From Hoeflea sp. (GTDB taxonomy: Bacteria; Pseudomonadota; Alphaproteobacteria; Rhizobiales; Rhizobiaceae), in the NCBI GenBank assembly GCA_965216535.1, contig OZ244175.1:6570791-6634790 (forward strand): DNA of 64,000 nt. Direction: 5' to 3'. Positions within the stretch are counted from its first letter, which is position 1. Every line of letters begins with the position of its first letter. The notes beneath the pieces were generated by a model, which searched no databases, was not told where the DNA came from, and worked only from the letters and a program-made list of their open reading frames with translations. This document shows positions 1-64,000 of this stretch, in pieces. Made by a program: the position numbers and the translations under genes.

Positions 1-477
1 CCCAACATGCAAAGGCTGCAGGCGGCTTTCCGGCATGCCGGGATCGAGGTGCTCTACACGACGATCGAGAGCCTCACGCTCGATGGGCGCGACCGCAGCC
101 TCGACTACAAGATTACCGGTTTCAACGTTCCGCGCGGCTCCTGGGACGGCAAGGTCATCGAAGAGTTGCAACCCGGCGAAGACGAGATGTGCTTCCCCAA
201 GTCTTCGTCATCGGTCTTCATCTCCACTCACATCGATTATGTGCTGCGCAATCTCGGTGTCCGCCAGTTGGTGATCAGCGGCCTGCTGACGGATCAGTGC
301 GTGGAAAGCGCCATACGCGATGGCTGCGACCTCGGCTATCTCGTGACCCAGGTCACCGACGCCTGCGCCACCATCACCAGCGAGCGTCACGAGAACTCGC
401 TGCGCGCCATCAAGGGCTACTGCCGGCAGATCACGACCGACGCGCTCATCAAGGAAATAGAGGAGACAGGAGCATGA
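1..477 (+). CDS. Isochorismatase-family cysteine hydrolase (probably 5'-truncated by the window edge)
   Basis: KSSSSVF and GLLTDQCVESAIRDGCDLGY catalytic motifs. The frame is open to the window edge, and the stop overlaps the next start (ATGA at 474-477). Confidence 0.85.
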   Translation, partial: PNMQRLQAAFRHAGIEVLYTTIESLTLDGRDRSLDYKITGFNVPRGSWDGKVIEELQPGEDEMCFPKSSSSVFISTHIDYVLRNLGVRQLVISGLLTDQCVESAIRDGCDLGYLVTQVTDACATITSERHENSLRAIKGYCRQITTDALIKEIEETGA

Positions 478-1784
478 CGGATGCAGTGGAAGCCGTCCAG
501 GCGGCCATCGACAAGGACCGGGATTTCGTCATCGAATTGACGCGGGAGATCGTTGCGATCCCCTCGGTCAATCCGAAATTCGTGCAGGATCCGGCGCAAA
601 ATCGTGAGACCGACGTACAGAACGTCATCCAGGGGCATCTCGATGCCGCCGGCTTCTCGACCGAGCGCTGGGATGTGTTTCCCGATCGACCAAACGTCAT
701 TGGCGACTGGCAGGGGAGCGAGGACAAGAGCCTGATACTGTGCGGCCACATCGATGTGGTTCCTGTTGGCGACGCCTCCGCCTGGGACCGGGATCCGTTC
801 AGTGCCGACATCGCCGACGGACGCATTTGGGGCCGCGGTGCGGTGGACATGAAAAGCGGTGTCGCTGCCTGCGTTGCTGCGGCAAAAGCGCTGAGGGACG
901 TCGGTGTCGAACTCGAGGGCCGGCTGTCGATCCACAGCGTGGTGGACGAGGAAGCCGGAGGTTTCGGCGCCATGGATGCCGTCAAGCGAGGCAAACTCGC
1001 CAAACGGGCGATCATTGCCGAGCCGACCTGGGGCGACGTGATCGCCGCCGAAGGCGGCCTCACCTGGGTGCGCGTGACGATTTTCGGCAAACAGGCACAT
1101 GCCGGCTGGCGCTTCAACGAAATCTGGCCGCAGCCGCATGAGGACGGCCGGCTGGAGCCAGGCGTCAACGCCATCGAGCTCGCCAACCGCTTTCTCAATG
1201 CCCTGCGCGATTTCGAAGCTGCTCGCTGCCGTTCGCACTGGCATCCATTGATGCCGCTGGGGCTGGCCACGATCAACCCCGGCGTTATCCGGGGCGGTGC
1301 AGGCATGGGCGAAGACGGCAATCCGGCGGTGATGATGAACGCCGCAATGATCCCGGACGTCGTTACCATCGATCTGGATTACAAGTTCATGCCGCAGGAG
1401 AATTTCGATGACGTCAAGGCGGAGTTCGAAGCTTTCGTGCATCATTTCGCTGCGACTGATCCGTGGATGCGCGACAACCCGCCGAAGATCCTCTGGGACC
1501 TGTTCGATCTCAATTTTCCGCCGATGAACACACCGATCGATCATCCGATGACGGAAATGCTCATGAAGCGCGCCGGCGAAGTGCAGACCAAGGCACCGCG
1601 TGCCAAGGGCTTTGAAGCGGTGACCGACGCCGCTCACTACGCGGGCGCCGGTGTCGTCCCCTTGATCTACGGCGCTAAGGGCGACGGGTTTCACGGTGAC
1701 AACGAATGCGTGGAGATCGACAGTCTGGTCGACACGACAAAGGTCCTGGCGGCCGCCATCATCGACAACTGCGGTGTTCGCTAG
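474..1784 (+). CDS. M20-family amidohydrolase (ArgE/DapE-like)
   Basis: LCGHIDVVP, GRGAVDMKSG, VDEE and HGDNE metal-binding motifs. Start placed at ATG 474 after GAGGAG; the upstream part of ORF 189 is not coding-like. Confidence 0.9.
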   Translation: MTDAVEAVQAAIDKDRDFVIELTREIVAIPSVNPKFVQDPAQNRETDVQNVIQGHLDAAGFSTERWDVFPDRPNVIGDWQGSEDKSLILCGHIDVVPVGDASAWDRDPFSADIADGRIWGRGAVDMKSGVAACVAAAKALRDVGVELEGRLSIHSVVDEEAGGFGAMDAVKRGKLAKRAIIAEPTWGDVIAAEGGLTWVRVTIFGKQAHAGWRFNEIWPQPHEDGRLEPGVNAIELANRFLNALRDFEAARCRSHWHPLMPLGLATINPGVIRGGAGMGEDGNPAVMMNAAMIPDVVTIDLDYKFMPQENFDDVKAEFEAFVHHFAATDPWMRDNPPKILWDLFDLNFPPMNTPIDHPMTEMLMKRAGEVQTKAPRAKGFEAVTDAAHYAGAGVVPLIYGAKGDGFHGDNECVEIDSLVDTTKVLAAAIIDNCGVR

Positions 1785-1823
1785 GACCGCGCCGACAGGC
1801 GCATAACAACAAGGAGGTACACA

Positions 1824-3056
1824 ATGCTTACCAGACGAATGCTTATCGGGGCCGTCTCGGCCGCGGCCATGGCCGTCCTTCCGGCGGCGGCGCAGGCTGA
1901 AGTGGTCAAAATCGGCGTTCTGGCGCCGGTTTCCGGCAAGGCCGCGGCCGATGGCCAGGAAATGGTCAACGGCGCGCAGATGGCGGTTGACGAGCTCAAT
2001 GCCAAGGGTGGTGTGGGCGGACACACGTTCGAACTCGTGGTCGGCGATGTCGGCGAAGCCAGTGCCGATGCGGTGGCGACCGCGGCCGAACGGCTGTTGG
2101 GAGACCGCGCCATGGGCGCCGTCATGACCGGCTATGCATCCGGTTCGAACTTCGAAATCGAAATGATGGCCGAACAGGAGATGGTCTACATCGTGTCCGC
2201 AAACTCGGCGCAGACGGAAGGCATCATCAGCCCCAATCCGGATGATTTCGGGACCGTCTGGTCGATGACCCCGTCCTACGCCGGCTACAACACTGAAATC
2301 GTTCCCGTGGTCGAGGGACTGGCTTCCGCCGGGAAACTCAATCTGCCCAACAAGAAGGTAGCGATTATCGCCTCGGACAATCCCTACTCCAAGGGTATTG
2401 CCGACGGCATGGTCGATTCCTTCAAGGGTGCTGGCTGGGAAGTGACGCAAAACGATCTGCTGCCGTTCGGCGAGATCAATGACTGGCGCGCCTTCCTGGC
2501 CAAGGTCCGGCAAGACCCACCCGCGGTGCTGATCAATACCGACTACGTGTCGGCCAATGCCGCGACGTTCATGTCGCAGTTCATGGAAGACCCCACCGAC
2601 AGCCTGGTGTTCATCCAGTACGCACCGTCCGTGCCTGAATTCCTGGAACTGACCAAGGAAAAATCCTCGGGCGTCGTCTACAACCTGCTCGGCGGTGTGC
2701 TCAACACGCCGACCAATCCGCGCGCCGCCGAAGTGCTCGAAAAGTACAAGGCCGCGTTCGGAAACGAGCCGGGAACCTATGGCCCTGCCCTCTATGAGCA
2801 GGTCATGATCTACGCTGACGCGCTTGGCAAGGTCGGCGATCCGTCCAAACGTGCCGAAATCGGCGCTGAAATCGGCAAGACCGACAAGCAGACCGCTATG
2901 GGCCGTATCCGCTTCGATCCGAAGACCCACCTGTCCGTGCAGAGCAATGACGGCGTGCCGATCCAGTTCTATCAGATCCGTGATGGCGAACGCTTCCTGT
3001 TCTATCCGGACCAGTATGCCACCGGCGCCTTCGAGCAGCCGGCGTGGATGAAGTAG
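1824..3056 (+). CDS. Liv/HAAT-type ABC transporter substrate-binding protein
   Basis: AAGGAGG RBS, signal peptide with TRR, VKIGVLAPVSG start typical of type I periplasmic binding proteins, first gene of an ABC operon. Confidence 0.9.
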   Translation: MLTRRMLIGAVSAAAMAVLPAAAQAEVVKIGVLAPVSGKAAADGQEMVNGAQMAVDELNAKGGVGGHTFELVVGDVGEASADAVATAAERLLGDRAMGAVMTGYASGSNFEIEMMAEQEMVYIVSANSAQTEGIISPNPDDFGTVWSMTPSYAGYNTEIVPVVEGLASAGKLNLPNKKVAIIASDNPYSKGIADGMVDSFKGAGWEVTQNDLLPFGEINDWRAFLAKVRQDPPAVLINTDYVSANAATFMSQFMEDPTDSLVFIQYAPSVPEFLELTKEKSSGVVYNLLGGVLNTPTNPRAAEVLEKYKAAFGNEPGTYGPALYEQVMIYADALGKVGDPSKRAEIGAEIGKTDKQTAMGRIRFDPKTHLSVQSNDGVPIQFYQIRDGERFLFYPDQYATGAFEQPAWMK

Positions 3057-3063
3057 TTTGGGT

Positions 3064-3084
3064 GGGGCCGCTTTTGGCGGCCCC
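3064..3084 (+). terminator. Intercistronic stem-loop after the binding-protein gene
   Basis: GGGGCCGC-TTTTG-GCGGCCCC perfect 8-bp stem. Confidence 0.6.
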
Positions 3085-3120
3085 TCTCCCGACACCACCT
3101 TCGGCAACAGACGTGAACAG

Positions 3121-3855
3121 ATGACCGCACCGCTTCTCGAAATCCGTCAGGCGGAAAAGCGCTTTGGCGGCCTGACCGCCGTCGATGGGGTCAGTTTTTC
3201 GGTTACCGAAAAACAGATTTTTGGCATCGCCGGTCCGAACGGTTCCGGCAAGAGCACGCTGTTCAACCTGATCACCGGGATTCCCTACCGACCGACCTCC
3301 GGCGAGGTGCTGTTCGAAGGTCAGCGCATCGACCATTGGCCGGCCCATCGGATCGCGCGGGCCGGACTTGCAAGAACGTTTCAGAAGGATGCCGAGTTCC
3401 CTGACCTGAGCGCCATGGAAACCGTTCTGATCGGTGCCGTCTATGGCGGCGGAATTCCCGGACGTCAGGCTTCGAGCGAGGTTTCATCAGCCCTTGACCG
3501 CGTCGGCTTCGATCCGGCGCGCCGCGTCATGAAATCGGCCGATCTGTCGGTGTTTGAAAAGAAACAACTGATGATCGCTTCAGCGCTTGTTTCACGACCG
3601 AAGATCCTGATGCTCGACGAACCGGCATCGGGACTGACAAAGCCGGAAATTGCGCAACTGGACGCCTTGCTGCAGTCGCTCAACAAGGACGGCATGACCA
3701 TCCTGCTGATCGAGCACGTGCTCAGCCTGCTCTTGTCGGTGTCACAGCATCTGATGGTCCTGAAACAGGGCGCGGTGCTGGCGGAGGGCGACCCTCAGAC
3801 CGTGGTTGCCGACGAGGCCGTGATCGAGGCCTATTTGGGTGGACGGTCCGAATGA
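3121..3855 (+). CDS. LivG-like ABC ATPase
   Basis: GPNGSGKST Walker A, ARTFQ, LMLDEP. Confidence 0.9.
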   Translation: MTAPLLEIRQAEKRFGGLTAVDGVSFSVTEKQIFGIAGPNGSGKSTLFNLITGIPYRPTSGEVLFEGQRIDHWPAHRIARAGLARTFQKDAEFPDLSAMETVLIGAVYGGGIPGRQASSEVSSALDRVGFDPARRVMKSADLSVFEKKQLMIASALVSRPKILMLDEPASGLTKPEIAQLDALLQSLNKDGMTILLIEHVLSLLLSVSQHLMVLKQGAVLAEGDPQTVVADEAVIEAYLGGRSE

Positions 3856-4574
3856 GCCGGCTTCTCGACATCGCCAACGTAACAGCCGGCTACGGGCCGG
3901 TCACCGTGCTGCGCGGCCTGTCCATTCATCTCGATGCCGGCGAGTCCATTGGCCTGTTCGGCCCGAACGGGCATGGCAAGACAACCCTGCTTCAAACCGT
4001 CTCCGGTCTTGTCAGGGCACGCGACGGCGCCATCCGCTTCGACGATAGTGACATCACCTCCGCAAGGCCCGCCGATATCGTATCCGCCGGCCTGGTCCAT
4101 TCGCCGCAAGGCAACACCCTGTTTGGCGACATGGGCGTGCTTGAAACGCTCGAACTGGCAGCCTTCACGCCCCGGGCACGGCCGCAGCGCGGTGCCAATC
4201 TCGATGAGGTCTACCGGCTTTTCCCGCGACTTGCCGAGCGACGCACGCAATTGGCCAAAACCCTGTCGGGCGGCGAGCGGCAAATGCTGTCCATCGGCTG
4301 TGCGCTCATGTGCGCACCGCGCCTTCTGATGCTCGACGAGCCAACCCTTGGTCTGTCGCCACGTCTCAAGGAAGAGCTGTCGACGGCGATTGCCCAGATT
4401 ATCGAATCCGGCGTTCCACTCGTGGTGGTCGAGCAGGATGTCGAGTTCCTGCTGTCGCTCACCGATCGGCTCTACATGATCGAGCACGGGGAAGTGGTGC
4501 GCGAGATCGACCGGGCCAACGCACCGGACCACGCGGAAATCATGAAGCTCTATTTCGGCGGGGACGCATCATGA
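3852..4574 (+). CDS. LivF-like ABC ATPase
   Basis: GPNGHGKTT, LSGGERQM, LDEP; ATGA overlap with the previous gene. Confidence 0.9.
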   Translation: MSRLLDIANVTAGYGPVTVLRGLSIHLDAGESIGLFGPNGHGKTTLLQTVSGLVRARDGAIRFDDSDITSARPADIVSAGLVHSPQGNTLFGDMGVLETLELAAFTPRARPQRGANLDEVYRLFPRLAERRTQLAKTLSGGERQMLSIGCALMCAPRLLMLDEPTLGLSPRLKEELSTAIAQIIESGVPLVVVEQDVEFLLSLTDRLYMIEHGEVVREIDRANAPDHAEIMKLYFGGDAS

Positions 4575-5440
4575 CCGAGACGCTGATCGCCACGCTGGTC
4601 TCCGGACTTGTGCTCGGATCGCTCTACGCTTTGATGGCGAGCGGCCTCAGCGTCGTCTGGACGACACTGGGTGTTTTCAACTTCTCCCACGGCGCGCTGA
4701 TGACGCTAGGTGCCTTCATTGCCTGGACGGTCAGCGAGGCGGCCGGTCTCGGGCTGGCCGCCGGGGTCGCTTGCGGCGTGGCTGGAGCGGCGTTGATGGG
4801 CACGATCATCGAGCGACTGCTGGTGCGTCCCTTCTACGGCAACCGCAACATGCTCCTGATCACCGTGATGACCACACTGGCGGCAATGATCATCATCGAA
4901 AAGGGATCACAGATCATCTGGGGGGCGCGGCTCAAGCAATTGCCGCGCATCATCGACGGCAACGTCTCGATTTTCGGAGCCACGATTTCCGCGCACGAGG
5001 CCCTCATTGTCGTGACGGCTCCCGCTGTGCTCCTGCTCCTGTGGTGGTTCGTCTCCGTCACACGGATCGGCCGGAGCCTTCGGGCTGTCGGACAGAACCA
5101 GGAATCAGCTGCCCTGATCGGCATTCACGTTCCGGGGGCTTTCGCATTGGCGTTTGGCCTGTCCGCGGCCCTGGCAGGGTTGACCGGCGTGTTGCTCGGG
5201 TCGATCCGTTTCATCACGCCGGCACTTGGTTCCGAGCCACTCGTCAAGGCGATGATCGTGGTTATCTTCGGTGGATTGGGAAGCCTCGGTGCCACCGTCG
5301 GTGCGGCCTACGTCATCGGCCTTCTGGAGGCCTTTCTGGTGTTGTCGGTCGGTCTCTACTGGACGCCATCGGTGCTGTTCCTGCTGATGATCACAGTGCT
5401 CGTGCTGCGGCCCGGCGGCCTGTTCGGGAGGGCGCCGTGA
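4571..5440 (+). CDS. LivH-like ABC permease
   Basis: GVFNFSHG motif, RAVGQN..AALIGI, hydrophobic helices. Confidence 0.9.
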   Translation: MTETLIATLVSGLVLGSLYALMASGLSVVWTTLGVFNFSHGALMTLGAFIAWTVSEAAGLGLAAGVACGVAGAALMGTIIERLLVRPFYGNRNMLLITVMTTLAAMIIIEKGSQIIWGARLKQLPRIIDGNVSIFGATISAHEALIVVTAPAVLLLLWWFVSVTRIGRSLRAVGQNQESAALIGIHVPGAFALAFGLSAALAGLTGVLLGSIRFITPALGSEPLVKAMIVVIFGGLGSLGATVGAAYVIGLLEAFLVLSVGLYWTPSVLFLLMITVLVLRPGGLFGRAP

Positions 5441-6408
5441 TCAAACGTCTGCCCCTGATCGCGCCGTTTGCAGCGCTCATTGTGCTGGCGCTGGTTCCGC
5501 TGGTCGTCACGGACTCCTATACGCGCCACCTTTTCATCATCGCCTTCATTTTCGCGGTGATCGCCGCCAACTGGGACCTCAGCCTGGGCCATGCTGGATT
5601 GTTCAATTTCGGCCATCTGACCTTCTTCGGTGTCGGCGTCTATACGGCCGCCATCGCGGCAAAGACGTTCGGGGTCAATCCGTGGATCGCCATCGTGCTT
5701 GGCGGCGGCACCGCGGCGATAACGGCTTTGGTTCTTGCCGCGCCGGTGGCGCGGCTGAAGGGCATCTATGTGGTGCTCGTAACCTTTGCCTTCAGCCAAC
5801 TCGTGCTGCAGCTCATCCTGAGCCAATCGCAGTTGACCGGCGGTGCCGAAGGCATGGTGCGCCTGCCCTATCTGCGCATCGGCGAGTACAAATTCATCCG
5901 CGACTACAAGCTCGGCTATTACTATGTCGCTCTCGGCATGATGATCGTGTCGACGCTTGGACTGCTTGCGATCGTGCATTCGCCCTTCGGCAAATCGCTG
6001 AAAGCGCTGCGGGACAACGAAGATTACGCCCGCGCGCGCGGCGTTTCGATTTCTGTTCAGCGCATCCTGGCGCTTGTCGCCAGCGCTGTTTTCACCGGCA
6101 TCGCCGGTGGCTTCTACGCCATCTACCTGCGGGTCGCCTCTCCGGAGGTCTTCGGGTTCGGAACCCTGTCGCTGGCGCTGTCGATGGTGCTGATCGGCGG
6201 CGTCGGCACCATTTGGGGGCCGGTGATCGCGGCCATAGCGCTCATTTTCGCAACCGAGGCGCTGGCCGGCATTCGCGGTCTCGAAGAGGCCCGCTTCATC
6301 ATCGTTGCCCTGGCCATGATCCTGGTGCTGCGGCTGGCACCGGGTGGGTTGCTTGCGCTGCTGGAGCGGCTGCGTCCGGACACGGGAGTGAACGACAACC
6401 GGCATTGA
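5437..6408 (+). CDS. LivM-like ABC permease
   Basis: GHAGLFNFGH, ALRDNEDYARARG; GTG start overlapping the previous stop (GTGA). Confidence 0.88.
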   Translation: MIKRLPLIAPFAALIVLALVPLVVTDSYTRHLFIIAFIFAVIAANWDLSLGHAGLFNFGHLTFFGVGVYTAAIAAKTFGVNPWIAIVLGGGTAAITALVLAAPVARLKGIYVVLVTFAFSQLVLQLILSQSQLTGGAEGMVRLPYLRIGEYKFIRDYKLGYYYVALGMMIVSTLGLLAIVHSPFGKSLKALRDNEDYARARGVSISVQRILALVASAVFTGIAGGFYAIYLRVASPEVFGFGTLSLALSMVLIGGVGTIWGPVIAAIALIFATEALAGIRGLEEARFIIVALAMILVLRLAPGGLLALLERLRPDTGVNDNRH

Positions 6409-6442
6409 TTCCGCTTGCCATCGGAAGACAATTGCGTCAATT

Positions 6443-6462
6443 TCCATACACCCCTGTATGGA
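6443..6462. promoter_or_regulatory. Probable TetR operator (inverted repeat)
   Basis: TCCATACA-CCCC-TGTATGGA perfect inverted repeat overlapping the GGAG RBS of the TetR gene. Confidence 0.65.
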
Positions 6463-6469
6463 GCGCCCG

Positions 6470-7111
6470 ATGGCTGAAATTGCCGTACGTACCGTCGATC
6501 CGCCGAAACCGTCTTTGGGACGACATGCGTGGCTCTCCGCCGCCTTGAACGTGCTGGCGGATGAGGGCATCGATGCGCTGCAAATCACCCGACTGGCGCG
6601 CGAACTCGATGCCACACGCGGCAGCTTCTATTGGCATTTCAAGGACCGCGACGACCTCCTTACCAGCCTTATCGAGGAGTGGCAGGCGGCCAATTCCGGC
6701 ATCATCGCCAGGACCCTGGAGGAGGCCGAAACGCTAACCGACGGTGTATTGGCGTTGTTCTACATCTGGGTGCAGGACGAGCGGTTCAGCAACAATCTCG
6801 ACCAGGCGATGCGCAACTGGGCACGCCATGACGACGCTGTCGGTGACGCCATGCGGCGCGAGGACGACAACCGGGTCGAGGCCATTGCCCGCTTCTTTCG
6901 CAAGCATGGCTATGACGTGGACGATGCCTTCGTTCGGGCGCGGGTGATCTATTTCACGCAGGTTTCCTATTACGCCCTGAACATCGAAGAGAGCCTGACC
7001 GACCGGCTCAATCTGACCCGGCACTACTTCCGGACCTTCACCGGTCGCGACATCAACGACGAACAGGCCGAGGCATTTCGCCAGCGCATGATCAAGGAGA
7101 AGACGTCATGA
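6470..7111 (+). CDS. TetR-family transcriptional regulator
   Basis: N-terminal HTH with ATRGSFYWHFKDRDDLL. Start set at 6470 because ATG 6458 lies inside the operator/RBS. Confidence 0.9.
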   Translation: MAEIAVRTVDPPKPSLGRHAWLSAALNVLADEGIDALQITRLARELDATRGSFYWHFKDRDDLLTSLIEEWQAANSGIIARTLEEAETLTDGVLALFYIWVQDERFSNNLDQAMRNWARHDDAVGDAMRREDDNRVEAIARFFRKHGYDVDDAFVRARVIYFTQVSYYALNIEESLTDRLNLTRHYFRTFTGRDINDEQAEAFRQRMIKEKTS

Positions 7112-8643
7112 GCGCACGACGCGGAGGGCGCGGTCGCGCCCGGAGCCAGACGACGACGGAAGGTCCGGTACGCGCACACGGCTATCGGCAATTGCGCCAT
7201 CCGTTCGAACCGCAAAGGATCTTTTCCGACGACGCCGTTGCAAACATCCATGACACGGCGCTGCGACTGCTCGAGGAGCTCGGCATCAAGATACTGCTGC
7301 CGGAAGCGCGCGACATCTTCAAAACAGCTGGCGCCCGGGTCGATGACGACGACATGGTCTTCATAGGCAGAGACATCGTTGAGGAGGCGTTGAAAGCCGC
7401 GCCGCGCTCGTTCCGACTCCGGGCGGCCAATCCGGCACGCGAACAGGTATATGAGCTGGGCGCCATGCTGTTCATGTCCGGCGCCGGGTGCCCCAATGCG
7501 ACCGATCTGGAGCGCGGACGCAGGCCGGGCTCGCTGCGCGACTTCGAGGAAACGGTCAAACTGCAACAGGCCTATGACGTGATCCACATGTTCGGACCCA
7601 GTGCCGAACCGCAGGACGTGCCGGTCAATCTGCGCCATTATGCGATGACCCGCACGCAGTTGATCAACGGCGACAAGCCCATGTTCATCTACGCGCGTGG
7701 TCGCCGGCAGGTCGCCGAATGCATGGAAATGATCCAGTTGGGTCTCGATCTGTCCGAGGACGATTACGCCAACGGTGTTTGGGCGACAACGATCATCAAC
7801 ACCAACTCGCCGCGTCAGATCGACATTCCCATGGCCGAAGGCATCATCGACTTTGCCCGTGCTGGCCAGATGACCGTGATCACGCCGTTCTGCCTGGCCG
7901 GTGCGATGGCGCCGGTGACGGTCGCCGGCGCGCTGGTGTTGCAGCACGCCGAGGCGCTGGCATCGATCTCGCTGGCACAGCTGGCGAAGCCCGGTGCACC
8001 GGTCTCCTATGGTGGTTTTGCTTCCAATGTCGACATGAAGTCCGGCTCGCCGGCCTTCGGCACGCCGGAACATATCCGATTGTCGATCGGATCCGGCCAA
8101 CTGGCCCGGCTGATCGAATTGCCGTGGCGATCGGCCTCGGGTGCGGCCTCCTGTGCGGCCGATATGCAGGCGTCCGGCGAAACGCATATGGGCCAGTGGG
8201 CAGCACTGATGGCGCAGGCGACGCTGTGCGTACACAGTGCCGGCTGGCTGGAGGGTGGCCTGACCTTCGGCTACGAGAAATTCATCAACGACATCGAGGC
8301 GCTGCAAACGATCGCCGAACTCTGCCGGCCGACCGAAGACGACGAAGGCGGCCTGGCCTGGGCGGCGCTGGAAGACGTGCAGCCCGGCGGCCACTTCTTT
8401 GCCACCGAGCACACCATGCAGCGCTACCGGGACGCCTTCTACCAGCCGCTGGTCGCCGATCTCAGCAATTTCGGCACCTGGAACGAAGCGGGCGCACTCA
8501 CCTCGACCCAGCGTGCGACAGGCCTTTGGCAGGCAACATTGCGCGACTTTGAAGTGCCAGCCCACAGCGAAGCCGCTGATGAAAGGATTGCCGGCTTTAT
8601 ATCAGAGCGCACGGCGGCCGGAGGAGCGCCGCCAGCCGGCTAA
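7108..8643 (+). CDS. Trimethylamine methyltransferase-family protein (non-pyrrolysine MttB superfamily)
   Basis: NTNSPRQID, PVTVAGAL, VDMKSGSPAFGTPE, HSAGWLEGGL, VQPGGHFF motifs; no in-frame TAG. Confidence 0.9.
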   Translation: MSARRGGRGRARSQTTTEGPVRAHGYRQLRHPFEPQRIFSDDAVANIHDTALRLLEELGIKILLPEARDIFKTAGARVDDDDMVFIGRDIVEEALKAAPRSFRLRAANPAREQVYELGAMLFMSGAGCPNATDLERGRRPGSLRDFEETVKLQQAYDVIHMFGPSAEPQDVPVNLRHYAMTRTQLINGDKPMFIYARGRRQVAECMEMIQLGLDLSEDDYANGVWATTIINTNSPRQIDIPMAEGIIDFARAGQMTVITPFCLAGAMAPVTVAGALVLQHAEALASISLAQLAKPGAPVSYGGFASNVDMKSGSPAFGTPEHIRLSIGSGQLARLIELPWRSASGAASCAADMQASGETHMGQWAALMAQATLCVHSAGWLEGGLTFGYEKFINDIEALQTIAELCRPTEDDEGGLAWAALEDVQPGGHFFATEHTMQRYRDAFYQPLVADLSNFGTWNEAGALTSTQRATGLWQATLRDFEVPAHSEAADERIAGFISERTAAGGAPPAG

Positions 8644-8761
8644 AGGTTCCGTCCTGAGTTTAGCCGGTTCATTTTGTGGCCCTGACGTTTGAACACAGAC
8701 GGTTTTGCTGTAACACTAGGGTGCGGTGGAATAGTAAAGCTAACCTTTTTGGGGGGCCGTC

Positions 8762-9718
8762 ATGTACAAATTATCCGCACTATCCGCAGGTGCGTTGGCA
8801 TTGCTGCTGTGCACAACACAGTCGCAGGCACAAAGCAACGCACAGAACCAGCAAAATCAATCAAATCGTCCTGTTAGCGCCGGCAAGACTCCGCCAAGCT
8901 ACCGCGGGATCACGCCTACCCGCATGATCATCGAAGGGCAGCCGGTGAATATTGCCATTGCCAACACTTCTTTGCTCAAACGGGCTCTGGAGGATTACAA
9001 GCCAGAACGTGACTCGGCTTCGCCGGTCGATCCCGATCTTGGCGAACTCATCCAGGAGATCGAAGCGGCCAACGAGAGCTCCACCCGAAAAGTGCCGGGC
9101 ATGACCGGTCTCGGAGGCGTGATGGGGCACGCTTTTCTGGATGCAGCTCGCGATGCTCTGCTATCCGGTAATTATGACCGTCAGCGACGTGTGGAGATCT
9201 CCCTGCATGGCCAGATCGAGGACTATTCGTTCAATGAAGCAGATGGCAGTGGCAACATTACATCAGTCACCTATATCGATCGCACCGTGATCCCCTCCGG
9301 CAATGGGGTGCCCAACACAAAGACCCAGGCTTACCGATGGCAAATCGAAATCGAAGCGGGCGGTTTCCAGGTCGTCGAAAAAGGGACCGACCCGCATGCG
9401 CCATTTCCGGGAACCATGGAGTTCTCTGACGCCATGAAACGGCGCATCGACTCTCTCGGTTTCGAGTACAAGCTTTGGGCGAAGGGAACGAAGATCAAAA
9501 TTACCAAGGTCGAGTTCAAGGCCAACGCCAACAGTCCCAACTGGCGCGAACTGAAGAAAAGCAACTCAAAATACGCCAAGCTCTATGAGAGCGACGCCAA
9601 CAACTGCATCGACATGCTGTTCGTTGACCGGCCGCCGGCCAGCCTCGACGGCATGGGACCGCCCTTCTATTGCCTGGGGCGGTGTGCCAACCCGCTGATT
9701 GTCAACACGGGCATGTAA
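8762..9718 (+). CDS. Hypothetical secreted protein
   Basis: 318-aa ORF with signal peptide (..SQAQS), Q/N-rich linker and three C-terminal Cys. It fills the gap between two genes, and its codon usage fits the genome. Confidence 0.75.
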   Translation: MYKLSALSAGALALLLCTTQSQAQSNAQNQQNQSNRPVSAGKTPPSYRGITPTRMIIEGQPVNIAIANTSLLKRALEDYKPERDSASPVDPDLGELIQEIEAANESSTRKVPGMTGLGGVMGHAFLDAARDALLSGNYDRQRRVEISLHGQIEDYSFNEADGSGNITSVTYIDRTVIPSGNGVPNTKTQAYRWQIEIEAGGFQVVEKGTDPHAPFPGTMEFSDAMKRRIDSLGFEYKLWAKGTKIKITKVEFKANANSPNWRELKKSNSKYAKLYESDANNCIDMLFVDRPPASLDGMGPPFYCLGRCANPLIVNTGM

Positions 9719-9740
9719 CGATCTCACGGGGGCTGCTGGT

Positions 9741-12700
9741 TTATCCGGCAGCCTCAAGAGCTTCGCGGGCATCCTTCCGGTCAGGGTCGTCGCCCTCGGC
9801 CATACCATTCAAAAGCACGCGCAAACGCTCGATGTGTTGCGATGTCGCCCGGCCCGTGCGAAGGGCTGCGGTCAGGGCTCGCAGTTCAAGCATGACGGCG
9901 CCCTGTTTGCGTGCCTGGGCAACCGCCTCATCGAGATAGTCGCCGATCTTGTCGAATTCTCCCTGACGCGACAGTTCACCGGCAATCCGCAGCGACTCGG
10001 CGCGAAAAAAGCGGACATCGTTCTTGCCGGCCGGATCCAGGACGGAGGTCAGTGCCCGCAACCCGTCACGCGGCGATCCGGCCCAACCCTGCATTTCGGC
10101 CAGCAAGGTAAGGATGTAGGGCACGATCTGCTTGGCGCCGGTGCTCTTGTAGATGCGGTAGCTTTCCTTCAGGCGTTCGATACCGGCACCGGGTTCGCCC
10201 AGCGACGCCTCGGCCCAGCCATGCATGATGCCGGCCCAGCCCTGCCAGTAGGTATAGTCATGTTCCACGGCGATCGCGGATGCCGCTTCCGCGTGTTCGA
10301 TCACCGCCTCCGGCTGCCGACGAAACTGATGCAACGAAGCCGAAAGGCAATGGGCATAGGCGAGACTGAAGGGGTGCTTCAGTTCGCGCGCCAAGGTGAT
10401 TGCTTCCTCGGCCTCCCTGTCGGCCTCATCCGTCGCACCCAGGAACCAGTGCGCCCAGGCCAGACAGACCTTGCCCAGAACCGCCGGATCGGTGCCGTAG
10501 ACATAAGCCAGAGAATGGTGCTCATCGCGATCGTAAAGCCCGTTGGCCTGATGCAGCTTGTCGCGTGCCTGCTCGAACGCTCCGGAAAACAGCTCGCACA
10601 TGCCGGCGGAACGATAGGCGTCGAGCATCAACGCCGTTTCCTCCCGCTCCTCGGCGATGTCAACCAGACGCCTGACCACGTGAAAGGCCTTGCCGATACG
10701 GCCATTGAGGAAGAAAACGTTGGCCTGGCCGCGCAGGGCGATGAAGAGATTGCCGACGTCGCCGCTGTTTTCGCTGAGTTCGCGGGCGCGCGCATAGTTC
10801 TGGGCCACTTTGGGGGCCGACCACCCTTCCAGTGAGAGGAGCGACGCACCGAGCACGGTCCGGATGTCGAACTCCCGCTGATCCCGCTCGGACGACTCCG
10901 GCAGCTCGGACAAATCCCTGAGCCCCTTTTCGAGATTGGCGATCGCTTCCAGATGGGCGGACTTCTGGCCGGCACGCCGTCCTGCACGCAACCAATATTC
11001 GGTGGATTGCAAAAGCAGTTTGGCCATCGAGAGATGCCAGGCAACCAATTCCGGGTCATCGACCTCATCACCGGTGCCGTCACGCAACAGGATCTCGGCG
11101 ACCTTGCCATGATACTCCCGTCGCCTGCTGCGCAGCAGCGTCTTGTAGGCCACATCCTGGATCAGCGCGTGCTTGAAGCGGAAGATCGTACGCAGTTCCC
11201 GGGTAGTCCGCACAACGAGACCGGCGTCGATGATCGCCGCAATCGCTTCCTCCAACTCGGCATCCTGGTAATCCCCGACCGCCTGAATGAACTCCAGGTC
11301 GAATGGCCGGCCGATAACCGAAGCGACCTGCAGAACTTTCTTGGCATCGCCCAGGCGATCGATGCGGGACACGAGAAGAACCTGCAGAGAACCTGGAATG
11401 TCGTCGAAGTCGCCACTCTCGATCAGCGACTTCGCCAGTTCTTCAACGAAGAGCGGGATGCCGTCGGATCGGGCTACGATTTCGGCGGCAGCAGCCGCCG
11501 GAATGCGGTCACCGCCAATCGCCTCGACAATCTGTTCGCTCTGGCCACGCGACAGCCGGTTGAGAAATAGCTTCGCCTGGTTGGCAAGGCTCGGCCAGGG
11601 TGGTTCGTAGCTCGGCCGGTAGGTGACCAGCATCAGCACGGCGGCATCGCCGATCCTTTGCATGGCCTCACTCACCAGCATCTCCGTGGTCGGGTCGATC
11701 CAGTGCGCGTCCTCCAGGATGAAGAGGACGGGCTGATCGCGGCTGGTTTCAATCAACTGCGCCACCAGCGCGTCGATCGTGCGTTCACGCAACTGCTGCG
11801 GCGACATCTTAAGCTCGCCGTAGCGGTCGGCAGCGGGCAGCGATAGCATGGAGGCGAAAAGCTGCAGCGTCTCGGCCGTTTCGTTGCTATAGCCTCCGAG
11901 CATGGCCTCCAGCTTGTCGAGCCGCTCTTCCGTACTGTCCTGCTGAGTCATGCCGGCGATCCGACGCAACTGCTGGATGGCCGGAAACAGTGCACTGCTT
12001 TGATGGTGCGGTGAACACTGGTAGCTCATGCGGATGTACTGTTCGCCGGCGATCAGCTTGCGGAACGCCTCAAGGAAGCGCGACTTGCCCATACCTGGCT
12101 CGCCGCTGAACAGAACAACCTGCCCTTCGCCCGACTTGGCGATATCCCAACGTTCGCGAACCAGACCCAATTCGTGGTTGCGGCCAACAAATGGCGCCAT
12201 GCTGTCGGCATGCACTGCCTCGAAACGGTTTTCTGCACTGCCCTCGCCGACGACTTTCCAGACCGGCACCGGATCGAAAAAGCCCTTGAGGTCGTGCAGG
12301 CCGTAGTCCTCCAGGGCGAACACGGCGGCCACATGGGCTCGCGTCCCTGTATCGATGACAACCTCACCGGGAGATGCAAGCGCTTGCAGACGCGCCGCGA
12401 GGTTCGGCGTTTCGCCGGTAACGGTTTGCGGATCGCGGCTCATTTCGCCGACGAGATCGCCAACAATCACCAGGCCGGATGCGATGCCGATGCGGGCTTC
12501 CAGTTTGACGCCGTCGCCAGCGGTCAGATCTTCAATGGCTCGAATTGCTGCGAGGCCGGCCCAAACAGCACTCTCGGCCTGGTTTTCACTGGCCTGTGGC
12601 CAGCCGAAATAGGCCAGCACACCGTCGCCGAGATACTGGGCGATGTAGCCGTTATAGGTCGCGATCGCTTCGGTGACAGCGTCATGAAACTGCCGCAGGA

Positions 12701-13034
12701 CATCGCGGTAATCTTCCGGATCGAGCCGTTGGGCGAGCACGGTCGATCCGACCAGATCGCAAAACATCACGGTGAGTTGCCGTCGCTCCGGTTCTGCCAC
12801 GACCGCCGGTGCCGGATTGACCGCGGCGGGCGGCGGAGACGGTTGGTCGGCGCTCAGGTGATCGGCTATGGCTGCAGACACAATGCGTCGCGGCCCAAGC
12901 GGCAATCCGAGTTCCTTCAGATCGTCATCGGTCAGGTGCCACAACGCATCGAGCGTGATTTCCTGCTCGGCGAAGACTGCGGCATAGCGCCCTAGCCCCA
13001 GATCTTCCAACCAGCTGTTTGTTTCGTCGGCCAT
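9741..13034 (-). CDS. SAM domain + class III adenylate/guanylate cyclase + STAND ATPase + TPR-like protein
   Basis: SAM (WLEDLGLGRY..DLKELGLPLGPR), cyclase (MFCDLVGST, YLGDGVLAYFG, GETPNLAARLQ), Walker A GEPGMGKS, Walker B LEDAHWID, helical C-terminus. Confidence 0.92.
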   Translation of the reverse strand: MADETNSWLEDLGLGRYAAVFAEQEITLDALWHLTDDDLKELGLPLGPRRIVSAAIADHLSADQPSPPPAAVNPAPAVVAEPERRQLTVMFCDLVGSTVLAQRLDPEDYRDVLRQFHDAVTEAIATYNGYIAQYLGDGVLAYFGWPQASENQAESAVWAGLAAIRAIEDLTAGDGVKLEARIGIASGLVIVGDLVGEMSRDPQTVTGETPNLAARLQALASPGEVVIDTGTRAHVAAVFALEDYGLHDLKGFFDPVPVWKVVGEGSAENRFEAVHADSMAPFVGRNHELGLVRERWDIAKSGEGQVVLFSGEPGMGKSRFLEAFRKLIAGEQYIRMSYQCSPHHQSSALFPAIQQLRRIAGMTQQDSTEERLDKLEAMLGGYSNETAETLQLFASMLSLPAADRYGELKMSPQQLRERTIDALVAQLIETSRDQPVLFILEDAHWIDPTTEMLVSEAMQRIGDAAVLMLVTYRPSYEPPWPSLANQAKLFLNRLSRGQSEQIVEAIGGDRIPAAAAAEIVARSDGIPLFVEELAKSLIESGDFDDIPGSLQVLLVSRIDRLGDAKKVLQVASVIGRPFDLEFIQAVGDYQDAELEEAIAAIIDAGLVVRTTRELRTIFRFKHALIQDVAYKTLLRSRRREYHGKVAEILLRDGTGDEVDDPELVAWHLSMAKLLLQSTEYWLRAGRRAGQKSAHLEAIANLEKGLRDLSELPESSERDQREFDIRTVLGASLLSLEGWSAPKVAQNYARARELSENSGDVGNLFIALRGQANVFFLNGRIGKAFHVVRRLVDIAEEREETALMLDAYRSAGMCELFSGAFEQARDKLHQANGLYDRDEHHSLAYVYGTDPAVLGKVCLAWAHWFLGATDEADREAEEAITLARELKHPFSLAYAHCLSASLHQFRRQPEAVIEHAEAASAIAVEHDYTYWQGWAGIMHGWAEASLGEPGAGIERLKESYRIYKSTGAKQIVPYILTLLAEMQGWAGSPRDGLRALTSVLDPAGKNDVRFFRAESLRIAGELSRQGEFDKIGDYLDEAVAQARKQGAVMLELRALTAALRTGRATSQHIERLRVLLNGMAEGDDPDRKDAREALEAAG

Positions 13035-13158
13035 ATTGCCTGTACTGACACCCTGATAAACCGAGCTCTATTCTAGGGTAGCATCCTGAAAAAGCGAAGA
13101 ATATTCATGTACCGTCGGGCCTTTGAAATCACCCGACATCCTGCAATCCGAAGTTGCC

Positions 13159-14478
13159 TCAAACGATGCGATAACGTGACGTCAACTGGAGTCCGGTCAT
13201 GGCGATGACAAGGCACAACCACACCTGATGGACACGTCCGATCAGGAAGGTTTCGAGAAACGAGAGCATCGCCATGAAGATGACGATCATCATGAACAGA
13301 TCGGCCAGATTGCGGTTCGCCGGAACACTGCAGGATTTGACATAATTCACCGCCGGCGCGACGAAGACCACCCAGAAGAGAATGGCCGCGCCCACGACAC
13401 CGGCAACGAGGATCATGTCGATATAGTTGCTGTGTCCGTTGGAGATCCCGCGAAAGTCCCACGGACTGTCGAACGGCGCCTCCGAATCCTCAACAACGGA
13501 CGTGCCCCAGAAACCATCGTAACCATTGCCGAAAAGCAGATTGCGGCCGATGTTGTCGAGCCCGTATTCCCACAGGGTGACCCGCCCGGTGAAACTCGGG
13601 TCGGAGAGGATCGACGCGGTCGCACGGGACAGGGGTTCGAAATAGACACTTCCCAAAGTCAAAGCACCGACGGCTGCAACGCAGATGGCGTAAAGGCCCA
13701 CGGTCAGCAGCGGCAGACCGAGCAGGCGACCGGCGAGAACGGCAAGGATCGCAAGCGGCAGAAGACCGTTTGTCGACTTGGCCCCGGCCTGTGCCACGAA
13801 CAGCAGTGCCAGGCAGAATATGATGGCGCCGATAACGGGCATCTTCGAGCGCCATAGATATATGCCGAACATGACGAAGACCGACATGACCGGACTGGCA
13901 ATGTTTTTGTGGTTGAAGTGACCGCGCCAACGGCCCACGTGCAGCATATCGCTGCCGTGAATGGCCTTCTCCGGCCATAACAGGATGCCGAGATAGGCAA
14001 GAACGATCACCGTCAGGACGGCCGCCGCGCTGACCCGCTGAAATGCTCGCTCATCGGGAGGCAGCAACACCACACCAGCAGCAAGGATCATGCCGATCAA
14101 GGTCAGCGCGGCCGTGCGGCTTGCTGCCGAGGGGTCGGGCGCCGCATAGACGGCGATCGTCAGAACAATCAGGATGGCAATCCATCCCGGGGCAAAGAAG
14201 ATTTGGAGCAGCCGGCGGTCAACCAGGGTCACCAACCCGAGCGTCATGGCGACGCCGGCGATCAGGAAACCGATCTGATTGATGCGGTCGCCCTCTGTGT
14301 CTCCGGATTCGAATTCGCTGGCGAAATCGAAGGGCTGCAGAGAAATCATCAGCAGACAGAAGGCAAGAAACGCAAGAACCGAGGCCGCCGTCCTGCGAAG
14401 ACGCTGACGGGCGGCCCCTGCGCCATCCGTCGTGTGTGGGCGCTGGCCGTGGAGGTGCTGCGCGGAGGTCGCTGACAT
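13159..14478 (-). CDS. O-antigen ligase / polysaccharide polymerase-family membrane protein (ExoQ-like)
   Basis: WRGHFNHKN, SFTGRVTLW, LFGNGYDGFW, HSNYID motifs and many TM helices. Start uncertain (14478 or 14511). Confidence 0.8.
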   Translation of the reverse strand: MSATSAQHLHGQRPHTTDGAGAARQRLRRTAASVLAFLAFCLLMISLQPFDFASEFESGDTEGDRINQIGFLIAGVAMTLGLVTLVDRRLLQIFFAPGWIAILIVLTIAVYAAPDPSAASRTAALTLIGMILAAGVVLLPPDERAFQRVSAAAVLTVIVLAYLGILLWPEKAIHGSDMLHVGRWRGHFNHKNIASPVMSVFVMFGIYLWRSKMPVIGAIIFCLALLFVAQAGAKSTNGLLPLAILAVLAGRLLGLPLLTVGLYAICVAAVGALTLGSVYFEPLSRATASILSDPSFTGRVTLWEYGLDNIGRNLLFGNGYDGFWGTSVVEDSEAPFDSPWDFRGISNGHSNYIDMILVAGVVGAAILFWVVFVAPAVNYVKSCSVPANRNLADLFMMIVIFMAMLSFLETFLIGRVHQVWLCLVIAMTGLQLTSRYRIV

Positions 14479-14679
14479 ACTTTCTGCTTGCCTGAACCGG
14501 GACTGTGTCATTTCCCGACTATCCGGCCTGCCTTTCCGATTTGACCATTGCCGATTATGGTTAACGGAACCTTTCCAAGGTGGAATCATGAACGGCCGCT
14601 TAACGGTGTTTTCAGACGGCATTCAGAGCGACTTTGCAATTGTGTCACCATCGAAACATCGAACGAATTCCTGGAGAGC

Positions 14680-15132
14680 ATGATGAAACGCACAATCCTC
14701 GCAGCCGCATCGATCGCAACAGTTCTTGGCATGAGCGCTGGCGCACAGGCCATGGACAAGGTCTCAGGTGACGTCGGTCCAAAGCTGAAAGTGACCAAAC
14801 TGCAGATGGGCATCAAGTCCCCGAAGACGGCAACATGCCCGGCAGAAGCCCAGTTGACCGCGTGGGTGTTTACCAACAAGGCCGGTGACGTGCCCATTTT
14901 CATTGCTCGCGCAGGCGGCGGCTCGGTGTCCGGACCTTACATGGTCAAGACCAAGGCGACCGGCAATGGTACCTTCATGGGCACCTACAGCCGCACCCTG
15001 CAGATCCACCAGCCCATCGATGCCAAGTACCGCGCGTCAGCGCCGAACTACAAGCAGCTCAGCAATTGGGTACCGCTGAAAGCCAGCTGCAAGATCGGCC
15101 TGGGTGGCAACAATGAAGTTCTTGGAAACTAG
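14680..15132 (+). CDS. Hypothetical secreted protein, beta-rich
   Basis: GGAG RBS, signal peptide ending AQA, and two Cys near the ends of the mature chain. Confidence 0.75.
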   Translation: MMKRTILAAASIATVLGMSAGAQAMDKVSGDVGPKLKVTKLQMGIKSPKTATCPAEAQLTAWVFTNKAGDVPIFIARAGGGSVSGPYMVKTKATGNGTFMGTYSRTLQIHQPIDAKYRASAPNYKQLSNWVPLKASCKIGLGGNNEVLGN

Positions 15133-15285
15133 CTCATTCGCTGGAGCGATCATTCTGATCGCTCCACTCTGGCGCGGCGCGGGTCAATTCGGTTACGAAG
15201 AGACTGAATACCGCATCGTCAATTCCCGCAATCGCCATCGCATGACCAATCCTACCATCAAACGTCAAATTCCCGAGGTCGCAAC

Positions 15286-16041
15286 ATTCTAGGCCAGTTT
15301 GATCCACTCGACCTGGTTGTCATCGGTGCGGCACTTGCGCTTGGCGGGTTCCTGAAGGGTGCAACGGGTGCTGGGACGCCTATCGTTGCCGTGCCCGTGA
15401 TTGCGGCCTTTCTCGATGTGAAAGCCGCGGTTGCACTGCTGGCGTTGCCGAATTTCTGCACCAATGTGCTGCAGGTCTACGCCTATCGCCGACACGTGAT
15501 CGAAAAAGAATGGTTGCTGAGATTTGTCGTCAGCGGAGGCGTAGGCGCAGGCGTTGGAACGCTTGTCTTGCATGCCGCAAGCGACACGGTGCTGTCTCTT
15601 TTTCTTGCCGCGGTGATCGCTGTTTATGTTCCCATGCGACTGGCGCTACCGGAGCTCAAATTTCCACAGAAACCGCTCAGGAAGGCCGTTTGGCCGGTGG
15701 GTCTGGTGGGTGGGCTACTGCAAGGCGCGGCCGGCATTTCAGCACCCGTGACGCTCAGCTACCTGAATGCAATGGGTTTGCAACGCGGAACCTTCATTTT
15801 CACGCTGTCGGCATTTTTTACAGGCATGTCCGTCGTTCAGATTGCCACGCTGTGGCTGACCGGAGCCTTTGTGCGTGAAATCGCCATAGCCAGTGTTGTG
15901 GCCATGATACCTCTCTTTCTGGCAATGCCACTGGGTGCTTGGGCGACGCGAAGCATGTCCGCCAAAGGATTTGACAGGATGGTTCTGGTGCTGCTCACGT
16001 TGTTGGCGTTGCGCCTGATTTATGGTGCGATCTTCCTGTAG
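15286..16041 (+). CDS. TauE/SafE-family (DUF81) membrane permease, apparently ATT-initiated
   Basis: GGFLKGATGAG N-terminal motif lies upstream of the first GTG (15391). GAGGT SD at 15275-15279 precedes an in-frame ATT at 15286. GAAGISAP second-repeat motif. Confidence 0.75.
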   Translation: MLGQFDPLDLVVIGAALALGGFLKGATGAGTPIVAVPVIAAFLDVKAAVALLALPNFCTNVLQVYAYRRHVIEKEWLLRFVVSGGVGAGVGTLVLHAASDTVLSLFLAAVIAVYVPMRLALPELKFPQKPLRKAVWPVGLVGGLLQGAAGISAPVTLSYLNAMGLQRGTFIFTLSAFFTGMSVVQIATLWLTGAFVREIAIASVVAMIPLFLAMPLGAWATRSMSAKGFDRMVLVLLTLLALRLIYGAIFL

Positions 16042-16085
16042 CTCCCGCGTGCACGGTCCATGAACGCCGTATCCGACCAAAGGCG

Positions 16086-17333
16086 TTGAACCGGTGCCAC
16101 ATTGATTGTCTAAAGGGTGAGAAACAAATCAACCCACGGGGAACAAAGCTGGACACTCAGCACGACCTAACGGAATCCAATGCGCAAGTGGTTCTTGCAG
16201 GTGGTGGCCTTGCCGGCTGCCTCCTTGCCTTGCGGCTCGCTGAGGCCGGCCGGCGGGTAACACTGGTCGAGGCCGGCGAACAGATCTGTGGCAACCACAC
16301 CTGGTCATTTCATCTGACGGACATCGATGCGTCCGATATGCGCCGGCTCGACCGCCTCATCGATTACCGCTGGCCGGGCCAGCAGGTCATTTTTCCACGC
16401 TACCGGCGGCAACTGTCGACACCCTATGCAAGCATGACCTCAGAGACGCTGCGCCGTGCTGTTCACGCCGAGCCGGCGATAACGGTGCTTGAAAACACAC
16501 CCATCGCCCGTCTCGGTGCCGATCATGTCGAGCTTGATACCGGAGAGCGAATTGCAGCACCCTGCGTCATTGACAGCCGGGGTTTTGCGCCCTCGCCGGG
16601 CTTGAAGCTGGGTTTCCAGAAATTTGTCGGAATTGAGCTCGAACTGCGAAGACCGCACGGCGAAGAAGTCCCGACCATCATGGACGCCTCCGTCGACCAG
16701 CTCGACGGCTACCGCTTCGTCTATGTGCTGCCGCTGTCGGAAACCCGGCTGTTGATCGAAGACACGCGCTATAGCGACCGAGGCGATCTCGACCATGACG
16801 CTCTTCAGTCCGACGTGCTGGCCTATGCTGCCAACCGCTCCTGGGTCGTGCGCCAGTCGGTACGCGCCGAAAGGGGCATCCTGCCGATCACCCTGGCGCA
16901 GGATGTTGATCGTTTCTGGAACGATGTTGCAGCCGACACCGCACCGATTGGCCTTCGGGCCGGGCTGTTCCACCCGACAACCGGTTACAGCCTGCCCATG
17001 GCAGTCGAGACCGCCAACCTGATTGCCGGTCTGGACGGGCCGCTGACCACCAAAATTGTGCGCGAGGCCGTCGAGCGTCTGGCACGTCAGCGCAGCAGAG
17101 AGCACCGATTTTATCGTTTCCTGAATCGAATGCTGTTCAAGGCGGCCGAACCCGGGAAACGATACCGGGTGCTGCAGCGGTTCTACGGGTTGTCCCAGAT
17201 GTTGATCGAACGGTTTTATGCCGGCCGCATTCAGCCCGCCGACAAACTGCGGCTGCTTGTCGGCAAACCGCCGGTACCGATCCATCGGGCGCTTCGGTGC
17301 GTAAGTGAAGAGCGAGCGCTCATTGGGGACTGA
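16086..17333 (+). CDS. crtY: Lycopene beta-cyclase
   Basis: GGGLAG FAD motif, NHTWSFH, IMDASVDQLDGYRFVY, FHPTTGYSLP, RFYAG. Start uncertain (TTG 16086, CTG 16149 or GTG 16188). Confidence 0.93.
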   Translation: MNRCHIDCLKGEKQINPRGTKLDTQHDLTESNAQVVLAGGGLAGCLLALRLAEAGRRVTLVEAGEQICGNHTWSFHLTDIDASDMRRLDRLIDYRWPGQQVIFPRYRRQLSTPYASMTSETLRRAVHAEPAITVLENTPIARLGADHVELDTGERIAAPCVIDSRGFAPSPGLKLGFQKFVGIELELRRPHGEEVPTIMDASVDQLDGYRFVYVLPLSETRLLIEDTRYSDRGDLDHDALQSDVLAYAANRSWVVRQSVRAERGILPITLAQDVDRFWNDVAADTAPIGLRAGLFHPTTGYSLPMAVETANLIAGLDGPLTTKIVREAVERLARQRSREHRFYRFLNRMLFKAAEPGKRYRVLQRFYGLSQMLIERFYAGRIQPADKLRLLVGKPPVPIHRALRCVSEERALIGD

Positions 17334-17340
17334 ATCGGAA

Positions 17341-18846
17341 ATGCAGAGTGGGAAGACCGCGATCGTTATCGGGGCCGGATTCGGCGGTTTGGCGCTTGCC
17401 ATTCGGCTGCAGAGCGCCGGTGTGAAAACGACGCTTCTGGAGAAACGTGATCGTCCCGGTGGCCGGGCCTATGTCTATGAAGACAAGGGCTTCGTTTTCG
17501 ATGCCGGTCCGACCGTGATTACCGATCCTGATGCGCTGCGTGAGTTGTGGAGCCTTTCCGGGCGCCGCTTGGATGACGATGTCAAGCTGCTTCCGATCGA
17601 TCCGTTCTATCAGCTATGCTGGGAAGACGGATACCGCTTCGACTACGTTAACGACCAGGACGAGCTGGACCGGCAGATCGCGCTCAAGTCGCCGCAGGAC
17701 GTCGAAGGTTACAGGCGCTTTCTCCACTATTCCGAGGACCTCTATCACGAAGGTTATGAAAAACTCGGCGCGGTCCCGTTTCTACGGTTTTGGGACATGG
17801 TAAGGGCCGCACCTCAACTGGTCCGGTTGCAAAGCCATCGCAGCGTGTATTCCAAGGTCGCATCTTTCATCGACGACGAGCAGTTGCGCCAGGCCTTTTC
17901 CTTTCACTCGCTGCTCGTCGGCGGCAATCCATTCGACACATCGTCGATTTACGCCCTGATTCATGCTCTGGAACGAAAGGGTGGCGTGTGGTTCGCCAAG
18001 GGCGGTACCGGGGCACTCGTTGACGCAATGGCTCACCTTTTCACCGACCTTGGCGGCACGCTACGGCTGGCAACCCCGGTTGACGAGATTGTCGTTGAAA
18101 ATGATAGGGCCACCGCCGTCGTGGCGGGTAACGAGCGGTTCTCCTGCGACATGGTCGCCAGCAATGCCGATGTCGTGCACACCTATGAACGGTTGCTGGG
18201 CAGAAGCGCACGAGGGCCGGCCAAGGCACGCAATTTGCGGGGCAAGCGCTTCTCAATGTCGCTGTTCGTGGTCTATTTCGGTTTGCGCGGCAAGCGACCT
18301 GATCTCAAACATCACATGGTGCTTTTCGGCCCGCGTTACCGCGACCTGATAAACGAAATCTTTCGAAGTGACGGCCTCGCTGACGATTTTTCGCTCTATC
18401 TGCATTGCCCCTCGGTGACCGATGACAGCCTGGCGCCTGCTGGCCACAGCACCTATTACGTGCTGTCGCCGGTTCCGCATCTTGGAACGGCCGACATCGA
18501 CTGGTCCGTAGAGGGCCCGAAATATCGGGACCGGATCCTCGACTATCTGGAGGACCGGTATATTCCCGGATTGAAAGCCGACCTGGTCACGAGCCGCATT
18601 TTTACACCCTTTGATTTCCGTGATGAACTCAACGCCCATCTGGGTTCGGCCTTTTCCGTTGAGCCGTTGCTCACGCAAAGTGCCTGGTTCCGGCCGCACA
18701 ACCGAGATGCGGTCATCGAGAATCTCTACGTGGTGGGCGCCGGAACGCATCCGGGCGCTGGCATTCCCGGCGTTGTCGGTTCAGCGAAGGCGACCGCCGG
18801 ACTGATGTTGTCCGATCCGGTGCTTGGTCAGTCGGGGGCCGCATGA
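17341..18846 (+). CDS. crtI: Phytoene desaturase (bacterial CrtI type)
   Basis: VIGAGFGGLALA, FDAGPTVIT, LLVGGNPF, GAGTHPGAGIPGV. Confidence 0.96.
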   Translation: MQSGKTAIVIGAGFGGLALAIRLQSAGVKTTLLEKRDRPGGRAYVYEDKGFVFDAGPTVITDPDALRELWSLSGRRLDDDVKLLPIDPFYQLCWEDGYRFDYVNDQDELDRQIALKSPQDVEGYRRFLHYSEDLYHEGYEKLGAVPFLRFWDMVRAAPQLVRLQSHRSVYSKVASFIDDEQLRQAFSFHSLLVGGNPFDTSSIYALIHALERKGGVWFAKGGTGALVDAMAHLFTDLGGTLRLATPVDEIVVENDRATAVVAGNERFSCDMVASNADVVHTYERLLGRSARGPAKARNLRGKRFSMSLFVVYFGLRGKRPDLKHHMVLFGPRYRDLINEIFRSDGLADDFSLYLHCPSVTDDSLAPAGHSTYYVLSPVPHLGTADIDWSVEGPKYRDRILDYLEDRYIPGLKADLVTSRIFTPFDFRDELNAHLGSAFSVEPLLTQSAWFRPHNRDAVIENLYVVGAGTHPGAGIPGVVGSAKATAGLMLSDPVLGQSGAA

Positions 18847-19793
18847 CGGTTGCAAAGGAGCAGGACGCGGACAAGGTCCTGCAACTCAGCGAGCAGATGA
18901 TAGCCGGCGGTTCGAAGAGCTTTGCGGCTGCCCGGCACTTGTTTGCGCCGCAGACGCGCGCCGATGCGGTCATGCTTTACGCCTGGTGCCGTCATGCGGA
19001 CGACGTGATCGATGGTCAGGAACTTGGTCATGGTCACGAGCCGGACCGGGGCGGTGATCCGGCCGCGCGGCTCGACGACCTGCGACAGGCCACGCAATCG
19101 GCCCTTAGGGGAGAGACCGCCAGGGATCCGGTTTTTGAAGCACTGCAGTTGGTGGTCGAACGCAACGGAATCCCGCACCGCCACCCCATGGAGCTGATTG
19201 CCGGATTTGCCATGGACGTCGAAGGGCGCACGTATCGGAGCTTCGACGACACACTCGACTATTGCTACCATGTCGCTGGCGTCGTCGGCGTCATGATGGC
19301 CATGATCATGGGCGTGCGGCAGGCTTCGGTACTCGATCGGGCATCGGATCTCGGCCTGGCGTTTCAACTGACGAATATCGCCCGTGACGTGATTGATGAT
19401 GCCCGCGCAGGGCGCTGCTATCTCCCATCAGAGTGGCTGCACGAAGTCGGAATCGACACGATCGATCCGGACGACCGGGACCAGTGGCCCGCGCTGCATG
19501 GGCTTGCGCTTCGGCTGCTTGACCAGGCCGAACCCTACTACGTTTCCGCATACGCCGGAATTCCCGCGCTTCCCTTCAGATCGGCCTGGGCCGTCGCCGC
19601 GGCCCGGCGGGTTTATCGCGACATCGGCCGGGTTCTGCGCCAAGGAGGGTCGACAGCCTGGAATGGCCGGGTGTCGACGTCGCAATCCCGGAAGGTCTGG
19701 TTGCTTTTCCGTGCCCTGGGAGACGTGATCGCAACACGGCGCGGCAGCCATGAACCGCACAATGTCAGGAACGGCCTTTACGACAGGCCCTGA
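18843..19793 (+). CDS. crtB: Phytoene synthase
   Basis: GSKSFAAA, YAWCRHADDVID, YCYHVAGVVG, QLTNIARD. Confidence 0.96.
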   Translation: MTVAKEQDADKVLQLSEQMIAGGSKSFAAARHLFAPQTRADAVMLYAWCRHADDVIDGQELGHGHEPDRGGDPAARLDDLRQATQSALRGETARDPVFEALQLVVERNGIPHRHPMELIAGFAMDVEGRTYRSFDDTLDYCYHVAGVVGVMMAMIMGVRQASVLDRASDLGLAFQLTNIARDVIDDARAGRCYLPSEWLHEVGIDTIDPDDRDQWPALHGLALRLLDQAEPYYVSAYAGIPALPFRSAWAVAAARRVYRDIGRVLRQGGSTAWNGRVSTSQSRKVWLLFRALGDVIATRRGSHEPHNVRNGLYDRP

Positions 19794-20069
19794 ATGATTG
19801 GCCCGAGTTTGGCCGGGAGTATTTCGAAGGCGAAGCTCCGACTGGACATACGCAATTCTTATAGTATTCGCTACAACTTTATCAAAACCGCGGAACAATC
19901 CCCCAAGTATTTAAGGATAAACCCAACCAGCGCTATCAGATAATTAACGATGCGATCTGGTTTGTTCCTCTGTTACATAGATTTGTGTTGATTTCCTTCC
20001 CCCGCGGTTCAAATCCTGTCTGTGCGCATGAGGCGCCATTATTCCGATCATGAATGAGATGCTACGATC

Positions 20070-20456
20070 ATGACCATAGACCGGGACATCAAGACCCGAC
20101 CGCAATTGAGCGAACATGAAGAAAAACAAGTCGTCAGGAACCTATCCCTGCTGAGATCGACCTTGGATATCTTTCCGGCGGACTCACTGTCCAGGCAGAC
20201 CAAGATAGACGACTGGGCAAAACTCGAAAAATGGGCCTTGCTGGCCATGCAATCCGTCTCCGAACTGATCAAATGGCTTGGTCCGATCCAGACGCGAACC
20301 CCTGAAACCGAACAGGCCTTTGACGAGACACTGTCGGCCTTCGACGCCATTTCGGAAGTCGTCGAACATCGATTTCGGGATGTCCAGCGGGAAGACTTCG
20401 TCACCGCAAGCGCAGCCCTGGAACGCTGTTTCACCAGTGTCCACCGATTGGTCTAG
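20070..20456 (+). CDS. Hypothetical helical protein inside the crt cluster
   Basis: 128-aa ORF with G/C-biased third positions. Weak RBS and no recognisable motif; an antisense ORF of equal length also exists. Confidence 0.5.
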   Translation: MTIDRDIKTRPQLSEHEEKQVVRNLSLLRSTLDIFPADSLSRQTKIDDWAKLEKWALLAMQSVSELIKWLGPIQTRTPETEQAFDETLSAFDAISEVVEHRFRDVQREDFVTASAALERCFTSVHRLV

Positions 20457-20488
20457 CGCACTATAGCGCCTGCGCCCTGGCGCCTGAA

Positions 20489-21004
20489 TCAGTCGGCTAT
20501 CAGATCCTGCTCGCCGTCATAGAGTTTGACATCCCCGCTTCGCCGATTGTGGCGAAGCTGGTCTTTCAGCTGGTCGAGCGGCGGCGACCACAGAAAGCCG
20601 AAAGAGACACAGCCGTCCTTGCCCTTGACGGCGTGGTGCAACCGATGTGCCTGATAGAGACGTTTCAGGTAACCTGACTTCGGCACATAGCGAAATGGCC
20701 AGCGATGATGCACCAGGCCGTCATGGGCTATGAAATAGAGCGCTCCATAGGCCGTGATCCCGACCGCAATCCACCAGACGACCCACACATCGGTTCCAAT
20801 CCAGAACAGCAGGATGGCCACGCTGGCAAAAACCACCGCATAAAGGTCATTCTTTTCCAGACTGTCGTCGTGCGGCTCGTGATGTGACCGATGCCACCCC
20901 CAGCCCCAGCCGTGCATGACATATTTGTGCGCCCACCAGGCAAAGAGCTCCATGAGGGCGACGGTGGCAACAACAATGACCGCGGCGAGCAGATACGAAA
21001 TCAT
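20489..21004 (-). CDS. crtZ: Beta-carotene 3-hydroxylase
   Basis: HKYVMHG, HRSHH, HDGLVHHRWP, HRLHH histidine boxes; CVSFGF. Confidence 0.96.
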   Translation of the reverse strand: MISYLLAAVIVVATVALMELFAWWAHKYVMHGWGWGWHRSHHEPHDDSLEKNDLYAVVFASVAILLFWIGTDVWVVWWIAVGITAYGALYFIAHDGLVHHRWPFRYVPKSGYLKRLYQAHRLHHAVKGKDGCVSFGFLWSPPLDQLKDQLRHNRRSGDVKLYDGEQDLIAD

Positions 21005-21121
21005 GTTTTCATGTCCGGGCGAGGTGAAGCGCCTTTCGGCTTAGTAACAACATAGGCCATTTCGTTGCGGCGCGGGAGTGCGTCAAATCGGAGCCGTGAC
21101 CGCGCTGCAAGCAATGATCCA

Positions 21122-22327
21122 TCACCCAAGTTTCAAGCGGTAGCGCGACAAAACGATGGCAGCGGTCAGTCCGGCGATCGCCACCATCGCCAAAAGGAAG
21201 AAGGATGGCAGCAGATCGGTCATGGTGTCTCCGCGCCAAAGGACGCCCTGATAGGCTTCGATGGCCCAGGCGTTGGGCGTAAACCAACCCAGATCCTGAA
21301 GCCAGGGCGGCATCATGAAGCGCGGCACCATCGATCCGCCGATAGCCGAGGCCAAAAGCACGAGGAAGCTGGAGACCGTACTCGCCTGCTGCCGCGTCGT
21401 ACAGGCCGAAGCCATCGTGACCGCCAGGCCCGCGGCGGCGGCGGCCGTCAAAGCGGTAACGATGAGCCAAGGTGCAATATGGCCAGGAAGATCAACACCG
21501 TAGGCCAGCCAGGCCACAACAAAAATCACGCCGACCTGCAACAGCCCCTGCCCGCTCAGAAAGAAGAATTTTGCCAGCACCATGACATCGGTACCTGCAC
21601 GCCCGACGGCCAGCCTGTCCACGATACCTGAGGTCCGGTCCTGGATCAGGGTCGTCGCGCCCTGCATGGCGGAAAAAAGAAGAAACATGACGGCAACGGC
21701 GCCGGCGTAATAGCTGACGGTTACGCGCTCACCATCGCCGCCGGCCATGGTTTCAATCGCAACCAGAGGCGCGTCGGTATCGCCACCGCTGGCACCAGCC
21801 AGTTCCTCAATGCCGGCATCCAGGCGGGCGCGCTGTTCCTGGTTCAGCCCGCCTGACAGTTCTTCGATGGCCGGAACCACCCGGCGCATGGTCACATCGG
21901 GAAGATCGCGCGCGATCAGCCGTTGCACATGTCCGGAGAGGATCGACCCGGTCATTGCACGCCCTCCATCGGCGATGACAAGCACCGGTGGCTCGCCACC
22001 TTCGCCGCGTAGCGCTCCACGGAATACAAGACCAACATCAACGGTTCCGGAAAGCACTAGATCGCGCAGGCTGTTTGCATCAACGGCTTTGGGCTCATGC
22101 AGCCGCAACGACGGATCTGCGTCGATCGCGGCCATAAGGGTCACCGTTTCGATGGATCCCACGTCATCAACGATTGCGACCTTCAATCGCATCTCGTCAC
22201 CACTCGTTCCCGAAAAAATGGCCGCGAAAATCGCGAAGATCAGCGGCGGAAGCAGAAACGCCATCGTGAATGCGCCGCGGTCGCGAACCAGACCGAGAAC
22301 CATGACCTTGAGAAGCGCTCCGATCAT
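21122..22327 (-). CDS. ABC-2 type exporter permease
   Basis: N-terminal TM, large periplasmic loop, five C-terminal TMs, PRFMMPPWLQ..TPNAW. Confidence 0.88.
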   Translation of the reverse strand: MIGALLKVMVLGLVRDRGAFTMAFLLPPLIFAIFAAIFSGTSGDEMRLKVAIVDDVGSIETVTLMAAIDADPSLRLHEPKAVDANSLRDLVLSGTVDVGLVFRGALRGEGGEPPVLVIADGGRAMTGSILSGHVQRLIARDLPDVTMRRVVPAIEELSGGLNQEQRARLDAGIEELAGASGGDTDAPLVAIETMAGGDGERVTVSYYAGAVAVMFLLFSAMQGATTLIQDRTSGIVDRLAVGRAGTDVMVLAKFFFLSGQGLLQVGVIFVVAWLAYGVDLPGHIAPWLIVTALTAAAAAGLAVTMASACTTRQQASTVSSFLVLLASAIGGSMVPRFMMPPWLQDLGWFTPNAWAIEAYQGVLWRGDTMTDLLPSFFLLAMVAIAGLTAAIVLSRYRLKLG

Positions 22328-23316
22328 GTGGCGGCGTCCGATCGGCCGAGATACAGAAACAGGCTATCGAGGCCCGGCACGCGAAACCGAACCTCCTTGA
22401 TGCGGAGATCGGTTTCATGCAGTGCATCGGTCAATTCAGCCTGATGGTGCACTGACGCACTTATCATCCGACTCCACTCCAGACCGGAAGGGTGCTGGGA
22501 AAAGCGCAGCCGATGCATCATCGCTCGCGTCTCTTCATTGGCCGGTTCGAACAGGTCGACGCACAGTTCTCGCTTGTCGCCAAAGGCCGACTGCAACAGG
22601 GCGGCAGGACTGCCGACCGGTGCAAGAGTGCCGTTTCTGAGAAAGCCGACACGGCTGCAAATGGTTTGCGCCTGGTCGAGATCATGGGTCGCCAGCAGAA
22701 CTGCCAGCCCGGAATGGCTCAAGTCGCGAATAACCGTGTGCAAGACGTTGCGTGCATCGATATCAACGCCGACGGTCGGCTCATCGAGGATCAATAGGGT
22801 CGGTCGATGCATCAGGGCTGCGGCGATGTTCACTCTCCGCTTCCAACCTCCGGACAGGCTGTGGACCGGATCATCGGCGCGCTCGGAGAGGCGCGTTGCC
22901 TGCATGGCCAAATCAATCGCCTCAACGGTGTCGCGCCGCGACAGGCCAGACAGGCGCCCGAACGCCATCAGGTTTTCCCGCGCGGTCAGATGCATATAGA
23001 GTGCGATTTCCTGGGGCACGAGGCCAATGCGGCGCAGCGCGCGCCGCTGTCGGTTGCTGCGACCCGATATGAATATGTCGCCTGAGCTCGACCGAATTCG
23101 TCCGCATATAGCGCGAATCAGGGTGGTCTTGCCTGCGCCGTTGGGGCCGAGCAGGCCAAACACCTCTCCGGGCTGGACCGTCAGCTGCAGGCCATTGAGT
23201 ACCGAACGATCGCCGTAGCCGACGGAAAGCGGTCCGACCTGAAGCGCCGGTGGCACGTCATTTGCGGCGGGGAGCGTGCGGCCGCCGTCTTTCGCTCGCA
23301 GCATGTCCAGCATCAT
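22324..23316 (-). CDS. ABC-2 type exporter ATPase
   Basis: GPNGAGKTT, LSGGWKRR, LDEPTVGVD; stop overlaps the permease start. Confidence 0.9.
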   Translation of the reverse strand: MMLDMLRAKDGGRTLPAANDVPPALQVGPLSVGYGDRSVLNGLQLTVQPGEVFGLLGPNGAGKTTLIRAICGRIRSSSGDIFISGRSNRQRRALRRIGLVPQEIALYMHLTARENLMAFGRLSGLSRRDTVEAIDLAMQATRLSERADDPVHSLSGGWKRRVNIAAALMHRPTLLILDEPTVGVDIDARNVLHTVIRDLSHSGLAVLLATHDLDQAQTICSRVGFLRNGTLAPVGSPAALLQSAFGDKRELCVDLFEPANEETRAMMHRLRFSQHPSGLEWSRMISASVHHQAELTDALHETDLRIKEVRFRVPGLDSLFLYLGRSDAAT

Positions 23317-23330
23317 CGATTCCGCAGAAA

Positions 23331-24254
23331 TTATGCCTTCGAACCGAAGATGTTGTCCACCAGAGACTGCAGGCCGCTCGCTTCCAGGCCACTGCGCTGC
23401 AGCGCCTGGCCTGCTCTTATCAGGTGTTCCTCACAGGAATTCTGCGCCGCCTGTTTGCCAGCCAGAGTAACGAAGGTCGGTACATCGCTGTCCTGCCCGA
23501 CATCCTTGCCGGCTATGTCGGCACTGACCGTCGAATCGATCAGGTCATCGGCAGCCTGAAACGCCAGGCCAACTTGTTTGGCAAATTCCCTAATCGCCTC
23601 AACGGAACCGGGGTCCAGCCGTGCACAAAGGGCGCCGATATGGGCCGAGGCAACGAACAGGACACCTGTCTTCATCCAGTTCATGCTCTCGATCGACGCA
23701 ACCCGGTCGAAGCCCACTCGCTCATGAAGATCAATCTCCTGGCCGGCAATCATGCCATCGGATCCGATGGCTCCGCTCAGCACCTCGAGCGCCTGCACCT
23801 TGAGATCCGCATCACCTCCGGGATGTTCGGCAATCACCCCATAGGCGCGATTAAGCAGCCCGATCGAAGCCAGAATGGCCGTTGCTTCACCATACTCGCA
23901 GTGCGTCGTCGGTCGCCCGCGCCGTATGCCGGCATTGTCCATACTGGGAAGATCGTCGAGGATCAGTGAGGCCGCGTGCACCATTTCAATGGCACAGCCG
24001 GCATCAGCGGCAAACGACCGATCCTCGCCTCCACCCGCCTCGTCGACGAGGATGCAAAGCAGCGGTCGCACCCGCTTCCCGGATCCGAGCAGGCTGTAAC
24101 GCATGGCTTGGTGAAGGCGGTCCGGCTGTCGTTCGGATGGCGGAAGCAATTGCTCCAATCGAGCATCAATCTCGCTTCGGAGGGAAGCGATACCGCCCAG
24201 CACCCGAGGACCGTCTCTTTTCAAACTCTGTGCAAAAGGATTTATCTGGTTCAT
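23331..24254 (-). CDS. crtE: Geranylgeranyl diphosphate synthase
   Basis: GKRVRPLL, HAASLILDDLPSMD (FARM), RRGRPTTH, FQAADD (SARM), GKDVGQD. Confidence 0.92.
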   Translation of the reverse strand: MNQINPFAQSLKRDGPRVLGGIASLRSEIDARLEQLLPPSERQPDRLHQAMRYSLLGSGKRVRPLLCILVDEAGGGEDRSFAADAGCAIEMVHAASLILDDLPSMDNAGIRRGRPTTHCEYGEATAILASIGLLNRAYGVIAEHPGGDADLKVQALEVLSGAIGSDGMIAGQEIDLHERVGFDRVASIESMNWMKTGVLFVASAHIGALCARLDPGSVEAIREFAKQVGLAFQAADDLIDSTVSADIAGKDVGQDSDVPTFVTLAGKQAAQNSCEEHLIRAGQALQRSGLEASGLQSLVDNIFGSKA

Positions 24255-24311
24255 CCCCCGTGATGTCCGCCGGTCTCGTTTCCATTCCCCAACTCCGACA
24301 CGGAGCAATTC

Positions 24312-24386
24312 AGAACGTTATCGCAATTGAACGTTCTTCGCACCCGGCGCAGCATTGGAAACCTTGATCGCCCTTGACCGATCAAG
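24312..24386. promoter_or_regulatory. Two inverted repeats in the divergent crtE-idi intergenic region
   Basis: AGAACGTT-N10-AACGTTCT (24312-24337) and CTTGATCG-N8-CGATCAAG (24363-24386). Confidence 0.4.
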
Positions 24387-24498
24387 CGATCATTCCACCT
24401 ACTATATGGCCAGATTAAGTTTATGTAGATAGGCGTCATTCAAACCAAGGGTACCAATCCAGCGTGACCGCATTCGTTTTCCGATCTCCGGTTGTCCG

Positions 24499-25521
24499 AT
24501 GCTGACAAACCGCAAAGATGAACATCTCTCCGTTGTCCTGGGAGAGCGGCATCGCAAATCAGCAAAATCGACGGGATTCGAGGCGATCGAATTCGTCCAT
24601 TGTGCCCTCCCCGAGATCGATCTTGATGATATCGACCTTACTACGTCGTTTCTGGGGAAACGGATCAGCGCGCCCCTGCTGGTCAGTTCGATGACCGGTG
24701 GCCCGGCTCGGGCGACGGCCATCAACGAGAATTTGGCGCGGGCTTGCGAAGCTCTGCGCCTCCCATTCGCAGTCGGATCGCAACGCGTCGCCATCGAAGA
24801 GGGCGGAACCGGTGGACTGGATAAATCCCTGAGGCGCCTGGCACCGTCAGTTCCCATCCTGGGCAATTTTGGTGCTGCGCAGCTCAATCACGGCTTTGGT
24901 CCGGATGAGGCGAAGCGGGCGGTCGACATGATAGCGGCCGACGCCTTGTACATTCACCTCAATCCGCTGCAGGAAGCGGTTCAGCCAGAGGGTGACCGGA
25001 ACTGGTCGGGGCTGTTTGACAAAATCGTTGCGGTCGCCGATGCGCTTCCGGTGCCCGTTGCGATCAAGGAGGTGGGATCGGGGATATCTGCGTCATTGGC
25101 TCGCCGCCTGGTCGATGCGGGAATAACAATTATCGATGTTGCCGGTGCCGGCGGAACGAATTGGGCCGCGGTCGAGGCGGCGCGCATGGAAAACGAGGAG
25201 CAGGCGCGAGTGGCCAATGCCTTCGCTGACTGGGGCATTCCAACCGCCGACGCAGTTTTTGGTGTCCGAAGCGAGTGTCCGGAAGCCACCGTGATTGCGT
25301 CTGGCGGCATTCGCTCTGGCATCGACATCGCCAAGGCGATCCGCACGGGAGCGGACCTCACAGGACAGGCGGCCGGTCTGTTGCAGGCAGCGAACGCTTC
25401 TCCAGAGGCGCTTGTCACACATTTCGAGACGACGATCGCCGAGCTGCGGATCGTCTGCTTCTGTACAGGCTCGGCGAACCTTGTTGAACTGAAGTCCGCC
25501 GAGTTGCAGCAAGCGTCCTAG
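24499..25521 (+). CDS. idi: Type 2 isopentenyl-diphosphate delta-isomerase
   Basis: RKDEHL, SSMTGG, GSQR, HLNPLQE, KEVGSG, DVAGAGGTNW. Confidence 0.95.
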   Translation: MLTNRKDEHLSVVLGERHRKSAKSTGFEAIEFVHCALPEIDLDDIDLTTSFLGKRISAPLLVSSMTGGPARATAINENLARACEALRLPFAVGSQRVAIEEGGTGGLDKSLRRLAPSVPILGNFGAAQLNHGFGPDEAKRAVDMIAADALYIHLNPLQEAVQPEGDRNWSGLFDKIVAVADALPVPVAIKEVGSGISASLARRLVDAGITIIDVAGAGGTNWAAVEAARMENEEQARVANAFADWGIPTADAVFGVRSECPEATVIASGGIRSGIDIAKAIRTGADLTGQAAGLLQAANASPEALVTHFETTIAELRIVCFCTGSANLVELKSAELQQAS

Positions 25522-26051
25522 GAAAACCACATGCGCCTGAGCGCGCCGTCGCGAAGCACGAATTGATGATAGAGCGCGGCACCACCATGTGCCACGAGCA
25601 GCGCGATCATCAGCCGGGCACCGAATCCATGCGGAAGCCGTGGAGGATAGGTCTGGAAGTCGGGCAGGACCAAAGGACTGCCCCCAAAGATTGTCGAACC
25701 GGCTCCCGATAGTACCAGCATGCCTATCCCGCTGGCGGCCATGCCTAGAAGAACGACGTAGAACGCCAGATGGACCCAGCGGGCGATTCTGTCTTGCCAG
25801 GCTGGGGTGCCCGACGCCGCATCCGGCTTTTTGTCGGCAAAGAGCCACCAGGCGATTCGAGCCAAGGTCAGCACCAAAACGCTGATACCGGCGGGTACAT
25901 GCACGCGCAGGGCCATGATCTTGCCGGCGTCATCGGGCGCTGCATCGGCGCGAAATCCCGACGCCAGCAGCACAAGGATCAAAATCGCGCTGAGCCAGTG
26001 GATGGCCACTGCCACCGATCCGTATGAATTGGATGTGCTTCGCAGAGTCAT
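25518..26051 (-). CDS. Cytochrome b561 / YceJ-like di-heme membrane protein
   Basis: AIHW, RVHVPAG, WVH, HG..HGGAALYHQF heme-ligand His pattern; GAGG RBS. Confidence 0.88.
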   Translation of the reverse strand: MTLRSTSNSYGSVAVAIHWLSAILILVLLASGFRADAAPDDAGKIMALRVHVPAGISVLVLTLARIAWWLFADKKPDAASGTPAWQDRIARWVHLAFYVVLLGMAASGIGMLVLSGAGSTIFGGSPLVLPDFQTYPPRLPHGFGARLMIALLVAHGGAALYHQFVLRDGALRRMWFS

Positions 26052-26058
26052 GGCAGCC

Positions 26059-26829
26059 TCAATCCGTTCTGACGACGCGGTAAAGCGCGGCATTGAAATC
26101 GAGGCCTTCGACTTGTTCCAGGCCGGCTTCGCGTTGCATCGCTGCCGTGGCGGCGGCGTAAGATTCCGGATCGCGCCACTCAGCAACGTTTATCAGTCGA
26201 AAGCGAGCATCGGGCAGTATCGATTGGTGCAATGCCGTCGAAAGATATCCAGGCTGCCGCTGCAGAAAGTCGCGGGCCGCCTCCCACATGGCAATTGATT
26301 CTTCGAGTTTTTCCTGTGGCACTTCGAACACATTGATGAGCGTCACCGGCTCAGGACCGGTCAATGCCGCATTCATCTCGGCGATTATGCGCAGGCGACG
26401 GGCAAAGCTGTCGAAGTCCAAAGGCCGGTTGGTGTTCCCGGTGGCGGTATAGAAATCGGTTGTCTGGGACATCATCTGCTCTGCGGGAGATAACTGGCCG
26501 TTGCCATCCTTGTCCCAGAACGCAAATACGGCTGTTCGGGCATCACGGAGCGCAGAGGCGCTGCCGCGCGCCTCGGCGATGGCGCGCCACCCCATATCCC
26601 AGGCCATGTACTCATCGAAACTGACAATGCCGTCGTCATCGGCATCCTGCGACAGCATCACCAGCCCACGGTACTGATCGATCTCACGATGCGAAAGTTG
26701 TCCATCGCCGTTGACATCGATGGTGTCGAATGCAGTCCGGTTGACATCTGTCAGTTCCGGATCGAGCGCCAGGGCTGGGGAGCCGGCCAGGGCAAATGCC
26801 AGGGGCACGGTGAACAGCAAGTGTTTCAT
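26059..26829 (-). CDS. Secreted EF-hand protein fused to an ABM (antibiotic biosynthesis monooxygenase)-family domain
   Basis: Signal peptide (ALA-LD); loops DVNGDGQLSHRE, DADDDGIVSFDE, DKDGNGQLSPAE; C-terminal VTLINVFEV..QPGYLSTALH..INVAEW. Confidence 0.8.
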   Translation of the reverse strand: MKHLLFTVPLAFALAGSPALALDPELTDVNRTAFDTIDVNGDGQLSHREIDQYRGLVMLSQDADDDGIVSFDEYMAWDMGWRAIAEARGSASALRDARTAVFAFWDKDGNGQLSPAEQMMSQTTDFYTATGNTNRPLDFDSFARRLRIIAEMNAALTGPEPVTLINVFEVPQEKLEESIAMWEAARDFLQRQPGYLSTALHQSILPDARFRLINVAEWRDPESYAAATAAMQREAGLEQVEGLDFNAALYRVVRTD

Positions 26830-26855
26830 GGTATCGGCCTTCCATGTCAATTTAC

Positions 26856-26893
26856 ATAGCTTGCTATATATAATTGAATAGCTAGCTATTCAA
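26856..26893. promoter_or_regulatory. Tandem MarR-type operators
   Basis: ATAGC-TT-GCTAT (26856-26867) and a perfect 20-bp palindrome TTGAATAGCTAGCTATTCAA (26874-26893), with cores 22 bp apart. Confidence 0.75.
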
Positions 26894-26908
26894 GTGCACA
26901 ATCGAGCC

Positions 26909-27370
26909 ATGCAGTTCGAAAAGGACAAATCGGCGGGTTATCTCGCCAACCACATGGCAAGGCTGTTCGCCCAAGCACTACAGCAACGTATCAAGCCGCT
27001 TGGCATCGTAACCGGGCAATTTCCGGCTCTTTTGGCGCTGTGGGAGCGTGATGGCCTCACGCAAAAGGAAATGGTCGCCCGATTGGGCATCGAACAGGCC
27101 ACGATGGCCAATACACTGTCGCGCATGGAGCGCGACGGTTTAATCCGCCGCACGCCTCATCCAACAGACGCGCGCGCCCAGCAGGTTTGGCTGACCCCGC
27201 AGGCGAAGTCCATTCGCGATTCGGCCTACGCAGCCGCGAACACGACGAACGGCATTGCCCTCGATGGGCTGTCGGACCAGGAGCGGGAATTGCTGATCGA
27301 GTTTATGGGGCGGGTTATCGGGGCGTTGGAGGGGGACCGCGACGAAGGCTCTGCCCCACCCAAGGGGTAA
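26909..27370 (+). CDS. MarR-family regulator
   Basis: LTQKEM..IEQATMANTLSRMERDGLIRR..DAR wHTH; divergent from the EF-hand-ABM gene. Confidence 0.92.
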   Translation: MQFEKDKSAGYLANHMARLFAQALQQRIKPLGIVTGQFPALLALWERDGLTQKEMVARLGIEQATMANTLSRMERDGLIRRTPHPTDARAQQVWLTPQAKSIRDSAYAAANTTNGIALDGLSDQERELLIEFMGRVIGALEGDRDEGSAPPKG

Positions 27371-27371
27371 G

Positions 27372-27393
27372 GGGGCCGAAACGATCCGGCCCC
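27372..27393. terminator. Stem-loop between convergent marR and fasciclin genes
   Basis: GGGGCCG-N8-CGGCCCC. Confidence 0.55.
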
Positions 27394-27413
27394 GATTTGC
27401 CTGAATGCGGCCC

Positions 27414-27899
27414 TTAGTTCGGCAGCACAACGGCGTCGATGATGTGAATGACGCCGTTGCTCGTTTCCACATCGGCGGACACAACATTTGCGCCGTCCAC
27501 TTTGACGCCATCGGTCGCGTCAACCGACAGCTTGCTGCCCTGCACGGTGGCGACATCCATCGCCTTGCCGGCGATGTCACCCGACATCACTTTTCCGGGC
27601 ACGACATGATAGGTCAGTACGGCAACGAGCTGGTCCTTGTTCTCCGGCTTCAGCAAATCCTCGACCGTACCCGCCGGCAGTTTGGCAAAAGCCTCATCGG
27701 TCGGAGCAAATACGGTTAATGGCCCCTCGCCCTTGAGGGTATCGACCAGACCTGCGGCCTTGACGGCGGCGACCAGCGTCTCGAACTGTCCCGCAGACAT
27801 TGCGGTGTCGACGATATCAGCCGCCTTGGCGGCAACGGCGCCGAACATCAGCGGAACGGCCAGAGCGACAGCGGTTGCGGTACGACGAATTCCAAGCAT
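27414..27899 (-). CDS. Secreted single-domain fasciclin (FAS1) protein
   Basis: [27 protein letters not shown]; signal peptide; GGAG RBS. Confidence 0.95.
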
Positions 27900-27936
27900 G
27901 ACTTTCTCCAATCAGGTGTTGTGGGACTATGGCCAG

Positions 27937-27965
27937 CTTTACGTCGCCACCCGGATTGGAGATCA
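27937..27965 (-). promoter_or_regulatory. ECF11 (RpoE/ChrR)-like promoter
   Basis: Minus strand TGATCT-N16-CG-TAAAG compared with the RpoE consensus TGATCC-N18-TAAGA, about 40 nt before the fasciclin start. Confidence 0.55.
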
Positions 27966-28055
27966 CGAGATGAGAGCGATCTGTCGATCACAAAAAATTT
28001 GCTGCGTTTAAACGGCGCGTCTGTCTTGAAGTGGCGACCGGCCGCGCTATAGCGC

Positions 28056-28871
28056 TCAGTCTCTCTCGCCAACGAGCCCCTTGACCAGCCACTTCTGAAG
28101 CAGCACCACGATGACGACCGGGGGCAGCATGGCGAGGATCGCCAGTGCCATACCGTAATTGGTCGACGACCCGAATCGCTCGATGCCGCGAACCAGGGTG
28201 AAATACCCCTCACCCGTAGTCGTGATCATCAGAGGCCACAGATACTGATTCCATCCCTGTACGAAAGTGACGACAAACAACGCAAGAATCATCGGTCGCG
28301 ACACCGGCAGGAGGATGTCGACAAGAAACCGCAACGGGCCCGCGCCGTCCATTCGTGCGGCTTCCTGCAACGAATTGGGTACCGATTTGAAGAATTGACG
28401 GAAGAAAAAAGTGCCGATGGCTGCTGCCAGCAACGGCAGAATCAGCCCGCTGTAGCTGTTGAGCATGCCGAGGGTCTGAACAACCGTAAAACTGGGCAGA
28501 ATACGGGTCTCGATGGGCAGTAACAGGGTAGCGAATATGAGCCAGAAAAGAAAAGAAGCGAAACGCAAACGAAAATAGACAAGAGCGTAGGCCGACAGAA
28601 TTGAAAGAATGCATTTGCCAATGGCAAAGCCTAAGGCGAGCACCGCGGAATTGATCGTCATGCCACCGGCGGTTATTGTCTGACTGAATCCGGCCTTGGT
28701 GGTCAACAGGGTTCCGTAGACCTGAGTGAAGTGCCCGCCCCAGCCCAGTTGCAGCCCTTCCCTGGAAATGGTTGCGTTGTCATAGGTCGAGGTCAGAAAG
28801 ACGGCAAGCACCGGCAGAAGCATGAAGAGCGATCCGGCGATCAAGATCAAATGGTCGATTATTTTTCTCAC
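28056..28871 (-). CDS. Second UgpE-like carbohydrate ABC permease
   Basis: EAARMDGAGP loop; clear paralog of 31394-32311 (shared DH..LIAGSLFMLLPVLA.FLTS). Confidence 0.85.
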   Translation of the reverse strand: MRKIIDHLILIAGSLFMLLPVLAVFLTSTYDNATISREGLQLGWGGHFTQVYGTLLTTKAGFSQTITAGGMTINSAVLALGFAIGKCILSILSAYALVYFRLRFASFLFWLIFATLLLPIETRILPSFTVVQTLGMLNSYSGLILPLLAAAIGTFFFRQFFKSVPNSLQEAARMDGAGPLRFLVDILLPVSRPMILALFVVTFVQGWNQYLWPLMITTTGEGYFTLVRGIERFGSSTNYGMALAILAMLPPVVIVVLLQKWLVKGLVGERD

Positions 28872-28949
28872 CCTGCCTCCATCGGTTCAGGCGCTGGCCT
28901 TACACACCTATCGGCCGCATCGCAATGGAATTGCAAAGAGTTCCCACCC

Positions 28950-28963
28950 GCGAAATATTTCGC
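28950..28963. promoter_or_regulatory. Perfect 14-bp palindrome, candidate operator
   Basis: GCGAAATATTTCGC in the divergent ugp promoter region. Confidence 0.4.
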
Positions 28964-28971
28964 ATTTTTTC

Positions 28972-29011
28972 GTGTCACAAAAGCTTCATTCTTTTGACAT
29001 CGGCCTGTCAC
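28972..29011 (+). promoter_or_regulatory. Tandem Pho boxes (PhoB sites)
   Basis: GTGTCAC-N4-GCTTCAT-N4-TTGACAT-N4-CTGTCAC: four heptamers at an 11-bp period matching CTGTCAT, upstream of ugpB. Confidence 0.7.
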
Positions 29012-29104
29012 TTGCCATAGCGTAGCTATCTGTCGTCCGCGACCGACAGGCCCTGGAGCTTTGTCGCTATCGGGGTCAATCAGACAATCTCTGGGGAGAC
29101 GCAT

Positions 29105-30421
29105 ATGACAATACGCAATCTATTCGCCGGCGCCATGGCTACCGCCATGACTGCCACATTTGCAATGCCGGCTTTTGCCGTCACGGAAATCACCTGGTGG
29201 CATGCCATGGGCGGCCAGCTCGGCGAAACCGTCAATGACATTGCTGAAAAATTCAACGCCTCACAGTCCGACTACAAGATCACACCGGTCTTCAAGGGCA
29301 CCTATGAGGAAACGATGACTGCAGGCATCGCTGCCTTCCGTGCCGGCGAACAGCCCAACGTCATTCAGGTCTTCGACGCCGGTGCGGCGACGCTGATCGG
29401 CGCTAAAGGCGCGGTCATTCCGGCCCAGGATTTGATGAACGAAAACGGCGTTCCGTTCAACATCGAGGACTACATCTCGGGCGTTCGCTACTTCTACGCC
29501 GACAGCGCCGGCAAGATGATCGGCATGCCGTTCAACTCTTCGACCCCGATCATGTACTACAACGAGGACGCTCTCAAAAAGGCCGGCGTAACACCGCCGA
29601 AGACCTGGGAAGAGTTCCAGTCGGTCACCGGACCGAAACTGAAAGAAGCCGGCTACGTGCCGCTGTCGCAGTCGCACCTGCCATGGATCTTTACGGAGAA
29701 TTTCTATTCCCGCCACAACCTGGAATTCGCCACCAAGGCCAATGGTTATGAGACCGGAACTCCGGTCATGCTGCTGAACGCCGACCCGATCAAGGGTCAC
29801 TTCACAGCGGTGAAGGAGTGGTTGGACAGCGGCTTGTTCGCCTGGTACGGCACCGGCTGGACCGACAACCAGAAGCCGTTCAACGAAGGTCAGGTCGCCA
29901 TGTGGCTCGGCTCGTCCGGCTCGTTCGGTGGCGTCAAGGCATCGGCGAAGTTCCCGTTCAACGCGACGTTCCTGCCCTATTGGGAATCGTTGGTCAAAGA
30001 GCCGACCCAGACCTTTATCGGTGGCGCCGCTCTGTTTGCCATGTCCGGAAAGCCGGCTGACGAAAACAAGGCCGTTGCCGAGTTCTTCAAGTTCCTGACC
30101 TCGCCGGAAGTCCAGTATTTCTGGCACCGTGAGACCGGCTATGTTCCGATCACCACGGCGGCTTATGACCTGGCCAAGAAGGAAGGCTACTACAAGGAAA
30201 CACCGCAGGCCGAGGTTGGCATCGAGCAGCTGACCCAGAAGGCTGGTGAGTGGACCAAGGGCTATCGCCTCGGATTCTACGTCCAGATCCGTGACGTGAT
30301 GAACCGGGAATACGGCAAGATCTTCGCCGGAGAGAAGGACGTCGATGCGGCCTTCGTGACCATCGAAGAAGAATCCAACAAGCTGCTTGAGCGCTTCGCC
30401 AAGTCGATGGGCAGCAACTGA
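29105..30421 (+). CDS. ugpB: sn-glycerol-3-phosphate ABC substrate-binding protein
   Basis: TEITWWHAMGG, FKGTYEETM, MPFNSSTP, IGGAALF, WHRETGYVPIT, GYRLG. Confidence 0.92.
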   Translation: MTIRNLFAGAMATAMTATFAMPAFAVTEITWWHAMGGQLGETVNDIAEKFNASQSDYKITPVFKGTYEETMTAGIAAFRAGEQPNVIQVFDAGAATLIGAKGAVIPAQDLMNENGVPFNIEDYISGVRYFYADSAGKMIGMPFNSSTPIMYYNEDALKKAGVTPPKTWEEFQSVTGPKLKEAGYVPLSQSHLPWIFTENFYSRHNLEFATKANGYETGTPVMLLNADPIKGHFTAVKEWLDSGLFAWYGTGWTDNQKPFNEGQVAMWLGSSGSFGGVKASAKFPFNATFLPYWESLVKEPTQTFIGGAALFAMSGKPADENKAVAEFFKFLTSPEVQYFWHRETGYVPITTAAYDLAKKEGYYKETPQAEVGIEQLTQKAGEWTKGYRLGFYVQIRDVMNREYGKIFAGEKDVDAAFVTIEEESNKLLERFAKSMGSN

Positions 30422-30452
30422 CAACTGGTATATAGTACCTGAAACAACAAAA

Positions 30453-30474
30453 ACGGGGCGCTACGGCGCCCCGT
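30453..30474 (+). terminator. Intercistronic stem-loop after ugpB
   Basis: ACGGGGCG-CTACGG-CGCCCCGT. Confidence 0.6.
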
Positions 30475-30500
30475 AGCGGCACTTTGGGGAGGCGCCACGC

Positions 30501-31382
30501 ATGGAGAAATCGCAGTTTAAATCGCCGCTCTATCCTTATCTCCTGCTGATTCCCCAGCTCTCGATCATCGTCATATTTTTCTACTGGCCCGCAGCCGAGG
30601 CCATCCGGTCTTCATTTTATCTTGAGGATCCGTTCGGCTTTTCCTCGACCTTCGTCGGCTTCGACAATTTTCGCGATATGGTGACGCGGTCGGACTATGT
30701 GGCAACGGCCCGGTTTACCGTCATCTTCTCCGTTTTGGTGACCTTCTTCTCCTTGGCCATCGCACTGCTTCTGGCGGTCACCGCAGACCGCGTCTTGCGC
30801 GGCGCGTCGACCTACAAGACGCTGTTGATGTGGGTCTATGCCATTGCACCGCCGGTCGCCGGCCTGATCGGCATTCTGCTGTTCGACAACCTGGTGGGTC
30901 CCATAGCCGAGTTCTTCCGAACTGTCGGATGGGATTTCAAGCTCGGCGTCAATCGGTTCGACACGGCCTTCGCGATGGTCACGATTTCCATCTGGAAGCA
31001 GGTGCCGGTCAACTTCATCTTCTTCCTCTCTGGTCTGCAGGGCATACCGAAATCGGTGCAGGAAGCGGCGGCCATCGATTGCGGCTCGTCGACCCGCCGG
31101 TTCTGGACCATCACGTTCCCGCTGCTCGCACCAACCGGTTTCTTCCTGTTGATCATCAACATAACCTACTCGCTGTTCGACACGTTTGGCGTCATCGACG
31201 TCGTGCTGAAGGGCGAGCCCGGCAACAATCCGGTGACACTGGTCTACAAGGTTTTCCTGGACGGCTTCCGCGGCAATGACCTCGGCGGCTCTTCAGCCCA
31301 GTCTGTCATCCTGATGATCCTGGTTCTCGTCTTAACGATCTTTCAATTCCGAATGATCGAGCGACGAGTGCACTACAGCTGA
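30501..31382 (+). CDS. ugpA: Glycerol-3-phosphate ABC permease
   Basis: EAAAIDCG, RRFWTITFPLL, LGGSSAQSVILM, ERRVHY. Confidence 0.92.
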   Translation: MEKSQFKSPLYPYLLLIPQLSIIVIFFYWPAAEAIRSSFYLEDPFGFSSTFVGFDNFRDMVTRSDYVATARFTVIFSVLVTFFSLAIALLLAVTADRVLRGASTYKTLLMWVYAIAPPVAGLIGILLFDNLVGPIAEFFRTVGWDFKLGVNRFDTAFAMVTISIWKQVPVNFIFFLSGLQGIPKSVQEAAAIDCGSSTRRFWTITFPLLAPTGFFLLIINITYSLFDTFGVIDVVLKGEPGNNPVTLVYKVFLDGFRGNDLGGSSAQSVILMILVLVLTIFQFRMIERRVHYS

Positions 31383-31393
31383 GGGCGTTTGCG

Positions 31394-32311
31394 ATGACTA
31401 CTTCGGACATTCATCTGGACCCGTCGAAAACAGAAACGCTGACGGCCGCCGGGCACCACAAGAAACGTTTCCGCTGGGGCATCGTGATCGATCACGTCGT
31501 GCTGATCGCCGGTTCCCTCTTCATGCTTTTGCCGGTGCTGGCGGCCTTCCTGACCTCGAGCCACGACAACATCACGGTTCACAGCAGCGGCTTGCAAATG
31601 ACCCTCGGCGATCATCTCGGCGAAAACTACTACAATGCGATGCTGGTTCCGGGCGGCTTCACCAAGACGGTCGACGGCATGAGCATGCTGATGAACTCGT
31701 TCATCCTCGGCATCGGCTTTTCCGTCGGCAAGATCATCATATCGATGCTTGCCGCCTATGCCATCGTCTATTTCCAGTTCCGCTTCGCGACACTCGCGTT
31801 CTGGCTGATCTTCACCACCCTGTTGCTGCCGCTTGAGGTCCGCATCCTGCCGTCCTACGAAATCGTCCAGGGACTGGGGCTGACCAACACCTACACTGGC
31901 CTGATCGTGCCGCTGATTGCTTCAGCCACCGGAACATTCTTCTTCCGGCAGTTCTTCAAGTCGGTGCCGAACGAATTGATCGAGGCGGCCCGCATCGATG
32001 GCGCCGGGCCGGTAAAGTTTTTCTTCGACATTCTCGTGCCGCTGTCAAAAACGATGATTGCGGCAATCTTCATCATCATGTTCGTGTTCGGCTGGAACCA
32101 GTATCTGTGGCCGACAATCATGACCACCGAGGAAGGCTTCTTTACCCTGGTCCGCGGCATTTCGCAGATCATGCAGGTCTTCATCGGCTCGCAGATCCCG
32201 GACTACGGTGAAGCGATGGCGCTTGCTGTTGTCGCCATGCTGCCGCCGGTGCTGATCGTGGTCTTCTTCCAAAGATGGTTCGTCAAGGGCCTTGTGGAAT
32301 CGGAAAAATAG
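31394..32311 (+). CDS. ugpE: Glycerol-3-phosphate ABC permease
   Basis: LPLEVRILPSY, EAARIDGAG, WNQYLWP, FVKGLVESEK. Confidence 0.92.
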   Translation: MTTSDIHLDPSKTETLTAAGHHKKRFRWGIVIDHVVLIAGSLFMLLPVLAAFLTSSHDNITVHSSGLQMTLGDHLGENYYNAMLVPGGFTKTVDGMSMLMNSFILGIGFSVGKIIISMLAAYAIVYFQFRFATLAFWLIFTTLLLPLEVRILPSYEIVQGLGLTNTYTGLIVPLIASATGTFFFRQFFKSVPNELIEAARIDGAGPVKFFFDILVPLSKTMIAAIFIIMFVFGWNQYLWPTIMTTEEGFFTLVRGISQIMQVFIGSQIPDYGEAMALAVVAMLPPVLIVVFFQRWFVKGLVESEK

Positions 32312-32320
32312 GAAAAAAGA

Positions 32321-33382
32321 ATGGCCCAGGTTCTCATCGACAAGGTACGCAAGGTCTATCCGAACGGGACTGAGGCGCTGACCCCATCCTCACTCTCCAT
32401 TCGCGACGGTGAATTCATCGTGCTGGTCGGCCCGTCCGGTTGCGGCAAGTCGACATTGCTGCGCATGGTCGCCGGACTCGAGGATATTACCGAAGGGACG
32501 GTTTCCATCGGCGAACGGGTCGTCAACGATCTCGATCCGGCGGAGCGCGACATCGCCATGGTGTTTCAGAACTACGCGCTCTACCCGCATATGTCGGTTT
32601 ACAAGAACATGGCCTACGGACTGAAAAACCGTGGCCGATCGAAAGAAGACATCGACGTGGCGGTGCAGAAGGCGGCGAAGCTGCTGCACATCGAGGAATT
32701 CCTGGAGCGGCGACCGAGCCAGTTGTCAGGTGGCCAGCGTCAGCGTGTTGCCATGGGCCGGGCGATCGTTCGCGATCCATCGCTGTTCCTGTTCGACGAA
32801 CCGCTGTCCAACCTCGACGCCAAGCTTCGCAATCAGATGCGCATTGAAATCCGCAAGCTGCAGCGGGAGCTCGGTGTCACCTCGATCTACGTCACGCACG
32901 ACCAGATCGAAGCGATGACCATGGCCGACCGGATCGCAGTGCTGAACACGGGAACGATCGAGCAGATTGGCACGCCTTCTGAAATCTATCACGCACCTGC
33001 CAGCATCTTCGTCGCCAGTTTCATGGGCGCACCGCCCATGAACATTCTGGACGGCCACTACAACGGCAATGGCGGCCTGGAGATCAAGGATCTGGGCCAT
33101 GTTGCCGTCGACCACCAATTGGCGACGACCGGTGACATCCAGGTCGGTATTCGCCCGGAGAACGTCGAAATCCATCAAAACGAGATGGAAAACACCGTTC
33201 CGATCAAAGTCGACTTTCTGGAAGAACTGGGCGCCGGTCGATTGTTGCATACGACCATCGGCTCGACCCACTTCGTTGCCCATCTCGACAACGAGCACCC
33301 CATTGACGGCGACCGGGTCTTCGCCCACCTGCCGGCGCGAGCTCTTCACCTGTTCGATGCGGCCACCGGACGACGCGTCTGA
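32321..33382 (+). CDS. ugpC: Glycerol-3-phosphate ABC ATPase
   Basis: [30 protein letters not shown]-terminal TOBE region. Confidence 0.92.
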
Positions 33383-33401
33383 ACCGGAGCAGGTTCGACA
33401 T

Positions 33402-33923
33402 TCACTTCAGGTTGATGCGTTGCTGTACCTCGACAGGTGGAAAGGTAACGCAATCAACTGCATCAAAAAGCACTTCGAACGGTTCGAGAGGCTGTTCAAC
33501 CAGAGCCAGCGCCGCATCGCGATTATCGTCCGTGACTGCGGTTCCCAGTGTGCAATGCGGAACCCAGTTCTGCGGCCGATAGTGATCGTGGCAAAACCGA
33601 GGTTCTATCTGCTCGTGAAGTGATCGATGCAACCCTTCGAGTTCCGCCGCGTTCGCCGGTTTGGCCCACAGGATCAGAGGCGATGCGGAAAAGCTGCTGA
33701 GCGCTTCAAACCGCACACGCAAAGCGACCCGACCTGCGAAGACCGCATGTGCGACATCGGCAAGGGTGCTGGCTTCGACATCATCGTATATGGCGAGTGT
33801 GATGTGCGGTGGGTAGTGCATTGCAATCATCGACGGCGATGCTTCCCACTGTCCGACGCAATCCCAAAGGTCGCGCAACGGTGCAGCACTTGCATTGCTT
33901 GCGGTTATGCAGATTGCTTGCAA
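33402..33923 (-). CDS. 2H phosphoesterase (2'-5' RNA ligase superfamily)
   Basis: Two HxT motifs: PPHITL and VPHCTL. Confidence 0.85.
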   Translation of the reverse strand: MQAICITASNASAAPLRDLWDCVGQWEASPSMIAMHYPPHITLAIYDDVEASTLADVAHAVFAGRVALRVRFEALSSFSASPLILWAKPANAAELEGLHRSLHEQIEPRFCHDHYRPQNWVPHCTLGTAVTDDNRDAALALVEQPLEPFEVLFDAVDCVTFPPVEVQQRINLK

Positions 33924-33975
33924 AGTTTCGGTCCCATTGTGCCACGGTTCCTACCGCCCACAGGAAGCAGCTCCG

Positions 33976-34104
33976 CTAACGCATGTTCGGGACCTTGCCT
34001 TGCGATGAAACGGGTCGGTCCTTGAGCAAGGGACCGTCTGATGTCGAAGTGCAGGACGACATGGCTATTGCCGCCGCGACAATCAGCAGAATACGCAGAA
34101 TCAT
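33976..34104 (-). CDS. Micro-lipoprotein 1, 42 aa (not in ORF track)
   Basis: GAGGAGG SD, then MILRILLIVAAAIAMSS-C-TSTSDGPLLKDRPVSSQGKVPNMR-TAG; lipobox-like MSSC. Confidence 0.85.
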   Translation of the reverse strand: MILRILLIVAAAIAMSSCTSTSDGPLLKDRPVSSQGKVPNMR

Positions 34105-34148
34105 GGAAGCCTCCTCAATACACACGGCAGATCTGGGACAGCCGATTG

Positions 34149-34286
34149 TTATGTCAGATAGTCGTATCCATTCTGAACTTTGCCCTGCGTCGAGACGGGC
34201 CGGTCTTTCAACAACGGGCCATCAGACGTTGACGTACAGGAAGATAGGGCGATTGCGGCAACTGCAAACAGCAAAACACGTAACAT
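34149..34286 (-). CDS. Micro-lipoprotein 2, 45 aa (not in ORF track)
   Basis: GGAG SD, then MLRVLLFAVAAIALSS-C-TSTSDGPLLKDRPVSTQGKVQNGYDYLT-TAA; lipobox LSSC; paralog of 33976-34104. Confidence 0.85.
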   Translation of the reverse strand: MLRVLLFAVAAIALSSCTSTSDGPLLKDRPVSTQGKVQNGYDYLT

Positions 34287-34320
34287 CGCGGAATTTCTCC
34301 AAATTGGTGTCACACCCGGT

Positions 34321-35733
34321 TCAAGCCTGTCTCTCGACCTTTTGAGGCGTCTCGGTGATCGGCATTTGCAACTCGATCACCTCCGGCAAGGACAGAACAG
34401 CGATCTCCTGCGGATCCGCTACTCCTTCCAACAGATCGGTCCGGAACTCGACCTGAAGCGGGCCGTCATATCCCTTGCCGATCGCCTCTCGATAGGTATC
34501 TGCGGCCGCAATCAGTCGCGAGCCGAGCACCTTGTTGTGTTTCTCAAGTTTTGCCGAATAGTTGACCGCCGATCCGATTACGGTGATCTCCAGGCGGTTT
34601 TCCTGTCCAACCGCACCAAAGGCAACCTGGCCTGAAGCAACGCCAATACCGATGCCTGCCGCCTGGATCGGTCCCAGTTCCGGATCGTCAGCGCGCCAGT
34701 CATCAAGGTCACGCAAAATGCGCTCTGCCGCCTCAATGGCCTTGGCCGAACCGGCCGCTCGATCGCCGGTGCCGAATGTCGCCATGATGCCGTCGCCCAT
34801 GAATTTGTCGATGACCCCGCCGCAATCCTGAATGATCGGCACCACCCTGCTCTGGTAGCTAGAAAGCGTGCGCATGACCTCGGAGGCCTCCATTTTGGCT
34901 GCCATGCGCGTGAACCCGCGAATATCGGCAAACAGAATCGCCACCTGGCGGTTCTCTCCCTTGCCGGCCTCAAGCTGTTCCGCGCTCTCGCGGATGCCAC
35001 TGGCAATCGAGGTATCGAAAAAGCGCGACAAGTCTTTGGCCGCAACACCTTCGGTAGCCGCGCTGACCAACAGATTGTTCGACGCATTGACCACCAGGGT
35101 CAGCACGGCGGTCACCAGGAGAACCGACAGGATCTTGTCGATCTCGGCGCCGATCAGAATGGAATTCGACGTCAGATATTCGACATAGGAGCGGGTCAGC
35201 ATATTGTCGCCCGGGTCGATCCGGGTCACGTAGAAGATGACCGAGGCCCAACCGACCGCCGCGACCACGCCGGATACGATGACGAATCGCGATTCAAAAC
35301 GCAGCGCCCTCAAGGCGATGAAGATGAACACGTAAAGCAGCGTCGGCGCTTTGAGGATGAACGAGGCGGGCTGCATGTATTGAACATGGAAACTGATCAT
35401 CAGCCCATAAAGCAGTGCAAAGTCGAACAGGATCGATCCGTATACCGCCCAATGGGGTACTCGAAACCGAATCGACCAGATGAGGCCTATAACGCTGATC
35501 AGCATGTAAGCGCCGAGCACGTAAGGAACAGGTGAAAATGCCTCGTCCGGGCTTGTTTTCGGGCTGATCGCGTAGATCGATGAAAACAGGATGACGATGG
35601 TCAACTGGATCAGGCGCGCCATGATTTCATTGGCCCGCTCGCGCTCTGCAAGCGCGGTCTGGACACGTCCTGGCAACTGGTCGCGCCGGGGTCCCGGGCG
35701 AAAATGCCTCGTTACGAAATCAAATAGGGCCAC
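34321..35733 (-). CDS. Membrane-anchored class III adenylate cyclase
   Basis: Several N-terminal TM helices; LFADIRGFT, IDKFMGDGIM, GIGVASG, ITVIGSAVNYSAKLE; GGAG RBS before GTG. Confidence 0.9.
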   Translation of the reverse strand: MALFDFVTRHFRPGPRRDQLPGRVQTALAERERANEIMARLIQLTIVILFSSIYAISPKTSPDEAFSPVPYVLGAYMLISVIGLIWSIRFRVPHWAVYGSILFDFALLYGLMISFHVQYMQPASFILKAPTLLYVFIFIALRALRFESRFVIVSGVVAAVGWASVIFYVTRIDPGDNMLTRSYVEYLTSNSILIGAEIDKILSVLLVTAVLTLVVNASNNLLVSAATEGVAAKDLSRFFDTSIASGIRESAEQLEAGKGENRQVAILFADIRGFTRMAAKMEASEVMRTLSSYQSRVVPIIQDCGGVIDKFMGDGIMATFGTGDRAAGSAKAIEAAERILRDLDDWRADDPELGPIQAAGIGIGVASGQVAFGAVGQENRLEITVIGSAVNYSAKLEKHNKVLGSRLIAAADTYREAIGKGYDGPLQVEFRTDLLEGVADPQEIAVLSLPEVIELQMPITETPQKVERQA

Positions 35734-35984
35734 GGCTTTTCTCCGTTGGTTCCACTAATACAGCGGTGAACCAATCCCGTCCCATATAGGTCGGGCGACC
35801 TCACATTATCAGTTTCCGTGATGGCTTGTGCATCAAATCGCTCGCAACCGCGCGTGATGGCCTGTTGATGCAATGTGAACACACTCTGGGAAGCGATGGT
35901 CAGGCTTTGCTGATTTCGGCTTTCCGCCGCCGCTACAACCGCGTATGCTTGAGTCGTGTTCAATTATTGAAAGGAGGTGGTCAG

Positions 35985-36065
35985 ATGTCGAGTGAGTTTA
36001 CCGGACGGAATACCGGTGTTGAGGGGAAAGTCCCGGCATCAGAGCAGCCTCTGGAGCTGGTGTGA
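35985..36065 (+). CDS. Putative 26-aa small ORF MSSEFTGRNTGVEGKVPASEQPLELV
   Basis: Perfect AAGGAGGT SD (35971-35978) 6 nt before the ATG. Confidence 0.45.
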   Translation: MSSEFTGRNTGVEGKVPASEQPLELV

Positions 36066-36116
36066 CTCTCAAGGGATTAGCGATTTAATCCACACCGGTA
36101 TTTTCCGGACCTCACG

Positions 36117-36142
36117 GGGGGTGCCTTGCGCACCCCCTTTTT
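36117..36142 (+). terminator. Intrinsic terminator
   Basis: GGGGGTGC-CTTGC-GCACCCCC-TTTTT. Confidence 0.8.
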
Positions 36143-36165
36143 CATTTCGGCGTGAAGGTTTGCCG

Positions 36166-36939
36166 TCAGATCGCCAGATATTCGTTGCGCAGGTCTTCGT
36201 CGTCCAACACATCCTGTGCCTTGCCGGTGTAAACCACCTCGCCCATGTCGACGATTACGGCTTTGTCGGCGAGCTTCAGCGCAGCCACGGCATTTTGTTC
36301 AACTATGATCGTTGTAATGCCGATTTCCTTGATCTGGCGCACGATCTTCTCGATTTCCTGAACGATCACCGGCGCGAGGCCCTCGTAAGGCTCATCGAGC
36401 AGAAGCAGCTTGACGTCACGGGCCAGCGCTCTGGCGACGGCGAGCATCTGTTGCTCGCCACCTGACAACGTCGTGCCGATCTGGGTGCGACGCTCCGCAA
36501 GGCGCGGGAAGTGTTCGTATATCCGTTCCAATTCCCAACCGCGCGGCTCCGACACCTGGGCGAGCACCAGATTTTCCTCAACCGTCAGACCGCCGATAAT
36601 GCGCCGGTCTTCCGGCACCAGTTGCACGCCCAACTGAGCTGCCTGGTAGGACTGCTTGTCATGCAGGCTGGTGCCGCCGAGATAGATCTCGCCCTTGTGC
36701 AGCGCCGGGTCGTCGACGCGAGCCAGGGTGCGCAGGGTGGACGTCTTGCCAGCGCCGTTGCGTCCGAGAAGAGCCAGGATCTCGCCCTCCTTGAGGTCGA
36801 AGGAAATGCCCTGGACGATATAGGACTCGCCGTAATAGGCGTGGATATCCCGAACACTGAAAAACGAGTCTTCAGGAGATCCGGCGACGGTCAGCTGGTC
36901 ATCGAGCGGCAGATCGCTCGCATCGGTCTTTTTCAGCAT
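36166..36939 (-). CDS. LivF-like ABC ATPase
   Basis: GRNGAGKTS, LSGGEQQM, DEPYEGLAP. Confidence 0.9.
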   Translation of the reverse strand: MLKKTDASDLPLDDQLTVAGSPEDSFFSVRDIHAYYGESYIVQGISFDLKEGEILALLGRNGAGKTSTLRTLARVDDPALHKGEIYLGGTSLHDKQSYQAAQLGVQLVPEDRRIIGGLTVEENLVLAQVSEPRGWELERIYEHFPRLAERRTQIGTTLSGGEQQMLAVARALARDVKLLLLDEPYEGLAPVIVQEIEKIVRQIKEIGITTIIVEQNAVAALKLADKAVIVDMGEVVYTGKAQDVLDDEDLRNEYLAI

Positions 36940-36940
36940 G

Positions 36941-37699
36941 TCAGTGTGCTCCACCAAGATAAGCTTCCTGTACTTTCGGATTACCCTTGATCTCGTCCGG
37001 TGTTCCCGACGCGATGATCCGGCCCTGTGCCAGAACCGAGATCTTGTCGGCAAGTGAGAACACCACATGCATGTCGTGCTCGATGATGACCTTAGTCATA
37101 CCACGCTCCTTGATGGTCTTCAAAAGGTCGACCGTCCTGTTGGTATCATGGCGAGACATACCGGCGGTCGGTTCGTCGAGCAGCAGCAGTTTCGGATGCT
37201 GCACCAGGCACATGGCAAGTTCCAGCCGGCGCTTGTCGCCGCGCGAAAGCGACGCGGCTTCCTGATCCGTCAGCGCCGCCAACCCGACTTCCGACAGCAC
37301 CTTTTCCGCCTCCTCCCGTATCTCGGTTTCCCGACGCAGCTTGACGAAGGGGCGCAGGCTGAAGGAGCCGTCCCGATGGGCAAAAGCCGGGATCATCACG
37401 TTTTCCAGGAGTGTCAGGTCCGGAAAAATTTCCGGCGTCTGGAACACCCGGCTCACGCCGAGCTGGTTGATCTCATCGGGCGTGTGCTCGTCCAGAACGT
37501 CGCCGTTGAAGACCACATGACCCCGATCCGGCTTGATGCGGCCGACACAGACATTGAGCAGGGTCGATTTGCCGGCACCGTTTGGGCCGATGATGGCATG
37601 GATCGTGCCTTCTTCGACATTCAGGTCAACGTCGCTGAGCGCGTGCAGACCGCCGAAGCTTTTGTGTACGTCCGTGACGTGGAGAACGCTGTTTTTCAT
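36941..37699 (-). CDS. LivG-like ABC ATPase
   Basis: GPNGAGKST, DEPTAGM, EHDM, VQEAYLG. Confidence 0.92.
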   Translation of the reverse strand: MKNSVLHVTDVHKSFGGLHALSDVDLNVEEGTIHAIIGPNGAGKSTLLNVCVGRIKPDRGHVVFNGDVLDEHTPDEINQLGVSRVFQTPEIFPDLTLLENVMIPAFAHRDGSFSLRPFVKLRRETEIREEAEKVLSEVGLAALTDQEAASLSRGDKRRLELAMCLVQHPKLLLLDEPTAGMSRHDTNRTVDLLKTIKERGMTKVIIEHDMHVVFSLADKISVLAQGRIIASGTPDEIKGNPKVQEAYLGGAH

Positions 37700-37712
37700 T
37701 GTCCGGGTCCTC

Positions 37713-38852
37713 CTATTCTGCGGCCTGCGGCACGGCGGTCGGCTGTTGCTTGCCGCCTCCGCCGCCGCCGATGAGTTTCACCAGACGGCGCCAGCCTTCC
37801 ATCACCCCACCCGGCAGGAAGATCACGATCAACATGAACAGGACACCGAGCGTCATGTGCCAGCCTTCGCCGACAAAGAGGCTTGCGGTGTCGACGGCCA
37901 GATGCTGCAAGCCCTCCGGCAGGAAGCTGAAGAATTGCTGCAATGTGGCTTCGTTGAAGGCCGAGAAGATGTTTTCGAAATACTTGATGATCCAGGCACC
38001 CAGCATCGGGCCGACGAGCGTGCCGACACCGCCAAGAATTGTCATGAGCACGACTTCACCAGAGGCCGTCCACTGCATGCGCTCGGCTCCGGCCAGCGGG
38101 TCGGTAACCGCCAGCAGAGAACCCGCCAGACCAGCGAACATACCGGAGATCACGAAGGCAGCCAGCGTATAGGGTCGTGTGCTGAAACCCGTATAGTTCA
38201 TCCGTTGCTGGTTCGATTTGATGCCACGCAGAGCCAGGCCGAAAGGCGATTTGAAAATGCGCCGCGTGAAGAAGAAGCAGATGATCAGCACGACCGCACA
38301 GAAATAGAAGCCGGGATAACCACTCATATCGATGCCGAACAGGTTGGTTTCGGGCAATCCGGCGCCGGGTTCCGCGAACATCCGGTCGATGATGCGGGGA
38401 TCCTGCAATGTCAGCTGCAAGCCGGTCTCGCCATTGGTGATCGGCGTCAGCACCGAATAGGCCAGGTTGTAGCACATCTGGGCGAATGCCAGCGTGAGGA
38501 TGGAGAAGTAGATCCCCGAACGGCGCAGGCTGACATAGCCGATGACGAGGGCGAACAAACCCGAAAATGCCATGCCGAAAACGATCGCCGGCAGGACGTT
38601 CATGGTGAACAATTTGAACGACCACACAGCGGCATAGGACCCGACGCCGAGAAATGCCGCATGTCCGAAGGACAGGTAGCCGGTCAGGCCGAACAGAATG
38701 TTGAAGCCCATGGCGAAAATCGCATAGATGGCGAATTTTTGCAGCAGGTCCGGATAGTTGGCACCCAGCGGCGCCAGCCAGATCGGCATGGTGAAAACGA
38801 CGACGGTGAACGCCAGAAGGGCGAAAGGCTCGCGGGAGAACATCTCTTTCAT
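37713..38852 (-). CDS. LivM-like ABC permease
   Basis: [25 protein letters not shown]. Confidence 0.9.
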
Positions 38853-38856
38853 TGCT

Positions 38857-39882
38857 CTAATCCTCCATCACGCCTTCGCGGCCGAGCAGCCCGCGCGGCA
38901 TCGTCAACAGGATAACGACCGCCACCAGATAGATGATGATCTGGTCGATCCCCGGAAAGATGCTTTTGACTTCGTTCATCGAGGCGAAGGACTGCAGAAT
39001 GCCGAGCAAAAAGCCGGCGAGCACCGCACCCGGTAGTGATCCCATGCCACCGACGACGACAACGACGAAGGACAGGACGAGGAAGTCCATGCCCATGTGG
39101 AAATCAGGTGGCAGGATCGGCGTGTACATGACCCCGGCCAGGCCGGCGACGACGGCCGCGATGCCGAACACCACGGTGAATCGACGCTGGATATTGATCC
39201 CCAGAAGGCCGACGGTCTCGCTGTCGCGCATGCCGGCACGAACCACCATGCCGTAGGTGGTGAATTGCAGGAAGGCGAACACAGCCCCGATGATCGTGGC
39301 GGAGAAAGCGAAATAGACCAAGCGCCACCAGGGGTAGACGATGTTTCCTTCAAGTCCCAGCCAGGCGCCGATATCGGCGCTGCCGGATACGATCTCAGGG
39401 GCGCTTTGCGGGATCGGATTGGCACCGAAATAGTGCTTGATGATCTCCTGCAGGACGATCGCCAGGCCGAAGGTAACAAGGATCTGGTCTGCATGCGGCC
39501 GCTTGTAGAAATACTTGATCAGGCCGCGCTCCATGACGATGCCGATCAGCAGCATCACGGGAATGGCAATCAGGATCGATACCGGTACCGAGTAGTCGAG
39601 CAGGAATGTGCCGAAATCCCCCAACCAGGCCTCTATATAAGGCGTACGGATCTCGACCGGTGTGCCCCAGGCGGTTTTCTGGGTTTCGTCAAGCACCACC
39701 CGTTCGAGGCCGAGCAGCTTGTTGAACGTGACAGCACAAAACGCGCCCAGCATAAACAACGCGCCATGCGCGAAGTTGACGACGCCCAGTGTTCCAAACA
39801 CCAGCGTCAGACCCAGGGCGATCAGGGCATAGGCGCCGCCCTTGTCGAGTCCGTTGAGAAATTGAAGAAGGATCGAATCCAT
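38857..39882 (-). CDS. LivH-like ABC permease
   Basis: [24 protein letters not shown]. Confidence 0.9.
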
Positions 39883-39921
39883 AGCCTAGTTCCCCTCCAA
39901 GGCATGGCAGCCCGGTTGGCA

Positions 39922-39946
39922 GACCGGCCGCCAGTGGCGGCCGGTC
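39922..39946. terminator. Intercistronic stem-loop after the binding-protein gene
   Basis: GACCGGCCGCC-AGT-GGCGGCCGGTC perfect 11-bp stem. Confidence 0.65.
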
Positions 39947-39980
39947 AAGTTTGACCCAATCAGGTCCGGTTGGTCCCGTT

Positions 39981-41324
39981 TTAGCAGGCTTTGGCGTCTG
40001 CCGGGCCGAGTTCCCCACCGAAGATCGACGGATCGTAGGTAACCTGATCGCGCGGAACGATCTTGACCACTTCCAGAAGGTCGAACTGCGAGGTCGGGTT
40101 GGAGTTGCCGCGCACGACGAGAACGTCCTTCATGCACTGGTGGTCGGCTGCGCGATAAAGCGTCTTGCCGTTGCCCATGCCATCGAACTCGTAGCCTTCG
40201 AGTGCCGCGATCACCTGCGGCGGAGCAAAGGTACCGGCGCGTTCGCAGGCATCAGCGTAGAGCAAAGCCTGCACATAGCAGGTCTGCGCGGCCTGGGACG
40301 GCGGGAAGCCGTATTCCTGGCCGAACGACTTGACGAACGCCTTGGAGCCATCGTCCTGCAGCGACCAGTTCCAGTTGGTGGTGCCGAGAATGCCCTTGAT
40401 GTTGTCGCCGGCGCCCTGCGCCATCAGGCGTGAGAACAGCGGAACGACGATCTCGAAGTTCTTGCCGTTGACCTGCTTGTCGCGCATGCCGAACTGTACC
40501 GCCTGGGTCAACGAGTTGACCATGTCCTTGCCGTAGTGGTTGAGGACAAGCACGTCGGCACCGGAGTTGAGAACCGGCGTGAGGTACTGCGAGAAATCGC
40601 CGGCACCGAGCGGCGTGCGCACAGCGTTGGCGGTGTTCCAGCCGAGACCCTCGGTGGCGTCCTTGATCGACTCTTCCTGGGTCCAGCCCCAGTTGTAGTC
40701 GGCCGTCAGGTGATAGGCGGTACGGTCCTTGCCAAGCTGGTCGGCGAGGATCGGACCAAGCGCCAGACCGGATTGGTAGGCGTTGAAGAAGTGACGGAAG
40801 CCGTAGCGTTTCTTGTCCTTGCCCGTCGTATCGTTCGAGTGGGTCAGGCCGGCCATGAAGATCACGCCGGTTTCCTGGCACAGACCCTGAACGGCCACGG
40901 CGACGCCGGAGGACGATCCGCCGGTGATCATGATGGCGCCGTCCTTCTCGATCATCCGCTTCGCCGAAGCGCGGGCAGCGTCAGACTTGGTCTGCGTGTC
41001 GCCGGTAACGAATTCGACCTTCTTGCCGAGAATGCCGTTGCCCTTCAGCGCCTTCGACGAGAAGGTGTTGAGCATGCCGCCGTCTCCTTCACCATTGAGG
41101 TGCTTGACGGCCAATTGATAGGCGCGCAGTTCGTCCGCACCCTCGTCGGCATAGGGACCGGTCTGCGGCACGTTGAAGCCGAGCGTTACACTGCTGCCGG
41201 TCGGCATGTTGCAGAAATCATCGGCATAAGCGCCGCGCACGAAACTCATCGGCGCAGCAAGCGCGATACCGGATGCGGCACCAGCCTTCAACAGGCCACG
41301 ACGAGTCATGGTGAGTTTGGACAT
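39981..41324 (-). CDS. Tat-exported Liv-type ABC substrate-binding protein
   Basis: TRRGLLK twin-arginine signal, GFNVPQTGPYADEG, DHQC; GGGAGG RBS. Confidence 0.9.
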   Translation of the reverse strand: MSKLTMTRRGLLKAGAASGIALAAPMSFVRGAYADDFCNMPTGSSVTLGFNVPQTGPYADEGADELRAYQLAVKHLNGEGDGGMLNTFSSKALKGNGILGKKVEFVTGDTQTKSDAARASAKRMIEKDGAIMITGGSSSGVAVAVQGLCQETGVIFMAGLTHSNDTTGKDKKRYGFRHFFNAYQSGLALGPILADQLGKDRTAYHLTADYNWGWTQEESIKDATEGLGWNTANAVRTPLGAGDFSQYLTPVLNSGADVLVLNHYGKDMVNSLTQAVQFGMRDKQVNGKNFEIVVPLFSRLMAQGAGDNIKGILGTTNWNWSLQDDGSKAFVKSFGQEYGFPPSQAAQTCYVQALLYADACERAGTFAPPQVIAALEGYEFDGMGNGKTLYRAADHQCMKDVLVVRGNSNPTSQFDLLEVVKIVPRDQVTYDPSIFGGELGPADAKAC

Positions 41325-41510
41325 TGAATTCCTCCCGAATGTCGCTGAACGAGCGTTCCGACCGAGACCGGCGGAACTATCGCGGGATGCTAGCTCCCTA
41401 TGCGGGGGGCGCAATAATCCATTCGTGTATAAGACTTTGGTCCAATAGACTTAATGCTAAGCCCGATCGGTCGTTTCGCCACCGAATCCGGTACAAATTG
41501 TCGTGAAATG

Positions 41511-41524
41511 TTGATCCGCATCAA
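41511..41524. promoter_or_regulatory. FNR/FixK box (perfect)
   Basis: TTGAT-CCGC-ATCAA upstream of hemA. Confidence 0.8.
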
Positions 41525-41543
41525 GTTGCGGCGTTTTATCCTG

Positions 41544-41560
41544 TTTAGAGTGCGTCTAAA
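41544..41560. promoter_or_regulatory. Irr box (ICE motif)
   Basis: TTTAGAG-TGC-GTCTAAA compared with TTTAGAA-N3-TTCTAAA (12 of 14 positions). Confidence 0.7.
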
Positions 41561-41617
41561 GTCTGATAGGAATTGCCGACGGTTTTGGATCGGGCGAAAT
41601 GTGCCGCTCAGGTCCCT

Positions 41618-41631
41618 TTGACTTGGATCGA
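41618..41631. promoter_or_regulatory. Second, degenerate FNR/FixK box
   Basis: TTGAC-TTGG-ATCGA, about 60 bp before the hemA ATG. Confidence 0.5.
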
Positions 41632-41690
41632 ACCAATCGACGAATCGCATTGGGATGTCCGAAAAGCCGCGCAGTGTGGAGTAGAAGTCT

Positions 41691-42968
41691 ATGGATTATC
41701 GCAGCATTTTTCAGAGCGCTGTCGATCAACTGCACGACGAAAAACGCTACCGCGTGTTCGCCAATCTGGAGCGTATCGTGGGCAAGTTTCCGCGGGCTGT
41801 TCACCGCTCCGGCGCCTCGGCGCGGGAAGTCACCGTGTGGTGCTCCAACGACTATCTGGGCATGGGCCAGAACCAAAACGTCATCGAGGCGCTGTGTGAA
41901 GCGGCCGGCAAGATGGGATCGGGGGCCGGCGGCACCCGCAACATCTCCGGCACCAACCACCCGTTGGTGGAGCTTGAGCATGAGCTGGCCGATCTGCATG
42001 GCAAGGAAGCGGCCCTGGTCTTTACCTCGGGCTTCATTTCCAACGAAGCATCGATCTCGACCATTGCCAGGCTGTTGCCGAATTGCCTGATCCTGTCCGA
42101 TGAGCTCAACCACTCGTCGATGATCGAGGGCGTGCGCCGCTCGGGTTCGGAAAAGAAAATCTTCCGGCACAACGATCTGGAGCACCTGGAGCAGTTGCTG
42201 CAGGCCGCCGATCCGGAGCGCGCCAAGCTGATCGTCTTCGAATCGGTCTATTCCATGGACGGTGACATCGCACCGATCGAGGCGATTGCCGACCTCGCCG
42301 ACAAATACGGCGCCATGACCTATATCGATGAGGTGCATGCTGTTGGCATGTACGGTCCGCGCGGTGGCGGGATTTGCGACCGCGATGGCCTGGCCGATCG
42401 GATCGACATCATTGAAGGAACGCTGGCCAAGGCCTTTGGCGCGCTTGGCGGCTACATCACCGGCCCGCGGGCGGTTATTGACGCGGTGCGTTCCTATGCG
42501 CCTGGCTTCATCTTCACCACGGCGCTGCCGCCGGCAATGGCGGCCGCTGCGACCACGTCTATCCGCCATCTGAAAACCTCGCAGGTCGAACGCGAACAGC
42601 ATCAACGCCAGGCGCAGGCTACAAAGGATATCCTGCTCGAAGCCGGCCTGCCTGTCATGCCTTCGGTTACCCATATCGTTCCGGTGCTGGTCGGTGACCC
42701 CGAGCTCTGCAAGAAGGCGTCCGATCGACTGATGGACGTGCACGGTATCTACATCCAGCCGATCAATTATCCGACAGTGCCACGTGGCACGGAGCGTTTG
42801 CGCATTACGCCGTCACCGTTCCATGACGACACTCTGATCGAAGAGCTGCGCGACGCACTGCTCGAGGTCTGGAATGCACTCGGCATCCCGTTGACAACAG
42901 CATCGGGCGCAGAACCGGTGAAATCCGACCGTGTCGTCCAATTGCCGGTGGCAAAATCGGGCGGATAG
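41691..42968 (+). CDS. hemA: 5-aminolevulinate synthase
   Basis: [55 protein letters not shown]. Confidence 0.97.
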
Positions 42969-43428
42969 AGACCGCCCGGCTAAACAAAAAGCGATTTTTC
43001 GGCCGCGCCAGTTCCGACTTCCGAACCGAAGCAATGCAATCGATCGGCGTTAAAGCCCGTGATCGCGTTGACTGAACGGCAATCGCCAAACCACGTGAAC
43101 CGCACTTCGCCTATTCGGACGAACTCATTCAAAGCTTATCAGACTCCCCATCCCGACGATCGGGTTGCTTGGCCGGATGAGGGTCGTTTCCTCATCCCGG
43201 CTGTATGATCGTCCAGTGAAACGGCGTCAGACCACTACCCCAAACCCTGGAGTTGGTTTCGGTATCTGTAAGTTGATATCGCAAATCGAATTAGTTGGGT
43301 TCTCAACCGATATCGACTTCTGAATTTTTTCCGCCTCACAAAAATTCAACCTAATTAGCTGTTTTTTCTTCTATATTCCTTCCACAAATCTCTTTCATTC
43401 CTCACTCAACTTCCCACAAGTGTCCTCT

Positions 43429-43450
43429 ATGAGTTGATTTATCAACTCAT
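43429..43450. promoter_or_regulatory. Probable operator of the aromatic-acid/P450 operon
   Basis: Perfect inverted repeat ATGAGTTGAT-TT-ATCAACTCAT in an AT-rich promoter region. Confidence 0.7.
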
Positions 43451-43535
43451 GAATGGTACCTGTCCGCCCATTGTCGGCCGCCGGCCAACCCGGTTCCGAC
43501 ACAAGAGACAGGAAGACCTTGGGAGGAAATCGTCG

Positions 43536-44699
43536 ATGAAAACGATACGAATGGGTGTGCTCACCTTTGGATTGATGGTCGCGCTTGCGACGGCGTCGAG
43601 TGCCGACACCATACGGGTCGGCGTGATCGCGCCGTTTTCCGGACCGTTTGCAACATGGGGAAAACAGTTCAAGGAGGCCATCGAGGTCTATCAGGCCGAA
43701 CATGGAACGCGTGTTGGCGACCATGACATCGAGATCCTATACAGGGATTCCGGTGGCCCGAAGCCCGACAGTGCGAAAGCGCTGGCACAGGAACTGTTGA
43801 TCCGCGAACAGGTCGATTTTCTGGGCGGATTTGTCTTCACCCCCAACGCCCTCGCGGTCGCGCCGTTGATCGACCGGGCGAAGAAACCTGCAGTCATCTT
43901 CAACGCGGCAACGTCCATCATCACCGAACAGTCCGATTACTTTGTCCGAACCGGTTTCACGCTTTGGCAGGTGACCGTTCCGCTTGCCGAATGGGCCTAT
44001 GATCAGGGCATCCGCACGGTGGTTACGGCGGTATCCGACTATGGTCCCGGCGCGGACGCGGAAAAGGCCTTCAAATCGGCGTTTGAAGCAAAGGGCGGCA
44101 CGGTCGTCGACCAGATCCGCATGCCGCTCTCGACCACCGATTTCGCGCCCTTCATGCAGCGGGTGAAAGACCAGACTCCCGATGCGCTGTTCGGCTTTCT
44201 GCCAGCCGGGCCGCCCACATTCGCATTCACCAAGTCCTATAACGAGAACGGCCTGCGCGACGGCGGGATCACCTTTCTGGGGACAGGCGAAACCGATGAA
44301 ACGACCCTGGATGCACTGGGGGATGCGGCCATCGGCCTGACCACGGCCTACCACTATTCGGGCGCGCATGAGAGCGAGCTCAATGCGGCTTTCACCGGCA
44401 GCCTTGCGCAGATGTTTCCCGACTCCGTCGCAAACCTGGCTTCGGTTGGCGCCTATGACGGCATGACCGCGATCTATCGCATGATCGAGGCCGCCGGCGC
44501 AGACGGACCGGCCGCCATCGACGCCATCCGTGGCGCCGCCTGGGAAAGCCCGCGGGGTCCGGTGAGCATTGATCCGGAAACCCGCCACATCACACAAAAC
44601 GTCTATGTCCGCAGGGTCGAAAAAACCGAGGACGGAAAATACGTCAACCGCGAGTTCGAGACCATTGAAGCGGTTCCCGATCTCGGCCTCGTCGACTGA
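43536..44699 (+). CDS. ABC substrate-binding protein, aromatic-acid-binding type
   Basis: GGGAGG RBS, GFVFTPNALAVAP, FNAATS, MQRVKD, WESPRGP..DPETR. Confidence 0.88.
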   Translation: MKTIRMGVLTFGLMVALATASSADTIRVGVIAPFSGPFATWGKQFKEAIEVYQAEHGTRVGDHDIEILYRDSGGPKPDSAKALAQELLIREQVDFLGGFVFTPNALAVAPLIDRAKKPAVIFNAATSIITEQSDYFVRTGFTLWQVTVPLAEWAYDQGIRTVVTAVSDYGPGADAEKAFKSAFEAKGGTVVDQIRMPLSTTDFAPFMQRVKDQTPDALFGFLPAGPPTFAFTKSYNENGLRDGGITFLGTGETDETTLDALGDAAIGLTTAYHYSGAHESELNAAFTGSLAQMFPDSVANLASVGAYDGMTAIYRMIEAAGADGPAAIDAIRGAAWESPRGPVSIDPETRHITQNVYVRRVEKTEDGKYVNREFETIEAVPDLGLVD

Positions 44700-44718
44700 T
44701 CCGAAACAGGCCTCGCCG

Positions 44719-44741
44719 GCCCGGGCGGACGCCGCCCGGGC
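44719..44741 (+). terminator. Intercistronic stem-loop after the binding-protein gene
   Basis: GCCCGGGCGG-ACG-CCGCCCGGGC. Confidence 0.65.
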
Positions 44742-44759
44742 ACCTGCCAAGGAGCGGAC

Positions 44760-45626
44760 ATGTCTGTGATTTTCTCCATTCTCGTTGACGGCATCGCCTA
44801 CGGGATGATCCTCTTCATGATCGCCGTCGGGTTGTCGGTCATCATGGGCCTGATGCGGGTTATCAATCTTGCTCATGGCGGCTTTGCACTGCTTGGCGGC
44901 GCATTTGCCCATTGGCTGACCGTTCACGCCGGTCTTGCCTTTCTGCCGGCCGCATTTCTGGCCATCGTCGCGACGATGGCGATCGCCCTGCCGTTGGAGG
45001 TGGTGCTCTATTCCCGCATCTACCGGATGGGCGACCTTCAACAGGTTCTGGCGACGATCGGCATCGCATTCATCATGATCGCCGGGGTCAATCTCTGGCT
45101 TGGTTCGGCGCTGCTGCCAATCCGACTGCCGGAATGGATGACGGGGTCCATCGACCTCGGCTTCCGGACGCTGCCGGTTCACAGGGTTGGAGTGATTGTG
45201 ACCGGACTGGTCGTCATCGCCGGACTGTACGCGCTCATCGACCGGACGCGGTTCGGCATTCACCTGCGCGCTTCAGTCGATCATCGCGGGACGGCTTCGA
45301 CGCTCGGCATCAACACGGACCGGATCTTCGCATTGACCTTCATGCTTGGTGCGGGACTGGCGGCCCTTGGCGGGGTGCTGGGTGCGGAACTGCTGCCGAT
45401 CGATGCTTATTATCCGCTGCGCTACATGATCCTGTTCCTGATCGTTGTTGCGGTCGGCGGGCTCGGTTCCATCACCGGCTCCTTTATCGCCGCGCTCGGG
45501 CTGGGCATCGTTGACACCGCCGCCCGCTACATCATTCCGGATTTCGGCGCGATCGCCTTCTTCATCGTGATGATGGCCGTGCTTGCACTGCGGCCGTACG
45601 GACTGCTGGGCAGGGCCGAGACATGA
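44760..45626 (+). CDS. LivH-like ABC permease
   Basis: MRVINLAHG, LRASVD..LGIN. Confidence 0.9.
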   Translation: MSVIFSILVDGIAYGMILFMIAVGLSVIMGLMRVINLAHGGFALLGGAFAHWLTVHAGLAFLPAAFLAIVATMAIALPLEVVLYSRIYRMGDLQQVLATIGIAFIMIAGVNLWLGSALLPIRLPEWMTGSIDLGFRTLPVHRVGVIVTGLVVIAGLYALIDRTRFGIHLRASVDHRGTASTLGINTDRIFALTFMLGAGLAALGGVLGAELLPIDAYYPLRYMILFLIVVAVGGLGSITGSFIAALGLGIVDTAARYIIPDFGAIAFFIVMMAVLALRPYGLLGRAET

Positions 45627-46612
45627 GCCTCGCGGAGAACCAGCTATCGCCGGGCCAGCGCCTGGCAGCACTACGAGCTTTCGTGCCCGAAATGATCATC
45701 GCAGCGCTCGCGGTCGGCGCATTCTTCGCCTTCCCCTACGACCTTGGTTTCGTGACGCGCATCGTCATCATGATGATCTTCGTACTGTCACTCGACCTGG
45801 TGCTCGGTGTCGCCGGAGTTGCGACGCTCGGCCAGGCGGCGATGTATGGGGTCGGCGCCTATGCGGCCGGGATCTTTGCCGTGCATGTGACGGCCGCGCC
45901 CCTGCCCGGCCTTCTGGTCGGCGCGATCGCCGGCGCCGCCATCGCCTTCGTCAGCGGTCTGCTGTTGATGCGCGCCCGCGGACTGACACTGATCATGCTG
46001 ACCATCGCCGTTGCCCAGGTGCTTCAGGAAATCGCCAACAAGGCGCAATCGGCAACCGGTGGAGCTGACGGACTTCGCGGTATCCGCATGGACCCCATCC
46101 TCGGGTTGTTCGAATTCGACTTCATCGGACAGACAGGCTACGTCTACTCCGTCTGCGTCATGATCCTGGTCGTGATCTTCCTGAAGGTCCTGATTGCCTC
46201 GCCGTTCGGGCTGATGGCGCGCGGCATTCACGAAAGCCCCGAGCGCATGCGGGCGATCGGAACACCGGTGCGAAGCCGCCTTGTTGTCATCTACACCGTC
46301 GGCGGCGGTATTGCGGGTATCGCCGGCGCGCTTTCGGCGCAGATCACCGAACTCGTCAGCCTGGAAGTCTTCGCGTTCTCTTTGTCTGCAGAAGCCATGA
46401 TCATGCTGATCCTTGGCGGAGCCGGCCGCATCTACGGCGCGCTGGTGGGCACCGTCATCTTCATGGTCACGCATCATCTGGCAGCCGCGGTCGATCCGTT
46501 CAACTGGCTCTTCATTATCGGGGCGCTCGTTCTGATCGTCGTGTTCTTCGTCCCGAAAGGGCTCATGAGTGTGCCGACCGTCCTGCGGCGCCTGGTCGGG
46601 AGGGTGCAATGA
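45623..46612 (+). CDS. LivM-like ABC permease
   Basis: GVAGVATLGQAA, TGGADGL, RMRAIG. Confidence 0.9.
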   Translation: MSLAENQLSPGQRLAALRAFVPEMIIAALAVGAFFAFPYDLGFVTRIVIMMIFVLSLDLVLGVAGVATLGQAAMYGVGAYAAGIFAVHVTAAPLPGLLVGAIAGAAIAFVSGLLLMRARGLTLIMLTIAVAQVLQEIANKAQSATGGADGLRGIRMDPILGLFEFDFIGQTGYVYSVCVMILVVIFLKVLIASPFGLMARGIHESPERMRAIGTPVRSRLVVIYTVGGGIAGIAGALSAQITELVSLEVFAFSLSAEAMIMLILGGAGRIYGALVGTVIFMVTHHLAAAVDPFNWLFIIGALVLIVVFFVPKGLMSVPTVLRRLVGRVQ

Positions 46613-47358
46613 ACGCGGGATTGGTGGTTACCGGCCTCAACAAGGCGTTTGGCGGCATCGTGGTCGCCAGGGATCTGAATGTCAGCCTTGCTCCGGGCGC
46701 GCGCACCGCCCTGATCGGCCCGAACGGCGCGGGTAAGACCACTTTTTCGAACCTGATCACGGGCATTCTTGCGCCGACCTCCGGTGAAATCAGGCTGGAC
46801 GGGAAGGACATCGGCGGTCTGCGGGAAGCAGAACGCGTGAAGGCAGGGATCGCCAAGACCTTCCAGATAACCACGCTGTTCAGGGCACTGACGGTCAGGG
46901 AGAACATTCGACTTCCTATCCTGGAAAGGGAAAACAAGACTCGCAGGTGGTCGGTTCGGGCCGGTGCCTGGCGCGATATCGAAGAGGAGATCGAAACGCA
47001 ACTCGAGGCGTTCGACCTGCGCTCAGTCGCCGACCGACCCGTCTGCGAACTTGCTTACGGCCAGCAGCGGCTGGTCGAGATGGCGATGACGCTGACCCTG
47101 AAACCGCGGATTCTCATTCTGGATGAGCCGGCCGCCGGCGTCCCGTCCTCGGATAGCCATCTGATTACCGAGGCGATCGAACGGCTACCAGCGGATCTAT
47201 CGGTCCTCATCATCGAGCACGACATGAAACTCGTATTCCGTGTGGCCCGGTCGATCATCGTGCTGGTCAACGGATCGATCCTGACTGAAGGCGCGCCGGA
47301 CGAGATCGCCTCAAATCCGCGTGTGCGCGAGCTTTATCTCGGGGGACACCATGACTGA
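46609..47358 (+). CDS. LivG-like ABC ATPase
   Basis: GPNGAGKTT, AYGQQR, DEPAAG, EHDM. Confidence 0.92.
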   Translation: MNAGLVVTGLNKAFGGIVVARDLNVSLAPGARTALIGPNGAGKTTFSNLITGILAPTSGEIRLDGKDIGGLREAERVKAGIAKTFQITTLFRALTVRENIRLPILERENKTRRWSVRAGAWRDIEEEIETQLEAFDLRSVADRPVCELAYGQQRLVEMAMTLTLKPRILILDEPAAGVPSSDSHLITEAIERLPADLSVLIIEHDMKLVFRVARSIIVLVNGSILTEGAPDEIASNPRVRELYLGGHHD

Positions 47359-48064
47359 TGCGATCCTCCAGCTCTCCGGCGTCACCGCGGGCTATGGCGA
47401 CACCACGGTTCTCCACGGCATCGACCTTTCGGTTCCAAAGGGGCAACGGCTTGCCATTATCGGCAGAAACGGTGTGGGCAAGACCACGCTCATGGCAACC
47501 ATCATGGGTCTGACGCGACTGCATGCAGGAGCCATTCGCCTGAACGGGGAAGACATCTCAGGGTTGCCTGCGCACAGGCGGTGCCATGCCGGACTTGGAC
47601 TGGTCCCGCAGACCCGCGACATCTTCCCGTCATTGACTGTGGAAGAAAACCTGATTGCCGGCATGCGCGACGGATCCCGCCTCGAGGAAGCCTACGCGAT
47701 GTTTCCGCGGCTGAAGCAAAGGTGGCGCAACGGCGGCGGTCAGCTTTCGGGTGGAGAGCAGCAGATGCTGTCAATCGCCCGCACGCTGATGGGGCAGCCT
47801 TCGCTTCTGATGCTCGACGAGCCGCTCGAAGGCCTTGCACCGGTCATATGCGACGCTCTGATGCATACCTTCGACAAGCTTGCGGCTGACGGGCGTCACA
47901 CGGTGTTGCTGGTCGAGCAGCATGCCGAACTTGCGCTGGCTTTCGCGGACCGAGTCGTGGTTCTCGATTCAGGCGAAATCGTCGTCGATCAGCCGGCGGC
48001 CGAACTCAAGTCAAATCCGGAACTCCTGGATCGTCATATCGGCGTCGGACTCGAGGCTGGCTGA
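47351..48064 (+). CDS. LivF-like ABC ATPase
   Basis: GRNGVGKTT, LSGGEQQM, DEPLEGLAP. Confidence 0.92.
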   Translation: MTDAILQLSGVTAGYGDTTVLHGIDLSVPKGQRLAIIGRNGVGKTTLMATIMGLTRLHAGAIRLNGEDISGLPAHRRCHAGLGLVPQTRDIFPSLTVEENLIAGMRDGSRLEEAYAMFPRLKQRWRNGGGQLSGGEQQMLSIARTLMGQPSLLMLDEPLEGLAPVICDALMHTFDKLAADGRHTVLLVEQHAELALAFADRVVVLDSGEIVVDQPAAELKSNPELLDRHIGVGLEAG

Positions 48065-48102
48065 GCGTCGCGCCCCGAGGGACAAATTAGAGGAGGAGCA
48101 AC

Positions 48103-49338
48103 ATGAACAGTGAAACGCTGATCCACGGGCACAAGGCGTTTGATCCGCCGGCCGGCGTGCCGGTCTGGGATGCCGATCCCTATGACGACGCCGTCCTGAA
48201 AGATGGGCGCCCATTCTTCAAAGCATTGCTGGAGAAAGGACCGTTTGCTTACCTGTCGCGATACGGCGTGCTTGCCTGCGGTCGCTACGACGTCACGAAG
48301 GAGGTGTTTTCCGATCACGAACGTTTCGTGTCGTCGCGCGGCGTTGGTCTTTCCGACTTCAAGCTCGAGAAACCATGGCGCCAACCCTCCGTCGTTCTTG
48401 AGGTCGACCCGCCCTATCACACCAAGACACGGCGCGTCATCATGCGGGCCCTGTCGCCCAAGGTGGTGCGCTCGTTGCGCGATGCTTTCAGGGATGATGC
48501 AGAACGTCTTGTTGATGACGTGGTGGCCCGGGGAGAGATCGAAGCCGTAACCGAGATCGCCGAAGCGTTTCCGACACGGGTGTTTCCGCGCGCCGTCGGA
48601 ATCAAGGAGCCCGATACCAGGAAACTCATCGACTACGGCGCGATGGTCTTCAATGCCATCGGACCCGACAATGAGCTGCGGCGGGCAAGCATGGCCAAGG
48701 GTCCGCAGATTGTGCCCTGGATCAATGAACAGTGCAGTCGCGACCGGCTGACCGGCGACGGGATCGGCGCAGCGATCTACGGCGCTTCCGACGACGGGGA
48801 GATCACCGAGGAGGAAGCGGGAATGCTCGTCCGGTCTCTCCTGTCGGCGGGCGTCGACACGACGGTTACCGGAATCGGCAACGCGCTGTGGTGCCTGGCC
48901 TCTAACCCGGGCGAGTACGAGAAACTCAGCCAGGATCCGGAGGGCTTGGCTCTTGCTGCGTTCGAGGAAACCCTGCGTTACACCTCGCCCGTTCAGGCCT
49001 TCTTCAGAACCGCTGGTGCAGATACGGAAGTCGCCGGCGTCCGGATCGAAGAGGGCACCAAGATCCTGTGCTTTCTCGGAGCGGCGAACATTGATCCGCA
49101 AAAATGGGATGACCCGGAGCGCTTCGACATATCGCGAACAACCATGGGGCATCTCGCCATGGGGGCCGGCATTCACACCTGTGTTGGCCAGAACATTGCC
49201 CGGGCGGAGGGACAGGCGGTGTTGCGGGCTCTGGCCGAACGGGTCGACCGCATCGAACTGACCGGAGAAGCGGTGTGGCGCCCCAACAACGCCATCCATG
49301 CACTCGACCGCCTGCCCCTTCGCCTGGTCGCCAAATAG
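48103..49338 (+). CDS. Cytochrome P450, CYP199A-like (para-substituted benzoate oxidase / O-demethylase family)
   Basis: SSRGVGLSDFKLEKPWRQPS..DPP, VRSLLSAGVDTT, SPVQAFFRT and heme Cys in HLAMGAGIHTCVG, matching CYP199A sequences as I recall them. Confidence 0.88.
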   Translation: MNSETLIHGHKAFDPPAGVPVWDADPYDDAVLKDGRPFFKALLEKGPFAYLSRYGVLACGRYDVTKEVFSDHERFVSSRGVGLSDFKLEKPWRQPSVVLEVDPPYHTKTRRVIMRALSPKVVRSLRDAFRDDAERLVDDVVARGEIEAVTEIAEAFPTRVFPRAVGIKEPDTRKLIDYGAMVFNAIGPDNELRRASMAKGPQIVPWINEQCSRDRLTGDGIGAAIYGASDDGEITEEEAGMLVRSLLSAGVDTTVTGIGNALWCLASNPGEYEKLSQDPEGLALAAFEETLRYTSPVQAFFRTAGADTEVAGVRIEEGTKILCFLGAANIDPQKWDDPERFDISRTTMGHLAMGAGIHTCVGQNIARAEGQAVLRALAERVDRIELTGEAVWRPNNAIHALDRLPLRLVAK

Positions 49339-49349
49339 GAAACACCATC

Positions 49350-49670
49350 ATGCCGAAAGTTACTTATGTGAGCGCGTCGGGTGTCGTGACGACCGTGGAA
49401 GCCGAGACCGGTTCCAACTTGATGGCGACGGCGCTTGCCAACGGCATCGAAGGCATCGCCGGCGAATGCGGTGGCGGCATGATGTGCGCCACGTGCCACT
49501 GCTTCGTCGATGAGGCATTTGCCGGTGGGTTGCCGGAACGCAGCGAAACCGAAGATGAAATGCTGGACTGCACGGCCACTGAACGGCGCGATACGAGCCG
49601 GCTCGCCTGCCAGATCGTGGTGGGACCCGACATCGACGGGATAGTCGTGCATCTTCCGGACGATCAGTAG
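49350..49670 (+). CDS. [2Fe-2S] ferredoxin, adrenodoxin/putidaredoxin type
   Basis: CGGGMMCATCH...SRLACQ; directly after the P450 gene. Confidence 0.93.
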   Translation: MPKVTYVSASGVVTTVEAETGSNLMATALANGIEGIAGECGGGMMCATCHCFVDEAFAGGLPERSETEDEMLDCTATERRDTSRLACQIVVGPDIDGIVVHLPDDQ

Positions 49671-49858
49671 TGACCGGAGTCTCTATTGTCGGAGCCGGCC
49701 AGAACAGGAACCTCCTGGGCAATCGAGACAGCAAAGTGCAATGGTGCCAACACGGCGGCCCGCACATTGCTTTCAGAAGGGGAACGCTTATCGTACGACC
49801 GAGTTGACGCGGCGGGCTTCTATCTGAAGGCCCTGAAGGTGAAGGCAATCACGATCGC

Positions 49859-50407
49859 ATGACCAAAACGGCTGTCACAACTGACGAGCAGGTGCACCTC
49901 GATCCGCTCGGCGATCCGGAGCGCTACTCCTCCCCCACACTGCTCAGGGAAGGCCGCGCCGTCATCAATGTCGCCAACTACATCCCCTATTTCTTTGCCG
50001 CGATCAACAATGCCCTCTCGCGTGGCGCGTCGGCGCGTTATCTGGATGAATTCGGCATCGGCATCGTGGAGTGGCGCATCGTCGCGATGCTGGCAATCGA
50101 ACCCAGAATTCCCGCTGCGCGCATCTGCGAAGTCGTCGCGCTGGACAAATCTGCCACCAGCCGCGGCCTGAAAAGCCTGTCCGACAAGAAAATGGTTTCC
50201 TTCGAAGAGCCGTCACGAGACGCAAGGCGTCGAATCTGGTGGCTCAGCGATTTGGGTTATGAAACCCACGACAGGATCCTGGAGATTGCGTTGGAGCGGG
50301 AACGTCGACTGCTGCAAGGCGTCGACCCCGCGGACCTGGAGATAGCGCTGCGTGTCATGCGCACGATGCGGCGTAATGTGCGCGACCTGGCGAGCGATGA
50401 AAACTGA
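49859..50407 (+). CDS. MarR-family regulator
   Basis: EWRIVAMLA..LDKSATSRGL..DARRR wHTH. Confidence 0.85.
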   Translation: MTKTAVTTDEQVHLDPLGDPERYSSPTLLREGRAVINVANYIPYFFAAINNALSRGASARYLDEFGIGIVEWRIVAMLAIEPRIPAARICEVVALDKSATSRGLKSLSDKKMVSFEEPSRDARRRIWWLSDLGYETHDRILEIALERERRLLQGVDPADLEIALRVMRTMRRNVRDLASDEN

Positions 50408-50457
50408 ACCCGACAGGATGCTCAGTCGCCGTCGCAGCAGGAAAGCGAATTGCGGCT

Positions 50458-51627
50458 TCAGGGGATATCTCCGATAAAATCGGCCAGCCTTGCAGCGGCA
50501 TCTTCCACCTGATCGAGACGCCGCAGGAAGCAGGCGCGAAAGAAGGATTCACCACCCGGACCAAAGCCGGAACCGGGGGCAAGGCCCACGCCGGTTTCGT
50601 CGACCAGACGCAACGCCGCTGACTGTGTATCGTCCATCCCGTCGATCGCGAAAAAAGCGTAGAACGAACCGTCCGGTGGCACCAGGCGCACCCGACCGGT
50701 TGCCAGCAGAGTTTGGCAGAGCGCCTGGCGCGCATCGGACGCCCGCTTTTTCTGCTGCTCGACATAAGGGTCGCCCTCATTCAATGCGGCGACCGCTCCC
50801 TGCTGCATAAAATGCGCCACCCCGGAGGTCGAATACTGAATCAGATTCTCAAACACCTGGCCAAGTTCTGCGGGAGCCCGGACCCAGCCGACGCGCCAGC
50901 CGGTCATTGACCAGTTCTTGGAGAAAGTGTTGACGAAGAGGATCCGGTCGTCGTCGTCCATGATGTCGAGAAAGGATGGGGCTCGGTGGCCGGAATAGTA
51001 GAAGCGGCTGTAGATCTCGTCGGCGATGATCCAGATACCGTGACGACGGGCCAGGTCGAGAATCGTCCGCAAGTCCGCCTCGCTGGCCACCCGGCCGGTC
51101 GGATTGGACGGCGTATTGATGAACAGCGCACGCGTCCGAGGGGTGATCGCGTCCGCGAAGCGCTGCAGATCCAATGACCATCCGGTATCCGTAAATTGCA
51201 TATTGACCGGTACGGCGTGCAAGCCGGAGATTTCAGCTGCCGCCGATATGTTCGGCCAGGAAGGCGATGCATAAACGATGTCGCTGCCCGGCGGGCACAA
51301 TGCCTCGACCGCCAGTTTGATGGCCTGCATTCCGGAGCCGGTGACGTAGAAATTCTCCGGATCATGGCGTCCGCCGAAGTGCCTGACAAAATAGTCAGCA
51401 AGCGCCTGGCGCAATGGAGGGATGCCGCGCTGCCACGTATAGAAGGTCTCGCCCGCTTCGAGCGAGCGAATGGTCGGTCGGGCAATGAACTCGGGCGTCG
51501 GCAGGTCGCCTTCGCCCACCCACAATGGGATCAGGTTTTCAACCTGCCTGCCATGGTTGACCACGGCAACGATGCCACTCTCCGGTGCTCCGCGCGCCAG
51601 CGGACTGATCTGATCGATGAAAGACAT
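50458..51627 (-). CDS. Class I/II PLP-dependent aminotransferase
   Basis: GEGD, NTPSNPTG, IADEIY, NTFSKNWSMTGWRVG. Confidence 0.92.
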   Translation of the reverse strand: MSFIDQISPLARGAPESGIVAVVNHGRQVENLIPLWVGEGDLPTPEFIARPTIRSLEAGETFYTWQRGIPPLRQALADYFVRHFGGRHDPENFYVTGSGMQAIKLAVEALCPPGSDIVYASPSWPNISAAAEISGLHAVPVNMQFTDTGWSLDLQRFADAITPRTRALFINTPSNPTGRVASEADLRTILDLARRHGIWIIADEIYSRFYYSGHRAPSFLDIMDDDDRILFVNTFSKNWSMTGWRVGWVRAPAELGQVFENLIQYSTSGVAHFMQQGAVAALNEGDPYVEQQKKRASDARQALCQTLLATGRVRLVPPDGSFYAFFAIDGMDDTQSAALRLVDETGVGLAPGSGFGPGGESFFRACFLRRLDQVEDAAARLADFIGDIP

Positions 51628-51765
51628 CAATTCTTCCCAAACACGGTTGTTGCTCCAACCGCGTTAGCGCGCAGCAGCACAAAAATCACATCACAATGCG
51701 TGATGATCCCATCGACTGCACTGATGGACGGGCCGCAGCTCAAGCCAGCGGCACCGCCCTTTGGG

Positions 51766-52179
51766 TCACTTCTTCAGCAGATCACGGATTTCCGTCAGCA
51801 GCTGAACATCCGCCGGGGGTGCGGCCGGGGCTGCCGGCTTTGCTTCTTCCTTGCGGCGCATGTTGTTGACTGCCTTGACCATCAGAAAAATGATCCAGGC
51901 CAGGATCAGAAAGTTGATCACCACGGTGATGAAGTTGCCGTAGGCAAAGACCGCACCCTGTTCGCGCGCGGCGTCCAGCGTCGTCGCCGTCACCGCGCTG
52001 CTGAGCGGGACAAAGTAGTCGGAGAAGTCGAAGCCGCCAAAAATCGCGCCGACGATCGGCATGATAACGTCGTCCGTCAGTGATTTGACGATCAGCCCGA
52101 AGGCCCCGCCGATGATCACCCCGACAGCCAGGTCCATAACGTTGCCCTTGGCAACGAACTCCTTGAACTCATTGAACAT
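51766..52179 (-). CDS. mscL: Large-conductance mechanosensitive channel
   Basis: [34 protein letters not shown]. Confidence 0.97.
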
Positions 52180-52340
52180 TTGTTTTCCCCTCTTTGAATA
52201 CCCTGTCGAATTCCAAGCCCACCTGATCAACTGTCGGCGTCTACTACCCACAAGTCAATACAACACGTCTTTCGTCTGATTTGCCCGCGTGAGATTTGTG
52301 TCTATGCTGCGCAAACGACTGAAAAGAAGGAGTTTCTCTC

Positions 52341-55300
52341 TTGCTGCCTGGATGGGCCATCGTCAGTTCGGCCCTGCTTTACCTTGTGCTGCTGTTCGCC
52401 ATTGCCAGCTATGGCGATCGCAAGACCGCGGCCAAGCGCAATGAGGGGCGCGGCCGGCCGCTGATCTACGCGCTTAGCCTGGCCGTTTATTGCACGTCCT
52501 GGACCTACTTTGGCGGCGTTGGGCTGGCCGCGGAGCGCGGGTATGAATTCCTGGCGATCTATATCGGCCCGATTTTGATGTTTACTGTCGGAATGCCGGT
52601 GATCCGACGGATCGTCAATCTGGCCAAGGCGGAAAAACTTACGTCGATCGCCGACTTCATGGCTGCGCGTTACGGCAAGAACCCAACCGTCGCAGGCATC
52701 GTCGCTCTTATTGCCGTGATCGGGACAATCCCGTACATCGCCCTGCAGCTGAAGGCAGTGTCCTCGTCCGTCGAAATCATCATGTCAGACGCGACGCTTG
52801 CTCAGCAGGGCCCGTTTTTCCTGACCGACATATCTCTGGTGGTGGCACTGCTTCTGGCCGGCTTCGCGGTGATTTTCGGCACCCGCCACGCCGATGCGAC
52901 GGAACACCAGAACGGACTGATTCTCGCAATCGCGACGGAATCAGTGGTCAAACTGTTCGCCTTCACAGCCGTCGGCCTTTTCGTCACGTTCTTCCTGTTT
53001 TCTGGACCGGCCGACCTGATGGAAAAAGCCCGAGAGAGCGAACGGGTAATGGCATCGCTTGCCTATGAGACTGCGCCCGCACGGTGGATCGTGCTGACCA
53101 TGCTGTCAGCACTGGCAATCATCTTCCTGCCGCGGCAGTTCCACGTCACAGTGGTGGAAAACCGCACCGAAAGCGAGCTGCGCACCGCCCGTTACCTGTT
53201 TCCCCTTTACCTGATTGCCATCAACATTTTCGTCATTCCGATCGCCATTGCCGGGCTGTTGACTTACGGTGGCACCGGGATCGGCGACCAGTTCGTGCTG
53301 TTATTGCCGTTGTCGCAGGATGTCTCCTGGCTGTCGCTGGCCACATTCATCGGCGGTTTTTCGGCAGCGACCGCCATGGTCATCGTCGCCTCGGTCGCCG
53401 TCGCCATCATGATATCCAACGATCTGGTCATTCCGTTCCTTGTGCGTCGCAACCTGCTGCAGCGCGACGGTGATTGGAGTGACTTTACCGGCGCCATTCT
53501 GAAGATCCGTCGTACCGCCATCTTCTGTATCCTGCTGCTCGGTTATGCCTATTATCGGGCGGCGACCGTCAATGCAGGCCTCGCTTCGATTGGCCTTTTG
53601 TCGTTCGCCGCGATCGCCCAGTTCGCGCCAGCCATGTTCGGAGGATTGATCTGGAAACGTGCCAATGCACGCGGCGCCATTGCCGGCCTGACGGCCGGCA
53701 TGCTGGTCTGGGTCTATCTGCTGCTGTTGCCGAGCCTTGGGGGCCCTGACAATTCAGCCGCTGCCGCCGCCGTGCTTGATTTTGTCGTCCCCGGCACACA
53801 AGCCTTCTCCGGAGCCAATCTCGATCCTCTGGTCAACGGGGTCATTCTAAGCCTTGCCGCGAACCTTGCTCTATTCGTCTTCGGCTCACTCAGCCGACCA
53901 GCTCGCTCGCTGGAACGCTTGCAGGCCGGCGTCTTCATTTCGCAGCGGGCCATGGCGCGCCCGGCCCGCAACGACATGCAGACCGACATCACCGTCAAGC
54001 AACTCAAGCAGGCAATTACCAAATATGTCGGGGCTCAGCGCACCGAGCGCTCGTTCCACACTTTCGAGTTGACCCACGGCCGCTGGCTGGAGCCCACCGC
54101 CCCGGCCGATATGGAATTGGTGCGCTATGCGGAGCAACTGCTCGGCAGCGCCATCGGATCGGCCTCCGCCCGGCTGGTTCTGTCACTGCTATTCCAGAAG
54201 GACGACGACCACTCCTCCGATACCGCGAGGCTGCTCGACGAAGCTTCCGAGGCGCTGCAATACAATCGCGATCTGCTGCAGTCGGCGCTGGGTCAGATGG
54301 ACCAAGGCATTACAGTGTTCGACAGCTCCAACCGTCTGAGCGTCTGGAACCGCCGCTTCCGCTCGCTGCTCGATCTGCCGGAATCTGTCGGTCAGGTGGG
54401 CATACCGCTGGAGGATATCGTCACCATTCTGGCCGAACGTGGTGACATCAAAACCGGTCAGGTTCGCAGGACCATCGACAATTTTCTGACGATGGACATG
54501 TCTTGGACTCTGACTTTGGCGCAATCGCAACGCATCATCGAAATTCGCTCCAACACGATGCCGGACAACGGCGTGGTCACGACTTACGCGGACATTACAG
54601 AGCGCGTCGCCTCAGCTAAGGCGTTGCGCCAGGCTAACGAAACGCTTGAGCAACGTGTTGCCACCCGAACCGCGGAACTGGTTCGCGTCAACGAGGAACT
54701 GGCGCAGGCCCGAGCCACTGCAGAGGAAGCCAACCTCGGCAAGACACGCTTCCTGGCCGGAGCCGGACACGACATCCTGCAACCGCTCAATGCCGCCCGC
54801 CTCTATTCGTCTGCGTTGGTCGAGCGGCTCGGAGAATCGGACAATCAGGAACTGGTGCGCAACATCGACTCATCTTTGGAGTCGGTCGAATCCATCCTCG
54901 GTGCGGTGCTCGACATCTCTCGCCTCGACACAGGTGCGATGACGCCGCAGATCAACAGTTTCCCGCTTAATGACGTGCTGCGTCGGATCGATACCGATTT
55001 CCAGCCACTGGCAGCAGAAAACAATCTGCAACTGAAGGTCATGCCGACTTCGGTGATGGTGCGTTCCGATCCGAATCTGCTGCGGCGACTGATCCAAAAC
55101 CTGGTCTCAAACGCAATCAAATACACTCAGCACGGCCGTGTCCTGGTGGGTGTCAGACGGGCCGGCAAAAAGGTGTTCCTGCAAGTCATCGATACCGGTA
55201 TTGGCATCCCGACCGATAGTCAGCAGACGGTCTTCAAGGAATTCACCCGCCTGGATGAAGGCGCGAAAACTGCCGCCGGCCTGGGTCTCGGCCTGTCGAT

Positions 55301-55847
55301 CGTTGACCGAATCGCCCGGGTGCTCGATCACCCGGTTCACCTGTCCTCAGAGCCGGGTGGCGGAACCAGTTTTCGGGTGGAAATACCGATCGAGACAGAA
55401 ATTCCGCGCATGCCGACCGGGAAACTCAGGCCAAAAGTCGCGCAGGCCACGTTCATTCTCGACGGTTTGACCGTTTTGTGTATCGACAATGAACCGCAGA
55501 TCCTCGACGGACTGACGCAGCTCCTGGGCGGTTGGAACTGCACCGTAGAGACATGTGAATCCCTCTCTGAAGTTGGCCAGTATCTGAACGGGCAACACCT
55601 ACCACCGGATGCCGTTATCGCAGACTACCATCTGGGTGATGGCGATGGCCTCGAGGCGATCGCCCTGGTGCGTGACCGATGGGGTTCGGATGTTCCAGCA
55701 ATTCTGGCAACAGCCGATCGAACGCATGACGTGCGCAACAGCGCTGAAGCCATGTCAATTTCGGTGTTCAACAAACCGTTGAAACCGGCTGCCCTGCGCG
55801 CCTATCTCAATCAGATCGCTGCGGCGCGCAAATCAGCTGCGGAATAG
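52341..55847 (+). CDS. Sodium:solute symporter-PAS hybrid histidine kinase (CrbS/PrlS-like)
   Basis: SSF domain (LSLAVYCTSWTYFG, PYIALQLKA), PAS, H-box GHDILQPL, NAIKY, DTGIG, GLGLGL, C-terminal receiver. Confidence 0.92.
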   Translation: MLPGWAIVSSALLYLVLLFAIASYGDRKTAAKRNEGRGRPLIYALSLAVYCTSWTYFGGVGLAAERGYEFLAIYIGPILMFTVGMPVIRRIVNLAKAEKLTSIADFMAARYGKNPTVAGIVALIAVIGTIPYIALQLKAVSSSVEIIMSDATLAQQGPFFLTDISLVVALLLAGFAVIFGTRHADATEHQNGLILAIATESVVKLFAFTAVGLFVTFFLFSGPADLMEKARESERVMASLAYETAPARWIVLTMLSALAIIFLPRQFHVTVVENRTESELRTARYLFPLYLIAINIFVIPIAIAGLLTYGGTGIGDQFVLLLPLSQDVSWLSLATFIGGFSAATAMVIVASVAVAIMISNDLVIPFLVRRNLLQRDGDWSDFTGAILKIRRTAIFCILLLGYAYYRAATVNAGLASIGLLSFAAIAQFAPAMFGGLIWKRANARGAIAGLTAGMLVWVYLLLLPSLGGPDNSAAAAAVLDFVVPGTQAFSGANLDPLVNGVILSLAANLALFVFGSLSRPARSLERLQAGVFISQRAMARPARNDMQTDITVKQLKQAITKYVGAQRTERSFHTFELTHGRWLEPTAPADMELVRYAEQLLGSAIGSASARLVLSLLFQKDDDHSSDTARLLDEASEALQYNRDLLQSALGQMDQGITVFDSSNRLSVWNRRFRSLLDLPESVGQVGIPLEDIVTILAERGDIKTGQVRRTIDNFLTMDMSWTLTLAQSQRIIEIRSNTMPDNGVVTTYADITERVASAKALRQANETLEQRVATRTAELVRVNEELAQARATAEEANLGKTRFLAGAGHDILQPLNAARLYSSALVERLGESDNQELVRNIDSSLESVESILGAVLDISRLDTGAMTPQINSFPLNDVLRRIDTDFQPLAAENNLQLKVMPTSVMVRSDPNLLRRLIQNLVSNAIKYTQHGRVLVGVRRAGKKVFLQVIDTGIGIPTDSQQTVFKEFTRLDEGAKTAAGLGLGLSIVDRIARVLDHPVHLSSEPGGGTSFRVEIPIETEIPRMPTGKLRPKVAQATFILDGLTVLCIDNEPQILDGLTQLLGGWNCTVETCESLSEVGQYLNGQHLPPDAVIADYHLGDGDGLEAIALVRDRWGSDVPAILATADRTHDVRNSAEAMSISVFNKPLKPAALRAYLNQIAAARKSAAE

Positions 55848-55862
55848 ACGAAATTGCTTTCC

Positions 55863-56528
55863 TTAGGCTGAATGTTCCTGGTCCCGGTCGAGCAGGTCGG
55901 CGCCGATCTTGGAGAGCTGGATGACGGCCTGCGTGCGACTGTCGACGGCCAGCTTCTGCAGGACCGCTGAAACGTGTGCCTTGATGGTGGCTTCCGAAAC
56001 GCCGAGCTCAAAGGCAATCTGTTTGTTCAGCAGCCCCTCTGCCAGCATCCCAAGGACACGGCTTTGCTGCGGGGTCAGCGTCTGCAACCGACCGATCAAA
56101 TCGGCAATCTCCGGATCCTGTTCAGCGCCAAGGTCGAAATCGCTCGGCGTCCACACATCGCCACCGAGAACGGCGCGAATCCCCTCGCGGATTTCATCAA
56201 TGCTTGCCGATTTGGAGATGAATCCGGATGCGCCGAGATCCAGCGCCCTGCGAATTGTCGCCGGATCATCCGACGCGGAGACGATGACCACCGGCAGTCC
56301 AACATACTCGGCCCGTAGCGCTATCAGGCCAGACAGGCCGCTCACTCCCGGCATCGTCAGATCGAGCAACATTAAATCGGCTTCCGGATGGTCAGCTGCC
56401 GCTTGTCGCGCCGCCTGGAAATCGCCTGCTTCGACAATCTCCAATCCTTCCTCAAGGCCCGTCAATGCCTGCCGAAGGGCTCCCCTGAATAATGGATGAT
56501 CGTCCGCGATCACTATGGTCTTGGTCAA
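55863..56528 (-). CDS. LuxR/NarL-family response regulator (CrbR/PrlR-like)
   Basis: IADDHPLFR, LLDLTMP, LTPQQ..GLLNKQIA..TIKAHV; TTG start after GAGG; convergent on the kinase gene. Confidence 0.9.
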   Translation of the reverse strand: MTKTIVIADDHPLFRGALRQALTGLEEGLEIVEAGDFQAARQAAADHPEADLMLLDLTMPGVSGLSGLIALRAEYVGLPVVIVSASDDPATIRRALDLGASGFISKSASIDEIREGIRAVLGGDVWTPSDFDLGAEQDPEIADLIGRLQTLTPQQSRVLGMLAEGLLNKQIAFELGVSEATIKAHVSAVLQKLAVDSRTQAVIQLSKIGADLLDRDQEHSA

Positions 56529-56776
56529 ATCCTCGCCCCCCTCCCAGAGGTCACGGACCCAGATGCACTTCCTCCCACCCTGAACCCGCTCGGTTCGACC
56601 GGCCTTGGTCCCGGGACCGCCCGCAGAAGCTGGAGCGTGGGAAGGGCGAAAGGCAGTCCCTTTCCGCGCCGTCACCATGAGCTACCGGTTTCGACTCAGT
56701 ATTACCGGTTCGGCCGGCCTTTGACCATAAGCTCGACCAAGACACTGGAAACCGTCAATGACCTCAGGAGACCAAC

Positions 56777-57049
56777 TTAGAGCAAAGGGCGATAAGTTTG
56801 CACCATTTGACCGTGGCGATTTTGGTCTCTGGCTAGGCGGATTGCAGGCCGTGGTGCCAACCCACCACAAGTGCAAGCCAACGACGCCAGGGGCCAAAAG
56901 CGCCCGGCCCGAAGGGTGGCTGCATATCGGCCCATCGGCTGCGTTGCGCCGCTTGCCCGATGCACCACATCGCGCTGCGCGACGCGCCTAGCCGAGTGGA
57001 GCCGATCTGCAGCCATCAAATGATCCAATCTTATCGCCCTTTGCTCTAA
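56777..57049. mobile_element. MITE-like element, copy A (273 bp)
   Basis: Perfect 20-bp terminal inverted repeats TTAGAGCAAAGGGCGATAAG / CTTATCGCCCTTTGCTCTAA with TA at both ends. No transposase. About 95% identical to the reverse complement of 62876-63147. Confidence 0.85.
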
Positions 57050-57269
57050 CCGGGCTACGAAGGTTTCTCGCCGAATCGGAAGTGCTGCAGCCGGTACATC
57101 GTTCGGTGCGGAATCCGAACCTCTCGGCCTTTTTCAGCGCCGATTCAAGACGATCATATTCGCCGAGATAGATTCTACCGTAGAAATCGGGCAGATCCGG
57201 GCAAAATGCCGAACGAACCTTGCGGATTCCATTCCTGTTTGGAAGATCGTCGAGAAAATAGCTGGCCAT
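56988..57269 (-). CDS. Small Cys-containing protein whose C-terminus is supplied by the MITE
   Basis: AGGA RBS; NG..KV...C..P...RIYLG...CxxC pattern. The last ~20 codons lie inside MITE A. Confidence 0.65.
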   Translation of the reverse strand: MASYFLDDLPNRNGIRKVRSAFCPDLPDFYGRIYLGEYDRLESALKKAERFGFRTERCTGCSTSDSARNLRSPVRAKGDKIGSFDGCRSAPLG

Positions 57270-57425
57270 GGGCGGCGTCCTTCTGAAAGGTAACGCTTAT
57301 GCGGCCCACAGCCCGGCCACTTGTTTCTAGCGTTCGAATCACGTCGCCCCGGATTCGGTTGAATAATAGCGCCGGTTTCAATCAGCGGCAAATCGGTTTG
57401 GATATTGTGTTTTGCCGAGCTGTTG

Positions 57426-57836
57426 TCAACCAGCCTGGCCGTCCGAATTCCTGCCTTCGAATTCTTCGATGACACCGAGAAACCGCCGCATCATGTTCTC
57501 CATGATGCCCATGGTCCGGTCGATCTCGTCCTCCGTCGGCAACCCATTGTCGAGTGTGCGTCCCTCGGTCGCCAGCGCCTCTTCCAATTTGTCGATGCGT
57601 TCCTCGAGAAGTGTGATCTCATCCTCGAACACACGCCGCTCATCGGCTGCCAGTCGACACACGATTTGTTCTTCCTGCATCCGACACAGAGACATTTCGC
57701 CGGTCTGCGTATCAAGACGCACGAAGCCGCCTTCGGCGCGCTCCATGGTGAAGCGACCCTCATTGGCCCACGCCGCCGGCATGCCCATGGTGACAAGCCC
57801 GAGGATCAGCAAAGTTCCTGAAACAAAGCGGTTCAT
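57426..57836 (-). CDS. Conserved hypothetical exported protein
   Basis: Signal peptide, GRFTME..GFVRLDTQTGEMSLC, coiled-coil; divergent from DUF952-pyrD. Confidence 0.75.
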   Translation of the reverse strand: MNRFVSGTLLILGLVTMGMPAAWANEGRFTMERAEGGFVRLDTQTGEMSLCRMQEEQIVCRLAADERRVFEDEITLLEERIDKLEEALATEGRTLDNGLPTEDEIDRTMGIMENMMRRFLGVIEEFEGRNSDGQAG

Positions 57837-57936
57837 ATCGGCTTTACCCCCGTGATTTCCGCAACATCTACGTATAGGTATCACAAAATCGCGCCGAAAA
57901 TGCGAAGTACGGCGCCAAGAGCCGAAGATCCGAAGT

Positions 57937-58278
57937 ATGAGCATCATCTACAAAATCGTTCCCAAGGACCTCTGGGCAAAGGCCGAAGCTGAGGGGACCT
58001 TTACCGGCGCCGCTATCGACCTGGAGGATGGTTACATCCACTTTTCGACCGCCGACCAGGTGGCTCAAACGGCCGCATTGCATTTTTCCGGCCAGCGAGA
58101 CCTGCTTTTGGTCGCCGTCGATGATGAACTGTTCGGCGATACACTCAAATATGAACCGTCGCGAGGTGGAGATCTCTTTCCGCATCTCTACGGCGATCTG
58201 CCACTGGATCGGGTTCATTGGGTCCAGCCCATGCCGCTGGGCCCGGACGATGTTCATGTGATGCCGGATCTCGGCTGA
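57937..58278 (+). CDS. DUF952 family protein
   Basis: IYKI, DLEDGYIHFST, LFPHLYG; stop overlaps the pyrD start. Confidence 0.9.
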   Translation: MSIIYKIVPKDLWAKAEAEGTFTGAAIDLEDGYIHFSTADQVAQTAALHFSGQRDLLLVAVDDELFGDTLKYEPSRGGDLFPHLYGDLPLDRVHWVQPMPLGPDDVHVMPDLG

Positions 58279-59372
58279 TGGCGGGGCTGTTCGAACGGGT
58301 CGGACGCCGCGCCCTGTTCACGCTCGATCCCGAACTTGCCCATGGGCTGTCGATCCGCGCTCTGCGGTCCGGCCTGGTTCCTTCCTGTTCCGTCAAGGCC
58401 AACCCGAAACTGGCTGTCGAAGCCGCCGGCATGCGTTTCGACAACCCGCTCGGCATTGCGGCCGGCTATGACAAGAATGGCGAGGTTCCCGACGCGCTGC
58501 TTCGGCTTGGGTTTGCTTTCGCCGAGATCGGCTCCGTTACCCCACGACCACAACAAGGCAATCCGCGTCCGAGGATTTTTCGTCTTTCAGAAGATCGTGC
58601 GGTCATCAACCGCCTGGGATTCAATAACGATGGCCATGATGCGGTTCTGAAGCGTCTGCAGCATTGCCGCCGCACACCCGGCCGGCACATCGGCGTTAAT
58701 GTCGGCGCCAACAAGGATTCGGACGACCGTATCGCCGATTACGCTCTGGGTATCGACGTCTTCTATGACGTCGCCGACTATTTCACCGTCAACATCTCCT
58801 CGCCGAATACGCCGGGCTTGCGGGATCTGCACGCCCGCGACAACCTGGCCGCACTGATGGAAGCCGTGTGCGAAGCGCGGGAACGGAAAATTGCGGACGG
58901 TAAGCAGCGCCGCGCCCTCTTTCTCAAGATCGCGCCCGACCTCGGCGAGGAGGAGATGGACGAGCTCGCCGAGGAAATACGACTGCACCCGCTCGACGGC
59001 ACCATCGTTTCCAACACAACGCTTGCGCGCCAGGGCCTGGCGAGCCGCCACGCCGGCGAAGCCGGCGGCCTCTCCGGTGCGCCACTGTTTGAGCGTTCAA
59101 CGGTGGTTCTCGCCCGGATGCGGCAGCGGCTCGGTCCCGAGCACGCGCTGATTGGACTGGGTGGTGTCGACGGCGGTCGGACAACGCTGGAAAAGATTCG
59201 CGCCGGCGCAGATCTGGTGCAGCTCTACACGGGCTTCATCTATGAAGGGCCGGGGCTGATCGGCCGCATGCTGGATGAATTGTCTGGTCTTGTCGCGCAA
59301 GAAAATATTGCTTCGATCGCCGATCTCAGGGACAGCGCCGTCGATGAATGGGCTGCGAAGTCGCTTCCGTAG
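58278..59372 (+). CDS. pyrD: Dihydroorotate dehydrogenase (quinone), class 2
   Basis: AAGYDKNG, GNPRPRIFR, NRLGFNN, NISSPNTPGLR, LKIAPD, GGLSG. Confidence 0.96.
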   Translation: MAGLFERVGRRALFTLDPELAHGLSIRALRSGLVPSCSVKANPKLAVEAAGMRFDNPLGIAAGYDKNGEVPDALLRLGFAFAEIGSVTPRPQQGNPRPRIFRLSEDRAVINRLGFNNDGHDAVLKRLQHCRRTPGRHIGVNVGANKDSDDRIADYALGIDVFYDVADYFTVNISSPNTPGLRDLHARDNLAALMEAVCEARERKIADGKQRRALFLKIAPDLGEEEMDELAEEIRLHPLDGTIVSNTTLARQGLASRHAGEAGGLSGAPLFERSTVVLARMRQRLGPEHALIGLGGVDGGRTTLEKIRAGADLVQLYTGFIYEGPGLIGRMLDELSGLVAQENIASIADLRDSAVDEWAAKSLP

Positions 59373-59380
59373 CAGGAGAG

Positions 59381-60757
59381 TCAGCCAGCGGTTCCCGATT
59401 GAAAGACGGAGGCAGCCCGCCGCCCAAGGAGGCCATAGAGCGTGATGCCCCGCATCCCCAGAAAGGCCAGCAGCGCGATCCAGAGGCCATGATTGCCGAC
59501 AAACGGCACCAGGACCCATGCCAAAACGATGAACAGCGCCAGCGAAAGCAACATCATGTTGCGCATGTCGCGGGACCAGGTGGCGCCGATATAGACGCCG
59601 TCCATCTGGAAGGCCAAAACGCCGGCCAAGGCCGTCAGCGCGGCCCAGATCATGTAAACACGTGCCGCGTCGCGCACCTCCTGCGAGGTTGTCAGGAAAT
59701 CAATGACGAAGGGTCCCAACACCAGGAAGAATAGGGTCGTTATGACGGCCAGGAAAAAGCCCCAGAGAACCGTGAGACGGACGGCGCGGTCGAAGGCCGG
59801 CCTGTAGCGTGCACCAATGGCCCGGCCCGCCAGTTGCTCGGCGGCAGCGGCAAAGCCATCCAGGTAATAGCCGGCGACAAGGAAGAAATTCATCAGAACC
59901 GCGTTGGCGGCCAGCGTCACCGGGCCGAACTGCCCGCCCTGGCGAACAAACAACGCAAAGGTCGCGATCAGCGCGAAGGACCGGATCATGATATCGCGGT
60001 TCAGCGACATCAGCTGACCAAGCGATTGCCTGTGGAAGATGCGTCGCCAATCGGGCGCCTGCGTAGCCTGAGTGGTGAGCCTGACATAGGCAACACCGGC
60101 AATCAGCCCGACGGTTTCGCCGATTACCGTTGCCCAGGCGACGCCGACGATGCCCCATCCCAGATAGAGGCCGAAGAGCACCGACAGGACGATGTTGGTG
60201 CCGTTGATCAGACTTTGCAGCAGCAGAGCGGTCATCCCCTCGCCGCGTCCGAGCACGAAGCCGAGAACGGCATAGTTGGCCAAACCGGCCGGTGCCGACA
60301 CGATGCGGATCGAGAAATAGAGTTGCGTCGCCTCGCTCACTGCCGGGCCAGGCGCCATGGCCCAGATGCCGACAGCCAGGATCGCTGGCGACAACAGCAG
60401 CAGAATTGCGCCGCTGGCGAGACCGATGAGCAGCGAACGCCAGTAGACGGCCTGCTGTTCGGTCTCATCGCCGCGGCCAAAGGCCTGGGAAACCAGCCCA
60501 GTCGTTGCCGAGCGCAGGAAGTTGAACGTTGCAAAGATGAGATCGAAGAGGATGGCACCGACGGCCAGTCCGCCTATCAGCGCCGGGTCACCAAGCCGGC
60601 CGACCACCGCCATGTCCACCAGGCCGAGCAGCGGCGTGGTCAGATAGGCAAGCGTCATGGGAACGGCGATCGACAGGACCAGGCGGTGGGTCACCGAAAA
60701 GGATCGCGGGCTGGTTGCAGCCGCCGACTCGGATTCGGCAGGATGGGCGTTCGACAT
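59381..60757 (-). CDS. MATE efflux protein (DinF-like)
   Basis: PLLGLVDMAVVG, FNFLRSATTG, LDGFAAAAE, QMDGVYIG. Confidence 0.92.
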   Translation of the reverse strand: MSNAHPAESESAAATSPRSFSVTHRLVLSIAVPMTLAYLTTPLLGLVDMAVVGRLGDPALIGGLAVGAILFDLIFATFNFLRSATTGLVSQAFGRGDETEQQAVYWRSLLIGLASGAILLLLSPAILAVGIWAMAPGPAVSEATQLYFSIRIVSAPAGLANYAVLGFVLGRGEGMTALLLQSLINGTNIVLSVLFGLYLGWGIVGVAWATVIGETVGLIAGVAYVRLTTQATQAPDWRRIFHRQSLGQLMSLNRDIMIRSFALIATFALFVRQGGQFGPVTLAANAVLMNFFLVAGYYLDGFAAAAEQLAGRAIGARYRPAFDRAVRLTVLWGFFLAVITTLFFLVLGPFVIDFLTTSQEVRDAARVYMIWAALTALAGVLAFQMDGVYIGATWSRDMRNMMLLSLALFIVLAWVLVPFVGNHGLWIALLAFLGMRGITLYGLLGRRAASVFQSGTAG

Positions 60758-60836
60758 GAAGCTGGGCCTGTTCCGCGATCGCGGGATGGACGATGTGGCC
60801 GGTTGAAACGAACCGGCGACACAATTGCCCGGCTAT

Positions 60837-61103
60837 TTAGCGTCGATAGCTCAGCACGCGCAAGACCAGGAACACCGGTACGACGACGATGGCCCCCAGC
60901 AGCAGGTAATCGCCGAAGCGGCCGAGCGCGGCAAATCCCTTTTCCCAGACGTTCACGGCGAAGTCGCGCACCGCATAGACGATGTCCATCGGATACCAGT
61001 TGAAGGCGCTCATCACGGCGCCAACGATGAACGAGATCACCACCAGCTTGACCAGTGTGCGCCCCGGCGAATCGCCCAGAAACCGTGTCACTCTGCCCGA
61101 CAT
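60837..61103 (-). CDS. Small membrane protein (DUF6460-like)
   Basis: FLGDSPGRTLVKL..YLLLGA..VP pattern; GGAG RBS. Confidence 0.75.
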   Translation of the reverse strand: MSGRVTRFLGDSPGRTLVKLVVISFIVGAVMSAFNWYPMDIVYAVRDFAVNVWEKGFAALGRFGDYLLLGAIVVVPVFLVLRVLSYRR

Positions 61104-61257
61104 GCGCCGTCTCCAAGAATCATTCTCGGCCTTAGGTAATGATTGATCGCGCAGGGATCAACCGGACCTCGGGAGCGTGCCACAGGCACATCTGACAGAT
61201 TGACTTGGAACTGCATGAGACCGAGGGTGGCGAAACAGTTTGCCGATCGGAGAAACC

Positions 61258-62097
61258 ATGCAGGACAGGGAAGAACATGTGGTCGATTTCTATCAGCGTC
61301 ACCCGATTTCGGCCGACCACATTCTGGCGAAGTTGAAATCAGACCGTGGCGACCTGAACAATGTGCGTCCGGAAGAGCTCTACCCTCACGACCAGGATCA
61401 CTATGGCGGTCTCGATGCCAACGAGGCATTGGCCAGTGCTACGCGAATGGGTGCTGGCAAGAAGATAGCCGATTTCTGCGCCGGTCTGGCCGGTCCCGCC
61501 CGATACTGGGCGGTTCGCTACGGTGTCGACGTGACTGGCATCGAATTGACGGCCAACCGAACGGAGGGCGCGAACCAACTGACGCGCCTCGTCGGTCTTG
61601 AAGCCCAGGTGCGGGTGCTACAGGGAGATGTGCTCAATTGTTCCCTGCCTTCCGCGAGCTTCGATGCCGTGGTCAGCCAGGAGGCTTTCCTGCACATTCC
61701 GGACAAGTCAAAGGCAATCGGCCAGGCCTTTCGCATTCTCAAATCGGGCGGCAGGTTCGCCTATTCCGACTGGATCATTCACCGGCCGCTGCAAGACGCC
61801 GATGCCGAGGAGATGTGGCAGGGGATCGCCGCACAGACGCTGCAAACGATTTCGGGCTACAAAACCCTCCTTTCCGATGCCGGCTTTGTCGGCATCGCCG
61901 CCGAAGACCAGACCGCCGCGTGGGCCGATATCCTGGAGAAGCGGCTCGCCATGTTCACCGAACTGCGTGAAGAAGCCCGGCGGACCGGCAGCCCCTCCGG
62001 CGAAGACAAGTTTTATCACAGCTATCGGCGGCTGGTGGACCTGGTGAAGGAACGAACACTCGGTGGCGTGCGCATCAGCGCCGAGAAACCTGCCTAA
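61258..62097 (+). CDS. Class I SAM-dependent methyltransferase (sarcosine/dimethylglycine N-methyltransferase-like)
   Basis: DQDHYGG, DFCAGLAG motif I, GIELT, FDAVVSQEAFLHI, LKSGG. Confidence 0.85.
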   Translation: MQDREEHVVDFYQRHPISADHILAKLKSDRGDLNNVRPEELYPHDQDHYGGLDANEALASATRMGAGKKIADFCAGLAGPARYWAVRYGVDVTGIELTANRTEGANQLTRLVGLEAQVRVLQGDVLNCSLPSASFDAVVSQEAFLHIPDKSKAIGQAFRILKSGGRFAYSDWIIHRPLQDADAEEMWQGIAAQTLQTISGYKTLLSDAGFVGIAAEDQTAAWADILEKRLAMFTELREEARRTGSPSGEDKFYHSYRRLVDLVKERTLGGVRISAEKPA

Positions 62098-62438
62098 ACC
62101 GCTACCCGCACGATCACACCTGCATTGACGACCACGCAGGGTTTGCCGGTCGTTACGTCGATCACCTCCAGCCCGCCTTTGATCACTTTCGGCGTCACTG
62201 TCCCGAAAGGCAGCACCTTGCATACTGTATCCAGATCAATGCTCTCCGGCTGCTGAGCGGCCAGATGCAGGTCGATATGCATGGTCTGCGGATCGATGCC
62301 GAGGCTGCGGAACATGGTCAGTGAGGAATTGCGCACTGCGTCTTCGACCGCACGCACCGCTGCCTTGGTGTAATCGCCGCTGTGCAGGGCGACGCCGGAG
62401 CCCATCTCCAGGGCCACGCGCTTCAATTCGCCGGTCAT
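62094..62438 (-). CDS. Lin0512-family protein (second of a pair)
   Basis: EMGSGVALHSGDYTKAAVRAVEDA, LPFG. Confidence 0.85.
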   Translation of the reverse strand: MTGELKRVALEMGSGVALHSGDYTKAAVRAVEDAVRNSSLTMFRSLGIDPQTMHIDLHLAAQQPESIDLDTVCKVLPFGTVTPKVIKGGLEVIDVTTGKPCVVVNAGVIVRVAV

Positions 62439-62797
62439 TGCGCATCTCCCTGTAGATCCGGAACATCGAGAAATACCGTCAGTACAGCATTGGCCATTAC
62501 CGTGTTGCCGTCGGCGTTTTCGAGCGGAATATCGAGACCGCCTTCTTCGACCGTCACTTCACGCGCTCCATAGGGCAGTACCGCCGCAACGGCGTCCCGG
62601 TCGACAAGATCCGGCCGGGTCACGCCGATGGTGACCTTTACGATGAAATCGTGCTTCGACATGCCGAACGCATCGGCGAACCGGATCCCGTTTCTCCGCA
62701 ACGCATTTTCAACGGCGCGCACTGACGCCTTGGTATAGTCGCCGCCGAGAATGTCGGTGCCCATACCGAATTCCATGATCATGCTTTTTTGAGCCAT
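62435..62797 (-). CDS. Lin0512-family protein (first of a pair)
   Basis: EFGMGTDILGGDYTKASVRAVENA, LPYG, GGL. Confidence 0.85.
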   Translation of the reverse strand: MAQKSMIMEFGMGTDILGGDYTKASVRAVENALRRNGIRFADAFGMSKHDFIVKVTIGVTRPDLVDRDAVAAVLPYGAREVTVEEGGLDIPLENADGNTVMANAVLTVFLDVPDLQGDAQ

Positions 62798-62875
62798 TTG
62801 CTCGCCCCGCTTGCTCTCGAACCATGGTCCAGGTTTCGCCTCGCGATGATCCGCCTGACCGTCGCAAACCGCACA

Positions 62876-63147
62876 TTAGATCAAAGGGCGATAGGTTTGG
62901 ATCATTTGATGGCTGCAGATCGGCTCCACTCGGCCAGGCGCGCCGCGCAGCGCGATGGGGTGCATCGGGCAAGCGGCGCAACGCAGCCGATGGGCCGATA
63001 TGCAGCCACCCTTCGGGCCGGGCGCTTTTGGCCCCTGGCTTCGTTGGCTTGCACTTGCGGTGGGTGGCACCACGGCGAGCAATCCGCCTAGCCAGAGACT
63101 AAAATCGCCACAGTCAAATGGTGCAAACTTATCGCCCTTTGATCTAA
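62876..63147. mobile_element. MITE-like element, copy B (272 bp), inverted relative to copy A
   Basis: Terminal repeats TTAGATCAAAGGGCGATAGG / CTTATCGCCCTTTGATCTAA, TA at both ends. Confidence 0.85.
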
Positions 63148-63386
63148 GCTTCAGTTGATCATGCATCGCACGATCTGACAACCGACGCTTGCAGACGACG
63201 CAACCACACGCAGGTTTGCGAAAGGTGATGTTCACCCTATCCGCGATAATCGACGATTATTTGCTTTGCCGCGAAATGACCCGTTGCGCCGAAAGCTGTC
63301 CTGTGAGCCAATGGGTACGGGCGATCGCGCGGCGGGCGAAGCATCAGCCCCGGCCTGACTCGTCCTCCGCCGGAGGGCGTGTGTGC

Positions 63387-64000
63387 ATGCGAAAGTTTGG
63401 CCTCGTTGCAGTTTCAGCAATTCTGATCGCCGGGTGCGAACCGGTCGATACACTGGGAACGGTCTCGGAAATCCCCGGCCCCCGAACGTCCAACAAAATC
63501 CCTGAGCGCTTCACCACCGGCGTGCCGGATTCAGGCGTCGAACTGGGCATGGGCTGGGATTCGCGCCGCGGCGAAGTCGTGCCCAATCGCTGCATCCATT
63601 TCTCGCCGATCAGTGCGCCCGGCATGGAAATCGAAATGACCCTTTCGGAAGTTTCAGATCAGTCAGAGATCATGGACGCGCTCAATGTCCGGGCCAGCGT
63701 GTCGGTCAAGTCGATCACCGGGTCCGGCAGTGCCAAGGCATCCTTTGCCAAGAAATCCAAGGTCAAGTCGAACGAAACCACGCTGCTGCTGAACGCCAAG
63801 ATCGAAAACGGCGTGCTGTTTGTCGGCCCACCGGCCGCACCGGCGGCTGCCCGCAGGGCATTCCCGCGCGTCAACACGCGGCCTGAACCCGAGGTCTGGC
63901 CGCGTCCGGCGCCGGCTTCGGATGCCATCGTCTTCGACCCGGCGGTCAAGGGACGGCTGACCAACAAGGACAGTTTTCGCGAGCTGTGCGGCGACTATTT
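63387..64000 (+). CDS. Lipoprotein, 3'-truncated by the window, with MACPF-like features (not in ORF track)
   Basis: GGAGGG upstream; MRKFGLVAVSAILIAG-C lipobox. The frame is open to the end of the window and contains LGMGWDSRRG..C and FRELCGDY. Confidence 0.8.
   Translation, partial: MRKFGLVAVSAILIAGCEPVDTLGTVSEIPGPRTSNKIPERFTTGVPDSGVELGMGWDSRRGEVVPNRCIHFSPISAPGMEIEMTLSEVSDQSEIMDALNVRASVSVKSITGSGSAKASFAKKSKVKSNETTLLLNAKIENGVLFVGPPAAPAAARRAFPRVNTRPEPEVWPRPAPASDAIVFDPAVKGRLTNKDSFRELCGDY

What the first reader, a model, noticed from the sequence alone, without database searches (positions are those of the whole stretch)
33402..35733. Candidate undescribed signalling operon: membrane cyclase + twin micro-lipoproteins + 2H phosphoesterase
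Seen: four minus-strand genes with gaps of only ~34, ~44 and ~52 bp. They encode a multi-TM class III cyclase with no obvious periplasmic sensor domain, two tiny lipoproteins and a two-HxT 2H phosphoesterase. Known: class III cyclases make cyclic nucleotides, and some 2H enzymes hydrolyse cyclic phosphodiesters or 2'-5' linkages. Inference: a self-contained make/break second-messenger unit in which the lipopeptides act as envelope-status ligands or modulators of the cyclase, by analogy with small lipoproteins that tune membrane sensors. The cyclase shows K and T at the adenine-specifying positions and N..K instead of N..R.
Basis: partly seen in the sequence, partly recalled or inferred. Interest (0 to 1): 0.85.

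Follow-up and report, generated by a model that had tools for sequence, protein, structure and literature searches.

The report
Adenylate cyclase plus orphan micro-lipoproteins
A widely conserved membrane adenylate cyclase gene in a Hoeflea genome is followed by two tiny clade-specific lipoprotein genes and a 2H phosphoesterase gene; relatives show these were added stepwise at an insertion-prone spot, so the four-gene 'make-and-break' signalling unit is not supported, though a cyclase-lipopeptide link stays open.

Summary
There are four minus-strand genes with gaps of 34, 44 and 52 nt: a 6-TM class IIIb cyclase (K310/T384, N391..K395), two real micro-lipoprotein genes (dN/dS 0.02-0.18), and a 2H phosphoesterase with two HxT motifs.

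- **Cyclase:** it is an old stand-alone gene. It is present in 16/16 other Hoeflea species and in other genera, there without any of the three partners. N..K is invariant across the whole orthologue group.
- **Lipoproteins:** they form an orphan family confined to one Hoeflea subclade (5 of 17 species; 4 true clusters among 1.84 billion representatives). They always lie just behind this cyclase, but through a single origin.
- **2H gene:** it occurs in only one sub-branch. A transposase (G002) or other genes (L071) fill its slot in the sister branch, and a relative with the same liv-cyclase-ugpC synteny has an empty 24-bp junction. It evolves 3-5 times faster than its neighbours. Its remote homologues are not cyclase-linked.

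Most likely, newer genes accreted behind a cyclase and are read through from its promoter. A cyclase-lipopeptide partnership remains possible (about 0.2) and untested.

The parts
34321..35733 (-). 6-TM class IIIb adenylate cyclase, 470 aa. TM helices lie at about 40-56, 68-88, 96-115, 128-142, 150-169 and 201-223. The catalytic domain is about 260-448, with D270, K310, D314, T384, N391 and K395.
   Evidence: Orthologues occur in 16/16 other Hoeflea species and in other genera.
34149..34286 (-). lp1: 45-aa prolipoprotein MLRVLLFAVAAIALSS|CTSTSDGPLLKDRPVSTQGKVQNGYDYLT. The mature lipopeptide is 29 aa with a ...N[GD][YF]DYL tail type.
   Evidence: dN/dS is 0.02-0.14.
33976..34104 (-). lp2: 42-aa prolipoprotein MILRILLIVAAAIAMSS|CTSTSDGPLLKDRPVSSQGKVPNMR. 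The mature lipopeptide is 25 aa with a ...PN[MQ]R tail type.
   Evidence: dN/dS is 0.05-0.09.
34110..34116 (-). GAGGAGG Shine-Dalgarno site of lp2, invariant in 5 genomes.
33402..33923 (-). Cytoplasmic YjcG-like 2H phosphoesterase, 173 aa, with H40xT42 and H123xT125. It is a later addition found in only one sub-branch.
35805..35991 (-). Two sigma-70-like consensus matches upstream of the cyclase (35991-35963 and 35832-35805). They are candidate promoters only.
   Evidence: These are consensus matches, not evidence of function.
32321..33382 (+). ugpC, convergent on the 2H gene with the stops 19 bp apart. It marks the far side of the insertion-prone junction.

Best explanation
The core of the locus is an old, stand-alone 6-TM class IIIb adenylate cyclase. 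It most likely makes cAMP in response to a cue read by its almost invariant membrane module; the activity and the cue are inferred, not shown.

In the ancestor of one Hoeflea subclade, a small orphan lipoprotein gene appeared in the junction between the cyclase and the convergent ugpC. It duplicated into the lp1 and lp2 types. This is shown by one well-supported clade in which both types are present in both sub-branches.

Later, a YjcG-like 2H phosphoesterase gene was added behind lp2, in one sub-branch only. In other lineages the same slot holds a transposase, an acetolactate-decarboxylase-like gene, or nothing.

In this genome the three added genes are probably read through from the cyclase promoter, and so are co-expressed with it. 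This is inferred from the 34/44/52-nt gaps, the separate Shine-Dalgarno sites and the absence of terminators.

The lipoproteins would be exported, lipidated at Cys and anchored in an envelope membrane, each carrying a 25-29-aa tail predicted from its composition to be unstructured (all inferred). The 2H enzyme is cytoplasmic and most likely acts on 2',3'-cyclic phosphate or 2'-5' substrates, not on 3',5'-cAMP (inferred from the solved 2H enzymes it resembles).

The four genes are therefore an accreted transcription unit, not a conserved make/break module.
For: - Cyclase orthologues occur in 16/16 other Hoeflea species (74-97% identity) and in other genera (39-65%).
- In 7 Hoeflea loci without lipoproteins, a convergent gene follows the cyclase within about 100 bp. 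In other genera the cyclase lies beside gyrB with no room for small ORFs.
- L070 and L072 lack all three added genes. L070 keeps liv-cyclase-ugpC synteny, with only 24 bp between the cyclase and ugpC stops.
- The lipoproteins are in 5 of 17 genus genomes, always directly after the cyclase and nowhere else in those genomes.
- No lipoprotein relatives were found in 300 family genomes or in the GTDB species scan. There are only 5 clusters among 5.8 bn proteins, 4 true hits among 1.84 bn representatives and one JGI metagenome contig.
- In the tree, the lipoprotein-bearing cyclases form one clade (support 96/97). The 2H gene is confined to one subclade (95/89), and the sister pair G002+L071 (100/98) lacks it.
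- G002 has cyclase-lp-lp-lp followed by a DDE transposase. L071 has cyclase-lp-lp, then a hairpin, then unrelated genes.
- 2H dN/dS is 0.14-0.25, against 0.03-0.08 for the cyclase and 0.02-0.14 for the lipoproteins.
- A Rhizobium 2H homologue at 42% identity has no cyclase nearby.
- The periplasmic loops and TM helices of the cyclase are essentially identical in species with and without lipoproteins.
Against: - The cyclase-lp-lp adjacency has survived divergence at which synonymous sites approach saturation, while the slot just downstream turned over at least three times. Both lipoproteins are under strong purifying selection. This is what a functional cyclase-lipopeptide partnership would also produce.
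- All lipoprotein-bearing genomes are MAGs or metagenome contigs.
Confidence: 0.6

Rival explanations
1. Three-gene sensor module. The lipopeptides lp1 and lp2 are dedicated periplasm-side ligands or modulators of the cyclase's 6-TM anchor. For example, they could report lipoprotein trafficking or envelope status. The 2H gene is a passenger.
For: - The lipopeptide genes occur only directly behind this cyclase orthologue in all 5 species and 5 metagenome contigs.
- The adjacency is kept while the next slot turns over.
- Purifying selection is strong on both paralogue types since their duplication.
- The cyclase has no periplasmic domain but an extremely conserved membrane module.
- The idea that 6-TM anchors are receptors has experimental backing in chimeras (PMC4821796).
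Against: - There is a single evolutionary origin, so the linkage may be inheritance alone.
- Orthologous cyclases at 75-81% identity exist without lipopeptides.
- The outward-facing loops show no clade-specific change on gaining the lipopeptides.
- The +2 residue is Thr and the sorting rules of alphaproteobacteria are unknown, so the lipopeptides may leave the inner membrane.
- No physical or expression data exist.
Confidence: 0.2
2. One reading: a four-gene make/break unit in which the 2H enzyme degrades the cyclase's cyclic nucleotide product.
For: Same strand, tight spacing and no terminators. The 2H fold includes enzymes that cut cyclic oligonucleotides, such as Acb1 and the poxvirus cGAMP PDE (PMC9117128).
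Against: - The 2H gene is absent from the G002/L071 branch and from all other cyclase orthologue loci.
- Its constraint is relaxed relative to its neighbours.
- Its remote homologues are not cyclase-linked.
- Its best structural matches are YjcG, LigT and plant CPDase, which are 2',3'-cyclic or Appr>p enzymes. It scores below the ThpR equivalog cut-off.
- From general knowledge, no 2H enzyme is known to hydrolyse 3',5'-cAMP.
Confidence: 0.04
3. The 2H enzyme insulates cAMP signalling by removing 2',3'-cNMPs of RNA-decay origin. This is the role proposed for SpdA at the S. meliloti cyaD1 locus, which would make its position behind a cyclase meaningful without it being the 'break'.
For: SpdA is encoded at a cyclase locus. 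It proved specific for 2',3'-cNMP, and 2',3'-cAMP interferes with the Crp-like regulator Clr (PMC4222275). The 2H fold and motifs fit a 2',3'-cyclic phosphodiesterase.
Against: The linkage is confined to one young sub-branch. SpdA belongs to a different enzyme class (class III PDE). No Crp/Clr gene was seen in the operon. The idea is untested.
Confidence: 0.1
4. The lipopeptides have an envelope function unrelated to the cyclase. Examples are a surface or vesicle-associated small lipoprotein like Atu8019, or an entericidin-like antagonistic pair. On this view they merely use the cyclase's transcript.
For: Tandem paralogous micro-lipoproteins of similar size are known (EcnA/EcnB). A 53-aa Agrobacterium lipoprotein is surface-exposed and mediates vesicle docking (PMC7296081). 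The junction is an insertion hot spot.
Against: None of the 15 members matches the entericidin family even at E<=10. The tails are Pro/Gly/Ser-rich and not amphipathic. No data on localisation exist.
Confidence: 0.15

Closest known systems
6-TM class III adenylate cyclases (M. tuberculosis Rv1625c/Cya, PDB 7YZK) with class IIIb catalytic domains (OaPAC, CyaC, Cya2, P. aeruginosa CyaB)
   Same: Hexahelical anchor, then a long helix, then one catalytic domain. Foldseek aligns 436 columns to 7yzk_A, and the catalytic domain matches at TMt 0.72-0.80 to Cya2, CyaC and CyaB. The metal Asp pair, the Lys/Thr substrate pair and the Asn are present.
   Different: Lys395 replaces the transition-state Arg and is invariant in 26 orthologues. 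The membrane module has no Pfam family and is more conserved than the catalytic domain.
S. meliloti cyaD1-clr-spdA locus (PMC4222275)
   Same: A cyclic-phosphodiesterase gene sits at an adenylate cyclase locus in a rhizobial relative. It was expected to break 3',5'-cAMP but proved specific for 2',3'-cNMP.
   Different: SpdA is a class III metallophosphoesterase, not a 2H enzyme. Its cyclases carry CHASE2 domains. No lipoproteins are involved. Here the linkage is confined to one sub-branch.
YfiBNR of Pseudomonas aeruginosa (PMC4655355, PMC2837407)
   Same: A lipoprotein encoded in one operon with an inner-membrane nucleotide cyclase tunes that cyclase from the periplasmic side.
   Different: YfiB is a folded OmpA/Pal-like protein that acts through the periplasmic repressor YfiR on a GGDEF cyclase with a periplasmic PAS domain. 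Here the lipopeptides are 25-29 aa, no YfiR analogue exists, and the cyclase is class III without a periplasmic domain.
Entericidin EcnA/EcnB and Agrobacterium Atu8019 (PMC7296081)
   Same: Very small lipoproteins (precursors of 41-53 aa). EcnA and EcnB are tandem paralogues.
   Different: No sequence relationship: no entericidin hit for any of 15 members at E<=10. The tails are not amphipathic helices. The family is restricted to one Hoeflea subclade.
YjcG / LigT (ThpR) / plant CPDase 2H phosphoesterases (2D4G, 5LDI, 1JH6; PMC5283653)
   Same: Two HxT motifs and the 2H fold, with TM 0.75 to YjcG and 0.74 to CPDase. PF13563 scores above its cut-off.
   Different: Identity to any solved member is only 12-20%. 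The protein scores below the ThpR equivalog cut-off (34.3 against 65.7 bits). It has its own conserved CHDHYRP motif. Its substrate is unknown.
Phage Acb1 and poxvirus cGAMP PDE (2H enzymes that cleave cyclic oligonucleotides; PMC9117128)
   Same: The same fold, shown to degrade a cyclic-nucleotide second messenger.
   Different: These are weak structural matches (ranks 33-45, TMq 0.45-0.54). Their substrates are cyclic di- and trinucleotides, not cAMP. They are viral counter-defence proteins.

Membership tests
Class III nucleotidyl cyclase, subclass IIIb adenylate cyclase | Catalytic domain matches PF00211 and solved class III domains | tested here: met
   39 bits against a cut-off of 21.9. 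phmmer to OaPAC, CyaB1, Cya2 and CyaC gives E 1e-20 to 1e-14. Foldseek TMt is 0.72-0.80.
Class III nucleotidyl cyclase, subclass IIIb adenylate cyclase | Two metal-binding Asp residues | tested here: met
   D270 (FADIRGF) and D314 (GDG) are invariant in 26 orthologues.
Class III nucleotidyl cyclase, subclass IIIb adenylate cyclase | Adenine-specifying Lys plus Thr (Thr instead of Asp marks IIIb) | tested here: met
   K310 and T384 align to the Lys and Thr of OaPAC and are invariant.
Class III nucleotidyl cyclase, subclass IIIb adenylate cyclase | Transition-state Asn...Arg pair | tested here: not met
   N391 is present, but K395 stands where OaPAC and CyaB1 have Arg (VNYSAKLE against VNVAARLE). 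K395 is invariant in all 26 orthologues.
Class III nucleotidyl cyclase, subclass IIIb adenylate cyclase | cAMP synthesis by a homodimer | not testable with these tools
   Needs an enzyme assay.
2H phosphoesterase superfamily | Two H-x-T/S motifs | tested here: met
   H40-I-T42 and H123-C-T125 are invariant in 10 homologues.
2H phosphoesterase superfamily | 2H fold and family HMM | tested here: met
   PF13563 at 61.8 bits against a cut-off of 27. AF2 pLDDT 93.2. Foldseek gives YjcG E 1e-8 and TM 0.75.
RNA 2',3'-cyclic phosphodiesterase ThpR/LigT (TIGR02258 equivalog) | Score above the equivalog cut-off | tested here: not met
   34.3 bits against a cut-off of 65.7.
Bacterial lipoprotein (signal peptidase II substrate) | Positive n-region, hydrophobic core, and lipobox [LVI][ASTVI][GAS]C | tested here: met
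   lp1 has R3 and A-L-S-S-C17. lp2 has R4 and A-M-S-S-C18, where Met at -3 is off-consensus. S-C-T is invariant in 15 members. The Pfam LPAM_1 score is below its cut-off (14.3 against 20).
Bacterial lipoprotein (signal peptidase II substrate) | Actual lipidation and membrane location | not testable with these tools
   Needs globomycin or palmitate labelling and fractionation.
Entericidin A/B family | Match to the family profile | tested here: not met
   No entericidin hit for any of 15 members at E<=10. There was also none at E<=0.1.
Pycsar anti-phage system | PycC cyclase with an adjacent cNMP-binding effector; accessory, patchy distribution | tested here: not met
   PycC profiles hit only the shared catalytic domain (92 bits). 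No effector gene is adjacent. The substrate residues are purine-type. The gene is core in the genus.
Conserved functional gene neighbourhood (four-gene module) | Co-occurrence of all four genes across lineages | tested here: not met
   The cyclase stands alone in 12 of 17 Hoeflea species and in other genera. The 2H gene is absent from the G002/L071 branch.
Operon (single transcription unit) | Same strand, short gaps, no internal terminators | tested here: met
   Gaps of 34, 44 and 52 nt. No terminator-like sites. Intergenic fold z-scores run from -0.09 to 0.68.
Operon (single transcription unit) | One RNA spanning the junctions | not testable with these tools

The most novel reading that the evidence does not exclude
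The two lipopeptides are natural, genetically encoded ligands of the hexahelical membrane anchor of a class III adenylate cyclase. On this reading a young regulatory layer was bolted onto an old sensor. It would make this clade a natural with/without experiment on whether cyclase membrane anchors are receptors.
Probability: 0.15. Interest if true: 0.7.

Novelty: new variant of a known kind. Interest (0 to 1): 0.3.

Why it matters
As a four-gene make/break module it does not hold, so its main value is as a corrected annotation. It is a core 6-TM adenylate cyclase with an invariant Lys at the transition-state Arg position, plus a clade-restricted orphan lipoprotein family and a YjcG-like 2H enzyme.

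Two leads remain:
- **A natural comparison.** Close relatives carry the same cyclase with and without the lipopeptides. This would make the long-standing question of whether 6-TM cyclase anchors receive ligands cheaply testable in a cya-minus laboratory E. coli.
- **A case of gene accretion.** Young small genes have been fixed under strong purifying selection in the 3' shadow of an older gene, at a junction that also collects a transposase and unrelated genes, next to a ugpC gene that carries a group II intron in one relative.

Tried and rejected
- **Entericidin or other known small-lipoprotein families.** There are no profile hits. Only lipobox-level matches appear: LPAM_1 and PG1828 below their cut-offs, and DUF4995 at E 0.05.
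- **Pycsar or another defence system.** The PycC hits reflect the shared catalytic fold only. There is no effector, and the gene is core in the genus.
- **Remote lipopeptide relatives.** Apart from close relatives within the subclade, each search found only signal-peptide or low-complexity matches. The searches were 300 family genomes, the GTDB species pattern scan, the 5.8-bn word search, the 1.84-bn profile search and the JGI metagenome scan. The one extra own-genome hit, L003, is a YkuD-type lipoprotein signal peptide.
- **Known RNA elements in 33000-36600.** None at E<=0.1.
- **Internal terminators or structured intergenic RNAs.** None above chance.
- **Co-adaptation of cyclase loops with gain of the lipopeptides.** No clade-specific substitutions.
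- **Could not be done.** No multimer prediction is offered.
Full report
**1. What is there**

Between the convergent ugpAEC genes (30501-33382, + strand) and the livHMGF genes (ending at 36166, - strand), the minus strand carries four ORFs:
- a 470-aa cyclase (34321-35733)
- a 45-aa ORF, lp1 (34149-34286)
- a 42-aa ORF, lp2 (33976-34104)
- a 173-aa ORF, 2H (33402-33923)

Pfam gives PF00211 for the cyclase (39 bits; cut-off 21.9) and PF13563 for the last gene (61.8 bits; cut-off 27). It gives only lipobox-level hints for the two small ORFs. NCBIfam adds nothing specific, and the 2H protein is below the ThpR equivalog cut-off (34.3 against 65.7 bits). No terminator-like site lies between the genes. 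The three intergenic RNAs fold no better than shuffles, with z from -0.09 to 0.68. Rfam finds nothing in 33000-36600.

The window lies in a 7.9-Mb single-contig genome. Records of sister genomes name it as Hoeflea, all of them MAGs.

**2. The cyclase**

Hydropathy gives six TM segments, a positively charged N-terminus and short positive cytoplasmic loops. The largest outward loop is about 31 aa (170-200), so there is no periplasmic sensor domain. An AF2 model built on 26 orthologues (pLDDT 75.7) shows the same six helices. TM6 continues into a long helix, followed by the catalytic domain. Foldseek matches class IIIb domains (Cya2, OaPAC, CyaC, CyaB) at TMt 0.72-0.80 and aligns 436 columns to full-length Rv1625c/Cya.

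HMMER alignments to OaPAC and a CyaB1 fusion identify these residues:
- D270 and D314, the metal-binding pair
- K310 and T384, the adenine-type class IIIb substrate pair
- N391
- K395, where the family has the transition-state Arg (VNYSAKLE against VNVAARLE)

All six residues are invariant in 26 orthologues spanning 55-81% identity. The Lys is therefore a fixed trait of this orthologue group, not decay.

The membrane module is more conserved than the catalytic domain across the genus. Its outward loops are virtually identical in all species.

**3. The small ORFs are real lipoprotein genes of an orphan family**

Both have an Arg in the n-region, a hydrophobic core and an L/M-S-S-C lipobox. lp2 has an invariant GAGGAGG Shine-Dalgarno site. 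Orthologue comparisons give dN/dS of 0.02-0.18. Between the two paralogues, synonymous sites are saturated while the 23-codon mature core has about 3 non-synonymous and 17 synonymous differences. This agrees with the separate first-stage note e1-5279346.

Two tail types (...N[GD][YF]DYL and ...PN[MQ]R) are each conserved across the clade, so the duplication predates its radiation.

The family is extremely narrow:

| Search | Result |
|---|---|
| 5.8 bn proteins, word search | 5 clusters |
| 1.84 bn representatives, profile search | 4 true hits |
| 300 genomes of the family | only signal-peptide matches |
| All GTDB species representatives | four Hoeflea-clade loci |
| 241 M JGI metagenome records | one contig |

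None of the 15 members matches entericidin or any other Pfam family, even at E<=10.

**4. The 2H protein**

H40-I-T42 and H123-C-T125 are invariant in ten homologues, together with a CHDHYRP motif. The AF2 model (pLDDT 93.2) best matches these structures:
- B. subtilis YjcG (TM 0.75)
- a Pyrococcus LigT-like protein
- Arabidopsis CPDase (TM 0.74)
- the AKAP18 central domain
- E. coli LigT

The cyclic-oligonucleotide-cleaving 2H enzymes are far weaker matches. There is no signal peptide, so the protein is cytoplasmic. The start position is conserved with TTG, ATG or GTG in five genomes.

**5. Comparative test of the module**

*The cyclase elsewhere.* Its orthologue is in 16 of 16 other Hoeflea species (74-97% identity) and in other genera (39-65%). 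The lipoproteins are in only 5 of 17 genus genomes: two copies each in G000, G003, G013 and G015, and three in G002. They always lie directly after the cyclase and nowhere else in those genomes. The 2H gene follows in four of the five, but not in G002.

*Loci without lipoproteins.* In seven such Hoeflea loci the cyclase lies in another context. A convergent chemoreceptor or MFS gene follows it within about 100 bp. In three other genera it lies beside gyrB with no room for small ORFs.

*Empty and variable junctions.*
- Contig L070 (cyclase 79% identical) has the same livGF-cyclase-ugpCEA synteny. Only 24 bp separate the cyclase and ugpC stops, and the roughly 1-kb lp-lp-2H stretch is simply absent.
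- L072 likewise has no lipoprotein or 2H gene after its cyclase; a convergent gene follows 24 bp later.
- In G002 the slot after the third lipoprotein gene holds a DDE transposase.
- In L071, the sister of G002, cyclase-lp-lp is followed by a GC-rich hairpin, an acetolactate-decarboxylase-like gene and a secreted protein, but no 2H gene.
- A near-identical relative, L065, has a group II intron in ugpC.

*Tree.* An ML tree of 32 cyclases puts all lipoprotein-bearing loci in one clade (support 96/97). Its sub-branches are G002+L071 (100/98, no 2H) and the 2H-bearing group (95/89). The empty-site contigs fall outside this clade.

*The 2H gene.* A Rhizobium 2H homologue (42% identity) lies among unrelated genes. 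Within the clade the 2H gene has dN/dS of 0.14-0.25, against 0.03-0.08 for the cyclase, 0.02-0.14 for the lipoproteins and below 0.04 for livF and ugpC.

**6. Reading**

The data show an old stand-alone cyclase. Behind it, one lineage fixed a new lipoprotein gene that then duplicated. One sub-lineage later added a 2H gene. All of this happened at a convergent junction that repeatedly takes up DNA.

The make/break idea fails for three reasons:
- The 2H gene is not co-conserved with the cyclase.
- It is under weaker constraint than its neighbours.
- It belongs to a superfamily whose characterised members act on 2',3'-cyclic phosphates, Appr>p, 2'-5' links or cyclic oligonucleotides (PMC5283653, PMC9117128).

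A milder role is conceivable but untested: clearing 2',3'-cNMPs that disturb cAMP signalling, as proposed for SpdA at the S. meliloti cyaD1 locus (PMC4222275).

The lipopeptide-cyclase link is the part that survives. The genes are never apart, and the adjacency outlived several turnovers of the next slot. Three points weigh against it:
- There is only a single origin.
- Orthologous cyclases function in relatives without lipopeptides.
- The outward cyclase loops did not change when the lipopeptides arrived.

I put the link at about 0.2.

**7. Comparison with known systems and novelty**

By function, the nearest analogue for a lipoprotein tuning a membrane cyclase is YfiBNR (PMC4655355), but every component differs. 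The closest small lipoproteins by size and tandem layout are EcnA/EcnB and Atu8019 (PMC7296081), with no sequence relation. The cyclase is an ordinary member of the 6-TM class IIIb kind, except for the invariant Lys395. The receptor hypothesis for such anchors (PMC4821796) is what would make the lipopeptides interesting.

Overall this is a new variant of known kinds: an accreted operon containing an orphan lipoprotein family. It is not a new signalling system.

**8. Limits**

- All lipoprotein-bearing sequences are MAGs or metagenome contigs.
- G003 carries an in-frame TAG in the cyclase and a frameshift in ugpC. These may be assembly errors.
Unlinked 2H copies, paralogue contexts in the own genome and expression could therefore not be examined.

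Noticed in passing
window 35986-36138 (+); L070 about 2700-2900 (opposite strand): A 26-codon sORF (MSSEFTGRNTGVEGKVPASEQPLELV) sits behind an AAGGAGGT Shine-Dalgarno site and is followed by a strong terminator (36116-36138). The same unit exists in L070 (MSSEFTGDNTRWDGFSLASEQSPASA plus a matching hairpin), so the N-terminus MSSEFTG.NT is conserved at protein level. This bears on first-stage note e1-5279347. L070 and L072 also have a DUF3775 gene between livF and this unit, and that gene is missing in the window.
   Followed up: partly
L007/L057 (G003): The cyclase has an in-frame TAG near codon 118, and ugpC is split by a frameshift, while both lipoprotein genes are intact. These are either MAG sequencing errors or incipient pseudogenes.
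   Followed up: no
L065 6244-7710: A near-identical relative of the window (cyclase 99% identical) carries a group II intron reverse transcriptase (RVT_1+GIIM) inserted in ugpC, next to the junction studied here.
   Followed up: no
L059 4507-5889 (G002): A 460-aa DDE transposase (PF13701, 508 bits) occupies the slot that holds the 2H gene in the window. G002 also has a third, more divergent lipoprotein copy (L059 3702-3836), and its type recurs in P0139.
   Followed up: partly
window 34284-34292 (-): The lp1 start has shifted. The window uses an ATG one codon downstream of the GTG used by G013, G015 and G003 (GTG->GCG and ATA->ATG in the window).
   Followed up: no
whole genome: The genome gives 34 matches to the cyclase query, a large class III cyclase paralogue family. 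Several align from the membrane module onward at 28-31% identity.
   Followed up: no
L068 936-2723: In another genus the orthologous cyclase is divergently paired with a second cyclase gene that carries TPR repeats.
   Followed up: no

Follow-up and report, generated by a model that had tools for sequence, protein, structure and literature searches.

Two tandem genes for putative micro-lipoproteins behind a six-helix class III cyclase gene in a Hoeflea-like subclade

MgrB and SafA, which act on PhoQ, and MzrA, which acts on EnvZ, are membrane-anchored peptides of fewer than 50 aa that target a signalling enzyme in its periplasmic or membrane region. None of the three is known to target a class III cyclase. 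KapB, a larger partner of a membrane sensor, is a folded protein of roughly 130 aa. According to PMC6011975, which cites Dartois et al. 1997, KapB is a lipoprotein needed by KinB of Bacillus subtilis, a six-transmembrane (6TM) sensor that lacks an extracellular domain and has only short outer loops. Among class III cyclases, 6TM anchors act as receptors, including receptors for lipids (PMC4821796, PMC12505454, PMC11606603). Entericidins A and B (EcnA/EcnB; Atu8019 in Agrobacterium tumefaciens) are very small lipoproteins, about 25-32 aa long once mature. Enterobacteria encode them in a tandem pair of paralogous genes, and the family is present in Alphaproteobacteria (PMC7296081, PMC10117765). 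None of the papers retrieved ties small lipoproteins to class III cyclases.

The locus described here lies in a 64,000-nt stretch of Hoeflea sp. DNA (the window). Four genes follow one another on its minus strand in the order cyclase, lipoA, lipoB and 2H phosphoesterase, with gaps of 34, 44 and 52 nt. The first (34321..35733, minus; PF00211) encodes a 470-aa class III nucleotide, probably adenylate, cyclase with a predicted N-terminal six-helix membrane domain; PDB adenylate cyclase catalytic domains are its closest solved relatives. The last (33402..33923, minus) encodes a 173-aa 2H phosphoesterase of the 2'-5' RNA ligase superfamily (PF13563, with a weak TIGR02258 match). The cyclase has the same design, 6TM plus catalytic domain, as Rv1625c/Cya and the mammalian mACs. 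The small genes thus adjoin, in the same direction, a 6TM signalling enzyme without an outer domain, which is the arrangement expected of a KapB-KinB-type system. However, KapB is unrelated in sequence, belongs to a Gram-positive bacterium and has a histidine kinase, not a nucleotide cyclase, as its partner. MgrB, SafA and MzrA differ in being anchored by a transmembrane helix rather than a lipid, and in being usually encoded elsewhere and induced by the system that they control. Compared with the entericidins, lipoA and lipoB show no sequence relationship, have a hydrophilic mature part without a predicted helix and are tied to a cyclase gene. The entericidins are spread widely across Proteobacteria, whereas the lipoA/lipoB family is limited to a few genomes.

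lipoA (34149..34286, minus, stop codon included) encodes a 45-aa pre-lipoprotein of the A type, with a predicted 16-aa signal peptide, Cys17 and a 29-aa mature peptide (Cys17 to Thr45, coding part 34152..34238, minus). lipoB (33976..34104, minus, stop codon included) encodes a 42-aa pre-lipoprotein of the B type, with a predicted 17-aa signal peptide, Cys18 and a 25-aa mature peptide (Cys18 to Arg42, coding part 33979..34053, minus). Shine-Dalgarno (SD) sequences precede both, GGAGA at 34296..34300 (minus), 9 nt before the ATG of lipoA, and GAGGAGG at 34110..34116 (minus), 5 nt before that of lipoB. The signal peptides begin with a short basic n-region (R3 in lipoA, R4 in lipoB), followed by 11-12 uncharged hydrophobic residues and the lipobox, which reads L-S-S-C in lipoA (Cys17 codon 34238-34236) and M-S-S-C in lipoB (Cys18 codon 34053-34051). 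The two mature peptides have the core C-TSTSDG-x-L-[LF]-KDRPVS-x-QGKV-x-N in common, and after GKV they end in QNGYDYLT (lipoA) and PNMR (lipoB). The first-pass annotation of this DNA had reported two ORFs of 42 and 45 aa, each with an SD sequence, a hydrophobic signal and an S-S-C lipobox, together with mature peptides of 25 and 29 residues that differ in these tails, and we recovered all of these features on the minus strand. It had also described the genes as hidden. This holds for the first-stage ORF track, but not for the public protein collection, which already contains calls of both genes from NCBI and ENA assemblies, without names or accessions.

The 18 gene copies of the family that were read out in 10 loci all pass PROSITE PS51257 with its extra rules (a K or R among residues 1-7, then hydrophobic residues without charge, and the lipobox Cys at position 15-35), and Lgt and LspA are both encoded in the same genome (PF01252, 125 bits; PF01790, 246 bits). 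Because all copies fit the sequence rules and the processing enzymes are present, we consider it very probable that lipoA and lipoB are real lipoprotein genes. Weak matches in Pfam, NCBIfam and PHROG cover the signal and lipobox part only, and all of them are to lipoprotein families. AF2, run with the family alignment, predicts a helix at residues 2-15 only, corresponding to the signal peptide; the remainder is without secondary structure and has low pLDDT (44-55). With a GRAVY of about -0.8, the mature peptides are hydrophilic; they contain much Pro, Gly and Ser, and their net charge is near neutral in A (-1 to +1) and +2 to +3 in B. The products may be short peptides on a lipid tether, disordered until a partner induces folding. 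The residue at +2 after the lipidated Cys is Thr. By the Lol rule of E. coli, Thr at this position leads to sorting to the outer membrane, a rule that is not established for this bacterial group.

The coding nature of the pair shows in its pattern of substitution. The first-pass annotation had counted 17 synonymous codon differences, 5 identical codons and 1 amino-acid change over a 23-codon core; comparing lipoA with lipoB codon by codon from SSC to GKV, we obtained exactly the same numbers, the replacement being T/S. Nei-Gojobori estimates for the two genes are 0.90 for pS and 0.04 for pN. Among 13 A and B sequences, the varying sites in 25 core codons amount to 9, 4 and 25 at the first, second and third codon position, respectively. 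Read in the sense frame, lipoA and lipoB agree at 23 of 25 residues; the best of the five other frames retains 17/24, and it is the antisense frame that has its third positions in common with the sense frame. The excess at third positions (25 vs 9 and 4) and the lower value of the best alternative frame indicate that constraint acts on the minus-strand reading frame. Comparison with the related loci L037, L035 and L036 gives pN of 0.00-0.03 and pS of 0.27-0.79 for mature lipoA, and pN of 0.00-0.02 and pS of 0.21-0.67 for mature lipoB. Between the window and L036, pN is 0.031 for mature lipoA, 0.018 for mature lipoB, 0.069 for the cyclase, 0.199 for the 2H phosphoesterase and about 0.10 for the signal peptides. 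The pN of the mature peptides thus does not exceed that of the cyclase and lies far below that of the 2H protein, so constraint on these peptides is no weaker than on the cyclase. The signal peptides evolve faster than the mature peptides, which is the usual pattern, and the mature peptide appears to be the constrained object. Purifying selection, claimed at first from the pair itself, is therefore well supported by its pS and pN, by variation at all third positions (25/25) and by the low mature-peptide pN across loci.

In the whole 7.9 Mb genome, 18 ORFs within the size limits of 25-80 aa combine an SD sequence, a charged n-region, a hydrophobic core and a lipobox, corresponding to ~0.0007 per 600 nt per strand. 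The remaining matches of 50 aa or less look like noise, and the lipoA/lipoB pair is far beyond chance.

A word-indexed search of 5.8 billion proteins returned 5 clusters with a single query and 12 clusters with the family profile, and a profile search of 1.84 billion representative proteins returned 3 true members and 4 spurious repeat proteins. The long repeat proteins P0010-P0013 were rejected as relatives, their score being that of a short motif summed over 7-10 repeats. The GTDB species genomes contain 4 loci, three titled 'MAG: Hoeflea sp.' and one 'MAG: Rhizobiaceae bacterium', and 241 million JGI metagenome records contain 1 locus. One JGI metagenome contig carries a sequence identical to lipoB, and a Hoeflea sp. 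MAG carries a variant that differs from it by one residue (98% identity). The 10 loci, some on Logan contigs, are the window and nine others, and all carriers of the family are metagenome-assembled genomes or short contigs. In 400 genomes of the same GTDB family, 4 congeners among them, only chance-level matches were obtained (best E 0.005). Scans of the peptides against Pfam, NCBIfam, PHROGs and PADLOC gave sub-threshold matches only, and a PDB profile search with them gave nothing. The first-pass annotation had suggested a homology search for a match to some described small lipoprotein family; none emerged from Pfam, NCBIfam, PDB or the representative proteins. Judged by their sequences, lipoA and lipoB represent a previously undescribed orphan family that appears to be confined to one subclade of a Hoeflea-like genus.

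The A and B types are distinguished by their tails. The A-type tail, D/G-Y/F-D-Y-L-T/V/I, is acidic and aromatic, and the B-type tail, P/A-N-M/Q-R, is basic; each is kept in all nine other loci. This is the case even in L038 and L054, whose cyclases are about 81% or less identical to that of the window, with pS above 0.6 (0.62-0.64). Since both types retain their own tails across these diverged loci, the duplication is older than the whole carrier clade, in support of the initial proposal that it is old and that the protein sequence has been kept constant since. The codons of 17 of the 22 conserved core residues differ between lipoA and lipoB, and 13.6 differences are expected at full saturation with the codon usage of the window (P=0.09). 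Synonymous sites between A and B are thus saturated, which rules out recent gene conversion. We also considered an excess of synonymous divergence, as would result from selection against recombination between the copies, and rejected it because the difference between 17 and 13.6 is not significant. Besides A and B, the family includes a third type, C, with a different middle part, found as the first of three tandem copies in L038 and alone in L055.

The association with the cyclase gene was examined in the loci carrying both A and B, namely the window, L035, L036/L033, L037, L038, L034, L053, L054, L056 and the contig of P0019, the last of which is left out of the linkage count. In every inspected locus the A+B pair begins 27-34 nt after the cyclase stop. 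The four-gene row contains no terminator-like site, and all promoter-like sites found precede the cyclase gene; lipoA and lipoB most likely share one transcript with the upstream cyclase. The other flank is more variable. The 2H gene follows the pair in most loci and is absent from L038 and L054, where the far flank has been rearranged with the cyclase junction intact, by an IS transposase (DDE_Tnp_1_4, E 2e-152) in L038 and by another gene behind a hairpin in L054. The 2H phosphoesterase has an omega of 0.13-0.25, compared with 0.03-0.10 in its neighbours. Its homologues are sporadic: of 300 other genomes in the family, 4 have one, at 32-46% identity and each time in an unrelated context, and their neighbourhoods in other genera contain no cyclase and no small lipoprotein.

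The cyclase itself was found in each of the 16 congeners searched, consistent with vertical inheritance. In twelve other species of the genus it is 74-80% identical and has differing flanks, and neither a small lipoprotein nor a 2H gene is found behind it. The cassette was therefore gained a single time, by the ancestor of a large-genome subclade. Across the 16 genomes, whose cyclases are 74-100% identical overall, hardly any variation is seen in the six-helix domain and its three short outer loops, with or without the lipoproteins. The invariant stretch covers window positions 35040-35620 (minus), residues about 40-230, and its loops, located around residues 57-69, 117-126 and 171-194, are SPKTSPDEAFSPVP, HxQYMQPASF and RIDPGDNMLTRSYV-YLTSNSIL. 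Such a constraint on the membrane domain seems unusually strong for a mere anchor, and conservation of this degree is as expected of a ligand-binding module (PMC4821796, PMC12505454, PMC11606603). As the loops are invariant, no signal of co-evolution with the presence of the peptides was seen in the 16 genomes. In the Rhizobiaceae MAG CAWUFE02 (L036:2554-3966, the same place as L033 and L042), codon 118 of the cyclase is an in-frame TAG where the window has CAA, and two ORFs are called. lipoA, lipoB and the 2H gene are intact beside this interrupted cyclase. The TAG may be a genuine nonsense mutation or may stem from an error in long-read assembly.

We propose, with a probability of roughly 0.4, that the products of lipoA and lipoB are paralogous, lipidated micro-lipoproteins acting as accessory envelope partners of the 6TM cyclase. 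The steps of this proposal, namely translation, co-transcription, lipidation, localisation and any effect on the cyclase, are all ones that we infer. The pre-lipoproteins would be directed by a Sec/SPase-II signal peptide, lipidated on the Cys of the SSC lipobox and cleaved to hydrophilic, unstructured peptides of 29 or 25 residues. These would sit tethered to the membrane on its periplasmic side, where they could contact the membrane domain or the short periplasmic loops of the cyclase, or relay an envelope cue, and the contact or the cue would tune the cyclic-nucleotide output of the enzyme. The common core would serve as the binding element, and the differing tails could give the members of the pair distinct roles. 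The A, B and C types would have arisen within the one subclade.

The accessory role is favored by the tight gaps, by the cyclase junction, which persisted while the other flank changed, and by the precedents of KapB-KinB, its functional model, and of 6TM cyclase anchors as receptors. Several findings argue against it. The membrane domain and loops of the cyclase vary equally little whether or not the peptides are present, and homologues of the 2H gene in other genera have unrelated neighbours. The twelve congeners that carry the cyclase without the cassette indicate that the enzyme clearly works without the lipoproteins. Class III cyclase loci number 29 in this genome, and only one of them has such small genes (0/28 others), so the arrangement is not a general design. 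If the peptides were anchored in the outer membrane, as the E. coli Lol rule would have it, a tether of ~25 residues could hardly reach loops at the inner membrane. The intact pair beside the stop-carrying cyclase of L036 and the C-type gene away from any cyclase in L055 also count against the accessory role, and in so narrow a clade, linkage to the cyclase may be simple inheritance.

It is comparably plausible that lipoA and lipoB encode real micro-lipoproteins whose function is independent of the cyclase. They would then be lineage-specific envelope, outer-membrane-vesicle or surface peptides, serving for example in cell-cell or host contact as described for Atu8019, and transcribed by read-through from the cyclase gene. 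On this explanation the cassette joined a pre-existing, unchanged cyclase, in line with the twelve congeners that lack it and with loops that are invariant either way. A C-type member that stands alone, a pair that is intact next to a cyclase with a stop codon, and a Thr at +2 that fits outer-membrane sorting by the E. coli rule all agree with it, as do the carriers, all of them MAGs labelled Hoeflea sp. or Rhizobiaceae. Small lipoproteins of Rhizobiaceae have been located both in OMVs and at the surface (PMC7296081), and annotation often overlooks them (PMC10117765). However, an independent role does not account for the cyclase junction being kept in every inspected locus despite two changes on the other flank, and no separate promoter-like or terminator-like site was found for the pair. 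It also names no partner that would explain an identical 23-residue core in two paralogues.

A more specific form of the accessory role, which we consider unlikely, would have the peptides serve the six-helix domain as gene-encoded ligands or regulators with a lipid anchor, the core binding the invariant loops and the tails acting in opposite or cooperative ways. In contrast, the known or proposed ligands of 6TM cyclase receptors are free lipids or quorum-sensing molecules, not gene-encoded lipopeptides. If true, this would be the first proteinaceous input described for the 'membrane anchor' of a class III cyclase.

An entericidin-like pair, made up of a lipopeptide toxin that acts on membranes and an antidote to it, is improbable. 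Two tandem paralogous lipoprotein genes of 40-50 codons do resemble the ecnAB design outlined in PMC7296081. However, PF08085 matches neither the proteins (E up to 10) nor the genome, while the control genomes of E. coli and Caulobacter were both hit. The mature peptides are unlikely to form pores as amphipathic helices, since they are hydrophilic and rich in Pro, Gly and Ser and AF2 predicts no helix in them, albeit at the low pLDDT given above. Furthermore, an identical core in both partners is not expected of a toxin and its antidote, and three copies are found in one genome.

Finally, it is very improbable that the two copies resemble each other because a non-coding DNA or RNA element was duplicated, or because of a gene on the antisense strand: antisense ORFs of 120 and 151 aa do overlap the region and one antisense frame keeps 17/24 residues, but such partial conservation is the outcome expected from the third positions in common, and the variation in the minus-strand frame (25/25 third positions vs 9 and 4), the SD, start and stop kept in 18 copies, the lack of an Rfam family match in the region and a repeat finder that did not pair the lipoA and lipoB DNA, the copies being too diverged, all speak against it. 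The antisense ORFs (33983-34635, plus; also over the cyclase 3' end) were rejected as genes for the same reason, their conservation being explained by the third positions of the sense frame.

Three further identifications were tried and rejected. LptM (YifL) is likewise a small lipoprotein; its conserved part, which includes G-P-L, directly follows the Cys that bears the lipid. PF13627 gives no match here, the Pro of D-G-P-L is not conserved in the lipoA/lipoB family (P, T, N, H, V or S among orthologues), and the spacing from the Cys is different. A Pycsar system places the cyclase beside an effector with a cyclic-nucleotide-binding domain and has a patchy, island-like distribution; in the present locus only the generic catalytic domain matches the PycC models, the small proteins and the 2H gene match nothing, and the cyclase occurs in all 16 congeners searched. 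A spanin (Rz1) was dropped because its defining features are missing.

Proteins of fewer than 50 aa are routinely missed, and few have evidence this clean: saturated synonymous divergence with an almost unchanged core in the paralogues, in a pattern that recurs in nine other loci. With this pair, the short list of micro-lipoproteins gains a new and unnamed family, one that is young, being one genus deep, and is strongly constrained already. If the peptides act on the 6TM cyclase, they would offer a tractable genetic handle on the signals perceived by class III cyclases through their membrane domains. Otherwise, they would remain good candidates for envelope or host-contact factors specific to this lineage, a group represented by MAGs only.

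The arrangement of the third type differs between the two loci in which it occurs. In the Hoeflea sp. MAG OZ252260 (L038:3702-4343, L038:4507-5889), C, A and B genes stand in tandem after the cyclase. The lone C-type member P0017 (L055:1884-2021) lies between a divergent gene for an SdiA-regulated domain protein and a convergent 527-aa gene, the latter without a Pfam match. The contig of L055 and the A+B locus L054 both come from run SRR32085973.

The initiation signals are conserved throughout the family, with an SD sequence and a start codon kept in all 18 copies. All A-type copies have a GGAG-type SD, and all B-type copies have GAGGAGG or, in the two most divergent loci, TGGAGG. At the lipoA start (34284-34289, minus), most relatives read GTG-ATA and start at the GTG, whereas the window reads GCG-ATG and starts one codon later. 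The start site of lipoA has thus moved in the window through a compensating pair of changes that preserves initiation.
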